The translations under genes and the position numbers were made by a program. A stretch of 64,000 bases of DNA, taken from positions 133,858,001 through 133,922,000 of the forward strand of contig NC_091290.1 of the NCBI RefSeq assembly GCF_032444005.1. The letters run 5' to 3'. Every line of letters begins with the position of its first letter. The stretch's first letter is position 1. Positions 1 to 64,000 of the stretch are shown piece by piece. The notes under the pieces were generated by a model. That model did not search any database. It worked only from the letters and a program-made list of their open reading frames with translations, and was not told the origin of the DNA. Source of the stretch: Ranitomeya imitator (taxonomy: Eukaryota).

Positions 1-1333
1 ACCCCTAGTATCTGCCCCCTGATTGCGCTGGCTGCTGACCCTCCAGGCTCTGCCCCCACATCGTGACCACCGATATGACTTCTTCCGGCCATACTGAACT
101 CTAGAATAATATAGTATTTGCATAATTTCTTCTATAACAATCAGTGTTTTTTTTCCCCCCAACTTTTTAGGCTCTGGATTTGCACACGTGTCCGAAGCCT
201 GTTGTTTTCCTGTTACACACATTCCTTTCCGCTAAGGTCACCCGGATGGGTCTTCTGGCGTGACCCTAGCGTGTCGTCTGCAGAGCCACGCTGATTAATC
301 TGTGCCTTCCAGCGACAATCACAACACGTAATGAAGGACCACGCAGAGCCATAATACCAAATGTATTATGACCTGGGAGCCATACTGTCTTATGAGAGCG
401 CTGATCCGCAGGACGCCCTCCTCCCAAAGATGTGAGCGCACTAGCTACAACCAATCAGAAGTTACCGGTATACTCAGACTTTTGCTGTTTGTTTTGTCTG
501 GCGAGGACCGCCGTACCCTAGAACTACGGTGTTCGTCCCCTTTTTCACTACAATGACTGAAGTTTTCCTCTGGGAATATGAAGCCATATTGTTTATATGA
601 CCAAAGTGCCTTTTATGTTATTGCTGCCTTAAATTTTTATTACGCACAAATCGTATTTATAGAGGATATAGATATATACATATGTATAGATCTACACACA
701 TTCCTGCACCGCTACATAACACATACACAGTTTCTAGACGCAGGTTCCCCGCGAGCTGCCGTGAGACACCATTTTAGTATTTTTTGGCCGCCAACGGGTC
801 TCTGTTAAGACCAAAGATTATACCGAGCAGGAATATCTGTTATGTATTGTGCAAAAGATGACTTGCTTCAACAAAAAATGTACAAAATATACAACATTTA
901 AAGGATTTATTTTGTCTCTCATTTTTCCATAATTCTACAGCAATTGCGCATATATTCACATGCTAATCCTATTTACATCCGATTTTACATGGAGAATACA
1001 CCGCTTGTGATATAATACAAAAAAAAAAAAAAAAATCTGCAACTTTCTAATGGATTTTGTGCTCCCATGCAATTTTCAAACAATTTTTAATTTTTTAACT
1101 TTCATTTTTTTTTTCTTCCAAGAGCCATAACTTGATTTTTTTTTTTTTCCGTCGACAGGCGTTTTTTTACAGGGTGAATTGTAGTTTCTATTTGTACCAT
1201 ATATGACTCTTTGATTTATTTTTTTTTTACTTCCTTTTTTGGGGGAGTTGATGTGATAAAAAAAAACCAATGCTCCTACAATTTTGATTTTATTTTCCAT
1301 TTCACGTGCACTGTATGGGATAAATTTCTTGTC

Positions 1334-1371
<38 letters not shown>

Positions 1372-2431
1372 TTTTTTAATTTATTTTTTTAGTTTGTATA
1401 ATCGCACATGAACATTGGCATTTTTTTTTTTCATTTATTAGATGTTCCTATTTGAATTTAGAGGAAAAGAGGGTAGAGGAAGGATTTCAATGGAACCTGT
1501 CAGCTGATTCATACTGCCGAAACAATGGGTTGCATAAATGATCTTCTGCTGCTCCGTAGAGAGATCAATAAAAAAAAATGAAAGCATTTAAAAATATATT
1601 ATTTTTTTCCTATTTTTTTTTTATATATATATTTAATTGCTTTCACTTTTTTTAAATTGGTCCTCTTCAAGACTTAACCCTGCAATCACATATAGTGTAT
1701 TGTTTAAGCTGACTCCTAGCAGTTGGGTATCGGAAATGAAACCTACTCCCCATTCCTAACCTAAATTTTGCTGCGGCGTGGTATCTAAAAGGTTAAAAGT
1801 TTTGATTGGAGCCTTTTCTGGTCTGTACGTATCAGGAAGGGCCAAGTTCACTCACAGCAAGCAGAGGCCTAGGATGTAGTGAGGCATTGAATTATATTAG
1901 AAAGTTGCAGAGTGGGTCAGATACAGATTTTTGGTTTTTTTGGTTGGTTGAGGGTGGGGCTGGTATTTGTTCCTGACATTGATGGAACACTAGCTTTTGT
2001 CATCCCATAATAGCTGGATACTGGAATACTTTCCTTCTAGGAATACTGGCATAATGCAGTTCCCCATGTCATCGGTCATCTCTACACTCACGTACCTCTA
2101 TCTGCCTCCAATTTCGGGGCAGGTTTATCAAAAACAAAAGGTATCTCTAGCAACCAATCACAGCGTAGCTTTTATTTTTCCACAGCTGTTTCAAAAATGA
2201 AAGCTGAGCTGTGATTGGTTGCTACTGGCAACAGACCATTTAGAAAATTGAGGCCTAGTGTGTCTCTGATGCTCTTCTGTTACTTAGTGGTGTCATGGTG
2301 CCGCCTACTTGCCTGAAATAATTAAAAAAAAAAAAAAAAGCAATAAACACAATTTATAATGTTTTTATTTGCTCCCAGATCGGCTTGTTGAAAACATTTA
2401 TAACATTTTTGCTATAACAAAGTGTTCTATT

Positions 2432-2960
2432 TAACCCCTTCACGCCACAGCCCTTTTTCATTTTTGCATTTGTTTTTCACTCCCCTCCTTTCCAGAGCCA
2501 TAACTTTTTTATTTTTCCGTCAATACGGCCATGTGAGGGCTTGTTTTTTGCGGGACGAGTTGCACTTTTGAACGACACATGCCGTGTATTCAAAACCAGG
2601 AAAAAAAATTCCAAGTGCGGTGAAACTGCAAAAAAAAAGTGCAATCCCACAACTGTTTTTTTGATGTTTTATTTTTAGCATGTTCACTGAACGCTGAAAC
2701 TGTGCCGCCATCATGATTCTGCAGGTCATTACGAGCTCATAGACACCAAACATGTAAAAATCAAAAGTTTGTCTAAAAAAAATAAATTGCGCCATTTTCC
2801 GTTACCCTGTAGCGTCTCCATTTTTCGTGATCTGGGGTCGGGTGAGGGCTTATTTTTTGCGGGCCGAGCTGACGTTCTTGATTATACCATTTTGGTTGGA
2901 TATGATCTTTTGATCGCCCGTTATTGCATTTTAATGCAAGGTTGCGGTAACCAAAAACAA
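2432..2960. mobile_element. Non-autonomous DNA transposon (T2/Kolobok-like MITE) fragment
   Basis: Begins TTAACCCCTTCAC with a TTAA-type end. Related internal sequence (gagccataact...; attatggt...caggtca.tacgag) recurs at ~1100-1400, ~34870-35110 and ~58340-58600. Family assignment is by recognition only. Confidence 0.45.
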
Positions 2961-3286
2961 TAGGAATAATGGCGTATCTTCCAGACTAGAAGACACATTT
3001 TTTTTCTCCAAAAATGTGAGGAAAATGGAGGTGCGTCTTCTAGTCTGGCTGTGCTGGGGAAGCGGCAGCGGGTCACAGGGGGCGGCATACACCCGCAAAA
3101 CCGACCCTATTCAGCCCCGCCAGCATTACACAGCCAACTACCACGACACGCATGCGCCCAGCATCAGAGACCCCCACATGTGTGAGCCTTCGCCCCCGCC
3201 ACCTCTCGGGGATGCAGAGGAACAAGCGCTAAACATGGAGCAGCCCTGCAAGCGTACAAGAAACCAAAACACGCCCACAACATGTG

Positions 3287-3345
3287 CCGGAAGTGACGTC
3301 ACGCCTGAAGGAGCGTTCTTGGCGTCTACTGAAACGCAGCACGTG
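3287..3345 (+). promoter_or_regulatory. VPS4A promoter: overlapping ETS-CRE composite plus E-box
   Basis: CCGGAAGTGACGTCAC at 3287-3302 (GABPA/CREB-type composite) and CACGTG at 3340-3345, in a CpG-rich stretch 110-170 bp upstream of the VPS4A ATG. Confidence 0.7.
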
Positions 3346-3454
3346 ATGTCAGCTACTTCCTGTTTCGATTAGACGTCGCTTCCGGTTCCGGTGAACTGAC
3401 AGGCCCCGGAATCCAGAGGAAACCCCCCCAAAGACACCGGGACCGGGAGATGAG

Positions 3455-12890
<9,436 letters not shown>

Positions 12891-13412
12891 GGTGCCCTGG
12901 CAACTACAGTGGGAGGGGGCATCAGATTTGCTTGCTTATCTCTTAAGTGCCCCCCACCAATAATGTTACAGAAAAGCGCAGGCTCTGACTACCCTCTCCC
13001 ATGTCCAGGACTCCTACCCTCCCCTAGGGCCCTGCACTGCCTGGGAGGAACCACATACCTTCAACAAGCTTCTGTATCTGGGGTTTACATTCATCAGTCA
13101 CCAGACCTTCAGTGTGATGGCCTTCCCTGTACCCTCCGTCCTCTTAAACTGCGGGGGGCTCCCTCAATGCCTGACTTACAATTACAACTGACTTCTAATT
13201 GACTGTAATGTCCCTTTCCCTTCATCGCCCCATGCTGGGAGCAGTGGCAGGTTGGTGCCAAGCCCAGACCCCCTTACCGAAGCCTGTATGTTCCCCCCAT
13301 TTCCCCGCCGGTCTCTGATGTGTGCATTACTGGGGATGAGTGTTCAGCTGTGTAAATATATCCTATCTCTCTTCTCTTTGAAATCACATCCTATGTCTGA
13401 TGGCCATTCTTA

Positions 13413-13418
13413 AATAAA
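13413..13418 (+). terminator. Probable VPS4A polyadenylation signal
   Basis: First AATAAA seen after the stop codon, ~520 nt downstream. Confidence 0.6.
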
Positions 13419-14211
13419 GCGGCTCGTACACTGCTACCTGCACCAACAGCAGAGGGGCAATCCCCCCGACTCAACTGGGCCAAAATATATTCCATTATAG
13501 CCATACTGCCTGTCTATCATAAGGGTATCGTCCCTGACCTCTGCAAATGTTACCGGAAGAAAGTCAATACTTCTTCTCCAAGGACAGACTACTGTAGAGT
13601 ACACAGGACGAGTCAGTGCAGGTAAAGGAGACCTGGGAGCTGTGTCATGTTCACCATCGGTAATGAAATTCCTGGCCTGACACTGACTCAAGAACTGAAC
13701 TTACAGGATCGTGGGGATATGTGATGCTGTAAGGGCAATCGGCACAAAATGACTGTCCAAACAAAGCACAGTCGCTCAGAGCACCTTTGTCATGGCGAAG
13801 CAGTTCAGCCTATCAAGGAAGGTAGAGATAGGAAGATGCACTGAGCAGGTTGGCCATGACGGGTGCACTGAGCACCTGGGCTTGTTGTTCTGTGATTAGA
13901 CTCTCTTAAGGGCTTGCTCATAACACCGTATTTTCTATCCGAGTGCAACCTAACAAAACATCAGATCGCACTCAGACCAATGTTAGTCTATAGGGCCGTC
14001 ACATGTCCAGTTCTTTTCTTTGCATGTAAAGAAGCTGCGGAGACACCATCACGTCCCCGGGAAGGAACAACCACGGGAAGGGCAGCATCCTATGAAGGAA
14101 AGCCACCTATGCCAAGCATGGTATCCATCCACAGACAGTTGTTTCGGGGTATTTGCCCCTCATCAGTGTGGAGTAGGAGACTTGCTATTGGGAGCAGTGC
14201 CTAGTAAAAGG

Positions 14212-14493
14212 CTGTGAAGGTACAGATGAATGACCTCGGGGAGACCAAAACATCCAACACCGCGGAGACACCATCACGTGTTTCTCAACGCAGTGATCCA
14301 GCACACTGCTCCCATCCCTTAGCGTTGAGAAACACGTGATGGTGTCTCCGCAGCTTACTTTACATGCATTTGCATATTTCCCATAAGGGATGGGAGCAGT
14401 GTTCTGGATCACTGCGTTGAGAAACACGTGATGGTGCCTACGCGGTGTTGGATGTTTTGGTCTCCCCGAGGTCATTCATCTGTACCTTCACAG
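14212..14493. repeat. ~110-bp near-perfect inverted repeat with ~62-bp spacer
   Basis: Left arm 14212-14321 (CTGTGAAGGTACAGATG...CCATCCCTTA) is the reverse complement of right arm 14384-14493. Confidence 0.9.
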
Positions 14494-14969
14494 TTCTTTT
14501 CTTTGGACTGAGCTGGTCCAGGGAAAAAAACCTGTATAATACCTGATTTTGATCAGATATTCGAGTCGCACGCATCCATGCAAGTCATTGAGTGTGTGGT
14601 AATCGTCTGACAGCACTCAGCAGGCATCTGAGTGCAGTCTGATTTCCATGCACTGACACAATGAAGACATTTTGGTTTAAGGACGGACGTCTCAATGATG
14701 TTTTTGGCTAAGTTCAAAAATGCAATGGCACCAGGACCCACTACCACAATGACTGCCGTATGTTGTGGCAAGAATGAATAATTTCTAATATATGCCCTAT
14801 CCAAACTAACTCAGTGCTCATCCAGCGTGAATGAGACATCCCGGATTTGCACTTTTCACTGTTCTATGCGCTATGATGGAAAATAAAGCAAAAAAAATAA
14901 ATTTGCACCCTTCCTGCTCTCAGCTTTGGTGTAGAAACTGTATTAGGGGCTCAGTTGGTGATTGAGGTG

Positions 14970-14975
14970 TTTATT
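14970..14975 (-). terminator. Probable PDF polyadenylation signal
   Basis: AATAAA on the minus strand ~35 nt after the PDF stop. Confidence 0.55.
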
Positions 14976-15008
14976 TACTGGGAACAAACAAACAAACAAA
15001 AAATCCTG

Positions 15009-16154
15009 TCAGTCATTTACTTCCATCCAGTTAATGTTCACGAAGGTCCGAGGATCCATTTTATCAACGTAGAGAACTCCGTCCAAGTGGTCCATCTCGT
15101 GCTGGATGACGCGGGCTGCCCAGCCTTGTGCCTTCCACCGCGCGGCTTCTCCTTTCTCATTCAGACCTACAGCGAACAGATAAAAGACAGAAATACAAGC
15201 TCAGTACCAAATCTAGATCTGCAAGGTCTTACTATGCACAGATAAAGCCAAAATGTATTCACAACGTTGTGCCCAGTAATGGGTAACACCACATGCACTA
15301 ATATATAACCCACGTGTTCCATGGCAGTATAGACACTCTGTAACGTAAAAGTGAATGTCCATCTTTAGTGACTTTTTTTTACTTAAATGTGTGTATTTGG
15401 AGCTAAGAATCATTTTTGCAGTTGGATTTCGTTATCAATTTTGCATTGTTTTGCTTTTACAGGCTCTTTGTTTCGCTGCACTTTCAACTATGATGTGGTC
15501 TGTGGTCATAGATCAGCTGAGAGGAGCTAGAAAAAGACAGCAGATAGTAATTCTCCGAACAAGCTCGCTGACTAATTCTGCCGCCAGCAGTAGGTAGCGC
15601 AACACAGAAGCTATAGAAGGTAAACGGTGCAAAATTTCTCATGCCAAAAAATAATTTTTAGACTCCAATATATGCAATTAAGTAAAATAAAAGGCAGATG
15701 ATACCCATCTGTACAGGGGCCGTGAATCTCAGGGTGTGTCAAACTGACATTTGAGCAAAGGCATATATTAGTTTATTTTTTACATCCAGGTTCTGCAAAC
15801 ATCCTGTTCATATTAAGTTTTCATCCTTCCAGGAAAGCAGACATGTTCACAGGGTTCCATTAGGCAATTGTAAGCCCCAAACCCATACCGATCTGTTAAA
15901 ACCCAGACACCAAACTTTGGGAGGAAGCATGCTCTGCTTCCTATGCAGGCCAGTGATTACTTTCATACGGATTTTGGAGCATAACCAGTGGTATTTCTCT
16001 CACCTATGGATCACACTTGCTTTTCACAATATTAATAATAATCTTTATATAGCGCTAACATATTCCGCAGCGCTTTACAGTTTGCACACATTATCATCAC
16101 TGTCCCCGATGGGGCTCACAATCTAGAATCCCTATCTGTACGTCTTTGGAATGT

Positions 16155-16185
<31 letters not shown>

Positions 16186-16893
16186 ACGCAAACACGGAGA
16201 GAACATACAAACTCTTTGCAGATGTTGTCCTGGGTGGGATTAGAACCCAGGACCCCAGCGCTGCAAGGCTGCTGTGCTAACCACTGCGCCACCGTGCTGC
16301 CCCAATAATTATTGAACACTTCAGTATTACAGATAATCGTCACCTGATATCTCCACGGAGTGATACCGGGGCACGACAGCTGAAAACCCGTGAATGCTGC
16401 TGCAGCCCTCCGGGAAGCTCAGCTTTCGAGAGTCCACAATTCGCATAGTGGGGTTAATAAAAATCTTGAGCGGGAAAGGCTCCATCTCGCGTTGCTCCCG
16501 CACATCAGGAGGCACCAGCTGGCACATCTCTTCTCGGAGCTCCAGAGTCACGATGCGTAGCGGGAGCCCCAACTGAGGGGCACTTAGTCCCACACAACCA
16601 CAGGAGTTCAGGACCTGCACCATTCGTCTTAGGACCGCCTGTGTATCCGGGTGCGAGATGTGGTCTGGGGGAACAGTCTGCGTCGAGACCCTCAAAATTG
16701 GATCTCCTGTTTGAGCTACTTGCTTGTAAGGTGGGGAGGGGGCTCCCAGGATGGACCGCTTCAGATACTTCCAATAACTGCGCTTCTTCACTCCAGCCCA
16801 GGAGGCACTGAGACGGGAAGACTGGATGCCGAAACTAGGAGAGTAGCGGGACAGGAGGAGACTGAAGACTCGGTGACTTCTTGAAAACCACAT
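15009..16893 (-). CDS. PDF: Mitochondrial peptide deformylase (235 aa, 2 coding exons)
   Basis: complement(join(15009-15166,16344-16893)), phase-1 intron. Motifs GVGLSAPQ, EGCSS and QHEMDH (HExxH). R/S/L-rich, acid-free N-terminus [17 protein letters not shown] resembles a mitochondrial presequence. Confidence 0.95.
16035..16302 (-). mobile_element. tRNA-derived V-SINE with L2-type 3' tail, in the PDF intron
   Basis: Minus strand: A-box GGTGGCGCAGTGGTTAGC, B-box GGTTCTAATCCC, V-domain GAGTTTGTATGTTCTCTCCGTGTTTGCGTGGGTTTCCTCCGGG, tail GCGCTGCGGAATATGTTAGCGCTATATAAAGATTATTATT. Confidence 0.85.
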
Positions 16894-18476
16894 GATCGGT
16901 TCATCTGCTAAAAGAAAGAAATGCATCAGTCCTCTGAGCTGTGCCCCGCAGAGCTCTATACAGCAGCCATCAGAAAACCTATCTCTGCAAAACATCAACC
17001 CAAAATCATTGCTAATGCGTCAACGCCTCCAAATAACTCGAGTCCTACAGTCGTCTCCTCCTGTTAAACTCCTAACAGTTCTAAGTCAGTTTTCCTGGAG
17101 TTATGGATAGAACAGTGGGAATTCGGGAACAGCATTGGCGCATGGATTGTAAGGGGCCTCGTTATACTATTAATTCATGCAGAAGTAGATTTCACTATTC
17201 CAGCTTTAGGCCGGGGGGCTCCAGTCACAGATCATGGCCGTTAACTGCAGGATGTCACTTCTTATGTAATACTAGGGTCATGCTGTTACTCTGGCCGTGA
17301 CACAGGGCGCACTGTCAAAAATTGCTGAAACACCATGACGCCGATGAATGAGGCCACAACTGTGGCAAGCAAGTCACAAAAATGACTGAGAATTTTTTGC
17401 AAGCTGCTTGTTGTGGTACCCTATGGGTAATAACACAATGTCAATGTTCTGCAGAGCATTGCGACATTTGCCCAGACCTCTGTGTAACCCGAGTGGGGGC
17501 AGGGTATAGTACGCATGTGGATCTTTGGGCGGTTCTCAATACACTGTGCAAAGGAGAAGCGGCCGCACATGTGCTGATCTCTCCATTCACTTCTATGGAA
17601 GTTTGAAAACTGTCTGACCCCTCTTGTGCTTTACAATTATGATCTGTGGCTTTGTCTGCTCTGCCGTCTACCACAGACTTCATTGGATATGTGAGACACG
17701 GCTCCTCCATTCTTGGGATCACTGAGGTTCCTGGAATTGTTAGTAATGTTGGCCCTCATTCATCCCATCCATGACCAAATTAGGTCCTAATAATCAGAGC
17801 GACCCTGCACCCGTGCCATCTCGCTGCATCCGATGTCAGACATAATGGAAAAGTGGCAAGCCCAGGACAATGGATGTAACTAAGAATGTTCCCATTCACT
17901 GATAGGAATAAATTAAAGAAATACCAAAAAGTTGCAGAAACTCCTGTTATGAGATCAATTACTCTTATTTAAAATCTCATTAGAGAGAACCTCTCCTGCA
18001 CACTTTTAATCTCGGCACCAGGTATGGATATATAGGTGCTTTCTCCATGATGGAAATCTAGTGTACAAGTCACATGCATATCAGGCTGGAAGGGCACAGG
18101 AGGTGTGTCTAAGTGCATTGCCACGCCCCCTGTGTCAATGCACTTAAAAACACCTCCAGTGCACTCCCCCCACAATTTGGATATGACTTTATCATCAGAT
18201 CTGTACCAAAAAATTGTAACCTTTTTTTTAATGGAGAGTGATCACCTGTACAGCCAGATGACTAATTTCAGGGGTAAAAACATGCAGACGAGTGAATGAT
18301 AAATGCTCTTTTGGCCTAGTTTATTACTGTATGTGATGCCCCCCAATGCCCTTGACTATGGTGACCCCATACAACACACGTGTCTGTGCACCCGAGGGTC
18401 AGACATCCGCCTTATATACAACCTGCCACTGGTGCAGCACAGTCCTGCCAGCACTGACCCGCACACCTAGCCTCAC

Positions 18477-18553
18477 CTGTGCAGGGACCACACTGCTCTG
18501 CGGCGCACGAGTTTCACGTCACCACGCCGCGAAGCATGCCGGGAGATGTAGTC
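18477..18553 (-). promoter_or_regulatory. Probable PDF promoter and 5' non-coding exon
   Basis: CpG-rich patch with a ZNF143/SBS motif GACTACATCTCCCGGCATGC (18553-18534), a TGACGT half-CRE, and a strong donor CAG|GTGAGG at 18477. This matches the acceptor TTTCTTTTAGCAG| at 16904, 11 nt before the PDF ATG. Confidence 0.65.
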
Positions 18554-20208
18554 ATCCATCCTGTTCGCGTTTCCGGAATGGTAAGACACCTCTCCTGCCC
18601 CTCAGCGTGCATCCTCGCTGCCGTATAACCATGAAGCGCTGTGTATTTCATCTATAGGGGCTTGTGCGTTACTTTATCTAGTGCGCACATAACGACCCCC
18701 CTAATAATAGATAGCGCGTTACCCCCTTAGCAACCAATCAGCTTCCGTTTTTGCAGTACAGGTTGTGAAATGAGAGAAAGCATCTGATTGGCTGTTACAG
18801 CCTGTCTTATGTACGAGGACGCCATCTTTGTTTTGGGTCAGGCCTGTACATGGTGCTGGGCTGGTTTTCTAGCGCCCCTGCAGTAAAGCTTGTGATATGT
18901 AACAAAGGGGTAGGGCATAGGTGACCCCCCAAAACAGGTCAAGGCTGCAAGTCATGGACCCTCTGATAAAGTGAGGAAACGAGACAAAGGGTATAACACG
19001 TCCAAGTTAGAAGACATTGTACAGCAGTCGGCCCAGATCTGACATTATTTTCTAAGGCGGATTGCTGAGAATCGGATCACATGCCACCGTACAAGTCTAT
19101 GGGTGCGTGTGAAACAACGGACTGCACTCTGATGTCATCTGAGTGCAGTGCAATTCTGCAAGCTAAACACATCTGGCCGCCATTGGGAACTGCTGACCGG
19201 TGGGACTGCTGGGTGCTGCTCCCTTATATATCCAGCATAGGCCATCAATATGAAAAGCACCAGACTGCTAGAGTCCATAGATAAAATTAAAAATTCCCGT
19301 AGTCTAACTGCTTCCGTGAAAAAAAGCCAAGAGTATTAACTCCAAAAGGGAAAGAAAACCATCTAAATCTAAAACTTCTGTGACGAATCCTATCTGGATT
19401 GTACGATCGCTTTCTCTTTATTTTCTTAAGTTAACCTACGAGTGCCCGATTACAGAGATTGTTGCAATAATTGATCCCAGTGGCTGAAATGCTTCGAGGA
19501 TGGTACACAATCCCCAAAATCCATTTTTCCAGAAGGCAAAAAAAGAAAACATTTTTTTTAAGCTGAAACAGTCTTCAGAAAACAACTTTTTTTTTTTTCT
19601 TTTACCCTGAAGATGTTTTTGTTCGCCTTTTCATTAACTTATTCTAAAGCGGTTTATTTACATTTTTGTGCGTTTTTCAGGTGCGTATTTAGCAACGATT
19701 AAAGTGTGACCATTTTAGGGGGAAATCACGATTTTCCATAGAGGCCTTTCCTGGCATTTTATTTTAGGGTTCCCGTTGACTTCTATTGTATACTATGGAA
19801 AATCTTCAGAGCAGAATACGCCTGAAGAATGGACCGGTCACCTCTTTTAACCATTTGACTTCTTTGGAAACCTAAAGCAAGCCTGTTTTTTTTTTGTTTT
19901 TTTTTTTTTTACATAGAAACGAATAAGAAGACGTCTTTGGAGTATTTCCCTTGACATTTTTCACAGCGACTCATTCCAAACCTTCTTGAATTTTTTTTTT
20001 GTGTGTGAACGTACTCTAAGAGCACTTGATTTATTAAAAAAAAAAAAAAAGCATCATAAGAACACGGCCTAAAAGGGTTCACCAGGCTCAATGAACGCCA
20101 GGAAGGAGAGAAATGCCATAGGGTAATAAAAGAAGCATTAATTACCTATTACATGGAGTCTATCAGCCCAAATTGCCTTCTAAACTACTTATCCTTGTAG
20201 GAGACTGA

Positions 20209-20570
20209 GGCTATGTTCACACTTTGCGGATTTTGCTGCGGATCCGCACCTGATTTGACCGCTGCGGATCCGCAGCAGTTTCCCATGAGTTTACAGTACA
20301 ATGTAAACCTATGGGAAACAAAAAACGCAGTGCACATGCTGCAAAAAAATCCGCGCGGAAACGCTGCGGATTACATTCCACAGCATGTCACTTCTTTTCT
20401 GCGGATTTTCACCTGCTCCAATAGAAAACTGCAGATGAAAATCCGCAGAAGAAACCACAGTAAAAACCGCGATAAATCTGCAGTAAAAACCGCGATGGGT
20501 TTTCACTGCGGATTTTGGAATTCTGCTGCGGAAAAATCCGCAGTGGAATCTGCAAAGTGTGAACATAGCC
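20209..20570. mobile_element. MITE (PIF/Harbinger-like)
   Basis: TIRs GGCTATGTTCACACT...AGTGTGAACATAGCC with TGA/TAA flanks and internal GCGGAT/ATCCGC repeats. Confidence 0.8.
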
Positions 20571-21082
20571 TAAGCCCATATATAAAACATGTTGATTCAT
20601 GTGACCGCTGCAGTCAATCACTGATCACAACAAAGGCACGTGACAGTGAATACAACTTGAGGCCATATAATTCAAGGAAAACACAAAAACAAAAAAGGCA
20701 GAAATAAAAGTTAACTTTTTTTTAATTTTTATAAATACATATCCCCTATGGAGGGGGATAAATTACAGTCATGGTACAACCCCTTTAAAAGGAAAAAAAA
20801 TACTCCTGGCAACCAATCAGATGACTGCACTAATTTCTGAAATGCAACTCATCTATGACTTATCGCCAGGGCTCGGGCAAGTACCCAAAAGTGCAAATAG
20901 TCAATAATTAAAAGACATTTTACAGAATTTGGATGGAAATGTTGGCGTCGTTGTGGACGCAGGTGATGGCTGACGTCTGTGCAAGCCTCACCTAACATTA
21001 AATAATTGATTGACAGCAGACAAATCCCTCTCCCCAATGTAGAGTTCATTCACAATAATTGCAGTCACGGGCCATCTCATGC

Positions 21083-24000
21083 CTAAGGCTCAGACACTGC
21101 AGACACGATCTGTGTATCCTCGTTATTGTTCATTTTCGCATTCTCTATGGATGGTTGAGATTTCTCCGGCTCGGCCTCAAGTGCGGGAAGGATTTCGGGC
21201 TCCTTTTGAGGCAATATACCCTCCAAGGCTTCATGCAGTGGAATCTTATTGATAGAACCCAGACTGCTGTAACGGGAGAGGTGAGTGGGGGCGACACCTG
21301 AGAGGGTAAAAAAAGATCAAAACTAAAATATCACACTACATAAACATATTACAGATCCTGAGTTACATCCTGTATTATACCCCAGAGCTGCACTCACTAT
21401 TCTGCTGGTGCAGTCACTGTGTACATACATTACATTACTGATCCTGAGTTACATCCTGTATTATACCCCAGAGCTGCACTCACTATTCTGCTGGTGCAGT
21501 CACTGTGTACATACATTACATTACTGATCCTGAGTTACATCCTGTATTATACCCCAGAGCTGCACTCACTATTCTGCTGGTGCAGTCCTGTGTACATACA
21601 TTACATTACTGATACTGAGTTACATCCTGTATTATACCCCAGAGCTGCACTCACTATTCTGCTTGTGCAGTCACTGTGTAAATACATTGTTCATCTTTCA
21701 CTGAATCTAACTTCTAAACTGTATTATGCTCCAGTGCTAAAGTCAAACTCTTGCTGGTTTCTATTGGAAACAGTCAGCAAGATTGTTGATTATATTTCAT
21801 TCAGCTTTGCGCTAACATTTAGCATGTTACCTGCTATTCCACATTCTGGCAGAATTCATTTTCTTCTATTTATAATTAGATGACAATAATTCTTTTCACT
21901 ACATCCATCTCTGTACTCACACTGAATAAGCAGGTCGTGCAGCCAGAGATCAGCTCATCTCCCTACAGAATTGTGAATACTGCTCCGCAGGTAAATAGGA
22001 CAGAACCTAAGTTGTACTATACAATCGACAGCTATTTCCTAACAACAATTTTTTTTTTTTGTACCAAGTATCTGTGCTCTCTGTGCTGGAGGAAAGAGGA
22101 CCTGCAAGCAGCGGTTCAGATACGGGGTCAGGTCCTCCAGGAAGACAGTGCAGAATTGGATAAAGAGTTCACGTTCCTGGGGGCTAAACGCAGCTTCCTC
22201 GGCTCGGTGGAACGTCAGGATAGATTTAACAACCTACGAAGGAGACAAAAGAAAAAACAACATGAAAGGTGCTGCATAATTACAACCACCAGTATGCACC
22301 AACTGGTGAAAAATAGTAGTTTTGCAACAGCTGAAGATCGCCAGGTTCTCTTGACAGTTCTTGTGACTCACTGCCTTATTCTCTGACTTGGCTGTTGACA
22401 GATCCAACCAGTTCCCACAAGATCAGGAAACAGTATGTTTATGGGAAAATCCATACAATCAAGAGCGATCACTTCTGCAAAAAATTAAAGTCACTGATGT
22501 ACCTTTTCCAACGCATCCTGCAACGTGTTGGTCACTTCTTCAGTTAACACCACAGGACAGCAAAGTCTCAGGTCATTGAAGGCCACCAGGATGTTGTTAA
22601 GAAAGCAGGCTAAGGGCGGGAAGTCCAGGAGAACCATAGGAGGCTGTAGGGTCCCCGGCTGGGCAGGCGGTGTTGGCACCGGTGGGATACTTGACCCGAG
22701 AACGGCGGTGGTGGAGATCAGCGTATACATGTTCATCTCCTCCTGGAACTTCTCCACTGCCTCCTTTGCTGCCCGTGCAAAGTTCTCGGCAGCCACCCTC
22801 TGGAATATGGGCGCCAGCTGCCCACGGAAATCAGCGCCCACGCGGCTGAACGAGAGTCCAAAATACATGCACTGCCCTAAAAGAGAGTCCAGACGACTGC
22901 CCACCCCTCTCTGAAGATCACTTTCTAGCACCTGCAGGAACTCGCTCACTTTCTGCAACACCCATCCGTGGAATATGGCGCCTTCACTGATGGGCAAGGA
23001 GCCTGCAGGAGAAGGAGGGAGGAGAAGGGGGTCTTCATCGGAGAAGATGGCCCGGTACTGGGTGATGACATCAAAGAGGTGCACGCGGCAGCTCTCAATG
23101 GTCTTGGTGAGATGGAAATAAGGGTCGTCTTGAGGGATGGAGCTCTGCATGGAGCGGAGCCAGGCATCCCGAGCCTGCAGGAACTTTATCCGTAACTCTG
23201 CTTCAGTGAAGACGTCCATCCTGCGCAGGAAGCTGATCACCCGCAGGCAGGCGGGCAGCTGGATGTTACTGCGCAGCTGCTGGAGGAGCTGGGTCAGCAT
23301 CAACTGGGCAGACTGGCGGACCTCGCTCACTATGCCCTGCAGAGAAGGGGCACACACCGCAGAAGAGAGGCAGAAAGTTATGTTCTGTTTACAAGACTTA
23401 ACATAACCATTTACTAGTGAACAGATAGAATACATGCAGGAGGTTGGCACTCGCACCTGGATGACAGGGATCGACGAGAACTTCTTCTCCAGCCGCTTCA
23501 CGTAGGCCGCCAGCTCCAGCGCCTCCTCGTAGTACCCATTCCGGACACACGTGTCCATCAGCTGCGGGATCTCCAGGATTTCTAGGATCTCGGTGTGGCG
23601 GTTCAGAGTCAGCGTGTTCATCCGCCGGCTGGAGCTGATCTCCTCCGCCTGCTTCACAAACCCCCTGCGGAGAAGAGTCTGATCATGTAAGGTTCAAAGG
23701 AGGAGAAGAGAAAGAATGCAGGGAAGATTGGAATACTAGTGACTCACACAACAACAGAGGGTGGGAGTAGTAGTGACACAGGGGAGGACAGGAGAAGTGG
23801 TGGCACAAGTGATGGCACCAGGGTGACGGGAGCACTAATAACAAAACTGAGCAGCAGGGACACGGGGGACGGGAGCAGGGACAGGTGACAATAGAATGAC
23901 TGTATTAAGCGACAGCAGGAGGATGAGAGGAGCAGCGACAGGGGACAGCAGGAGGATGAGAGGAGCGGCGACAGGAGGAGGATGAGAGGAGCGGCGACAG

Positions 24001-26784
24001 GAGGAGGATGAGAGGAGCGGCGACGAGACAGCAGGAAGATGAGAGGAGCGGCGACAGGGGACAGCAGGAGGATGAGAGGAGCGGCCACAGCAGGAGGATG
24101 AGAGGAGCGGCCACAGCAGGAGGATGAGAGGAGCGGCCACAGCAGGAGGATGAGAGGAGCGGCCACCGCAGGAGGATGAGAGGAGCGGCCACCGCAGGAG
24201 GATGAGAGGAGCCGCCACAGCAGGAGGATGAGAGGAGCCGCCACAGCAGGAGGATGAGAGGAGCAGCGATAGGGAACAGCAGGACGATGAGAGGAGCAGC
24301 GACAGCAGGAGGATGAGAGGAGCGGCCACAGCAGGAGGATGAGAGGAGCGGCCACAGCAGGAGGATGAGAGGAGCGGCCACCGCAGGAGGATGAGAAGAG
24401 CAGCCACAGCAGGAGGATGAGAGGAGCAGCCACAGCAGGAGGATGAGAGGAGCAGCCACAGCAGGAGGATGAGAGGAGCAGCCACAGCAGGAGGATGAGA
24501 GGAGCAGCCACAGCAGGAGGATGAGAGGAGCAGCCACAGCAGGAGGATGAGAGGAGCAGCCACAGCAGGAGGATGAGAGGAGCAGCCACAGCAGGAGGAT
24601 GAGAGGAGCAGCCACAGCAGGAGGATGAGAGGAGCAGCCACAGCAGGAGGATGAGAGGAGCAGCCACAGCAGGAGGATGAGAGGAGCAGCCACAGCAGGA
24701 GGATGAGAGGAGCAGCCACAGCAGGAGGATGAGAGGAGCAGCCACAGCAGGAGGATGAGAGGAGCAGCCACAGCAGGAGGATGAGAGGAGCAGCCACAGC
24801 AGGAGGATGAGAGGAGCAGCCACAGCAGGAGGATGAGAAGAGCAGCCACAGCAGGAGGATGAGAGGAGCAGCCACAGCAGGAGGATGAGAGGAGCAGCCA
24901 CGAGGAGCAGCCACAGCAGGAGCATGAGAGGAGAAGCCACAGCAGGAGGATGAGAGGAGAAGCCACAGCAGGAGGATGAGAGGAGAAGCCACAGCAGGAG
25001 GATGAGAGGAGAAGCCACAGCAGGAGGATGAGAGAAGCAGCGATAGGGAACAGCAGGACGATGAGAGGAGCAGCGACAGCAGGAGGATGAGAGGAGCAGT
25101 GATAGGGGACAGCAGGACGATGAGAGGAGCAGCGATAGGAGACAGCAAGACGAGAGGAGCAGCGACAGCAGGAGGATGAGAGGAGCAGCGATAGGGGACA
25201 GCAGAAGGATGAGAGGAGCAGCGATAGGGGAGAGCAGGAGGATGAGAGGAAATCAATAGGGGGCAGTAGGAGGATGAGAGGAGCAGTGATAGGGGACAGC
25301 AGGAGGATGAGAGGAGCAGCGATAGGGGACAGCAGGAGGATGAGAGGAAATCAATAGGGGGCAGTAGGAGGATGAGAGGAGCAGCGATAGGGGACAGCAG
25401 GAGGATGAGAGGGTTAGTGACAACAGGAGGATGAGAGGAGCAGCGATAGGGGACAGCAGGAGGAGAGGAGCAGCGATAGGGGACAGCAGGAGGATGAGAG
25501 GAGTAGTGATGGGTGACAGCAGGAGGATAAGAGGAGTAGTGATGGGTGACAGCAGGAGGATGAGAGGAGCAGTGATGGGTGACAGCAGGAGGATGAGAGG
25601 AGCAGCGGGGTGATGGGAGGAGTGGTCGCCCGGTGACAGCGGGGTGATGGGAGGAGTGGTCGCCCGGTGACAGCGGGGTGATGGGAGGAGTGGTCGCCCG
25701 GTGACAGCGGGGTGATGGGAGGAGTGGTCGCCCGGTGACAGCGGGGTGATGGGAGGAGTGGTCGCCCGGTGACAGCGGGGTGATGGGAGGAGTGGTCGCC
25801 CGGTGACAGCGGGGTGATGGGAGGAGTGGTCGCCCGGTGACAGCGGGGTGATGGGAGGAGTGGTCGCCCGATGACAGCGGGGTGATGGGAGGAGTAGTCG
25901 CCCGGTGACAGCGGGGTGATGGGAGGAGTAGTCGCCCGGTGACAGCGGGGTGATGGGAGGAGTAGTCGCCCGGTGACAGCGGGGTGATGGGAGGAGTAGT
26001 CGCCCGGTGACAGCGGGGTGATGGGAGGAGTAGTCGCCCGGTGACAGCGGGGTGATGGGAGGAGTAGTCGCCCGGTGACAGCGGGGTGATGGGAGGAGTA
26101 GTCGCCCGGTGACAGCGGGGTGATGGGAGGAGTAGTCGCCCGGTGACAGCGGGGTGATGGGAGGAGTAGTCGCCCGGTGACAGCGGGGTGATGGGAGGAG
26201 TAGTCGTCCGGTGACAGCGGGGTGATGGGAGGAGTAGTCGCCCGGTGACAGCGGGGTGATGGGAGGAGTAGTCGCCCGGTGACAGCGGGGTGATGGGAGG
26301 AGTAGTCGCCCGGTGACAGCGGGGTGATGGGAGGAGTAGTCGCCCGGTGACAGCGGGGTGATGGGAGGAGTAGTCGCCCGGTGACAGCGGGGTGATGGGA
26401 GGAGTAGTCGCCCGGTGACAGCGGGGTGATGGGAGAAGTAGTCGCCGGTGACCTGCAGCTCTCCTGGAGGCCGGGCAGTTTGCCCAGTAGCCGGGACACG
26501 TTGTTCTCCACTTGGCTGAAGTCCCGGTAGATGAGCTCGGTGCACTCCGCCGTGCGGATGAACGTCTTGTAGTGAGTGAACGCCAGGTCCCGGGTCTGCT
26601 GCAGGATCTGCGCCCGCTCCTCCGCCAGCCTCTCCGGCTCCCTCCGCAGCTTCTCCACCCCGAAGGAGCTGAGCTCCAGCAGATAAGCGGCGAAATCCGG
26701 GCTGTCCCTCCAACTCTCCGGGAAACTGTTCCTGAACACCGAGGCCAGCAGGCTCTCATCTTCCTCCACGTCCACCGCCGCCAT
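21083..26784 (-). CDS. COG8: Conserved oligomeric Golgi complex subunit 8 (585 aa, 5 exons)
   Basis: complement(join(21083-21297,22065-22233,22503-23336,23457-23664,26453-26784)), total 1758 nt, phases consistent. Hallmark segments LRREPERLAEERAQILQQTRDLAF, LEILEIPQLMDTCVRNGYYEEALEL, CMYFGLSFSRVGADFRGQL. Confidence 0.96.
21345..21690. repeat. 86-bp dispersed satellite unit, ~4 copies (COG8 intron 4)
   Basis: Unit TCACTGTGTACATACATTACATTACTGATCCTGAGTTACATCCTGTATTATACCCCAGAGCTGCACTCACTATTCTGCTGGTGCAG; same family as 53775-54965. Confidence 0.93.
23915..25602. repeat. 26-bp purine-rich minisatellite with variant sub-arrays, COG8 intron 1
   Basis: Core unit GAGGATGAGAGGAGCAGCCACAGCAG; 26-aa periodicity in the minus-strand ORFs. 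Confidence 0.93.
25603..26452. repeat. 34-bp CpG-rich minisatellite (~25 copies) starting at the COG8 intron 1 donor
   Basis: Unit GGTGACAGCGGGGTGATGGGAGGAGTAGTCGCCC; 34-aa periodicity. Confidence 0.95.
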
Positions 26785-27023
26785 CCTGCTGCAGGGAGAC
26801 GGAACGCTGCTTCAACAAAACTTTATCAAACGTGACGTCTACAGTTGTCGCTGGCAAGCAGAAAAGCGCACTGATTGGTTGGCTGTGCTGTGACGTATAA
26901 AAAAAGTCGCCATGTTGGTAGAGGCATTGAAATTAGTCTATAAACTTTATTGAAAATGAACAGTCCTTTCCCAGAGTGCATTGCGAGACTTCTCAGTATC
27001 CGCCTGGGTCACACGTGGGAAAG
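26785..27023. promoter_or_regulatory. COG8/NIP7 bidirectional promoter
   Basis: 239 bp between divergent ATGs. Contains a ZNF143 SBS TTCCCAGAGTGCATTGCG (26968-26985), YY1-like CGCCATGTT (26908-26916), two TGACGT half-CREs and a reverse CCAAT (GATTGG). Confidence 0.85.
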
Positions 27024-29448
27024 ATGAGGCCGCTGACTGACGAGGAGACCAAGACCATGTTCGAGAAGCTCTCCAAATAGTGAGTGCAGGGTTACACGGC
27101 GCTGCACAGGGGTGTCAGTGAACAGAAACGGTTTGTGGCTTGTTTCCATTCTGTGACAGCAAGCAGAGGTTTGGAAAATGAGGAAAAGCAATGGTGGTCA
27201 TTTCCATTTGATAAAGTGGAGTCACTTTACCATTGGAGGGGTCCGCAGGCTCAGGCTCAACCTTCTCTCATTTGCTCTTTTTTTTTTTTTTTTTTTGTAC
27301 AAAATTTTTCAGTTTCAAGAATTTTGCAACTTTTCTCTATATTTTCTTTTTTTTTTTTTTAAAGCAAAAAATTTCAAAATTTTACACACAAAGAAAGTTT
27401 CAGTCTCACCTAAAAATGACTGCGGGGAAGGAGGGTCTGGATCACTACATCTGGGCAAACATTTACCTTTTTTTTATTTTTGTATTATTATTTTTAAAGT
27501 CTCTCTTGATGGGAACAAATATCTCGAAAACAAAAACCGAGACCACAATGTCAACTGTAAAAAAAAAAATTAAATAAAAATAGACTTAAAAAAGGTGCAA
27601 TATTAAAGGCGTTTGGTAGAGATTAACACCTAGAGGAAGAAAAGGCGCAAATATAATAATGGATCAGAGCTATCGTCTAGGGGACTGGAGGAGAGAGTGG
27701 AGCTCTGTGAAGTTTCCAGCCGTCCCGTAGACAATGAATGGAGCGGAGGTGGAGGTTTTGCACCTCTATTTTATTCACGGCTGGGGGGGGCCTGTTCTTT
27801 GAATTGCTGGTTGGAACTCTTGTTATCGGCATGTTATCCCCCACCCTTTAGACTGTGAAGCGCTGCGGAATATGTTGGCGCTATATAAATAAAGATTATT
27901 ATTATTATAGGGGATAACTTATTTTTTAAATAATTTTTTAAAGTTGCTGCTGTTCCTTGCAGGGTGGGTAGCTGAAAAAGACTGAATGGCAGCAGCTCCT
28001 GTAGTCCCTTTGATTTTGGGGGAGACTCCCAGAGGTCATATTGTAATGATGTAATTATTCCTTAGATATAAAGCCCTTTTCTCTGAGCGGTCACATAAGT
28101 TATCAATGGGATGATAGTGGTTGTAGTAGTGATGGTCTTGATATCTTTGTGGAATCATCCTCATTTTCTTCCTTGATCCTTAGCATTGGAGAAAATATCA
28201 AGCTTCTCGTGGACCGACCTGATGGGACGTACTGCTTCCGGCTGCACAATGACCGCGTGTATTATGTAAGGTGAGGCAACGCAAACTTCGACTTTAAGGG
28301 GTTGTTCTAGGCCGCAGTGGTCTGTTATGGGGGAGGTCTTGTCACATTACAGGATTAGCCACCACAATGGGATGTGTCATCTGCAGCCATTACTATGAGA
28401 GGAGCTGTGAACACAAAACGGGACAACTTGTAAAGTTCCATTCATTTTTTTTTTTTTTCCCCCCAGTGAGAGAATGCTGAAACTGGCCACAAATGTCGCC
28501 CGAGATAAACTTGTGTCTCTTGGAACCTGTTTTGGAAAGTTCACCAAGACTCAGAAGTTTCGTCTTCACATTACGGCTCTGGATTACCTGGCGCCGTATG
28601 CAAAGGTGATTAGAAAATCTATTGATCTGCTATAACAAACGGTGATGAACTCTCATCATCCTGCGCTGCTGCCAGTACCTGACGCCTGTTTCTTTACCTC
28701 GTAGTACAAGGTGTGGGTGAAGCCTGGATCCGAACAATCTTTCTTATATGGCAACCACGTTCTAAAATCCGGACTGGGGAGAATAACTGAGAACACCACA
28801 CAGTACCAGGGGGTGATCGTCTACTCCATGGCCGACGTTCCCTTGGTGAGTATTGCTGCTTCCCGGTCATATTAAACGGGGTGTTCACATCTAATATTGC
28901 GATTATCAGATCCCTTGGCCCAAATTCAGACCTCCGTATATAAGGGTCTGTGATAAACGGAACGGCCTTGGGGGTCTCCTGACTCAAACTTTACAGCTTC
29001 ATAGATACTAATAGGCCTGCCAAGTTCCAGTTAGTCTGTATATTGTGGTCTATACCCGAAATTTAATGTATGTACATCTACTTGCGGCCCTAGGATATAT
29101 ATTCATATTATAATCATTGCAGGTTCTGACCTCTGGGACCCCCACAGTTCTGAGAATGAAGGGCCCCACAACACTAATGTATGATGTGTGAATTAACTAT
29201 GCTACCCCTTCCTTGTCAGGAATGGTGGGGGTCCCAACACTAGGGAAAAAAAAGATCTGTTTTGTTAATTTACTCCCAGCTTTGTTTTATATCAGCCCGG
29301 CTCATTCTCTATTTCCGTTCCCTTGCAGGGTTTTGGTGTAGCCGCAAAGTCCACCCAAGAATGTAGGAAACTGGACCCCATGCAGATTGTCGTTTTCCAC
29401 CAAGCCGACGTCGGGGAATACATCAGACATGAGGACACTTTGACCTAA
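27024..29448 (+). CDS. NIP7: 60S ribosome biogenesis factor NIP7 (180 aa, 5 exons)
   Basis: join(27024-27079,28184-28270,28467-28605,28705-28845,29329-29448), total 543 nt. [21 protein letters not shown]...[29 protein letters not shown]...[15 protein letters not shown]. Confidence 0.97.
27848..27905 (+). mobile_element. L2/V-SINE 3' tail remnant
   Basis: GCGCTGCGGAATATGTTGGCGCTATATAAATAAAGATTATTATTATTA, the same tail as the SINE at 16035. Confidence 0.7.
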
Positions 29449-30133
29449 ATCACAGAACTGGAGAAAGACTTTACATGCCTCCTATAATCTACCAGACTGG
29501 GGAGAATGTTATGTACAGGACTGACCACCCCATTGTGTACCTGGATCTAAAACCTTTAATCACCATCCTATTAAACAGACTGTATCAAAAGATTGGGCGA
29601 AGTCAAGTTGATTTTATTTTTTTTTTTTATTGGAGTGAAAAATGAGACAAGACACCAAGAGGATTTTCCACTGTCCATTTATTTTAAGCGCTTTGTTTAC
29701 AGCCTTTATAGGAAATATCCAACATTCTACCGTTTATATAATATTCCACTTATGGGGTGATTCACACTAACCATGCTTTCTGGTCCGTATAATAGCCAAG
29801 CAATGGCTCTCCTGATCCAGACTAACAACTTCCAGACAACGCAAGTTGTGTGCATGCACCGATCAAGCAGGGAGCGCTGGAAGATTTCAGCTCTGCAGCC
29901 AACACCATTGTGAATGCATAAAATGTAGATTTTATAAGGGGGCACCCTGAAAATATTTGCTTTTTTTTCCATCTTGCTTATATCAAGGTTTGAGAAGGAC
30001 AAATTTAGCTACATATAAAACATATATAATGGTTACAAAATTGTCATAAAACCCGAGTTACTGAACCTCGCTCCCTCCATTGATAGTGTGAAGTTTCCTT
30101 CCTGAAATGCATCTGTCCGTGTGCAGTACATCC

Positions 30134-32842
<2,709 letters not shown>

Positions 32843-34455
32843 GATGTGAGCGGCCCAGGCAGCATCTGAGCGCTGGGGATTAGGTACAGCTCAGCAATCA
32901 TTAACCCGTCCTGCCCACAGCCCCGATAAGGAGGCTCGGCTCGTACCACGGAGGGTCCAAGCAAAAAAACCTGCATCAATCTTATAAAGGAAAAGCAATA
33001 AAAAAACAAAACACAAATGAGCGACTCCTGGAAAATAAACTCTGGACGTTTATTCAGCAACACAAAACTAGAAAATATTACTAGAAAAAAGTGAAAAGAT
33101 AAAACTTCTGACAACTGGAGGTGAGATTGTCCGGCGGTGACATATTAAAGATCGTGGGCGTCTGACACCCACCACCCTCATCGATCAGCTTTTATCTGCT
33201 CCGGTTGTCGCCAGATAAAAACAGTTTTGAACAGAGCGCATGTCCATTCGGTGTGTAATAGCTGCTGCCAGGTGCTGCAGAGCACTTCCTATTCTTTCTG
33301 CAGCTGTTCTGCAGCACCTGGCAGAGACCGCTTAGCCGATCCTTTTAAAGTCTTCTCATCCTGTGGCCCATCAGGGCTTGTAACAGCCGATCGTTGGATG
33401 TGTCGGATCCCCACCGATCGGCTATTGATGACCTATTTCTAGGCATAGATCATCAATATGGGTGTAGTCAGACCACCCCTTTAAAAGGTTAGGGATATTT
33501 CAATCCTTTATTACTTAAATGCATGTATCTAGGCTGAAATAAAAAAATTGCAGCGTTTGTCCTTTATATATGACCTCCGTGTCGCACTGTTTATTGCTGG
33601 CTGCAGGATGAGTTAACTAAGAAACTGTTAGTGAGCTCTTCTGGATGAGAGAGTTTAACTCCTTAATCTTCCTCCTTTCAGCTGATTTATGACCATAAAG
33701 TCCAGATCAATAATCCTGTGGTCATAAATCAGCTGAAAAGTGCGTCTGTGCACACGTCGGGAGCTTTTTCCATTTACCAGACATTGTTTCGGCCTCTGGT
33801 ACATAAGCGCTTGTACACTGTGTGTAAAAAAGTGCGCAATACTCTGCCATCCAATACAGAGGACCAGTGGAAAAAGACTTAACATGCAGTATATTTTGGG
33901 CTTTATTTAGAGCCGACCCCATGATGGGCACATAACTCCTCACAGTGGGCACAGAGGCAGCGAGTACCTTGTTCTTAAGCCAAGAGCTCCCTGACAGATT
34001 CTCAGTTCACTCATTCTGCAGTCAGCAGCCAACCAATTACAAAAATGATTTGCAGCCAAAAATACTTGCATTCAATGTTAAAAAAAAAAATGCCCTTAAA
34101 GATGGACATGTCCCTTTAATTCTACAAATCCGAGTCATTGCCCCTGGAGGAGCAGAATGGGGCTGTAGGGCATTATTAGAGGGGGAAGCAGGGTATAACA
34201 AAACGTGGTATGGACAGAGCGATGGGGTGACCCCTCAGAGGGTCAGGCTAGAGAGAAGCATGGCTCCGGGGACTCGGAAGGGTCCTTTATCGTCACATGA
34301 CGTGGCTCTCTAGTGGACGGCGGCTCCGGATGATACAGACGTGTGTCCTGCACACAGTGACCATAGTCTCCCAGAGACGACATATTGCGGATATTTACAG
34401 GTGACGGCTCCGAGAGGTGAAGATGGGGCCAAACACGGCCCCCCGGGGTCGGCCA

Positions 34456-37400
34456 TCACACCAGAGACAGCTTCTTCATCGTCCTCCACCGGTCCTTTAT
34501 CATGATATGCGTGCGCTCCTTGAACGGATAATTATTCAGGATTTTCGTCCATTTGCCTTCACCATATTTTTCCACTCCCAACCGGATCCATTCGGTCTCT
34601 TCTGTTGACCATTTCTGCACAAAACGAAAAAAAGAAAAGTCAGCGCCTGCTGGGAGTTGTAGTGCTGCAGGTCGGCGACCCTGCAGTAGAGTATTCAGCT
34701 CGCACCACCAGCTGACCCTGGGCGATAAGCAACCCGTAATTTGAGAACGGTCACATTCACATGACAGCCCGGCCAATCAATGACGATCCTGACCGCGTGC
34801 ACATTGCACACAGTCAGGATTGGCCGTTCTGCGGTTACATGGGGCGAGTGCACAAATTTGGCTCCCTTTAACCCTTCCACCTCCGGGGCCATTTTCCAGT
34901 TTTATTTTTCCCCTATTTTATCATTTGATACGCTGGAAAAAAAGATGCGTTGAAATTGCAAAAAAAAAAGTGCAATTTCACAATAGTATTTTTTTTTTGG
35001 TTTTTATTGTGCACTATATGGTAACACAGACCGGCCATTATGATTGTCCAGGTCAGTACGAGTTTACAGATACCAAACATGTCTACTTTTTTTTTTTTTT
35101 CAAGTCATGAAAACAATTAGGAACTTCGAATAAAAAAAAAAAAAAAAAAAAAAAAAACTCGATGGACCTGAGTCATGTCAGTAAGGAGTTAAAATAAGAA
35201 CTGTCACTTTAAGTGGCCGTTGGATCACGAATCCCTTTAAGGGCAGTCTCACACGTCAAGATAATTCCGGTACCGGAAAAAAATCGGTACCGGAATTATC
35301 AGTGTCCGTGTGCCCCTACGTTTTTGTGGCACACGTGTGCCGCCCATGTGCCCACTGGGTACCACATGCACCGTGCTGGGTACTACACGTACCAGCATCT
35401 GGTGCTGAAGCCGCGATTCATATCTTCCCTGCAGCAGCGTTTGCTGTAGAGAAGATATGAATAACTGTGTTTAAAATTAAGATCTATGTGCCCCCCGCCC
35501 CCCCACCCCCTGTGCGCCCCCCGCTGTTCTGAAAATACTCACCCGGCTCCCTCGTTGGCTGTCGCTGCTTCCTGTTCTGGCCGCATCTTCTCCTGTATGC
35601 GGTCACGTGGGGCCGCTCATTTACAGTAATGAATATGCAGCTCCACCCCTATAGGTTGGCACATAGATCTTTATTTTAAACAGTATTATTCATATCTTCT
35701 CTACAGCAAACGCTGCTGCAGGGAAGATATGAATCGCGGCTTCAGCACCAGTGGGGGGGGGACAGCGCTTACTGTAGCGCAGTCTCCTGCACGGCACACG
35801 GACTGCACACGGACAACGTCCGTGTGCGGTACGTGCTTTACACGGACCCTTTGACTTTAATGGGTCCGTGTAATCCGTGCGCTCCCACGAACACTGACAT
35901 GTCTCCGTGTTTGGCACACGGAGACACGGTCCGCAAAAAATCAATGACATCTGAACAGATGCATTGATTTTTATGTGTCTACGTGTGTCAGTGGCTCCGG
36001 TACATGAGGAAACTGTCACCTCACGTACCGGAGCCACTGACGTGTGAAACCGGCCTAATTGTTCTATACGCAATCTTCTATCATAAGGGCACACATCATA
36101 TTTTCTATCCAGCGGCATATCTTAGACATAAGGGCGGCGCGGCGGCCATCTTACCTTCTTTTTAGCAGTGCTGATTGAATAGTTTGTAGATCCTGCAAAA
36201 TATAAAAATAAAAAAAAAAATTTACCACTGGTGACGGAGGAAATGTTTCCTGTGTAAAGTTTTCTTATTTAAAGGGGTTGTCCACAGGATATACAGTTTA
36301 CTAAGCTGAGATCGTCTGATCGCTTGTGCCACGCACAGCATTGCAGCCCGGCCGTGACCATTGCTGCACCACCTATAACCAGTGCTGGGCCGGTCAGGCA
36401 TTGGGTGGGAGGCATTTAACCTAACCACGTCCCAAATCTCCTGCTGGACCCTCGTGAAGTAGAATCCCTCCTTTATTACACAATTCACCAGTAAGGGAAG
36501 TACAATAGCGGCAGAGCCGGCGGCACTTACTGCTCCTGAGAAACAGCTCATCCTCGTCGCTCCAGGTTTCCGGCTCATCCGCAGGAGTCGCCCCGTCCGT
36601 GGCCGGATTGTCAGCTCTGCGGGGGAGGAACCAAACATGATATCACTGGAGGTCCGGCCTCGAATACTGCACTCATGTAACTGCTGAAACCAAGGGGGAT
36701 GTCCGGTGATCATATGACGGGTGGGGGTCCCCTTAACACTGCACACGTATGACCGCCGCTCCATCCATTCCCTATAGGGCTGCGCTCCGCTTTTTCCGGC
36801 GGCTCCATAGAGAATGAATAGAGTGCGATCCGCTTTGCAACAAAGGTAAAGACCCCCCCGCTCTGCCGGACTGCCACCGATCCGGCGAGCGGTCACAACC
36901 CAACATGGGGGCAAGGAGACTAGAGACCCCCGGGGAAAGCACTGGCAGGGGGATACCTGAAAAATGAGGCTATTTTACCATTAGAGTGTTCAATGTGTGG
37001 GAACGGGATATTTCGGGGCATAAAATAATTTTGGCAATACCAAAACAGTTACGTATACACATAATAAAATAAATATTATAAAGAATTTTATATTTGTTTT
37101 TAATTCAGAACTTTGTTTAAAAGGAACACGACGACGGCAGCAACGCAGAGCAGCGGCTCCATAAACCCGAGGGTCCCGACGTATTGTGCACCTTCATCCA
37201 TATGTGGGAAGGGATTGAAAAGGGTCGTCCGCATAAGGGGGTACGATCGCTGGGAATGTTGATGTCGGATAAAAAACAGTGGCAGGTTGGATCCATCTAT
37301 TTCTATGGGGCTGTGGGATAAAGCCCTATAGGGGATGCATGGTGAGCGCACTGCCACTCTGTTACTAATATGTATTTTTGATTTGCAACGACAACAGGCA

Positions 37401-40400
37401 TCGACTTAATGTTCCCTTTGAGCATCCGATAAAATAATAAAATGACATGTTTGGAATATAGGTCATCATGTGACTTTACAGTTTTCTCAGCCTCCATTCA
37501 GACTGGTCAGGTTCTCTCTAAAATCAACCCCAGACCTGGCGGGTAATAAGACGCGTGAAGTGCTTACAAGATTTTTCTTTTCTTCCTTGTGATGGGTGAG
37601 CTGAACAAGCTCCGGACAGGATCATTGCTGCGCTTGGGCTCCTCCTGGCTGCGCTTGGGCTCCTCCTGGCTGCGCTTGGGCTCCTCCTGGCTGCGCTTGG
37701 GCTCCTCCTGGCCGCGCTTGGGCTCCTCCTGGCCGCGCTTGGGCTCCTCCTGGCCGCGCTTGGGCTCCTCCTGGCCGCGCTTGGGCTCCTCCTGGCCGCG
37801 CTTGGGCTCCTCCTGGCCGCGCTTGGGCTCCTCCTGGCTGCGCTTGGGCTCCTCCTCGTTGCGCTTCGGCTCCTCCTCGTTGCGCTTCGGCTCCTCCTCC
37901 CTGCGCTTCGGCTCCTCCTCGCTGACGGTCTCCACTTTAACTTCCTCCTCTTCGTTTTCCTGCTGACTGTCCTGTTCCGTCACCAACTGGTGGAGAGACA
38001 CCAAACACCTCCGCTGTGCCATCTCCTGTATGATGGACGCCTCCTCTCTGGGGGAGCAAGCACGGGGGCTCTTATTGGTTTGCCTTTCAGGAGAGACCCT
38101 TTGTAGACAGGCGTCTCCCCTACAGAAGTCTGTCTCACAGAGGTGTCTGAATGTTACATCGGGGTTGTCATCTTGACAGAGTAATAAGAACTTAGATCTT
38201 ATGGCAGACAGGCTGCACGAGGGGCCGCGGTCTACGTCCGACCTGGAGGGACGAGAAGGACATACAGCTCATCAGTCCCCATTCTGTGCCTCACTAGACG
38301 GAGAGGACATCAACCAAACCAAGACAAACCTGGCTGCTTTCTTCTGTCCATGCTGCAATACCACGCACCACCTGTACACAAGGGTGGCGCCGTCTAGTAT
38401 AGAAAGCAGCCATGTTTCTCAACCCCTTTAACTATACAAGAACTCACTGAGAAGAGCTCAACCTTGATCTTAAACCCATTCCTGACAAAATGGCTACATT
38501 AGGGGCCCCCGAATACTCCAGGGTTATTCAGTCACTGTACGTACCCAGCTTCCTTTCCTTGGCTGGTGCCTTCATTGCTGTGTGATGCTGCAGTCAGACC
38601 ATGGGGTGCGGTGGTCTCGTCTTCGGGGGATGTATTTCCCAGGCTCGGCTCACGGTTTGTCTCTGGGTCGGTATCTTCCTCGGACTCTTCCTTCAGTTCT
38701 AGAAACTCTTCTTGTGCAAGCTTAAAAAAAAAAAAACAAAAAAAAAAGCACAGTGTGAATGCGGCTTTACGCCATCTCTTGCTGAGCAATTATTCCTCCC
38801 GGATCATAGAGTGACGGACCGCCGACACTTACGGTCAGTAGGAAGGAGGGAATTCTCTGGATCTTGCTCTCGAACAGGTCGTAAATCTTTTCTTTGATGG
38901 TAGACAAGGAAAAATTTGCGATCAGCGGATGCTTGACGTTCCTCTCCTGGATGATGTGCAGCAGATCCGCCCACAGCTGCTAAAAGAAGACAGACGAAAA
39001 TCTGCGCAACAGAGATGTGAAAAGTGGCCAATCCCAGGAGCAACACTCAGCTTATATCCATGGCTCCTGACAGATCCCCTCCCCCGAGGATCCGGGTGAA
39101 GCGGGCGGCCAGTACTCACTTGTGTATTTCGGCTCTTAGAAATGTACTTCGTCAGGATTTTGTTGGCTTTCTCAAACCGCTGCTTCTGTATACAGGTGAC
39201 CACGGCCTGGAAAAGAGCAACACATGAGTATCCGATGTGACACAGGACGGGCGGCCATACTCTGCGAGCACCGAGTCCGCAGCCGCGTCTTTAGGGGCCA
39301 CTTACTTACCAGCTCCTAAAAACTAGCAGGGGGACGGTGCTGTAAGAAGTAGAGGACAGAAGCGGTTTATAAATGCTTCTGTCTTCTAAGGGCTCGTGCA
39401 CGGGACCGATCTTCTCCAACGAGTGGTGTCTGTGGTTTTCATAGACTGCACTCGTACCTATGATATTCTACAGAGCTGCGGACATGTCAGATTTTTTCCC
39501 AGGTTGATTAATCAGCAGAAAAAAAAATTGGAGACCATGTTTGATTTTGATCTGAGTGTCAGATCAAAATTGACAATGCAAGTCTATGGGTCAGTGAAAA
39601 AAATAAATAAAAAAAAATAATAATTGGGACAGGAGTGCGCCGGACAGGACTGCGCGGGACAGGACTACGCCGGACAGGACTGCGGCCAGACAGGACTACG
39701 CCGGACAGGTGATAAAGAGGTTGTCCAAAGAAAACAAGTTAAGTCACTATAAGACTATTTGTTTTGCACACTCCCCCCAAAAAAATAAAAAATACCCCTT
39801 ACCGCCTCTTTCAGCATTTGCTTGTTGGCATTGATGAGATCCGCAGGGAACGACTTCTTCATCGTGTCCATGACTCTGACAGCTGATTCCAGCGGCGTGT
39901 AGCTCTCGTCTTCATCAAACGTACAGTCTGAGGATACAGGAAGAATCATTGGCTTATAGCGATCCTCACCAGGACGTACCGGGTCGGTGCCAAATCCCTC
40001 CTGCGCAGTTCCCAGGGGCGGCGAGCGGATCACCAGAAAAGTGCTGGACAAGGAACAATGACCCTGAAAGGTGAGGAGCAAGGGCCGCATTACTTACCGA
40101 GATCGTCCCCTTCTTCCACGCAGGAGAAGAGCTGCATGATGCGCAGAAGTTGTGTGTTCTCCTTCGCACTTTTTAAACGTCGCTGGATTAAAACTATTTT
40201 GAAAAAAAAAAATGGGATGAAATAAGAGACAGAAGCGCGACCGACGACATTTATGTGATTCGCTATTTTAAAGCTGAATGATTGTTAGCCCCAACTACAT
40301 GTATTTAAGTAAGAAAAACAAAAATGGCCCCAAAAGGAACCACCCCTTTAATTATGGGGGATGGAAAAAAAGGCATTATGGGAAATCCCGAGCGCTATCG

Positions 40401-41633
40401 GAGCACTTTAGCCCCTTAGATGCCACAGTCAAATGAAACCGCAGCATTTAAGGGGGATAGAAATGGAGGAAAGTGTCTCTTCTGACAGGGGGGCCAATGG
40501 CGTTATCATTATGGCCCCTGGATTAATTGAAGACCACCTGGATCTGCCTTATTTTTACACCTAAGATTGGTAATTTTACAAGACAGTGCGAAATTACAGA
40601 TAACAAAAACAATGTATTTTTTAAATAACATTCTTTTGACGCCTCTCACCATCTGTTCCAAGAACGCAAAAATAATAATACTTAAAAAAAAAAAGTAAAA
40701 TAATCTTGTAATAGTGCGCCACCTGCTGGCGACTTTCAGTAAATAAATAACATCCTGTAATAGTGCGCCACCTGCTGGCGACTTTCAGCAAATAAATAAC
40801 ATCCTGTAATAGTGCGCCACCTGCTGGCGACTTTCAGTAAATAAATAACATCCTGTAATAGTGCGCCACCTGCTGGCGACTTTCAGCAAATAAATAACAT
40901 CCTGTAATGGTGCGCCACCTGCTGGCGACTTTCAGTAAATAAATAACATCCTGTAATAGTGCGCCACCTGCTGGCGACTTTCAGTAAATAAATAACATCC
41001 TGCAATAGTGCGCCACCTGCTGGGGCCTTCGAGTGTAGCAGTTACCCGCTCCTTACGCGACACGATGTCCCGGATCTGTGCGAAGTCCTCCTTACGGCAG
41101 TTTTTGAAGGCGTCCACGTACAGATGGAAAAAGTATTCCAACACCCACTGGTTTACCAGAGGCTCCAGTCTTAGCAGGTTGCAGTCCTCGGTGCCCAACT
41201 CCATCCTGCACCCTATTAGTAAAAAAATAAGTAATTCTGCCGCGAAATGGCCCCACTTCCGGTGATGCTGTCATGTGACTTGGATGTTGACGTCGGCCAT
41301 GATGGGAAGGGCGGAAGTTGTGATTTTTATTATTATTATTTTCGCTTTTTTACGTGTAAAAATGTGCACATAATGAGATGCAAGCAGTTGCTGTATTAGA
41401 TTAGATTAGAGATACAGTTTTCGGTTCCCACATCAAACATGGCTGCTTTTTTCTTTTTTATATGTCTATTCTAATTGGTTGGTGGCCTGAGAGAACCGGC
41501 GCTAGTGATTGGATGACTGTTTTGCGAGCATCCCGCCTTTCTGAAGGCGATTGGTTGTCACCTTGGAGACCTCACCTGTGTCCATGAGCCGAGTGTCTGA
41601 GGCGTCGCTGCTACGGAAGCCGGGGGTCGTCAT
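34456..41633 (-). CDS. TERF2: Telomeric repeat-binding factor 2 (600 aa from ATG 41633, or 578 aa from ATG 41204)
   Basis: complement(join(34456-34614,36155-36192,36531-36616,37568-38242,38545-38720,38833-38979,39120-39206,39803-39927,40098-40193,41057-41212,41576-41633)), total 1803 nt, phases consistent. TRFH domain ([11 protein letters not shown]..., TPLESAV), RAP1-binding-like LSAIRSKF..., [10 protein letters not shown], Myb domain [22 protein letters not shown]...[12 protein letters not shown]. The first exon 41576-41633 is less certain (~0.55). Confidence 0.92.
35242..36056. mobile_element. MITE with internal ~90-bp inverted repeat, TERF2 last intron
   Basis: Ends GGCAGTCTCACACGTC...GACGTGTGAAACCGGCC flanked by TAA. 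Internal arms ~35400-35490 and ~35660-35750 are reverse complements. Confidence 0.7.
37627..37920 (-). repeat. Coding 21-bp tandem repeat, 14 copies, in TERF2 exon
   Basis: Unit CAG GAG GAG CCC AAG CGC (A/G)GC on the minus strand, encoding (Q/E)EEPKR(S/G/N/R) x14 in frame. Confidence 0.95.
40709..41024. repeat. 49-bp tandem array (6 full units plus a partial 7th) carrying CTCF and forkhead motifs
   Basis: Unit TAATAGTGCGCCACCTGCTGGCGACTTTCAGTAAATAAATAACATCCTG; the core CGCCACCTGCTGG starts at 40717 + 49n (n=0-6). Confidence 0.93.
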
Positions 41634-41668
41634 ATCAGTAGTTACGTAACGCGGTTTACACACCGGCA
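41634..41668. promoter_or_regulatory. TERF2/CYB5B divergent spacer with perfect PAR-bZIP palindrome
   Basis: GTTACGTAAC at 41641-41650. Reverse-CCAAT boxes (ATTGG) lie at ~41475, ~41508 and ~41550 upstream of CYB5B. Confidence 0.65.
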
Positions 41669-44600
41669 ATGGCGAACGGTGAAGGCGGCTCCAGCGAGGA
41701 GTCTGAGGCGACTTACTACAGCCTGGAAGATGTGAGGAAAAGAAACAGCGCGAAAGAGCTATGGCTGGTGATCCACGGCCGGGTGTACGACATCACACGC
41801 TTTGTGGAAGAGGTGAGGACCGGACGGCGACGGTGACTGAGGCGGGGGCGTCTGTGCGGCTTCACCCGGGGGAAAGAAGAGTGACCGTGATGTGTGCGAC
41901 TGTATCTGCACTAGAGGCGTTACAGCAGAGGAGAGCGTCCCCGGTATAATGGGGCGTCCCCGGTATATGGCCGGTATAATGGGGCGTCCCCGGTATATGG
42001 CCGGTATAATGGGGCGTCCCCGGTATATGGCCGGTATAATGGGGTGTCCCCGGTATATGGCCGGTCTCCGGTATAATGGGGCGTCCCCGGTATATGGCCG
42101 GTATAATGGGGCGTCCCCGGTATAATGGGGCGTCCCCGGTATAATGGGGCGTCCCCGGTATAATGGGGCGTCCCCGGTATAATGGGGCGTCCCCGGTATA
42201 TGGCCGGTATAATGGGGCGTCCCCGGTATATGGCCGGTATAATGGGGCGTCCCCGGTATATGGCCGGTATAATGGGGCGTCCCCGGTATATGGCCGGTCC
42301 CCGGTATAATGGGGCGTCCCCGGTATATGGCCGGTCTCCGGTATAATGGGGCGTCCCCGGTATATGGCCGGTCTCCGGTATAATGGGGCGTCCCCGGTAT
42401 ATGGCCGGTCCCCGGTATAATGGGGCGTCCCCGGTATAATGGGGCGTCCCCGGTATATGGCCGGTCTCCGGTATAATGGGGCGTCCCCGGTATATGGCCA
42501 GTCTCCACTGTAATGGGGCGTCCCCGGTATATGGCCGGTTTCCACTATAATGGGGCGTCCCCGGTATATGGCCGGTCTCCGGTATAATGGGGCGTCCCCG
42601 GTATATGGCCAGTCTCCACTGTAATGGGGCGTCCCCGGTATATGGCCGGTTTCCACTATAATGGGGCGTCCCCGGTATATGGCCGGTCTCCGGTATAATG
42701 GGGCGTCCCCGGTATATGGCCAGTCTCCACTGTAATGGGGCGTCCCCGGTATATGGCCGGTTTCCACTATAATGGGGCGTCCCCGGTATATGGCCGGTTT
42801 CCACTGTAATGGGGCGTCCCCGGTATATGGCCGGTTTCCACTGTAATGGGGCGTCCCCGGTATATGGCCGGTTTCCACTGTAATGGGGCGTCCCCGGTAT
42901 ATGGCCGGTTTCCACTATGTGAAAGAGGATCTGTTACCAGAAAGATCCTAATTACATATGTAGGGGCGGCTGGAATACTGTGTCCGGTTTTGGGCACCAC
43001 ATTTAAAAAAAAAAATGCATCAACAAAGTGTAGTAAGTTCAGAGAAGAGCCACCAGGATGGTGACCGGTCTGCAAACCATGTCCTGTGAAGAACGGTTAC
43101 AGGATCTGGGAATGTTTAGCTTGCAAAAAAGGAGACTTACTATGTGTCTACAAATATCTCTAGGGCTGTCACATTGTAGAAGGATGATCTTTATTCTCAT
43201 TTGCACAATGAAAGACTACAACCCCTGGCAATAATTATGGAATCGCCGGCCTTGGAGGATGTTCATTCAGTTGTTTAATTTTGTAGAAAAAAATCATATC
43301 ACAGACATGGCACAAAACTACAGTCATTACAAATGGCACTTTCTGGCTTTAAGAAACACCAAAAGAAATCAAGAACATAAATGTGGTAGTCAGTGATGGT
43401 TACTTTTTTTTAACCAAGCATTGATAAAAAATTATAGAGTCATGAAAAACAAACAAACAAAAAAACCCTTCAACACATCACTAGTATTTTGTTGCACCAC
43501 CTCTGGCTTTTCTAACAGCTTGCAGTCTCTGAGGTCTGGACTTAATGAGTGTCACACAGGACTCTCCATCAATCTGGCTCCAACTTTCTCTGATTGCTGT
43601 TGCCAGATCAGCTTTGCAGGTTGGATTCCTGTCATGGACCATTTTCTTCAACTTCCATCAAAGATTTTCCATTGGATTGAGATCCGGACTATTTGCAGCC
43701 ATGACATTGACCTTATGTGTCTATTTTCAAGGAATTTTTTCACAGTTTTTGCTCTATAGCAGGATGCATTATCATCTTGAAAAATGATTTCATCATCCCC
43801 AAACATCCCTTCAATTGATGGGATAAGAAAAGTGTCCAAAATATCAACATAAACTTGTGCATTTACTGAAGATGTAATGGCAGCCATCTCCCCAGTGCCT
43901 TTACCTGACATGCAGCCCCATATCATCAATGACTGTGGAAATTTGCATGTTCTCGTCAGGCAGTCATCTTTATAAATCTCATTGGAACGGCACCAAACAA
44001 AACTTCCAGCATCATCACCTTGCCCAATGCAGATTCGCGATTAATCACTGAATATGACTTTCATCCAGTCATCCACAGTCCACGATTGCTTTTCCTTAGC
44101 CCATTGTAACCTTTTTCTGTTTAGGTGTTAATGATGGCTTTCGCTTAGCTTTCCTGTATGTAAATCCCATTTCCTTCAGGCGGTTTCTTACAGTTCGGTC
44201 ACAGACGTTGACTCCAGTTTCCTCCCATTCGTTCCTCATTTGTTTTGTTGTGCATTTCCTGTTTTGGAGACATATTGCTTTAAGTTTCCTGTCTTGAAGC
44301 TTTGATGTCTTCCTTGGTCTACCAGTATGTTTGCCTTTAACAACATTCCCATGTTGTTTGTATTTGGTCCAGATTTTAGACACAGCTGACTGTGAACAAC
44401 CAACATCTTTTGCAACATTGCGTGATGATTTACCCTCTTGTAAGAGTTTGATAATCCTCTCCTTTGTTTCAATTGACATCTCTCGTGTTGGAACCATGAT
44501 TCATGTCAGTCCACTTGGTGCAACAGCTCTCCGAGGTGTGATCACTCCTTTTTAGATGCAGACTAGCGAGCAGATCTTATTTGATGCAGGTGTTATTTTT

Positions 44601-47600
44601 GGTTATGAAAATTTACAGGGTGATTCCATAATTTTTCCCCCTATGTTGGGGGGCTGCCAAGAGAGGTGGGGAGTTCTCCTTCAGTGGAAGTCTTTACACA
44701 GAGGCTGGACAGACATCTGTCTGAGATGGTTTAGTGAATCCTGTATTGAGCAGAGGGGTTGGACTAGATGACCCTGGAGGTCCCTTCCAAATCTAACATT
44801 CTATGACTATAAAATCTGTCACCAGAATGGCACATTGGTGCTGACATCTATAGGACATGTCAGTATTAAGGTACATAGCTGCAAGGACATCTGTAGGACC
44901 TGTCGCCAGGAATGTACATGGTTTGGTTTGGAAGGTCTGTAACCAGGAAGGCACATGGCTGTGGAACATCTGTAGGATCTGTCACCAGGAAGGCACATGG
45001 CTGTGGGAACCTCTGTAGGATCTGTCACCAGGAAGGCACATGGCTGTGGGAACCTCTGTAGGATCTGTCACCAGGAAGGCTCATGGCTGTGGGAACCTCT
45101 GTAGGATCTGTCACCAGGAAGGCTCATGGCTGTGGGAACCTCTGTAGGATCTGTCATCAGGAAGGCTCATGGCTGTGGGAACCTCTGTAGGATCTGTCAT
45201 CAGGAAGGCTCATGGCTGTGGGAACCTCTGTAGGATCTGTCATCAGGAAGGCACATGGCTGTGGGAACCTCTGTAGGATCTGTCATCAGGAAGGCACATG
45301 GCTGTGGGAACCTCTGTAGGATCTGTCACCAGGAAGGCTCATGGCTGTGGGAACCTCTGTAGGATCTGTCACCAGGAAGGCACATGGCTGTGGGAACCTC
45401 TGTAGGATCTGTCACCAGGAAGGCACATGGCTGTGGGAACCTCTGTAGGATCTGTCACCAGGAAGGCTCATGGCTGTGGGAACCTCTGTAGGATCTCTCA
45501 CCAGGAAGGCTCATGGCTGTGGGAACCTCTGTAGGATCTCTCACCAGGAAGGCTCATGGCTGTGGGAACCTCTGTAGGATCTGTCACCAGGAAGGCTCAT
45601 GGCTGTGGGAACCTCTGTAGGATCTGTCATGATAGGTCATCCACACAGCAGCCCTGCGCACTGACTAGTGGCAGTTGGTGTGTACTGCAGTTTATCACCC
45701 ACTCAAGTGAATAGGATTGGGACACAACCACAACTGAATGTACAAGGTTGTGCCTGGCAAACAATAATAAATTTTTATTTATATATTGCCAACATATTCC
45801 GCAGCATTGTTCAATTCAATAGTTCATATGAAAGTAACAACGTTAAAGATAATACCATAATTAAAGCAAAGATACCGTAATAATGACCCTGCTCGTAAGA
45901 GCTTACAATCTGCAATGAGGTGGGGGGATGGGGGAGACAAAGTACAGGGGCTTATTTACAACTAGATGGTGGCCCGATTCTAACGCATCGGGTATTCTAG
46001 AATATGCATGTCCACGTAGTATATTGCCCGTCCACTTAGTATATTGCCCAGCCATGTGCCTTCCGTAGTATATTGCCCAACCACGTAGTATATTGCCCAG
46101 CCACGTAAGTGACAGGTTTAACAAATAAAAAAGAAACATATACTCACCATCCGAAGAGCCCGCTGTAGTTCCTGCGCTTGTGTGCGGTGCATTCGGCAGC
46201 TTCCGGTCGCAGGATTGGTATGAGAGCAGGACCTGTGATGACGTCGCGGTCACATGACCGTGACGTCATGGAAGGTCCTTCTCCCATAGCATCTTTGAAA
46301 GCAGAACCTGCCGCTTGCAGTGCCGAGGAGAGGATGCGACGGCAGAGGGTGAGAATAACGTTTTTTTTGTTGTTGTTTTTTTTATTATTTTTAACATTCG
46401 ATCATTTTACTATTGATGCTGCATACGCAGCATCAATAGTAAAAAGTTGGTCACACAGGGTTATTAGCTGCGTAACCGGAGTGCGTTACACCGCGCTCCT
46501 GTAACGCTGTCATTAACACTGTGTGAGGGCTGACTGGGGGGGGAGTATGGAGCGGGCACTGACTGACTGTGGGGAAGATAGAGCGGCCATATTGCCGCCG
46601 GACTGCGGCCGTCGCTGATTTGTCATGGCAATGGTCGTGGGCGTTTTGCCACGACCAATCAGCGGCTTGGATTCCATGACGGACAGAGGCCGCAACCAAT
46701 GAATATCTGTGACAGACAGAAAGACGGAAGTGACCCTTAGACAATTATATAGTAGATGATGATCCAGTCATCTTGAGGGAATGGGGGCTAGATAAAGGCT
46801 GCATGAGCTAATCATCAGCCAGTATTTGTAGTGCTTTTGGGTGTAGTGGAGTTTGATGGAACGTGATAGGCCGCTCTAAACAGATGTGTTTTTAGGGAGC
46901 GCCTAAAGCTGTATAAATTGTGTATAGTCCTAATTTCTTGGGGTAGAGCATTCCAGAGGATTGGTGCAACTCGGGAGAAGTCTTGGAGCCAGGAGTGGGA
47001 GGTAGGGATTAGTACGGATGTTAGTTGAAAGTCTCTTGTGGAGTGCAACAATCAATTAGGTCGATAAACAGAAATGAGGGAGGAGATGTAGTGGTGCCGC
47101 ACTGTGGAGAGCTTTGTGGGTGAGAACAATCAGTTTAAATTGGATCCTAAAATGAATGACCGCCACAGAGCGGAGGTGTACAAGTACCGATTAGCTAGAT
47201 GGACAACCCTGGCTGCTGCATTAAGGATAGACTGGAGAGGGGAAAGTCGAGTGAGGGGGAGGCCAATTAATAGAGCGTTGCCGTAGTCCAGGCGGGAGTG
47301 GATCAGGGCGACAGTGAGGGTTTTTGTTGTTTACATGGTGAGAAAAGTGCGGATTCTAGAGATGTTCTTTAGGTGTAAGCGACAGGAGCGGTCAAGAGAT
47401 TGTATATGGGGAAGTGAATGAGAGATCGGTGTTAAACGTAACACCCAAATTTAAAAAACTGACCGTCACTTCCAAACCTAGAATAAGTGTGAACAGGTGC
47501 TGAACCTAGAGTCACCAACTCGTATACAGTCAAATAAATAAGGCAGCACACTGCGGCGCTAAAACATACAAGCATGAAACATGAAAATTGAACTGCATTA

Positions 47601-50600
47601 CTGCACTAGAAATATGAAAAACTAAGAGCGTTTAGCGTATAAATTGGCCAATTCATGTGTACCTGGTAGCCACATTAGGGCAACCCTCGTATACCAGGTC
47701 CTAAATTTGCATTCACTAGCCTTCTGACTGAGCACTCCGCCTCTTAGCCACAGGTGTTTTAATCGCAGCAGGACCATTACCCCTGCGCAGAGAGAAATTT
47801 AGTCTGAGGATTCACAGTAGGTTCCCATTCAGATGAAGACTTTTATTCTCAGCGAGGAAAGGAAAGTTTAGGACCTGGTATACGAGAGATGCCTTAATGT
47901 GTCTACCAGGTACACATGAATTGGCCAATTTATGCGCTAAACGCTCTAATTTTTTTCATATTTCTAGTGCAGTAATGCAGTTCAATTTTCACGTTTGTTT
48001 GTTTTAGCGCCGCAGTGTGCTGCCTTATTTAACCATAACACCCAAACAGCGCGCCTGCTGCTGGGGTGTTATTATGGTGCCGCCCACGGAGAAGGAATTG
48101 TCAGCCTCAGACAATAAAAGTGACAACCCCCTTCAATCACCTAATTGCCATGGTTCTTGAGGTGGGGCCCCCTGATCTAACGTTGATGATTTTTATGGGC
48201 CATTAATTTTTAAAGCCCCTTTTTAACATTGTCCTATTGAAACGATCGATTCGTGACTTACCGGTAACCTCTACTGAACAATAATGAAAACTTGCATTTT
48301 TGGAGATAATGGCGCCATTTGTGAGCCCAAGTATCATGGTTTACCGGTGGCATTACATGCTCCATTTTTGTAGACTGGGGTATATAGGTAAAGCAGAACA
48401 CATGATGGCTCCTGGCCGGACGTGCCCTCGTGTTTGCGGAGTACATGGTTCTATTGCAGCTTTTTGTATGCTTCTGCCCGTATGACTGGAGGTAAATATA
48501 TTTCTTTTCTCCGGGTGTTGGTATATGGTCATATTTAGGTGAAGCTTACTTCATATTGATTTCCTCTGCTTCCGTGACTGCTGTTTGGCTAGCTTTTGCC
48601 CATTAGAACTGACATAGTGGGCACAGGTGGGTCAGATGTCATGTGCCCGGTCTCCGATCTGCTGATTGACAGGTGAGGCTGACAGAAGGACTGTTGCCAT
48701 TGTTACTGTAGTTCTAAGCTTGCCTCCCAACATTTGCAGATATAAAGGGATGGCTGCAGGTATGTGAACTAAATACTGTATGTTGGCCCCCGTGTCTCTG
48801 CTACAGTGCCTGCCATCCCTAAATCATTTCATTTAACCTCTTCATCTGTTCATGCCATATTCACATGGAGGTCAGGCCTGGACCCACTGCTGATCTGATC
48901 CCCAGAGCTAGCCGAATTGTAGGTCTGGGATGATCAGATCAGAAAAGTGCCCGTGTTATGACACTTTTCGACAACTGCAGCTTTTCTGTTATCAAATAGT
49001 AACTTGAAGGATCAAAGGTTGCAGCTCTCGTGCATTATCACTATTGTGCGCTGGCAGTTTTCAGCCTCTTGGATCATGATAAAAGCCGTGTGCCTGACGA
49101 GCGGACTGTCAGCTGTGCTCACTGGTGTCCGGTATCCCGACTTCTTGATTAAATGATCAGAGATTTTGTTGTTTGGTGTGAAAATTACACACTCCATTAA
49201 ACCAATCAAAATTTATTTAAAGGGCATCTGCACATTTTGCATGCTAGATGCAGTCTAGGCTACTTAAACAAGCTCTCATATCAAAGTCTGTATCTTCTTA
49301 ATATTTTGCAGTCATCATATTATATAACGCTGTGTACTTTCAATTACTCATTTTGCCTTTCTACCAGCTAGTTTTTCTTTTCTCTGATCTATGTGGAAAT
49401 TTGATGTCCTGTCACTGCAGAAATCATTCCCCTCTTCAACTTCTGCCCCAATTCTCCATCCATACCCCCTGCCCTGTTCCTGCCTGGGAATTTTGCAGTG
49501 ACTTAATGAGTCATCAGGGAAAATTTCTACATAGAACTTAGAAGGAATCAGCTAGTCAGTTTTTAATTACGTGATGTCATAGACCTTACGGAAAAGAGAA
49601 GAATTATCTTGGTAGAAAGACAAAATGAGCAATTGTAAGTACACAGTGCTATATAATATGATGACTGCAAAATATTAAGAGGATACAGTTTTGTTGGGAG
49701 GAGCAGTGCTTCTTTAATATTCCAAAGGCCACAATTTTCTTATTTTTTTCCATTGATGAATCTCTTAAGGGCTCGTGGGTTGTTTTTTTTGTTTGTTTTT
49801 TTTCTTTTATAATTTTGATTTTCTTTCAGATTTCTCTTGTGCTCACACTCATCATCTACCCTTTTTTCCCTCCTCCTTTTCCGTATTTTACACCCCCTTT
49901 TGGCCCCCACTACCTCATCTTCCTCCCCCTTGGCTACTTCTAAGCCCATTTTTTTTTTATTTTCTCCCTCACTTGAGCCTGTAATGGGCCCAGTCCACTA
50001 CTCCCCAGTCGGCCTTACTTGCCTCTTCAGCCCTTTCGACTTCTCCTGCGCTCCACCACAAACAACCCCTCCATCGTACAACTCTTGGATGAACATAATA
50101 TTCCACTTTATGGTGTTCACAAACCTCCTAATAAAATGCGGAATAATCAGGTGCCCGGCGTGCCAATGTCTCCACCAGTCGACATGTTACCCCTTAGGAC
50201 TATATGCATTACACGTGGCATGCCATTCTCAACAGTCACCACATGAGGGCGCTGTGAGCCTGTCATCTCATTGACAGCCATTTTCCGCACTTGGCACGCG
50301 TTTTTTACCCATGGAATAGTAAAATGCCCAAAGGGAGGGAGGACTGCTGCTTTCCACATGGGGTGAAAAGTTCGTCATGCCATGCCCCGTATCTCACATT
50401 CACACAGCAGTAAATTTTGTGCCTGCGCAACAGACCTCTTGTGACATTAATTAAAGAGATGACACTACAAAACCGAGCCCCGCGTGCCCTGAGCTGCGTT
50501 ATTCTGTTCAGACCTTCTCATTATGAACCTATTATTGGGGTGTGGTACATCAGGCGGTGCTATTGTGTGCGCAAATTGTTATTTACTCGGCCGTGCTTCT

Positions 50601-53600
50601 GTTATGTGTGTATAATGGCCTCAGGATCGTTTCACGATGGTCAGTATTTCTGAATTGGACCGCGGTATAAAATATGTCCAGATATCTGGGTCGGTGGTGG
50701 TGATGGTCCCATAGATCAGACCCCCCCATCAGACTTAAAAACGAGCAGAGTTCCAGGTTTTTGGAGAAAGAGAGCCACTGCAGGTGTCCGAATGTCCTGC
50801 AGCTTCTCTCCTTTCACCATCAGCACAAAATGGAGAGAAAAGGGGCACTGGATGGCGCTTTTATTATGCTGAAAGTTGCTGCCAATACCCCTTGCCAATT
50901 GTCACAATCCCTTCTACTATGAAAGCGATCAATTCAGGTTGTAGAGGACATTAATTGAGGGGTGGGGAGGTCAGATCACGTCAGATTTACTCGCCCTGGG
51001 CTTGGTCATGTGATCTCACATCCAAAACCACTTCCAACTTTCACTGTAATTTTTCTTGCAACATTCTCTTCCCTCCTTCAGGCATCGATACTCATCCCTA
51101 TACTCGTGACCCGCTCAATAAATCTTACATATACGATGGTAATATAGCGTCCCTACGAGAAAACGTCAGATATTGGAGCAGGGTGCGTTTCTCCTTTTTT
51201 TTCAACAGTAGCTCCCATCCCGATCTGTTACAATGTGTCCGTGTAGATGCAATGCAGCAAACCCTCAGCGGTGACTATTAGGCTAGGTTCACACATTGCT
51301 TTTTTTTTTTTTATGCAGTAAAAACCAGATCTCTTACATAGTTACATAGTTATTACATAGTTATTAAGGTTGAAGGAAGACTATATGTCCATCTAGTTCA
51401 ACCCATAGCCTAACCTAACATGCCCTAACATGTTGATCCAGAGGAAGGCAAAAAAAACCCATGTGCAAAGAGTAAGCTCCACATTGGGGAAAAAAATTCC
51501 TTCCCGACTCCACATACGGCAATCAGACTAGTTCCCTGGATCAACGCCCTATCAAGGAATCTAGTGTATATACCCTGTAACATTATACAGGATGTATAAT
51601 GGCAGTAAAAAAAAGCTGAAGATAAAAGTTACGTTTTGCTGCTTTTCTTGCTGCGTTTTCCAGGATCCCAAAGTTCAGCTTTATTTTCCCCTTCCAAGCA
51701 TGAACAATACAAGACATGTGAAACCATAAAACATTTTTGGGAAAAAAGGACAATTAGATCGAATTATTTTGTTGAAACAGTTTTATGTCTGAAAAATAAT
51801 TACTATTCTGAACAAAATAAGTTCATGTGAGTTAAATGCAGATGATACAAAACTATGTAAAGCAGTTAATACAAGAGAAGATAGTATTCTGCTACAGATG
51901 GATCTGGATAAGTTGGAAACTTGGGCTGAAAGGTGGCAGATGAGGTTTAACAATGATAAATGTAAGGTTATACACATGGGAAGAGGGAATCAATATCACC
52001 ATTACACACTGAACGGGAAACCACTGGGTAAATCTGACAGGGAGAAGGACTTGGGGATCCTAGTTAATGATAAACTTACCTGGAGCAGCCAGTGCCAGGC
52101 AGCAGCTGCCAAGGCAAACAGGATCATGGGGTGCATTAAAAGAGGTCTGGATACACATGATGAGAGCATTATACTGCCTCTGTACAAATCCCTAGTTAGA
52201 CCGCACATGGAGTACTGTGTCCAGTTTTGGGCACCGGTGCTCAGGAAGGATATAATGGAACTAGAGAGAGTACAAAGGAGGGCAACAAAATTAATAAAGG
52301 GGATGGGAGAACTACAATACCCAGATAGATTAGCGAAATTAGGATTATTTAGTCTAGAAAAAAGACGACTGAGGGGCGATCTAATAACCATGTATAAGTA
52401 TATAAGGGGACAATACAAATATCTCGCTGAGGATCTGTTTATACCAAGGAAGGTGACGGGCACAAGGGGGCATTCTTTGCGTCTGGAGGAGAGAAGGTTT
52501 TTCCACCAACATAGAAGAGGATTCTTTACTGTTAGGGCAGTGAGAATCTGGAATTGCTTGCCTGAGGAGGTGGTGATGGCGAACTCAGTCGAGGGGTTCA
52601 AGAGAGGCCTGGATGTCTTCCTGGAGCAGAACAATATTGTATCATACAATTATTAGGTTCTGTAGAAGGACGTAGATCTGGGGATTTATTATGACGGAAT
52701 ATAGGCTGAACTGGATGGACAAATGTCTTTTTTCGGCCTTACTAACTATGTTACTATGTTAAATAAATAAATAAATACACACTTGCAAGTGTAAATAAAG
52801 CGGGGGAATGAATTGAATTGGTCGGACTTTAATTTCAAACATATCACTGATTACACAGTACTAATAAGTTCATGTGAGGACACCAAGACCTTATCGAACT
52901 ACCAAGACAGCATATCAAACTACACAGAGAAATTAAGAAAACCTACGGAGTGTATATGCCCATTAAAAAAAAGATTTTTATTATTGAAAATTAATACCTA
53001 CATAAAATAGAAAATCTTAAACGGATGCTACTAGGTGCACATGCATACATGGGCAAATGCAGGAGGTGAAAAACAGGATGCATAATATAGTATAAATATA
53101 TGGTAAACCCCAGGGAGAAGCTTGAATCACAGGGTTAAACTTTCCATAACATGTATGTAGCAAAGGGAGACTTAAACAGCCATATTAAGGCTTACATGCA
53201 GATATCACCTGCTGCCTGCAGCGTTCCCACCGCCCCAACGCACGTTTCGTTAACTCTTCATCAGAAGAAGTGTGAGGCAAAAGGGCGATCTCATAAGAAA
53301 AACCCTGGGATGCCTTGCCGGCGGCGGCTGCTTTCCCTGGCATGATCAGATGGGGTCACTAAGAGCAGAATCTGGGATGGCAGGTGGGGCAGGCAATCGT
53401 TATTCGGAGAGTGACTCTGATGAGGCGCACTATATTGCCTCTTGGTATTTACAGCCATAGTATTACCATTGTATGTCTGACACCATCTGCTGAGAAATAC
53501 TGCACATTTCCCTTTTTTAGCTTGTTTAATTGTGGGTGATAATGGGAGTGGCAATTGAATGATCATATGCAGATGATTCACAGCATTGTGTTCAGATGGT

Positions 53601-56600
53601 ATAAGTTCTCACCGCGGGTGCTGAAAGGAAAACACCAATTACAGGAAATAACTTATTATCTGTGCTTCATTTACTGTAATGATGTGATCAGCTCTGGAAA
53701 AAAATCTGCACCATTCCACTCCTCATAGCTGCGGTATAGTGAATGATCTCCCTATATACCCAGTGTTAGAACTTAAGTTACAGCCTGTTTTATACTCCAG
53801 AGCTGCGCTCACTATTCTGCTGGTGCAGTCACTGTGTACATACATTATATTACTTATCCTGAGTTACATGCTGTATTATACTCCAGAGCTGCACTCACTA
53901 TTCTGCTGGTGCAGTCACTGTGTACATAAATTACATTACCGATCCTGAGTTACATCCTGTATTATACCCCAGAGCTGCACTCACTATTCTGCTGGTGCAG
54001 TCACTGTGTACATACATTACATTACTGATCCTGAGTTACATGCTGTAATGCTGTATTATACCCCAGAGCTGCACTCACTATTCTGCTGGTGCAGTCACTG
54101 TGTACATACATTACATTATTGATCCTGAGTTACATCCTGTATTATACCCCAGAGCTGCACTCACTATTCTGCTGGTGCAGTCACTGTGTACATACATTAC
54201 ATTACTGATCCTGAGTTACATCCTGTATTATACTCCAGAGCTGCACTCACTATTCTGCTGGTGCAGTCAGTGTACATACATTACATTACTGATCCTGAGT
54301 TACATCCTGTATTATACTCCAGAGCTGCACTCACTATTCTGCTGGTGCAGTCACCGTGTATATACATTACATTACTGATCCTGAGTTACATCCAGTATTA
54401 TACCCCAGAGCTGCACTCACTATTCTGCTGGTGCAGTCACTGTGCACATAAATTACATTACTGATCCTGAGTTACATCCTGTATTATAATCCAGAGCTGC
54501 ACTCACTATTCTGCTGGTGCAGTCACTGTGTACATACATTACATTACTGATCCTGAGTTACATCCTGTATTATACCCCAGAGCTGCACTCACTATTCTGC
54601 TGGTGCAGTCACTGTGTACATACATTACATTACTGATCCTGAGTTACATCCTGTATTATACTCCAGAGCTGCACTCACTATTCTGCTGGTGCAGTCACTG
54701 TGTACATACATTACATTACTGATCCTGAGTTACATCCTGTATTATACTCCAGAGCTGCACTCACTATTCTGCTGGTGCAGTCACCGTGTATATACATTAC
54801 ATTACTGATCCTGAGTTACATCCAGTATTATACTCCAGAGCTGCACTCACTATTCTGCTGGTGCAGTCACTGTGTACATACATTACATTACTGATCCTGA
54901 GTTACATCCTGTATTATACCCCAGAGCTGCACTCACTATTCTGCTGGTGCAGTCAGTGTGTACATATATTTGGTACCTGGGCAGTAGGTACTGTAGGCTC
55001 ATCCATATCGTGCCCTTCTGCTGTATGGGGCACAGCTTTTAACCATTCTGATCTAATTGAGCAGAATCTACCAAGAAGCCTCATTAAGGTCCACAATTAA
55101 CTCTGGGAAAGTAATGGGGAGGGGTGACTGGTAGAACCTGATGCTGGAGCCTGGGGGAACGTGTAAGGAATGCTTTCTGTTCCTGGCACTGGGAGATGTG
55201 TATCCTGTGCGGTGTTGAAATATCTCGTCAATGAATGGATTATTATGGATGGTTTTATATTAGGTAAACGTGATTATTAATTACCCCTGTAATTATTAGG
55301 TCTACAACCTGTAATTAAATAACATTGTTACTATGGCTTCTCTACAGTTATCAAAGATTAGAAAAACATCAATTTCTTTTTTTTTCAACAGCGCCTCTCG
55401 TACATGGGCGCTTACTGGTATTTTAGCTCCAACCTGATTGGGTAAGATCTGCGATACCGGACAGTCTAGTAACGTTATGGCCCCAGCTTAATGGAAATGT
55501 TGGGGTGTTAGGAGAGTGATCCTAAATTCCGGTTTGTCACTCCATCCTGTGCACCAGGCTACTTGAAGAGACTTCATTATGGTTCTTCTGCTTGTCTCCC
55601 CAGCATCCAGGAGGAGAGGAAGTCCTGTTCGAACAGGCCGGCGCCGATGCTACCGAGAGCTTTGAAGATGTCGGCCATTCTGTGGATGCACGGGAGATGC
55701 TGAAGCAGTATTACGTAGGAGATCTGCATCCGGTAAGATTGTTATTACACATTATGGTATAAAGTGTTTTGTTTTCTTTACCCAATCACTAATGCCACTT
55801 ATGGCTTGGGTACTTCCAATTTATTAAAAAAAAAAAAAAAAAAAAAATATGGCCACTCGGATGATCGACCCCCCCCCCTAAAAAAAAAAAAAAAAATGCA
55901 GCACGATCACATTGTGTGATCATACCCTGATGGTACAAGACCAAGAAGAAGCCACTAAAGACACTTTGGAAAAACCACGGTGTTCACGTCACATCAATGC
56001 CGGTTTCACACCAAGTACGGATTGCAATGCACCGATTGGCGAACGCCGCAGCCTTATATTACGCCTACGGGGCTGATGTGTTTGGAACCATATTTGTGAA
56101 ACCAGCCGAAGGCTATGTGCACATGTTGGGATTTCCTGCGGATCCGCTGCGTTTTTTGCGGTGCCGAAATGCTGCAGATCAGCAAGTGATTTACAGGACA
56201 GTGTAAATCAATGTGAAAAAAAAAGCTGTGCTGATGGTGCGGAAAATTCAGTGCGGAAACGCTGCTGATTAAAAGAAGTAGCATGTCACTACATTTTTGC
56301 GGATCTGCAGCGTGTTTGTACCCATTCCATTATAGAAATCCGCAGGGGTAAAAAAACGCAGCAAAACCACACAAAAAACGATTTTCTGCCAAGAGATGCA
56401 GAATCCGCACCAGAAATTCCTAAGCCTAATCTGCAACGTGTGCACATAGCCTAAAGCCGTGTTCAAACAATGCGTTATTGCAGCTTTTTTTATTTTAATG
56501 CTAATTTTCAGCTGCGTTTCACAGTTCCAGCTAAGTTAGAGATTTCAGAAATCTGAAAGCAATGTGTAGTGCACAAATACTGCAAAAAACGCATGTATCA

Positions 56601-59600
56601 GGTTTGACGGCGGTTTTGGTGCCAAAACCTTATAAACTTGAATCCAATTTTTCTTTTTAAGCGCTAAACTTTATCAGCATGCACAATAAACAAATGTACT
56701 CTGACAAAAACGCAGCAATGAAAACGCAGCAAAAACACGACATGTGAACATTGCCTTATGGCTGGCAATAAAGGTGCCAGGTAGCGGGCGCGTATTTGGC
56801 ATCTATGTATGGGCTTTTGTGAAAGGTTTGTTTTTCTCACGATAATCACATGTCTAATTTCCGCAATATCAGTAGGATAGCCCATCACTTTGAGTATTGG
56901 GGTTCTGACCTCTGGGATTACTGAGCATTAAAGTTTCTGCACCGCTACGCCAGCACCGCAGCAGTTTTGTTTTTTCCATTCCTTGGTGATTGGTCCGGTC
57001 ACCGATGTGCTAAGAAGTTGGAGAAGAGCTGCTCGGTTGAATTGCAAATCTGCCCCTTTCCTTTTCAGGGTGTTCCAAAGGTCAGACCCTCACCAAACAC
57101 AAAGTGATGGCAGATTCTATACCCTGATGTACTGTATGTATTGTATCGAGCGAGATGGTGGCTTCAGTTTTGTGCATAATTTACTGTGCTATGTCAGAGA
57201 ATTAATTTTTTATTTTTTCCTGAGCAGGATGATTGCAAAAACAGTAAAAAGGTAAGAGTAGCTCTATAAACATTGCGTTAATGCCGCATCACATTTTCTT
57301 TTTCCTGTATCCNNNNNNNNNNNNNNNNNNNNNNNNNNNNNNNNNNNNNNNNNNNNNNNNNNNNNNNNNNNNNNNNNNNNNNNNNNNNNNNNNNNNNNNN
57401 NNNNNNNNNNNNNNNNNNNNNNNNNNNNNNNNNNNNNNNNNNNNNNNNNNNNNCACGTCTGACAGCCATTCCAGTGTCAGTTGAATTCCAACCAGATTAC
57501 GCCTCATTCTTCTTAATGTGCCTCAGATTAGGTGATCACCTGAGCCAAATCTTATTTAACGAAGGAAAGAATACAAAACCCTGCTGTGGTGATCACAATC
57601 CTCTTGCAATAGGACAAGCTGGATGGCAAAACAAGTGCTAGTAATATCCCAAAAGTCATAGGAATGAAAAAATAACTTTTAACCATGCAAAGGAGTTGAA
57701 AAGAAAAGTCTTGAGTGAGTAAAAGAAGGGCTCAATTCTGGCTTTACTAGCAGAGGGACACAGTTAGCGTCATGTTGCCTCCATCCTTAAATTTTCTAAG
57801 ATGGCGGTTAATTACAACAAGGTCAAGCAGCAGACATTGGGGATGACAAAGCTACAGACCGGCAGAGGGCAAAAATGACGCTCCACTGACCTGGATGACC
57901 GTCATCTTATCTTATTTGAATGTCACTCAGCAGCCGCAGGATGACATCAAGTGACCTACAAAAGAAATGGCAGCAGGGGTGAAGAGCACGGCAAGAACAG
58001 TTCGCAGCAGGCTCCTATAGGCATGTAAAGCTAGAAAAAAATCCTTTCATCAATGAGAAGCAAAGGAGAGCCAGGCTGAAGTTTGCCAAAGACCACAAGG
58101 GTTGGACCATAGAGGACTGGAGTAAGGTAATCTTCTCTGATGAGTCTAATATTCAGCTTTGCCCAACACCTGGTCGTCTAAGGCCGGGATCACACTACAG
58201 CGAGAGACGGCCGAGTCTCGCAGGTTAAAACCAAGCTCTGGCACCGGCACTCCGGAGCGTGCAGCCGCATAGCAACACATGAAGTACAACTCGTCCCGCT
58301 AAACACAAGCCCTCACATGGCCGTATTGATGGAAAAATAAAAATGTTATGGATCTGGGAAGAAGGGGAGCAAAAAACAAAAACGCAAAACAAAAAAAAGC
58401 TCCGGCCATGAAGGGGTTAATTTTTGCCAGAGCTGTATATTTAGAGAGATATAATTTTTATTTATTTTATTTTTTATTTTTAACACCAGAGGGGACTTCT
58501 ATACATGATGCCAAGTATTTGTTCCTCTCCATGGCACATATGCCAGTGATGTTGGCTTTGGTTTGATAACGTCCTGAGAGCCATGGGCTACGCTGTATGT
58601 TCAGCTCCTTTTGGGACTGGTCTGGTGCCAATAGCTTCTTACACAATTTTTTTTTTTTTTTCCTCCAGGATTTATTTTATTTTAATGCCCATATTATTTT
58701 TTTTTTTTTTTTGTTAATAAGGAGATTTACAAATTTTCTCTTCCTTTTAGACAACATAAATTTAGACTACACAATCTTAGAATGCACAAAATTTATCACA
58801 CTGTTTCATGCTGGATGAAAAATTTGGTGCATTTTTGGAACATCGAAGTCGGCTTCTTTAAAGCACTGTGCCACATTTCGGGACAAAAAAAAGTGAAAAA
58901 AAAGTTTCTAAAACACAATAAAAATGGTGCAATGCAAAATGAGGCCAGAATTCGGACTCCTTTCAATTAATAAATGTCATCTAGTGTGAAAACTTTTTTT
59001 TCTGTTGCATTTTCTGTTTTTCAGTCATGTTCTTGAACGATTCCTTTTAGAATCAAATGATTTGCGATGTGGAATAAGAAAAATGTCACCCCCCAAAAAA
59101 TCAAGATTTTAATTTTTTTTTTTTCTTAAATGTCTGGGAGAAATGTGTTTTTTTTTTTTTTTTAAAGTAATATTTTCTCACTGACCGACCAGCAGCCTTT
59201 GGCCTCAGCGACGTTTGTTTTGCTGCAAAAATTCAGTGTATTGTTTGTTTTGTTTTTTTTTTTTTCTCTGTCCCCAGAAAATCTCTTCTTCACTTGGCAG
59301 CAGTCCTTGAAAATCAGCGTTGCCTGCCCATCGGCCTTGTATACTCTCCACATCGCTGGCAGCCTGCCCTGCCCAGATTAAATATAATTTCCGATATTTC
59401 TAATTACAACGTCTTGTAATTATTGTTTTCTTTTAATGGTGTCTTGTGCCTCTTCCTCCTTCCCCCGCACCTTGTATCTTCTCTGTGCTGGTTATTTCCT
59501 CCCTGGCTGTATACATGCTCGGGGCGGCAGCATCGATAATTATCACAATGTAGCTCACTATTCCACATGGCGGAACACTCCGGTGTATAATTTAATCTTT

Positions 59601-61930
59601 GAAAGCACACGTGACTCTTCCATTTCATCACTTTAACCGCAATTAGTTAAGATGAGTACCCAAAGACAAAAGATCATGGGGCTTCTCGCTAACCTTCAGA
59701 CAGTAGCAGAGGTAACAAAGTAATAAATGATCAAAGGATCAGACTACACAAGGTTTGTTTGTAGTCTGTAACCATGGAGACACATAAGCGTGCAAAAGAG
59801 CTGTAGTACCAAGCTAATTTTATTTTATTTTTTTGTGTGTAAAACTGCTTTATTTTGTTACTTTTGATCTGATTGTAAAATTGTTCTTGAGATGAATGCC
59901 TACAAAGCGGGTTGGCATGATGAGTATGATACAAAAGTGTTAGAAACCAGAGCGTCGCAGCTTCCTGTTTAAAGGGCTGTGGAGTCGCAGACGGGTCAAA
60001 GAGGCAAAATTGCCCACTGCAAAAGAGACCTGTAGCGAGGATGGGAGATGTATTATGGAGGAAGGTGGCCTGGTCTGATGAATCATGATCCCTGGAGGAC
60101 AAAAGACTTAAGGGATCACTCTCAGAAGTGGAGTCCATTCATCGATGGGTCATGGCTGGCACAATGGAGACCTACCCAATATATGGGCCTAATATTATGG
60201 CTGATCGGTGTAACCCGACTGCCCAATTCCCTTCTCATAGTATGTAGACGGGATGTTCTCATCATGCATTAGCATAAGGTAAGAGAAATTCTCACCATGT
60301 TATTTTCTTTTTTTTTTTTTTCTTCCAGGATGTCTTAATATCAACATCATCCAATTCATCCAGGTAATGGCCTCTTTTATAAAACTTTTTTTTTTCTTTC
60401 TACACCTAAAGGTGAATGTCACATTATAAGGGACCCAGAATTACTGTAACGTGTGGATCGCTGAAGAGACAGGAGGATGTAATTCTGATGTCTCCCTTCA
60501 CTCCCTGCCTCCCCTGCAGTAACCCCAATAAATGACACGTGTCCGGTATGCTTGAAAGCTCTTTAAGAGTCCACTGTCAGAATTTAGGAGTCCGGAGGAG
60601 GGGGGATTACAATACAGGACAATGGTTATTTGCTGAGCTACTGCAGGGAAATGGAGACCAGAGATAAAAATGGACATCCTTGTCTCTACCACAATCAGAA
60701 CAATATAGTAGTTTAGGACAGTTTTTCATGACAATGTATTATTTCAACAACCCCTTTAAGTGTAACTAATTTACATCCACTTATAATAATGTTGTCCTAA
60801 AGCAGAGACTTTAGGTGTTGCTACCTTATGGTTATTCCTCTCCGTTCACTTGAGGGACAGATGTGTGACCTCTTGTTTTTGGGATTGAAGGTAGACCCCT
60901 ACTGATCAAACATTGGTCACCTATCCTGTGGACGTTGGTGAGATAACCCCTTTAAGGGCCTAGTCACACACTTTTTATGAAAATAAATATATATATATCA
61001 CTTTTGCAATTTACGGCTAAGGCTACTTTCACACTAGCGTCGTACTCGGTCCGTCGCAGTGCGTCGGGCTGACGTACCGACGCTAGCAGTGAATGCGCCG
61101 CACAACGGTGCAGCGGATGCATTTTTGCAGCGCATCCGCTGCCCCATTGTGAGGTGCGGAGAGGTGGGGGAGGATTTCCGGCCGCTCATGCGCGGTCGGA
61201 AATGGCGGACCGTCGGAAGCAAAAAATGTTACATGTAACGTTTTTTGCTCCCGGCGGTCCGCCACAACACGACGCAACCGTCGCACGACGGTTGCGATGT
61301 GTGTCAATGCGTCGCTAATGTTAGTCTATGGGGCAAAAACGCATCCCGCAGACAACTTTACAGGATGCGTTTTTTTCCCCTAAACAACGCATTGCGACGT
61401 ATTGAAAACAATGCTAGTGTGAAAGTAGCTTTAGTAAAATTTACAGCTGTTCCTGAGATATTACCACTTCTCTTTTGTTGACAGCTCTTTGCTTAGGAGG
61501 CCGACCACCACTGCTGTCTAGTTTGTAAGCCTTGCATTGAAGCTGGCCGGGACGAGGAGGTATCAGTACACCACAGTGATGCTGGTTAGCTTCAGTGCAG
61601 CACTTAAATGCTCTTTTCTGTGGCGCTTGTAAGCTCTGCACATGTTCTGCTGTATCTAGCAGCGGTGGTCTGTTTCCATGGAAACGAGATGTACACAAGT
61701 GTTAATATGTGAAGAACAGCTTAAAATTTTAACAGGCAGGCAATTAAAAACTGGCTTACATTTGCAATTGCTCTCCGACAATATGGGATTAACCTCCTTA
61801 AGGTGCTTCGAATATGCGTGTCTTCTGTTCTCCACACAGTTCATGGAGCAATTGGCTGATCCCCGCCGTGGCCGTGTTGCTTCTGGGCTTGATGTATCGT
61901 TTTTACTCTGTGGACAGCCGCTCGTCGTGA
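41669..61930 (+). CDS. CYB5B: Outer mitochondrial membrane cytochrome b5 type B (140 aa, 5 exons)
   Basis: join(41669-41812,55604-55732,57228-57251,60329-60363,61840-61930), total 423 nt. [17 protein letters not shown]|HPGGEEVL...FEDVGHS heme ligands, C-terminal [20 protein letters not shown]. Confidence 0.95.
41937..42918. repeat. Modular CpG-rich minisatellite (19/30/37-bp units), CYB5B intron 1
   Basis: Basic unit CCCCGGTATAATGGGGCGT with inserted CCGGTATATGG and TCTCC(GG/ACT) modules. Confidence 0.93.
42920..44810 (+). mobile_element. Degenerate 5'-truncated CR1 LINE split by a Tc1 insertion
   Basis: 42920-43218 encodes decayed EYCV.FWAP.FK...VQRRATRMV...LGMFSL. 44650-44810 is a CR1 3' end (GGGTTGGACTAGATGACCCTGGAGGTCCCTTCCAA). 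Confidence 0.8.
43219..44648 (-). mobile_element. Tc1/mariner element with disabled transposase
   Basis: TIR CAACCCCTGGCAATAATTATGGAATC after TA at 43217-43218; partial opposite TIR GGTGATTCCATAATTTTT at 44619-44636. ORF 44096-44497 has the paired-like HTH and GRPR; catalytic remnants FSD*, MIWGCM and FQDDNA carry a nonsense change and frameshifts. Confidence 0.92.
44945..45630. repeat. 43-bp minisatellite (~16 copies plus degenerate upstream units)
   Basis: Unit GGATCTGTCACCAGGAAGGC(A/T)CATGGCTGTGGGAACCTCTGTA. Confidence 0.93.
45962..46756 (-). mobile_element. Non-autonomous Helitron (795 bp)
   Basis: Minus strand starts TCTACTATAT and ends CTAG; inserted between A and T with no TSD. Subterminal hairpin CCCGAT-N8-ATCGGG at 45973-45992. 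Confidence 0.85.
47450..48035. mobile_element. Foldback insertion with asymmetric inverted arms (Penelope-like?)
   Basis: Arms 47536-47705 and 47867-48030 are reverse complements. Flanked by direct repeat TAACACCCAAA at 47439-47449 and 48036-48046. Confidence 0.75.
51336..51590 (-). mobile_element. CR1 LINE 3'-end fragment
   Basis: (ACATAGT)n tail followed by TAAGGTTGAAGGAAGACT; reverse of a CR1-type 3' UTR ending in (ACTATGT)n. Confidence 0.65.
51838..52760 (+). mobile_element. Young 5'-truncated CR1 LINE (RT C-terminus intact)
   Basis: Open frame ADDTKL...[17 protein letters not shown]...[13 protein letters not shown]...[12 protein letters not shown] to the stop at 52656; 3' tail ACTATGTTACTATGT. 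Confidence 0.95.
53775..54965. repeat. 86-bp satellite, ~13-14 copies (CYB5B intron 1)
   Basis: Same unit as 21345-21690; ORF starts in the track are spaced exactly 86 bp apart. Confidence 0.95.
56111..56451. mobile_element. MITE related to the 20209-20570 element
   Basis: TIRs GGCTATGTGCACA...TGTGCACATAGCC followed by TAA. Confidence 0.8.
57313..57453. other. Assembly gap (141 N)
   Basis: Run of N in CYB5B intron 3. Confidence 1.
57470..58180 (+). mobile_element. Degenerate, truncated Tc1/mariner element (second family)
   Basis: Decayed transposase from ~57685: [11 protein letters not shown]..., [37 protein letters not shown]. It is cut off at ~58180, where a MITE-like end (GGCCGGGATCACAC) begins. 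Confidence 0.85.
61021..61431. mobile_element. MITE (PIF/Harbinger-like), CYB5B intron 4
   Basis: TIRs GGCTACTTTCACACTAGC...GCTAGTGTGAAAGTAGCT, TAA/TAG flanks. Confidence 0.8.
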
Positions 61931-64000
61931 GCGTTACCATAACCTGAACCTACCATAAGCTGCCGGAGTCTTCACGCACAAGAAAACGAGCAGGATCCGA
62001 AGCACAGAGAAGAAACGTCCCACCTCTCTGCCACATCCAAAAAGTCCAAACTTGAGCCGAACCTCCTCATTTTATATCAGTGACCAAGACCTTTTCCTCC
62101 ATCCCGTGTGCCTGTGTCGTGACTTTAGCCCTATCTAAACTCTGGATATTCTTACAGGGCCTTTCTATCATGGAGCATGCCTCGTACCCAATAATCTTAC
62201 AAATTTGAAAGTTTGTCTCCGTATGAAAAGTTTTTTTTTTTGTTTTTTTTTTTTGTGCTGACTTCAAAATTCTGCTGGTTTCCATTGGAAACAGACTACA
62301 CGGTTCACCCTGTTGTCAGACATGTGATTTATAGCCCCTCTGACTTCTAAGATCCCATACTGGAAGCTGGCAGAATTCTGAATGAAAAAAGCCACAGTAA
62401 TATAAAGTTCCCCAACTTGTTCTTTGCTGTAAGTTTGGAAGTGGAACTCCCCTTTAATTATCTACATTTTCGGGTATCGGTGGTCTTCTGGGTTGCTGGG
62501 ATGGTGCTTCGTATGCATGTCGGGGACCACATAATTCAGTATTTCAGACCCCTTAATTGCTGTGTGTGAATGAGTCTCTTTGCTTTTTCAATAATGAAAA
62601 CTGTCGTCATCAATGTCATCTGTACACTAAAAGCCATAACTAAAATTCTTCAGCCATCACTAATTTTAATAAACTCCTTCTCCTGGGGCTCATTTGTGAG
62701 TCACTTGTTGCACAGTGTATTTTTTTTGCCATAGGATATGTTCTTTTTCTGCACTAAAAAACATTTGAAAAAAAAAACGTACGTTCAGCTGTTTCTTTTC
62801 CGCATGTTTTTTTTTTTTTTAAAGCGCAAATCCACAAAAGGTACCTGAATTTCCATCGCAGGTAACAGTTCAAATTCGCGTCAGATTGTTTTTTTTTTTT
62901 TGTTTACTCCGTGTGAAAGGTACTCTTGCAAATTTGCTGGTGCTCAATTAAACTTTTTATGTGTAATACATCACATATTAGATCTTCAGTATCACTGCCA
63001 GTGAGGTGAGTATTGCTTCTTTTATTTTTCTTAACGTATTTGTGGTATCGTTTTTTTTTTTTGTTTTTTTTTTTATTTAAAGGGGCAAAATAATCCCCAG
63101 ATTTCACAAAACAAACCGTACACATTAAATATGCCTTAGACCTGATGAGGCTGTTATATTTACTCTTAAAATCTGTTTAAAATGGCTGTAGATTTTTTTT
63201 ATATATATTTTTGTCTTAATATCTTAAGGTGCATTTTAGGAGTCCGTTATGTTCATTTTAAATTTAGGATTTTACAGCAGCTCTGACAATGAGTATCATA
63301 TCATTTCATTCACTAGCCTCATCAGGTGTAAGATCTATTTATTAAAGGGGTACTAATTTTTTTTCTTCTTCAGGAGGGAAGAGGGAACCTGTATATTTAT
63401 GATCAAACCCAGGGACATCGAGTGCACTGCTCTCCCATATTAACATACTAGATGCTATAGGATCGGCCATTGCTCCCTATGGTGGGCTGTCTGGTATGAC
63501 TTATGGTTGTATATTTGCACGCTGCTTGTTTCTTCAGGTCTTCTTCATTCTTCTTGCCCGATGTCATCCTGTATCAGTATGTTGCCCCCCCAAGTCTTCC
63601 TCCTACTCATTCATAAAAGGTTTGTTTACCATTTTCGTGCCTTTTTCTCCCCCCTCCCGTTACGTTCTCTCGTGAGACAGAGCCCCTTGTGTGTGGCCAA
63701 GTCTCGCACAGTAAATGTTTGTTTGGTCGGTCACCGCTCACACAATGAGGCTCTGTGAAGTGTGTAAGTTTGTCAGTACGATTGTCTCCGTGCCATCCGA
63801 GTGACAATGATGGGGCATGTGCTGAACGCTCTGCCTACATAGAAAGTATTCTTCGCACTCGCCGTACTGCATTCTCCGTCGTCTTACCGTGGCTGCTTCC
63901 CAATGCTGGTGGACCACGTCCATCTACGTGCACAATGGAGATCCATACACTCATTTCTTTGGCGTTATTCTCTTTTGGAACTGGTATGTTTGGCAGCATC

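What the first reader, a model, noticed from the sequence alone, without database searches (positions are those of the whole stretch)
37627..37920. TERF2 hinge carries a 14x7-aa repeat that toggles ATM/ATR-type SQ sites
Seen: (E/Q)EEPKR(R/N/S/G) x14, in frame, right after [14 protein letters not shown]. That segment resembles the human TRF2 TIN2-binding segment MTISRLVLEEDSQ (from memory). Four junctions read SQEE and six read GQEE, differing by a single AGC/GGC base. Established: S/T-Q, especially SQE, is the ATM/ATR consensus, and the TRF2 hinge recruits RAP1/TIN2 and dampens DNA-damage signalling. Inference: a lineage-specific 98-aa charged disordered insert acting as a VNTR-tunable phospho-cluster in shelterin. 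I do not know this repeat from other TRF2 proteins.
Basis: partly seen in the sequence, partly recalled or inferred. Interest (0 to 1): 0.75.

Follow-up and report, generated by a model that had tools for sequence, protein, structure and literature searches.

The report
Coding minisatellite in frog TERF2 hinge
The telomere-protecting protein TRF2 of the mimic poison frog Ranitomeya imitator carries a real, transcribed, genus-specific 14-copy 7-amino-acid repeat in its flexible hinge; it most likely just lengthens a disordered linker, and nothing here shows it is a tunable ATM/ATR phosphorylation switch.

Summary
A 21-bp unit is repeated 14.2 times (37627-37924, 97% match). It lies in frame on the minus strand inside a 675-nt exon (38242..37568). 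RNA-like contigs from three studies confirm both splice junctions of that exon.

The gene is TERF2 of Ranitomeya imitator. The exon translation is identical to residues 260-483 of RefSeq XP_069595173.1. The array sits between the conserved TIN2-binding motif and the basic patch, iDDR and Myb module.

It is genus-specific:
- Dendrobates tinctorius, Phyllobates terribilis and Anomaloglossus have one unit or none.
- R. variabilis has 8 units and no SQ.
- A second R. imitator assembly has 15 units (3 SQ, 8 GQ) against 14 here (4 SQ, 6 GQ).

AlphaFold2 predicts the array to be disordered (pLDDT 32-42).

The ATM/ATR phospho-cluster part is not:
- The SQ motifs are a by-product of the unit junction (AGC|CAG).
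- They are absent from the sister species.
- Each follows Lys-Arg.

TRF2 hinges of turtles, axolotl and other frogs carry their own unrelated tandem repeats. This is one more case of a known kind. The side observation is more useful: the spacing from the TIN2-binding motif to the iDDR is about 55 residues in most tetrapods and about 149 here.

The parts
37627..37920 (-). 14 x 21-bp in-frame tandem array encoding (E/Q)EEPKR(R/N/S/G). It corresponds to residues 367-464 of RefSeq TRF2 isoform X2. TRF extends the match to 37924.
37568..38242 (-). 675-nt TERF2 hinge exon (1 base + 224 codons + 2 bases). It holds the Rap1-binding-motif region, the TIN2-binding motif, the array and the basic patch RKKRK.
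   Evidence: Splice joints 36616|37568 and 38242|38545 in contigs of X3, X4 and X7. The translation is identical to P0018 residues 260-483.
37957..37998 (-). TIN2-binding motif [14 protein letters not shown], ending in the conserved DSQ (exon residues 82-95; coordinates computed from the exon frame).
   Evidence: Alignment A1. Motif found in 86 TRF2 entries. Myler et al. 2021, PMC8653790.
38122..38211 (-). Rap1-binding-motif-like segment [30 protein letters not shown]. Two predicted helices; approximate coordinates.
   Evidence: Profile of A1 matches the TRF2 peptide of 3k6g_D at profile positions 270-307, E 1.1e-5. AF2 helices at 270-298. Pfam alone found nothing in the exon.
37571..37626 (-). 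Conserved tail after the array: [18 protein letters not shown]. The basic patch is a putative NLS (inference).
36530..36616 (-). Next exon, encoding the iDDR-type acidic tryptophan motif ...[15 protein letters not shown].
   Evidence: Joint 36616|37568 and contig end at 36530. iDDR definition in PMC8653790.
34459..34614 (-). Last coding exon, the Myb/telobox domain [22 protein letters not shown]...[11 protein letters not shown]. The 5' boundary is approximate.
38545..38720 (-). Upstream exon: end of TRFH and start of the hinge ([16 protein letters not shown]...GKEAG). The 5' boundary is approximate.
41058..41204 (-). First coding exon of the RefSeq model (MELGTEDCN...IRDIVS), the start of the TRFH domain. 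Coordinates computed from the open frame.

Best explanation
This is a coding minisatellite. An ancestral single EEPKRS heptad sits in the disordered TRF2 hinge between the TIN2-binding motif and the basic patch, iDDR and Myb module. It was amplified by replication slippage or unequal exchange of its 21-bp unit in the genus Ranitomeya.

A first expansion to about 3-4 EEEPKR(R/N/S) units probably predates the R. imitator / R. variabilis split. Each species then amplified its own derived unit: QEEPKR(G/S) x10-11 in R. imitator and (E/K)EELKR(S/N) x5 in R. variabilis.

The product is a 98-residue, proline-punctuated, nearly neutral polyampholyte (32 E, 29 K+R, 14 P, net charge -3) that stays unfolded. 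It lengthens the tether from the TIN2-binding motif to the iDDR tryptophan from about 55 to 149 residues.

It is most likely a tolerated, near-neutral, still mutating linker expansion. The SQ motifs are incidental unit-junction products.

Shown: the repeat, its transcription and retention in mRNA-like contigs, its position, its genus restriction, the difference between two assemblies, and the predicted disorder.

Inferred: the slippage mechanism, the two-phase history, and neutrality.
For: - Array and unit structure: blocks of identical units, with 6 G-type then 4 S-type differing by one base.
- Splice junctions are confirmed and no array-skipping joint is seen in three RNA-like runs.
- The translation is identical to RefSeq R. 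imitator TRF2.
- Orthologs: D. tinctorius has one unit (KEEPKRS-NEP). P. terribilis reads EEEPQRPKRS. Anomaloglossus has none. R. variabilis has 8 units and 0 SQ. The second R. imitator assembly has 15 units with a different S/G pattern.
- AF2 with a 20-sequence alignment gives array pLDDT 32-42 and no secondary structure, while TRFH and Myb are confident.
- Other TRF2 hinges carry unrelated lineage-specific tandem repeats: turtles 14 aa x3-8, Leptobrachium 15 aa x8, Mixophyes 8 aa x5, plus axolotl, Gastrophryne and Pelodytes.
- X3 carries a synonymous unit-type variant at 37846 that X4 lacks.
Against: - The TBM-to-iDDR spacing is otherwise narrow: 49-63 residues, once 70, in 75 of 86 TRF2 entries. 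A near-tripling may therefore not be functionally silent.
- The array formally satisfies the SQ/TQ cluster definition, including the stringent 3-in-50 version.
- The length difference rests on two assemblies only. One is of unknown quality, and no read-level copy-number check was possible.
- No functional data exist.
Confidence: 0.7

Rival explanations
1. The SQEE units form an ATM/ATR-targeted SQ cluster next to the TIN2-binding motif, and copy number and the S/G state tune DNA-damage-dependent regulation of shelterin.
For: - Five SQ motifs lie within 107 residues, three of them within 15. This meets the SCD definition.
- The location is in a protein that controls ATM signalling.
- SQ count differs between two assemblies of the species.
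Against: - There is no SQ in the R. variabilis array or in single-unit relatives, so there is no conservation even within the genus.
- SQ exists only through the AGC|CAG unit junction.
- Lys-Arg precedes each Ser, which is unfavourable for ATM (from memory, Kim et al. 1999).
- The S and G units are arranged in blocks.
- No phosphorylation evidence exists.
Confidence: 0.08
2. An adaptive or at least functional linker change. The longer, blocky-charged spacer alters the reach or orientation of the iDDR and Myb relative to the TRFH/TIN2 core, or alters TRF2 condensation on telomeric DNA, independent of phosphorylation.
For: - The TBM-to-iDDR spacing is tightly held near 55 residues across tetrapods, and is broken only in Ranitomeya, Gastrophryne and axolotl.
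- The array is retained in mRNA.
- Expanded arrays are kept in two Ranitomeya species.
Against: - Unit sequences diverge freely between the two species (P to L, E to Q or K), and copy number varies. This looks unconstrained.
- A narrow spacing elsewhere may only reflect the lack of a slippage-prone template.
- No functional data exist.
Confidence: 0.18
3. An artefact: the array is an assembly error, or it is removed from the mature mRNA.
For: k=31 contigs cannot cross the 294-bp array, so copy number is unverified by reads.
Against: - RNA-like contigs from three studies run from both flanking exon parts into the array (37568-37656; 37870/37891-38240).
- Array words are held at high depth, and there is no skipping joint.
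- An independent assembly has 15 units, and the sister species has 8.
Confidence: 0.03

Closest known systems
Vertebrate TRF2 (TERF2) hinge with Rap1-binding motif, TIN2-binding motif and iDDR (Myler et al. 2021, PMC8653790)
   Same: It has the same domain order: TRFH, RBM-like helices, TBM ending in DSQ, basic patch, acidic-Trp iDDR, then Myb. It shares the CYB5B neighbour and COG8/PDF synteny. It is annotated as TRF2 in RefSeq.
   Different: A 98-residue heptad array is inserted between the TBM and the basic patch. The TBM-to-iDDR spacing is 149 residues instead of about 55. There is no N-terminal basic/GAR domain, as in most non-mammalian TRF2. Pfam's RBM model does not score on this exon alone.
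Other lineage-specific tandem repeats in TRF2 hinges (found here in database proteins; I know of no description in the literature)
   Same: They are in-frame short-unit arrays in the disordered hinge, with species-variable copy number. Examples are turtles PDSVEVAKQPPAAA x3-8, Leptobrachium VETSPHQKRASSRED x8, Mixophyes TPSTSKTV x5, an axolotl TSKDPEPNQEQ-like repeat, and Gastrophryne SPQDRR-type repeats plus a TBM duplication.
   Different: The unit sequences are unrelated. The turtle, Mixophyes and Leptobrachium arrays lie before the TBM. Only the axolotl and Gastrophryne arrays share the post-TBM site.
SQ/TQ cluster domains of ATM/ATR substrates (definition quoted in PMC4705472)
   Same: At least 3 SQ within 100 (and within 50) residues, in a disordered region.
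   Different: The motifs are not conserved in orthologs. They are generated by a repeat junction and are preceded by Lys-Arg. Phosphorylation is unknown.
Coding minisatellites / protein VNTRs in disordered linkers
   Same: The unit length is a multiple of three. Units are near-identical and arranged in blocks. Copy number and variant order differ between individuals and between sister species.
   Different: This one lies in a core shelterin subunit, in a segment whose length is otherwise nearly fixed across tetrapods.

Membership tests
TRF2 (TERF2) ortholog | TRFH dimerisation domain and C-terminal Myb/telobox | tested here: met
   Window ORFs align to TRF2. P0018 carries PF08558 and PF00249. 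The A1 profile hits TRF2 TRFH and Myb structures at E 1e-110 and 1e-36. AF2 models both domains with confidence.
TRF2 (TERF2) ortholog | Hinge motifs specific to TRF2: Rap1-binding motif, TIN2-binding motif, acidic-Trp iDDR upstream of Myb | tested here: met
   TBM and iDDR columns are conserved in A1. The RBM peptide 3k6g_D is matched by the profile. The RBM is weaker here: Pfam found nothing on the exon alone.
TRF2 (TERF2) ortholog | Conserved gene neighbourhood | tested here: met
   PDF-like and COG8-like ORFs lie downstream on the same strand. A Cyt-b5 gene lies head-to-head in three frog assemblies. The human 16q22 gene order is from memory.
SQ/TQ cluster domain (ATM/ATR target region) | At least 3 S/TQ within 100 residues | tested here: met
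   SQ at exon residues 92, 135, 184, 191 and 198. Definition from PMC4705472.
SQ/TQ cluster domain (ATM/ATR target region) | Cluster conserved in orthologs | tested here: not met
   R. variabilis has 0 SQ in the array. D. tinctorius, P. terribilis and Anomaloglossus have 0. The second R. imitator assembly has 3 against 4 here.
SQ/TQ cluster domain (ATM/ATR target region) | Damage-dependent phosphorylation by ATM/ATR | not testable with these tools
   There are no phosphoproteomic data. The Lys-Arg at -2/-1 is unfavourable according to Kim et al. 1999 (from memory, not retrieved; searches found nothing).
Coding minisatellite / VNTR | Head-to-tail near-identical units with a length that is a multiple of 3, in an expressed exon | tested here: met
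Coding minisatellite / VNTR | Copy-number variation among individuals | tested here: inconclusive
   There are 14 units in the window and RefSeq against 15 in CAJ0930557.1 of GCA_958301615.1, with a different S/G order. That is only two assemblies. The read contigs cannot count copies.
Intrinsically disordered linker | No predicted structure, low-complexity charged and Pro-rich composition | tested here: met
   pLDDT is 32-42 and DSSP shows only coil over residues 367-464. Composition: 32 E, 15 R, 14 K, 14 P, 10 Q.

The most novel reading that the evidence does not exclude
The Ranitomeya imitator array is a polymorphic, ATM/ATR-phosphorylated (or otherwise kinase-phosphorylated) SQ cluster placed directly after the TIN2-binding motif. 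Allele-specific SQ number and linker length would then change shelterin assembly or damage signalling at telomeres, giving a natural allelic series in a core end-protection protein.
Probability: 0.07. Interest if true: 0.7.

Novelty: new member of a known kind. Interest (0 to 1): 0.3.

Why it matters
In itself this is an ordinary coding minisatellite in a disordered linker, and the protein is already in RefSeq.

Its value is as a natural experiment. In most tetrapods about 55 residues separate the TRF2 TIN2-binding motif from the iDDR/Myb module. Ranitomeya offers 55-like relatives (one unit in Dendrobates), 107 (R. variabilis) and 149-156 (R. imitator alleles). These could be used to ask whether hinge length or charge matters for TIN2 binding, MRN/53BP1 suppression or telomeric DNA binding.

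It also shows that TRF2 hinges repeatedly acquire lineage-specific tandem repeats (frogs, axolotl, turtles). As far as I could find, this has not been described.

Tried and rejected
- Pfam scan of the exon: no family.
- phmmer of the exon and of its non-repeat part against PDB sequences: only low-complexity noise, or nothing.
- The search for homologous proteins with the 224-aa exon: only EEPKR-like low-complexity ORFs from ENA metagenomes (P0001-P0004). No TRF2 came up because of the length filter.
- Fetching DNA of the second R. imitator assembly, R. variabilis and D. tinctorius, to compare arrays at nucleotide level. The genes are on record, but no DNA was served because the sample files are too large or only the longest isoform is indexed.
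- Literature searches for a description of TRF2 hinge repeats and for the ATM flanking-residue rule found nothing usable. The ATM rule is therefore cited from memory only.
- Copy-number verification by reads is impossible with k=31 contigs.
I used the exon by reference and the RefSeq proteins returned by the tools.

Full report
**What is there**

Tandem Repeats Finder reports a single array at 37627-37924: period 21, 14.2 copies, 97% matches and no indels. On the minus strand it is in frame in an open frame that runs from an AG acceptor (38244-43) to a GT donor (37567-66). This defines an exon of 675 nt, 38242..37568, made of 1 base + 224 codons + 2 bases.

The 14 units, read unit by unit, are:
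- three GAG GAG GAG CCG AAG CGC AGG/AAC units ([21 protein letters not shown]);
- one GAG GAG GAG CCC AAG CGC AGC unit (EEEPKRS);
- six identical CAG GAG GAG CCC AAG CGC GGC units (QEEPKRG);
- four identical CAG GAG GAG CCC AAG CGC AGC units (QEEPKRS).

The unit occurs nowhere else in the window.

**The gene**

The minus strand carries a complete TERF2 gene:
- TRFH exons ([15 protein letters not shown]...);
- the hinge exon;
- an exon encoding ...[10 protein letters not shown];
- a Myb exon ([22 protein letters not shown]...[11 protein letters not shown]).

PDF-like and COG8-like ORFs lie downstream.

A HMMER search with the non-repeat half of the exon found frog TRF2 proteins. A second search with one of them returned about 220 TRF2 entries with source names.

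The exon translation is identical to residues 260-483 of XP_069595173.1, telomeric repeat-binding factor 2 isoform X2 of Ranitomeya imitator. The organism is therefore R. imitator, and the array is already present in a RefSeq model as residues 367-464.

**Transcription and splicing**

Runs that hold about 0.5-0.6 of the sampled words of a 1.2-kb stretch fit exon-only content, because the exon is 56% of that stretch.

Contigs of X3, X4 and X7 come from three studies of the same organism label. Laid on 36300-39400, they show these joints, all with GT..AG ends on the minus strand:
- 36616|37568;
- 38242|38545 (listed as 38240|38543, "cut +2");
- 38979|39120.

The contigs run from both flanks into the array (37568-37656 and 37870/37891-38240) and stop inside it. 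This is expected of k=31 contigs on a 294-bp repeat. No joint skips the array. The exon and the retention of the array in mRNA-like contigs are confirmed, but the copy number is not.

X3 carries 37846 G>C, which is a synonymous CCC>CCG on the coding strand. It turns unit 4 into the CCG type. X4 lacks this variant.

**Position in the protein**

In a 20-species alignment (A1)...[17 protein letters not shown] aligns with ...KRMTISRLVLEQDSQ of mammals. L345, V346, D350 and S351 are at least 90% conserved. This is the TIN2-binding motif described for all vertebrate TRF2 (PMC8653790).

- Upstream, [30 protein letters not shown] occupies the Rap1-binding-motif columns. The A1 profile matches the TRF2 peptide of 3k6g_D there (E 1.1e-5), and AF2 predicts helices at 270-298.
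- Downstream of the array come a conserved ...VRxLFSSPxTxKKRK basic patch and the acidic-tryptophan iDDR motif, which lies in the next exon.

The array therefore sits between the TBM, with its acidic tail, and the basic patch, iDDR and Myb module.

**Distribution of the array**

| Species / assembly | Sequence at the site | Units | SQ | GQ |
|---|---|---|---|---|
| Anomaloglossus baeobatrachus | ...ETVSKKDPQLPGCSKEPVRR | none | 0 | 0 |
| Phyllobates terribilis | EEEPQRPKRS-NES | one, with a small insert | 0 | 0 |
| Dendrobates tinctorius | KEEPKRS-NEP | 1 | 0 | 0 |
| Ranitomeya variabilis | EEPKR x3, then EELKR x5 | 8 | 0 | 0 |
| R. imitator, window and RefSeq | see unit list above | 14 | 4 | 6 |
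| R. imitator, CAJ0930557.1 (GCA_958301615.1) | adds two E>K changes | 15 | 3 | 8 |

- The expansion is specific to Ranitomeya.
- Both species share 3-4 EEEPKR(R/N/S) units at the 5' end, and each has amplified a different derived unit. From this I infer a two-phase history.
- The blocks of identical units in R. imitator point to recent slippage or unequal exchange, or to ongoing homogenisation.

**Structure**

AlphaFold2 was run on P0018 with alignment A1. It gives confident TRFH (residues 10-213) and Myb (529-573) domains and moderately confident RBM helices. Across residues 367-464 the pLDDT is 32-42 with no secondary structure.

The array composition is 32 E, 15 R, 14 K, 14 P, 10 Q, 6 G, 5 S and 2 N, with net charge -3. 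With a proline every seven residues, this is a disordered polyampholyte and cannot form a single alpha-helix.

**The ATM/ATR idea**

The exon has SQ at residues 92 (the conserved DSQ of the TBM), 135, 184, 191 and 198. This meets the formal SCD definition of at least 3 S/TQ in 100 residues, and the stringent 3-in-50 version (PMC4705472).

Four points weigh against the idea:
1. The array SQs exist only because an AGC-ending unit abuts a CAG-starting unit.
2. They are absent from the R. variabilis array and from all single-unit relatives.
3. S and G units lie in blocks.
4. Every Ser follows Lys-Arg. From my memory of Kim et al. 1999 (J Biol Chem 274:37538), basic residues near the Ser are negative determinants for ATM. 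I could not retrieve this paper.

SQEE also fits the S-x-x-E CK2 pattern (own knowledge). Any phosphorylation, if present, need not be damage-dependent. The phospho-cluster reading is therefore neither excluded nor supported.

**Context: TRF2 hinges often hold tandem repeats**

A simple self-comparison of the 125 retrieved proteins, together with direct reading, shows unrelated arrays in other lineages:

| Lineage | Unit | Copies | Position |
|---|---|---|---|
| Turtles | PDSVEVAKQPPAAA | 3-8, varying by species | between TRFH and RBM |
| Leptobrachium | VETSPHQKRASSRED | 8 | before the TBM |
| Mixophyes | TPSTSKTV | 5 | before the TBM |
| Axolotl | TSKDPEPNQEQ-like | about 4 | after the TBM |
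| Gastrophryne | SPQDRR-type, plus a duplicated TBM | several | after the TBM |
| Pelodytes | duplicated TBM | 2 | TBM region |

I found no paper describing any of these.

By contrast, the distance from the end of the TBM to the iDDR tryptophan is narrow:
- It is 49-63 residues, once 70, in 75 of the 86 entries in which both motifs were found by pattern. The median is 55.
- The entries include isoforms and many turtles, so they are not independent.
- The only exceptions are Ranitomeya (107, and 149-156), Gastrophryne (155) and axolotl (136).

**Verdict**

The lineage-specific, disordered and VNTR-like character is supported. The ATM/ATR "toggle" remains speculation, and comparative evidence counts against it.

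The most likely reading is a tolerated, still evolving linker expansion (0.7). A length- or charge-dependent function is a minority rival (0.18). The SQ phospho-cluster is unlikely (0.08), and an artefact is very unlikely (0.03).

**Limits**
- There is no read-level copy count.
- The relatives' DNA could not be obtained.
- The length and S/G difference within the species rests on two assemblies only.
I used exon references and database proteins.

Noticed in passing
window 38047-38242 (-): RefSeq isoform X3 (P0014, 513 aa) lacks 65 residues (SDVDRG...CSPR). That is the whole Rap1-binding-motif region, removed through an internal acceptor (ctcccccag|A at 38048/38047) inside the hinge exon. Equivalent short isoforms are predicted in many anurans and turtles (about 430 against about 495 aa). 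The contigs laid show only the long form.
   Followed up: partly
proteins P0061-P0098 etc.: Turtle TRF2 proteins carry a 14-aa tandem repeat (PDSVEVAKQPPAAA) of 3 to 8 copies, depending on species, between TRFH and the Rap1-binding motif. Leptobrachium (15 aa x8), Mixophyes (8 aa x5), axolotl and Gastrophryne have their own hinge repeats. I found no description of these in the literature.
   Followed up: partly
TRF2 orthologs: The spacing from the TIN2-binding motif to the iDDR tryptophan is 49-63 residues (median 55) in most tetrapod TRF2 entries. The only large departures are in three amphibian lineages: Ranitomeya, Gastrophryne and axolotl.
   Followed up: partly
P0001, P0003, P0004: ORFs from ENA metagenome contigs contain runs such as [22 protein letters not shown]. 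They are not TRF2 and are probably a GC-rich simple repeat translated by chance. Their origin is unknown.
   Followed up: no
window 41095-41349 (-): The D. tinctorius TRF2 models start with [13 protein letters not shown]... upstream of the MEFSAEG start. In this window the [16 protein letters not shown] is in a different frame from MELGTEDCN, so R. imitator TRF2 most likely starts at the Met at 41204-41202, as in RefSeq.
   Followed up: no
window 41762-42933: A long tandem repeat lies just beyond the TERF2 5' end. It is open in several minus-strand frames ([28 protein letters not shown]...). I did not examine it.
   Followed up: no
window 36568, 36580, 38857: There are single-base differences between the window and the RNA-like contigs of other studies, in TERF2 exons. 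For example, 36568 T>G appears in all three runs. These are ordinary polymorphism or an assembly-individual allele.
   Followed up: no

What the first reader, a model, noticed from the sequence alone, without database searches (positions are those of the whole stretch)
40709..41024. Tandem array of seven co-oriented CTCF motifs interleaved with forkhead sites
Seen: each 49-bp unit has GTGCGCCACCTGCTGGC, whose reverse complement GCCAGCAGGTGGCGC fits the CTCF core CCASYAGRKGGCRS. Each full unit also has GTAAATAAATAA or GCAAATAAATAA (forkhead RYAAAYA). The array starts ~35 bp inside the TERF2 intron and ~600 bp from the TERF2/CYB5B promoter. Established: clustered co-oriented CTCF sites make strong directional loop-extrusion barriers. 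Inference: a minisatellite-amplified insulator pointing toward the VPS4A-TERF2 housekeeping cluster, separating it from the TE-rich CYB5B side, with strength set by copy number. This is the best candidate here for an undescribed regulatory device.
Basis: partly seen in the sequence, partly recalled or inferred. Interest (0 to 1): 0.8.

Follow-up and report, generated by a model that had tools for sequence, protein, structure and literature searches.

The report
CTCF-site minisatellite in frog TERF2 intron
A single CTCF binding motif at the start of the first TERF2 intron, which two other frog families also carry, has been copied head-to-tail into seven same-direction motifs 49 bases apart in this poison-frog lineage; this gives a natural series of 1, about 7 and about 17 copies for testing whether more CTCF sites make a stronger chromatin anchor, though no binding or function has been shown.

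Summary
A 49-bp x 6.6 minisatellite lies at 40703-41023, plus a diverged proto-unit reaching 41045. It carries seven exact CTCF cores (CCAGCAGGTGGCGC), all on the TERF2 sense (minus) strand, scoring 21.5 of 27 bits. These are the only such matches in 64 kb.

Read depth shows the unit is locus-specific and not a dispersed repeat. This differs from another CTCF array of this genome, which an earlier follow-up (s1-288135) traced to a transposon. This scan holds about 50 notes on CTCF-motif arrays elsewhere in the same genome.

A sister species carries the array at the same place with about 16-18 unit equivalents. Engystomops and Rhinoderma carry one sense-oriented CTCF motif 24-42 bp into the same intron. 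That motif sits in the only conserved block of the intron. Mixophyes and Nanorana have degenerate versions, and Leptodactylus has none.

My best reading is that an ancestral promoter-proximal CTCF site was amplified by the minisatellite-generating process that is very active in this region (13 arrays in 64 kb). It probably binds several CTCF molecules. Whether copy number tunes insulation is untested.

The forkhead motifs carry too little information to count. The array also lies between alternative TERF2 splice sites.

Verdict: a new variant of a known kind, of moderate interest.

The parts
40703..41023 (-). 49-bp minisatellite, 6.6 copies. The consensus on the TERF2 sense strand begins CCAGCAGGTGGCGCACTATTACAGGATG.
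   Evidence: TRF score 607 with 97% matches; register table
40997..41045 (-). Diverged proto-unit (38 of 49 to the consensus) next to the exon. It carries the seventh CTCF motif and ends at the alternative GT donor.
40695..40713 (-). Degenerate partial unit at the far end of the array (GTAAAATAATCTTGTAATA), without a CTCF core. It is followed by a T-run and the acceptor of a candidate mini-exon.
   Evidence: read directly
40714..40732 (-). CTCF motif 7, counted from the exon: TCGCCAGCAGGTGGCGCAC, 21.5 bits
40763..40781 (-). CTCF motif 6, 21.5 bits
40812..40830 (-). CTCF motif 5, 21.5 bits
40861..40879 (-). CTCF motif 4, 21.5 bits
40910..40928 (-). CTCF motif 3, 21.5 bits
40959..40977 (-). CTCF motif 2, 21.5 bits
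41008..41026 (-). CTCF motif 1 in the proto-unit: GCCCCAGCAGGTGGCGCAC, 16.0 bits. It is the positional counterpart of the single site in Engystomops and Rhinoderma.
41057..41204 (-). Coding part of the first coding exon of TERF2 (ATG at 41204, canonical donor C|GTAAGG at 41056/41055). An alternative donor G|GTAACT lies at 41045/41044.
   Evidence: N-terminus identical to Ranitomeya imitator TERF2 isoforms
40650..40680 (-). Candidate 31-nt mini-exon ([10 protein letters not shown]) used by one published gene model together with the alternative donor. The intron between them (41045 to 40681) is almost entirely the array.
   Evidence: P0159 sequence, ORF text, sequence
41226..41668 (.). TERF2/CYB5B divergent promoter region. 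CpG observed/expected is about 0.7-1.25 from 40600 to 42100.
   Evidence: (RNA contig colinear to 41226)

Best explanation
This is a young, lineage-specific minisatellite (VNTR). It arose by tandem duplication of a 49-bp piece that contained a pre-existing, evolutionarily conserved CTCF site. That site sits just inside the first TERF2 intron, in the sense orientation, a few hundred bases downstream of the TERF2/CYB5B divergent promoter.

Shown here:
- The array exists, and its seven motifs are strong.
- The unit is specific to this locus.
- The array is present in at least two further Ranitomeya species, with a different copy number in one (about 7 versus about 16-18).
- Two other hyloid families have a single positional counterpart of the site.

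Inferred:
- The amplification was produced by the unequal-exchange or slippage process that litters this region with minisatellites. Frogs lack PRDM9, and in them recombination and tandem repeats go together.
- The array binds several CTCF molecules side by side. The 30-bp linker lies within the 30-58 bp range at which mammalian double sites are co-occupied.
- It keeps doing what the ancestral single site did: acting as a promoter-proximal, leftward-pointing cohesin anchor for loops over the TERF2-VPS4A side.
- The extra copies are neutral or modestly strengthening rather than a purpose-built insulator.
For: Array and motifs. Chance: a random 49-bp unit reaches 21.5 bits with p of about 3e-6, so a genuine site was amplified.

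Locus-specific: in a DNA run of the same species (single-copy depth 10.7), the array contigs have depths of 85.7, 45.6 and 19, and per-bin sums of 66-77. That is about 7-8 unit equivalents. The neighbouring transposon fragment at 40277-40322 reaches 588, with dozens of different flanks.

Sister species: one contig joins the exon flank to the array end (40996-41313, 97% identity). Array depth of 155-171 over a single-copy depth of 9.6 gives about 16-18 units. Its three coding changes match R. variabilis TERF2. A third species has a 128-nt array contig with six differences; the four that are listed lie outside the cores.

Orthologues: there is a single sense-oriented motif at +24 in Engystomops (17.8 bits) and at +42 in Rhinoderma (15.5 bits). 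The 17-mer AGGGGGCGCTCTCTGAC is the only clearly significant shared block (E = 1.8e-4) between their 1.8-1.9 kb introns. Mixophyes and Nanorana have degenerate homologues. None of these introns has an array there.

Minisatellite-prone context: 13 arrays in 64 kb. Engystomops has an unrelated minisatellite on the CYB5B side. Recombination-driven tandem expansion in PRDM9-less frogs is described in PMC10794172.

Occupancy plausibility: the frog CTCF motif is the vertebrate one and is convergent at TAD borders (PMC8270788). Double footprints occur at motifs 30-58 bp apart and are enriched at active promoters (PMC4562119). CpG is not depleted over the array. The only core CpG is at position 12, where methylation hardly affects binding in vitro (PMC8084297).
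Against: There are no occupancy, cohesin, Hi-C or methylation data for this species. The window's site shares only position, orientation and motif-level similarity (11 of 14 core bases) with the Engystomops and Rhinoderma sites, and its flanks are unalignable, so independent origin is not excluded. Leptodactylus lacks the site, and Mixophyes and Nanorana score low. DNA of the closest outgroups (Dendrobates, Phyllobates, Anomaloglossus) could not be fetched, so the time of amplification is unknown. The depth of one array contig (85.7) is about twice what the four T-variant units of the assembly predict, so a longer second allele or a few extra copies elsewhere are possible. Seven CTCF molecules at 49-bp spacing have never been shown to co-bind.
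Confidence: 0.6

Rival explanations
1. This is the first reader's model: the amplification is adaptive. The array would be a copy-number-tuned, directional 'super-insulator' that walls off the TERF2-VPS4A housekeeping cluster from the CYB5B side.
For: There are seven co-oriented high-scoring motifs. The amplified copies score higher (21.5 bits) than the proto-unit and the orthologous single sites (15.5-17.8 bits). All cores are invariant while flank positions vary within and between species. Forward-oriented motifs at 50236, 52457 and 57856 give a divergent pattern around the promoter. Clustered CTCF sites strengthen boundaries in mammals (titles and abstracts of PMC9279147 and PMC6945661).
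Against: The copy number differs about twofold between sister species, as expected for a drifting VNTR. The window makes minisatellites of every kind. The site is promoter-proximal and intronic, which is the usual place of promoter-type double sites rather than of domain boundaries. With about ten variant positions the invariance of the cores is weak evidence (p about 0.03 if the positions were independent, which they are not). No convergent partner of 15 bits or more on the plus strand lies to the left within the window.
Confidence: 0.2
2. The array is an inert VNTR. The motifs are there but are not occupied, because of nucleosomes, methylation or steric exclusion, and the array has no regulatory effect.
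For: Many motif matches in repeats are unbound; for example, alpha-satellite CTCF motifs give no DiMeLo-seq signal in the human T2T study (bioRxiv 10.64898/2026.07.18.739380). The region is minisatellite-rich.
Against: The ancestral site is conserved across hyloid families in otherwise unalignable intron sequence. The array lies in a CpG-undepleted, promoter-proximal region. The motifs are near-optimal, and the core CpG is at the methylation-tolerant position.
Confidence: 0.12
3. The array acts at the RNA level or on splicing. It fills the intron between an alternative 5' splice site (41045) and a candidate 31-nt mini-exon (40650-40680). It could therefore influence the choice between the productive donor (41056) and the alternative one, directly or by CTCF-induced polymerase pausing.
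For: An RNA contig of a related species uses the 41046 junction and then meets a stop codon. One published gene model, P0159, uses the alternative donor plus the mini-exon, adding 42 nt in frame. The proto-unit ends exactly at the alternative donor.
Against: The array RNA has no significant structure (z = -1.5) and no Rfam match. The RefSeq isoforms use the canonical donor. Nothing links copy number to donor choice.
Confidence: 0.05
4. The unit is a fragment of a dispersed transposon or satellite family that happens to contain a CTCF-like motif. This was concluded for another array of this genome (s1-288135).
For: A 12-of-13 local match to the 86-bp repeat family of the window (3 of 300 shuffles score as well, before correcting for 8 tests). 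A 14-Mb run of a further organism holds an exact 79-nt array contig at depth 3.5.
Against: Array depth equals about 7-8 units at single-copy coverage, and no excess of diverged copies appears at 88% identity or more. There are no other matches in the window and no inverted repeats around the array. The site has positional orthologues in other frogs.
Confidence: 0.03

Closest known systems
Clustered double CTCF sites (2xCTSes) at active promoters and enhancers (Pugacheva et al. 2015, PMC4562119)
   Same: Two or more CTCF motifs sit 30-58 bp apart in one orientation. They are promoter-proximal and conserved, and are co-occupied by more than one CTCF molecule (double footprints).
   Different: This array has seven motifs made by a recent tandem duplication, with variable copy number. 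Occupancy is unknown. The BORIS partner of the mammalian sites arose in amniotes (abstract of PMC5973138), so it should be absent from frogs.
CTCF-binding macrosatellites and large VNTRs (DXZ4, FIRRE, ICCE, the 1q23.3 tRNA VNTR; PMC3491370, PMC6125249, PMC4041453)
   Same: Tandem arrays in which every unit carries a CTCF motif in one orientation. Copy number is variable, and the motif is conserved while the rest of the unit diverges.
   Different: Their units are kilobases long, against 49 bp here. Those arrays are large and often X-linked superloop anchors. This array is 0.35 kb, inside a promoter-proximal intron of an autosomal-type housekeeping gene.
Clustered CTCF boundaries of mammalian TADs (PMC9279147, PMC6945661, PMC10703910)
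   Same: Several co-oriented sites that could add up as a loop-extrusion barrier.
   Different: Natural clusters are spaced by hundreds of bases to kilobases and arose by independent site birth, not by minisatellite amplification. No boundary has been shown here.
Recombination-driven minisatellite expansions of frog genomes (Bredeson et al. 2024, PMC10794172)
   Same: Short units amplified in tandem-repeat-rich, recombination-prone regions, with different expansions in different frogs.
   Different: The described examples come from transposon fragments (SINE/tRNA-V and others). Here the seed is a conserved single-copy regulatory motif.
Transposon-borne CTCF site expansions (for example SINE B2 in rodents; from my own knowledge) and the transposon-seeded 79-copy array of this genome (s1-288135)
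   Same: Multiplication of CTCF motifs by a repeat process.
   Different: The unit here is not dispersed and has a positional orthologue in other species.

Membership tests
Vertebrate CTCF binding site | Match to the core motif CCASYAGRKGGCRS or the JASPAR MA0139-type matrix | tested here: met
   Seven exact IUPAC matches against 0.02 expected. Scores are 21.5 bits (six sites) and 16.0 bits (one site) of 27.1, with per-position p of 3e-8.
Vertebrate CTCF binding site | Evolutionary conservation of the site at an orthologous position | tested here: inconclusive
   There are single sense-oriented motifs at +24 in Engystomops and +42 in Rhinoderma, with a shared 17-mer. Mixophyes and Nanorana have degenerate versions, and Leptodactylus has none. 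The flanks of the window's site are unalignable, and the closest outgroups were not available.
Vertebrate CTCF binding site | Occupancy by CTCF in vivo (ChIP or footprint) | not testable with these tools
   No ChIP, CUT&RUN or footprint data could be reached.
Minisatellite / VNTR | Head-to-tail units of 10-100 bp at one locus | tested here: met
   Period of 49 bp, 6.6 copies, 97% matches. The depth fits one locus.
Minisatellite / VNTR | Variable copy number between individuals or close species | tested here: met
   About 7-8 unit equivalents in the window's species against about 16-18 in the sister species, measured by contig depth. Polymorphism within the species was not tested.
Clustered-CTCF domain boundary / insulator | Several co-oriented CTCF sites | tested here: met
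   Seven motifs, all on the minus strand.
Clustered-CTCF domain boundary / insulator | Cohesin stalling and contact insulation at the site | not testable with these tools
   No Hi-C, Micro-C or RAD21 data.
2xCTS class of promoter-associated double CTCF sites | Motifs 30-58 bp apart under one peak, near an active promoter | tested here: met
   The linker between 19-bp motifs is 30 bp. The array is 250-650 bp from the TERF2 and CYB5B starts. The spacing range is taken from PMC4562119.
2xCTS class of promoter-associated double CTCF sites | Double footprint or co-occupancy | not testable with these tools
   No footprint data.
CTCF macrosatellites (DXZ4 type) | Kilobase-scale repeat unit | tested here: not met
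   The unit is 49 bp.
Transposon-derived CTCF site family | The unit is part of a dispersed repeat present at many loci | tested here: not met
   Array depth is about 7-8 times single copy. The adjacent transposon fragment is about 55 times single copy, with many flanks. The window has no other copies.
Forkhead binding-site cluster | Motif occurrence beyond chance, or conservation | tested here: not met
   RYAAAYA occurs 119 times in 64 kb, 107 of them outside the array, or about one per 600 bp. The orthologous sites have no counterpart next to them.

The most novel reading that the evidence does not exclude
In frogs, which lack PRDM9 and make minisatellites near promoters very readily, tandem amplification of pre-existing CTCF sites may be a general, fast route of CTCF-site evolution, playing the role that transposon spread plays in mammals. 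At this locus the copy number (1 in other hyloids, about 7 here, about 17 in the sister species) would then act as a heritable dial on the strength of a promoter-proximal loop anchor, and so on TERF2/CYB5B regulation. The roughly 50 unchecked notes on CTCF-motif arrays in this same genome would be further instances.
Probability: 0.15. Interest if true: 0.75.

Novelty: new variant of a known kind. Interest (0 to 1): 0.45.

Why it matters
How the number and spacing of CTCF sites set the strength of a loop-extrusion barrier is an open quantitative question. So far it has mostly been addressed with engineered arrays. This locus offers a natural allelic and species series at one orthologous site: one motif in Engystomops and Rhinoderma, seven in the window's species, and about 17 in its sister species. 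The gene pair and promoter are the same throughout.

It also shows that some of the many CTCF-motif arrays flagged in this genome are not transposon-derived. At least this one grew out of a conserved single site. If occupancy and insulation scale with copy number, minisatellite dynamics would be a fast source of variation in three-dimensional genome structure. If they do not, the locus is a clean example of a strong motif array that is functionally silent.

Tried and rejected
- **Dispersed or transposon origin.** Rejected by read depth, by the absence of other copies in the window and by the absence of flanking inverted repeats.
- **Homology of the unit with the other twelve minisatellite units of the window.** Only a 12-of-13 match to the 86-bp family turned up (3 of 300 shuffles, 8 tests). 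I treat this as chance.
- **RNA gene or structured RNA.** There is no Rfam match in the array. The only hits are a sub-threshold mir-8791 hit in the neighbouring satellite and two bacterial sRNA hits with E of about 0.4-0.9. Folding gives z = -1.5.
- **Forkhead sites as a second signal.** The motif is too common to count.
- **Word-based protein search with the first TERF2 exon.** It found nothing.
- **Fetching the closest outgroup loci.** Anomaloglossus, Phyllobates, an older Ranitomeya imitator assembly and Rana temporaria gave no DNA because the files are too large. The Dendrobates and Pseudophryne isoforms are not on record.
- **Literature.** Four searches for CTCF-motif minisatellites in amphibians, or at minisatellite scale, found no description.
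- **Search of this scan's notes by sequence.** Nothing found.
- **An upstream (zinc finger 9-11) CTCF motif.** I did not score it, because I have no reliable matrix for it.
Full report
**1. What is there**

The stretch 40703-41023 is a tandem array with a 49-bp period, 6.6 copies and 97% matches. The word GTGCGCCACCTGCTGGC occurs six times exactly and once with one mismatch, and nowhere else in the 64 kb. The degenerate CTCF core CCASYAGRKGGCRS matches seven times, always as CCAGCAGGTGGCGC on the minus strand, against 0.02 matches expected from shuffles.

I scored the window with a count matrix of the JASPAR MA0139.1 type. Six sites score 21.5 bits and the seventh 16.0, out of a maximum of 27.1. 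They are the best sites in the window; the next are 18.3 bits at 3575 and 15.7 at 50236.

In register there are six near-identical units (48-49 of 49). A seventh unit at 40997-41045 matches the consensus at 38 of 49 positions. A random 49-bp unit would reach 21.5 bits with a probability of about 3e-6. The motif is therefore not an accident of repeat composition: a genuine site was multiplied.

**2. Gene context**

The array lies on the sense strand of TERF2, which runs on the minus strand. The first coding exon starts at ATG 41204. Its N-terminus, MELGTEDC...DIVS|LLIQRR, is identical to the RefSeq TERF2 isoforms of Ranitomeya imitator. The window therefore most likely comes from that species or a very close relative (inference).

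The productive donor is C|GTAAGG at 41056/41055, and the next exon starts at 40193. The intron is thus about 860 nt, and the array fills 38% of it. The first CTCF core ends 33 nt from the donor.

A second donor, G|GTAACT at 41045/41044, coincides exactly with the end of the proto-unit. An RNA contig of a related species joins 41046 to 40193, which gives a premature stop. An older R. imitator gene model, P0159, combines this donor with a 31-nt mini-exon at 40650-40680, adding 42 nt in frame. In that isoform the intron is almost entirely the array.

The TERF2 5' end is at or beyond 41226 according to the RNA contig. It is at or beyond 41274 by homology with a Dendrobates model. P0159 also uses an upstream exon near 41580-41640. 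CYB5B starts at 41669 on the other strand. CpG observed/expected stays near 0.8-1.2 from 40600 to 42100, array included.

**3. Not a dispersed repeat**

I laid the contigs of a DNA run of the same species on 40200-41500. The single-copy depth is 10.7. The array contigs have depths of 85.7, 45.6 and 19, and the bins sum to 66-77, which is about 7-8 unit equivalents. This is the same order as the 6.6 copies in the assembly. The 85.7 value is about twice what the four T-variant units predict, so a longer second allele or a few extra copies cannot be excluded.

The contrast is the 46-bp stretch at 40277-40322. It reaches depth 588, with dozens of different flanking sequences, as a transposon fragment should. 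The unit has no other copy in the window and no flanking inverted repeats. Its only similarity to the other minisatellite units is a 12-of-13 match.

This differs from another CTCF array of the same genome, which an earlier follow-up in this scan (s1-288135) traced to a dispersed hairpin repeat.

**4. Close relatives**

In a DNA run of a second organism, one contig runs from the exon flank into the array end (40996-41313, 97% identity). The changes at 41198, 41192 and 41179 reproduce the L3M, T5A and N9S differences of R. variabilis TERF2. The array contigs of that run sum to 155-171 over a single-copy depth of 9.6, or about 16-18 unit equivalents.

A third organism, seen in an RNA run, has a 128-nt array contig with six differences. 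The four that are listed fall outside the two cores it spans.

The array is therefore shared by at least three species of the genus and varies in copy number. The cores are invariant in everything I saw, while the flank positions vary. With about ten variant positions this is only weak evidence of constraint.

**5. Distant relatives**

A profile-free search with the Myb exon, followed by a word search, identified frog TERF2 proteins. Through these I fetched five orthologous loci.

| Species | Best CTCF-like match near the start of the intron | Score (bits) |
|---|---|---|
| Engystomops pustulosus | single sense-oriented motif 24 nt into the intron | 17.8 |
| Rhinoderma darwinii | single sense-oriented motif 42 nt into the intron | 15.5 |
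| Mixophyes fleayi | homologous block with one extra G | 6.8 |
| Nanorana parkeri | only the G-rich half | 1.3 |
| Leptodactylus fuscus | nothing | none |

The 17-mer AGGGGGCGCTCTCTGAC, which covers the 3' half of the motif and the eight bases after it, is the only clearly significant shared block (E = 1.8e-4) between the 1.8 and 1.9 kb introns of Engystomops and Rhinoderma. None of the five introns has a tandem array there.

The window's proto-unit site lies 31 nt into the intron in the same orientation, and shares 11 of 14 core bases with those sites. Its flanks cannot be aligned. A sense-oriented site of 15 bits or more within the first 150 nt of an intron is expected with a probability of about 4e-4 per species (derived). 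Three of six species having one therefore means shared ancestry or shared selection.

DNA of the closest outgroups could not be fetched.

**6. How it most likely arose and works**

The window holds 13 distinct minisatellite arrays in 64 kb. The CYB5B side of the same promoter carries an unrelated minisatellite both here (41941-42918) and in Engystomops. In frogs, which lack PRDM9, recombination is concentrated in tandem-repeat-rich regions, and unequal exchange is thought to drive such expansions (PMC10794172). The simplest origin is that this process happened to seed on a 49-bp piece containing the conserved CTCF site.

A rough estimate supports this. The window has two or three strong sites per 64 kb outside the array, and about 13 arrays. 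Random capture would then give a strong CTCF motif to about 0.3% of arrays. That is the same order as the roughly 50 arrays noted by first readers in 754 windows of this genome. Those notes are unchecked and the estimate is crude.

As to function:
- The frog CTCF motif is the vertebrate one and is convergent at Xenopus TAD borders (PMC8270788).
- In mammals, motifs 30-58 bp apart give double footprints and mark active promoters (PMC4562119). The linker here is 30 bp.
- The only CpG in the core is at position 12, where methylation hardly affects binding in vitro, unlike position 2 (PMC8084297).

I therefore expect the array to be bound, probably by several molecules. I expect it to act as the ancestral site did, as a promoter-proximal anchor. 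Its motif points toward lower coordinates, that is, the TERF2 body and beyond. This follows the convergent-motif convention, which I apply from my own knowledge. Whether seven copies do more than one is open.

**7. Rivals**

The twofold copy-number difference between sister species looks like drift.
- An unoccupied, inert VNTR is possible. Motif-rich human satellites can lack CTCF signal.
- A splicing role is suggested only by the position between alternative splice sites. The RNA has no significant structure (z = -1.5) and no Rfam match.
- A transposon origin is largely refuted.
- The forkhead motif RYAAAYA occurs once per 600 bp in this window and has no counterpart next to the orthologous sites, so it carries no weight.

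**8. Comparison with what is known**

Tandem arrays with one CTCF motif per unit are known at kilobase scale (DXZ4, FIRRE, ICCE, the 1q23.3 tRNA VNTR). They are also known in human gamma-satellite and rDNA. Clustered sites at boundaries and double sites at promoters are well described.

Four literature searches turned up no description of a minisatellite-scale array grown out of a conserved single site with species-specific copy number. I therefore rate it a new variant of a known kind. Its interest is moderate: the sequence evidence is clean and the orthologue series is useful, but nothing is known about binding or effect.

Noticed in passing
window 41040-41060, 40650-40680 and 40193: TERF2 has two 5' splice sites 11 nt apart. 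The 41056 donor is productive. The 41045 donor, joined directly to the next exon, gives CGG TTT TAA, a premature stop, and an RNA contig of a related species uses exactly that junction. Gene model P0159 rescues the frame with a 31-nt mini-exon ([10 protein letters not shown]). This may be unproductive or alternative splicing of a shelterin gene.
   Followed up: partly
The RefSeq isoforms do not use it, and neither does the RNA contig that runs colinear through 41205 to 41226. A Dendrobates model starts colinear at the equivalent of 41274. TERF2 probably has more than one start site.
   Followed up: partly
whole window: Minisatellite density is very high: 13 distinct arrays in 64 kb, at 4716, 5713, 5865, 10170, 10549, 21348, 23908-26452, 37627 (coding), 39627, 40703, 41941-42918, 44936 and 53776.
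   Followed up: partly
window 5865-6782: A 28-bp x 33 array in which each unit carries a weak CTCF-like word (AGGGCAGAAGATGGCAAGA, 9.3 bits) on the minus strand. This is far below the TERF2 array and probably meaningless.
   Followed up: partly
window 21348-21688 and 53776-54970: The same 86-bp tandem repeat family occurs twice in the window (4 and 14 copies), so it is a dispersed tandem-repeat-bearing element.
   Followed up: no
window 40277-40322: A 46-bp piece inside the same intron is a high-copy dispersed repeat. Its depth is about 55 times single copy in two species, with many different flanks.
   Followed up: partly
L002:39-57, L002:655-673 and L002:73-1708: In Engystomops the CYB5B side of the shared promoter holds a 26/52-bp minisatellite of about 1.6 kb, with two identical 22.8-bit CTCF motifs 616 bp apart. 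The promoter flank is a recurrent minisatellite site in different frogs, with unrelated units.
   Followed up: no
L001:2430-2502: Nanorana has two strong CTCF motifs in opposite orientation 54 bp apart (21.7 and 16.7 bits, both TGGCCACTAGATG...), about 700 bp upstream of the TERF2 exon end. This may be a small inverted-repeat element.
   Followed up: no
window 40805-40883 (run X25): A run of only 14 million letters from a further organism holds an exact 79-nt array contig at depth 3.5. This is odd for a single-locus sequence and could mean targeted data or a higher copy number in that organism.
   Followed up: no
The repeat number differs between the two R. imitator protein models (P0157, P0159).
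   Followed up: partly
window 42126-42195: A sub-threshold Rfam match to mir-8791 (31.7 bits against a gathering score of 85) inside the 37-bp satellite of CYB5B intron 1. It is most likely a chance match from the palindromic repeat.
   Followed up: no

Follow-up and report, generated by a model that had tools for sequence, protein, structure and literature searches.

A conserved palindrome upstream of frog CYB5B is a candidate D-box beside a separate TERF2 promoter

In the poison frog Ranitomeya imitator, TERF2 and CYB5B are divergent neighbours, and a perfect 10-bp palindrome lies between two ATG codons on opposite strands. Which gene does this palindrome belong to, and what kind of element is it? 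We analysed a window of 64,000 nucleotides (the whole stretch of contig NC_091290.1 presented here). The preliminary description had read a minus-strand ATG at 41633 (CAT 41631-41633), a plus-strand ATG at 41669 and the palindrome GTTACGTAAC at 41641-41650; these letters and positions were correct, and 35 bases separate the two ATG codons. It took the two codons as the starts of TERF2 and CYB5B, which would place one symmetric site between two almost abutting genes.

The coding exons and the predicted promoter elements on the TERF2 side are as follows.

41057..41204, minus strand: first coding exon of TERF2 (MELGTEDC...IRDIVS), with a strong Kozak context (AGGATGG) and the donor CGC followed by GTAAGG (GT 41056-41055)
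41669..41812, plus strand: coding part of CYB5B exon 1, ending ...RFVEE, with the donor GTGAGG at 41813
41236..41320, minus strand: TERF2 core promoter, an ETS/YY1/E-box/ETS block just upstream of ATG 41204
41249-41264: ETS site CACCGGAAGTGGGGCC of this promoter
41270-41279: E-box-like element GTCATGTGAC of this promoter
41287-41296: CRE-like element TTGACGTCGG of this promoter
41295-41318: YY1-like/GC box/ETS element GGCCATGATGGGAAGGGCGGAAGT of this promoter

Translation of 41057..41204 gave PDB matches to the TRFH domain of TRF2, and residues 1-49 of RefSeq TERF2 isoform X1 (P0126) mapped to 41204-41058. The R. imitator RefSeq isoforms X1-X3 all start at ATG 41204 (MELGTEDC), and nearly all full-length TERF2 models of other frogs begin at the matching site, 10-20 aa before LEPxVNQWV. 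On the other strand, the translation of 41669-41812 contained a Pfam Cyt-b5 domain, had cytochrome b5 type B as its top PDB match and agreed with the R. imitator protein to which RefSeq gives that name (P0132). These assignments drew on database proteins and single-exon references. The annotated start codons of the two genes are thus 41204 and 41669, and their spacing, measured here and below from ATG to ATG on the CDS ranges, is 465 bp. The spacing of 35 bp has to be given up, with TERF2 standing behind a conserved promoter of its own: the block at 41236..41320 was found upstream of the TERF2 ATG in 10 of 10 frogs, among them X. laevis, and at every spacing from CYB5B. The RefSeq TERF2 CDS of D. 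tinctorius runs contiguously through the promoter block and the putative acceptor at 41212. A TERF2 mRNA contig of a hylid-like frog (L013), with a 5'UTR of just 11 nt, was uninformative. TERF2 would be driven by this TATA-less ETS/YY1/CRE-E-box/ETS block and translated from ATG 41204.

On the CYB5B side, the following elements precede the start codon.

41472..41515, plus strand: two inverted CCAAT boxes additional to the one in the core, ATTGG at 41474 (about -85 relative to the inferred CYB5B start) and at 41508 (about -50)
41549..41621, plus strand: conserved CYB5B core with a CCAAT box (ATTGG 41550-41554), a GTCACCTTGGAGACC...CCTGTGT...TGAGCCGAG block and an ETS-like site ACGGAAGCC (41613-41621)
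41560..41668, plus strand: inferred CYB5B 5'UTR of about 109 nt, from homology to two spliced mRNA contigs (L011 and L012)
41641..41653, no strand: the perfect palindrome GTTACGTAAC (41641-41650) with an invariant CGC/G tail, a candidate D-box (PAR-bZIP/NFIL3 site) 27 nt before the CYB5B ATG

The two spliced CYB5B mRNA contigs, from a hylid-like frog, begin at CCTTGGAGACC, which corresponds to 41561 of the window; they contain the palindrome and run uninterrupted, in the CYB5B sense, through the homologue of 41576-41633. Because both traverse this homologous stretch, the sequence around the palindrome is assigned to the CYB5B 5'UTR. The start near 41560 in R. imitator is transferred by homology from a hyloid, and the contig ends are lower bounds only. 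CYB5B would accordingly possess a TATA-less CCAAT-box promoter, and its leader would bear the ETS-like site and then the palindrome; the whole proposed upstream exon of TERF2 lies in the same leader, on the opposite strand. Frogs from dendrobatoids through to Rana and Mixophyes retain the core at 41549..41621, and X. laevis retains most of it. No Logan transcript contigs were found with the R. imitator CYB5B or TERF2 proteins, both of which occurred only on the NCBI genome record. The nearest CCAAT box lies ~8 nt upstream of the inferred CYB5B start, which is unusually close and counts against this start assignment.

RTTACGTAAY occurs once in the 64-kb window, where 0.09 occurrences are expected, and at least once in 9 of 100 shuffles. 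As its mere occurrence is only mildly unusual, the weight rests on its conservation. GTTACGTAAC is invariant in eight of nine neobatrachian sequences (five dendrobatoids, Rhinoderma, Rana temporaria and the hylid-like mRNA contigs), with one copy per locus. Mixophyes carries one change, giving GTTACGCAAC, a PAR/C-EBP hybrid; the palindrome was absent from the region upstream of CYB5B in X. laevis. Across the nine neobatrachian sequences, no block upstream of CYB5B is better conserved than the 13-mer GTTACGTAACGCG: its pairwise identity is 0.98, against 0.50 and 0.58 for the linkers on either side. The linkers differ in length between species, whereas the 13-mer is constant. These values indicate evolutionary constraint on the D-box-like site itself, and the unconserved or neutral palindrome that the preliminary description had allowed for was not what we found. 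The palindrome is retained equally whether TERF2 lies at ~0.5 kb (dendrobatoids) or at 3-5 kb (Rhinoderma, Rana and Mixophyes), which argues that it is a CYB5B element and that its conservation owes nothing to TERF2. On this comparative evidence, it appears to be a real element that frogs have retained for well over 100 million years (roughly 130-150, an age based on anuran divergence times).

The consensus of PAR-bZIP factors and NFIL3 is RTTAYGTAAY (PMC6627103, PMC12561580). GTTACGTAAC fits it at 10 of 10 positions and is the sole such site in the 64 kb, so the site class first proposed for it stands. The palindrome is most likely a PAR-bZIP/NFIL3 D-box of CYB5B, that is, a DNA-level site for the activators DBP/TEF/HLF and the repressor NFIL3, which would tune CYB5B to clock or light/oxidative-stress signals. 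Alternatively, another factor (C/EBP, an ATF/CREB-type protein or a reader of the extended GTAACGCG) might bind it as a constitutive housekeeping element that takes no part in clock or light/ROS control. The invariant CGCG tail outside the D-box consensus, the C/EBP-like half of the Mixophyes GTTACGCAAC and the typical housekeeping CCAAT/ETS type of the surrounding promoter are in keeping with this, and other bZIPs (C/EBP and ATF/CREB relatives) are able to bind sites of the TTACGTAA type as well. We nevertheless consider it unlikely: RTTAYGTAAY is perfect at all ten positions in eight of the nine neobatrachian sequences, and the optima of CRE (TGACGTCA) and C/EBP (TTGCGCAA) depart from the D-box 10-mer at symmetric positions.

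The ATG at 41633 belongs to the following feature.

41576..41633, minus strand: putative TERF2 upstream exon with ATG 41633 and a second ATG at 41586, 19 codons plus 1 nt, and the donor CAG followed by GTGAGG (GT 41575-41574)

If TERF2 really used this stretch as an alternative first exon, the exon would run antisense through the CYB5B leader and be spliced to 41212, which seems quite improbable to us. Equally improbable is what would follow from it: an N-terminal extension of TRF2 (22 residues, or MDTGCR), mRNAs overlapping head to head and a palindrome serving both genes. Its donor is near consensus, and its frame agrees with a pyrimidine-rich acceptor (ctaatag followed by GG) at 41212. An older independent annotation (P0022) begins MDTGCRMELG and hence uses this donor and this acceptor; however, it contains several spurious-looking inserted exons and looks ab initio. 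This old, low-quality model is alone in having the exon, which was found in no curated or RNA-supported transcript model, and the N-terminal extension occurs in no RefSeq isoform of R. imitator, R. variabilis, D. tinctorius, P. terribilis or Anomaloglossus. RefSeq also lists a TERF2 transcript with a variant 5' end (X4, beginning MQLFSC), but X4 can be explained by an alternative exon-1 donor at 41046 with a frame shift. N-terminal fragment proteins from transcript assemblies were sought by a word search with residues 1-140 of TERF2, and none was found.

The comparison between species is in part favourable to the exon. Its donor GT is kept in all hyloids and in Mixophyes, and its frame is open into exon 1 in R. 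imitator, R. variabilis, D. tinctorius (with a +3 indel) and P. terribilis (with a -2 indel), in the last solely via a second acceptor. On the other hand, Rana and Xenopus have lost the donor GT, Anomaloglossus no longer has ATG 41633, and neither D. tinctorius nor P. terribilis retains ATG 41586. Start codon, frame, donor and protein sequence thus showed no consistent constraint, and a 2-nt length difference is among the changes. Most substitutions are non-synonymous, and the codons that do not vary are those overlying the ETS site. Frogs with TERF2 at a distance of 3-5 kb, or with a rearranged locus, also conserve the stretch, and in a hyloid it is CYB5B-sense mRNA. ATG 41633 therefore most likely opens an ORF that arose by chance in the CYB5B leader and is not the start of TERF2, and the upstream coding exon at 41576-41633 is not upheld: its ATGs are unconserved and its homologue in another frog is CYB5B-sense 5'UTR. 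An open frame in four dendrobatids is somewhat above chance expectation. The E-box CACCTG that overlaps the donor was rejected as a conserved feature, as its first base varies (AACCTG in Rhinoderma, TACCTG in L011).

It is very unlikely that the palindrome owes its conservation to a role in RNA or translation within the CYB5B leader (for example as a hairpin or a uORF stop codon) and not to factor binding on DNA: although it lies within the inferred 5'UTR and a plus-strand uORF of R. imitator (ATG 41584) terminates at a TAA within it, a conserved structure was rejected (folding no better than shuffles, z +0.79; covariation almost nil, term -0.35; no Rfam family matching the leader; a stem of 3 bp at most in the palindrome alone), and so was the uORF as unconserved, its ATG missing in D. 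tinctorius, P. terribilis, Rana and Mixophyes and its stop lying earlier in Rhinoderma and L011.

The gene order was compared across frogs. In all sampled neobatrachians, TERF2 and CYB5B are divergent neighbours with TMED6, NIP7 and COG8 downstream of TERF2. Five dendrobatoids have ATG-to-ATG distances of 465, 491, 419, 498 and 498 bp, and other neobatrachians have 3199, 5281, 5428 and >6000 bp; in X. laevis, the locus is rearranged. Synteny, one of the checks proposed for this locus, thus supports the head-to-head order throughout the sampled neobatrachians but confines the tight pair to dendrobatoids. In human, the two genes are presumably tens of kb apart. One more feature is needed here.

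41321..41471, no strand: AT-rich, poorly conserved spacer with one conserved YY1-like island, CCCACATCAAACATGGCTGC (41427-41446)

This spacer appears to be the remnant of one that measures 3-5 kb in other frogs. In Dendrobatoidea, the poison-frog superfamily, the long spacer would have collapsed to an ATG-to-ATG distance of 419-498 bp, secondarily producing a classical bidirectional pair. The genes are divergent with starts less than 1 kb apart, as the 465 bp between the ATGs bounds the start-site distance, and we infer start sites ~240 bp apart. Each core promoter is conserved independently of the other gene. Taken together, the locus is probably best explained by two independent ancient core promoters set back to back, with the palindrome as a conserved CYB5B element and ATG 41633 as a fortuitous codon.

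The collapse might have had further effects, to which we give very little credence: with the TERF2 core promoter brought within ~350 bp of the CYB5B D-box, TERF2 could have come under new PAR-bZIP/NFIL3 (clock or light/ROS) control, and a lineage-specific antisense first exon in the CYB5B leader could have yielded an N-terminally extended TRF2. The distances of 0.5 kb in dendrobatoids versus 3-5 kb elsewhere nonetheless offer a natural contrast for asking whether a nearby foreign promoter element alters the expression of a housekeeping telomere gene. With two ancient core promoters as the preferred explanation, an attractive but wrong gene model is corrected, and the outcome is a sharply footprinted candidate D-box in the frog CYB5B leader, a testable promoter annotation that will not surprise specialists.

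Among the papers searched, we found none that treats TERF2 and CYB5B as a bidirectional pair or connects CYB5B with D-boxes. Head-to-head CpG-rich promoters with CCAAT/NF-Y, ETS/GABP and YY1 motifs are known, for example that of CRELD2-ALG12, with <400 bp (PMC3091781; reviewed in PMC10887517). The R. imitator locus resembles them in its divergent ATGs 465 bp apart, the lack of a TATA box and its CCAAT, ETS and YY1-like motifs, and the CpG observed/expected ratio is about 1 on both flanks. Unlike a classical shared bidirectional promoter, it still has an AT-rich, weakly conserved spacer dividing the TERF2 and CYB5B modules; unlike one ancestral shared promoter, it consists of two separately conserved core promoters that would have been joined only in Dendrobatoidea, through spacer loss. 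As for the palindrome, heme and mitochondrial functions are over-represented among zebrafish D-box and light-induced genes, one of which is cyb5a (PMC12561580). CYB5B, which encodes a mitochondrial hemoprotein, is a paralogue of cyb5a, and the site has a promoter-proximal/5'UTR position of the kind covered by scans of zebrafish D-box genes. If the D-box assignment is true, the zebrafish D-box set of heme and mitochondrial genes would reach into amphibians and take in the mitochondrial cytochrome b5; the frog site differs from the D-box consensus in the invariant CGCG tail that it carries beyond RTTAYGTAAY.

The window belongs to Ranitomeya imitator (GCA_032444005.1, CM064367.1). The preliminary description placed the perfect palindrome GTTACGTAAC at 41641-41650, between a minus-strand ATG at 41633 (CAT at 41631-41633) and a plus-strand ATG at 41669, with 35 bases between the ATGs, and the sequence confirmed this arrangement. 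RTTACGTAAY occurred once in 64 kb (0.09 expected) and at least once in 9 of 100 shuffles, while the relaxed core TTAYGTAA was not enriched in the window; the presence of the site was thus only mildly unusual, and the weight of the case rests on conservation. The 13-mer GTTACGTAACGCG (41641-41653) and the region from the proximal CCAAT box to the CYB5B ATG were conserved far beyond poison frogs, with one single copy of the 13-mer per locus. The palindrome was located at -27 from the CYB5B ATG in Rhinoderma and at -35 in Rana temporaria, carried a single change in Mixophyes (GTTACGCAAC), and was absent in X. laevis, where the CCAAT...ETS core of CYB5B was kept. Among nine neobatrachian sequences, pairwise identity was 0.98 in the palindrome versus 0.50 and 0.58 in its flanking linkers, indicating that the palindrome is not neutral; the ETS site and the first CYB5B coding bases each gave 0.88. 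In Rana the 5' linker was ~20 nt shorter and the 3' linker 8 nt longer, with the 13-mer intact. A 13-mer that stays constant amid changing linker lengths has the appearance of a classic binding-site footprint.

The plus-strand ATG at 41669 opens a 48-codon exon with a GTGAGG donor at its end. This exon matched Pfam Cyt-b5, and its closest solved structures in the PDB were cytochrome b5 type B, which resides in the outer mitochondrial membrane. L011 and L012, Logan contigs derived from two different runs, contained the spliced CYB5B CDS of a hyloid frog nearest to hylids. Both started at CCTTGGAGACC, the homologue of 41561, and continued through the homologue of 41576-41633 and the palindrome as far as the CYB5B ATG, indicating that this stretch is CYB5B 5'UTR, at least 108 nt long. 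By homology, R. imitator CYB5B would start near 41560, which positions its CCAAT boxes as follows.

About -10, -50 and -85 from the start placed by homology: CCAAT boxes of CYB5B

Immediately 3' of the proximal CCAAT box, an element GTCACCTTGGAGACC..CCTGTGTC (41561-41583) was kept across frogs as distant as poison frogs and Xenopus; its minus-strand sequence, CCAAGGTGAC, resembles a nuclear-receptor extended half-site. CYB5B intron 1 opens with a GC-rich minisatellite of ~1 kb (41941-42918; 30/37-bp units, CCGGTATAATGGGGCGTCCCCGGTATATGG), which lengthens the CpG-rich zone. The Rana temporaria sequence contained an inverted repeat (L008:690-905; arms ~115 bp, centre GATGACGATCGACGTACGTCGATCGTCATC) that carries a mirror copy of the CYB5B CCAAT + CACCTTGGAGACC core facing TERF2, apparently a lineage-specific and literally symmetric promoter.

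We collected TERF2 homologues from ~40 amphibians with an exon query against the full library, followed by a word search with a full-length match from it; database proteins and single-exon references were compared, with exons left unjoined. The ATG at 41633 had been described as the TERF2 start codon, but the R. imitator RefSeq isoforms X1, X2 and X3 all begin MELGTEDC, at ATG 41204. This ATG has a strong context (AGGATGG); residues 1-49 of X1 lie on 41204-41058, and minus-strand 41057-41204 codes for the start of the TRF2 TRFH domain, as judged by a PDB match. Almost all other full-length frog TERF2 models begin 10-20 residues ahead of the conserved LEPxVNQWV, suggesting that frog TRF2 is without a long N-terminal arm. 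Upstream of the ATG lies a compact block.

41236-41320, minus strand: TERF2 promoter block with an ETS site (CACCGGAAGTGGGGCC), an E-box-like palindrome, CRE-like and YY1-like motifs, a GC-box and a second ETS site

The block was alignable upstream of the TERF2 ATG in 10 of 10 frogs, including X. laevis, regardless of the sequence farther upstream, and reads as TERF2's own core promoter. Since YY1 motifs lie mostly just downstream of start sites, TERF2 transcription probably starts near 41300-41330. The D. tinctorius RefSeq TERF2 proteins read contiguously from the E-box ATG through a T-run and a putative acceptor to the MEF start, which means that these transcript models lack a splice here and start upstream of the 41276 homologue. 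At the E-box (41270-41279), the Anomaloglossus sequence was a perfect palindrome, GTCACGTGAC, that overlaps a CRE (TGACGTCA), whereas Ranitomeya and other hyloids had CACATG or CATGTG, suggesting that a clock-type E-box comes and goes at this promoter.

Could minus-strand 41576-41633 still be an upstream TERF2 exon spliced to the MELG exon? From ATG 41633 it encodes 19 codons plus 1 nt up to a near-consensus donor (CAG|GTGAGG), and an acceptor at 41212 (ctaatag|GG) gives a frame with MELG. An older non-RefSeq model, P0022 ("unnamed protein product"), starts at a second ATG, 41586, to give MDTGCRMELG, and employs precisely this pair of splice sites; however, it contains several odd in-frame inserts drawn from introns, and in our view it is largely an ab initio prediction that scored the same splice signals. 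An open frame into exon 1 could be drawn in four dendrobatids, slightly above chance, in P. terribilis only via a second acceptor (GCAG|T). Against this, the extension was in none of the RefSeq TERF2 isoforms among five dendrobatoids; ATG 41633 is CTG in Anomaloglossus, and neither D. tinctorius nor P. terribilis has ATG 41586. Ranitomeya and Dendrobates differ by 2 nt in length from P. terribilis, Anomaloglossus and the outgroups, substitutions were mostly non-synonymous, the invariant codons coincided with the ETS site, and the donor GT was lost in Rana and Xenopus though its flanks were conserved. As the stretch is also CYB5B 5'UTR, a TERF2 coding exon here is not supported. TERF2 5' variants do exist: RefSeq X4 (two transcripts) starts MQLFSC in exon 2. 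In the interval 41046-41057, an alternative exon-1 donor at 41046 (CGG|GTAACT) lies 11 nt past the RefSeq one; its use would shift the frame and could explain X4 without an upstream exon. P0022 combines this donor with a micro-exon within the CTCF minisatellite (40624-40833).

The two genes were close together in all five dendrobatoids.

ATG-to-ATG distance between TERF2 and CYB5B
R. imitator: 465 bp
R. variabilis: 491 bp
D. tinctorius: 419 bp (488 bp to the MEF ATG)
P. terribilis: 498 bp
Anomaloglossus: 498 bp

The distance was 3199 bp in Rhinoderma, 5428 bp in Rana temporaria, 5281 bp in Mixophyes and more than 6 kb in Engystomops. In X. laevis, a TMED6-like gene of opposite orientation precedes TERF2, and CYB5B follows TERF2 in the same orientation; compared with neobatrachians, the locus is locally rearranged. 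A poorly conserved, AT-rich spacer separates the two conserved promoter modules, and BLAST of the R. imitator interval against Rhinoderma gave two clean pieces 2.9 kb apart, adjoining TERF2 and CYB5B, respectively. These results suggested that the tight bidirectional pair is a derived dendrobatoid state, reached by spacer loss. The palindrome was conserved where TERF2 is 3-5 kb away, and the leader core also where the genes are rearranged; thus, their conservation tracks CYB5B, not TERF2.

An RNA element was rejected: the leader folded no better than shuffles (z +0.79), RNAalifold on its alignment found practically zero covariation, an Rfam search gave no match, and a 21-codon plus-strand uORF (41584-41649) ending at the TAA within the palindrome had lost its ATG in several frogs and is probably functionless. 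We concluded that the palindrome is a candidate DNA-level factor site. The D-box assignment of the preliminary description was supported, as GTTACGTAAC fits the PAR-bZIP/E4BP4 consensus RTTAYGTAAY (PMC6627103, PMC12561580) at 10 of 10 positions.

Our literature search found neither TERF2 and CYB5B as a pair nor a CYB5B-D-box connection. In R. imitator, some 330-400 bp separate the palindrome from the TERF2 promoter, and it might influence TERF2, as happens in bidirectional pairs already known (PMC3091781, PMC10887517); the gene pair is a further instance of that known type. In zebrafish, light and ROS induce transcription of heme and mitochondrial genes through D-boxes located in promoters and 5'UTRs, with cyb5a among the hemoprotein genes induced (PMC12561580); this lends biological plausibility to a D-box on frog CYB5B. 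The palindrome would be a further instance of a known element type, the D-box.
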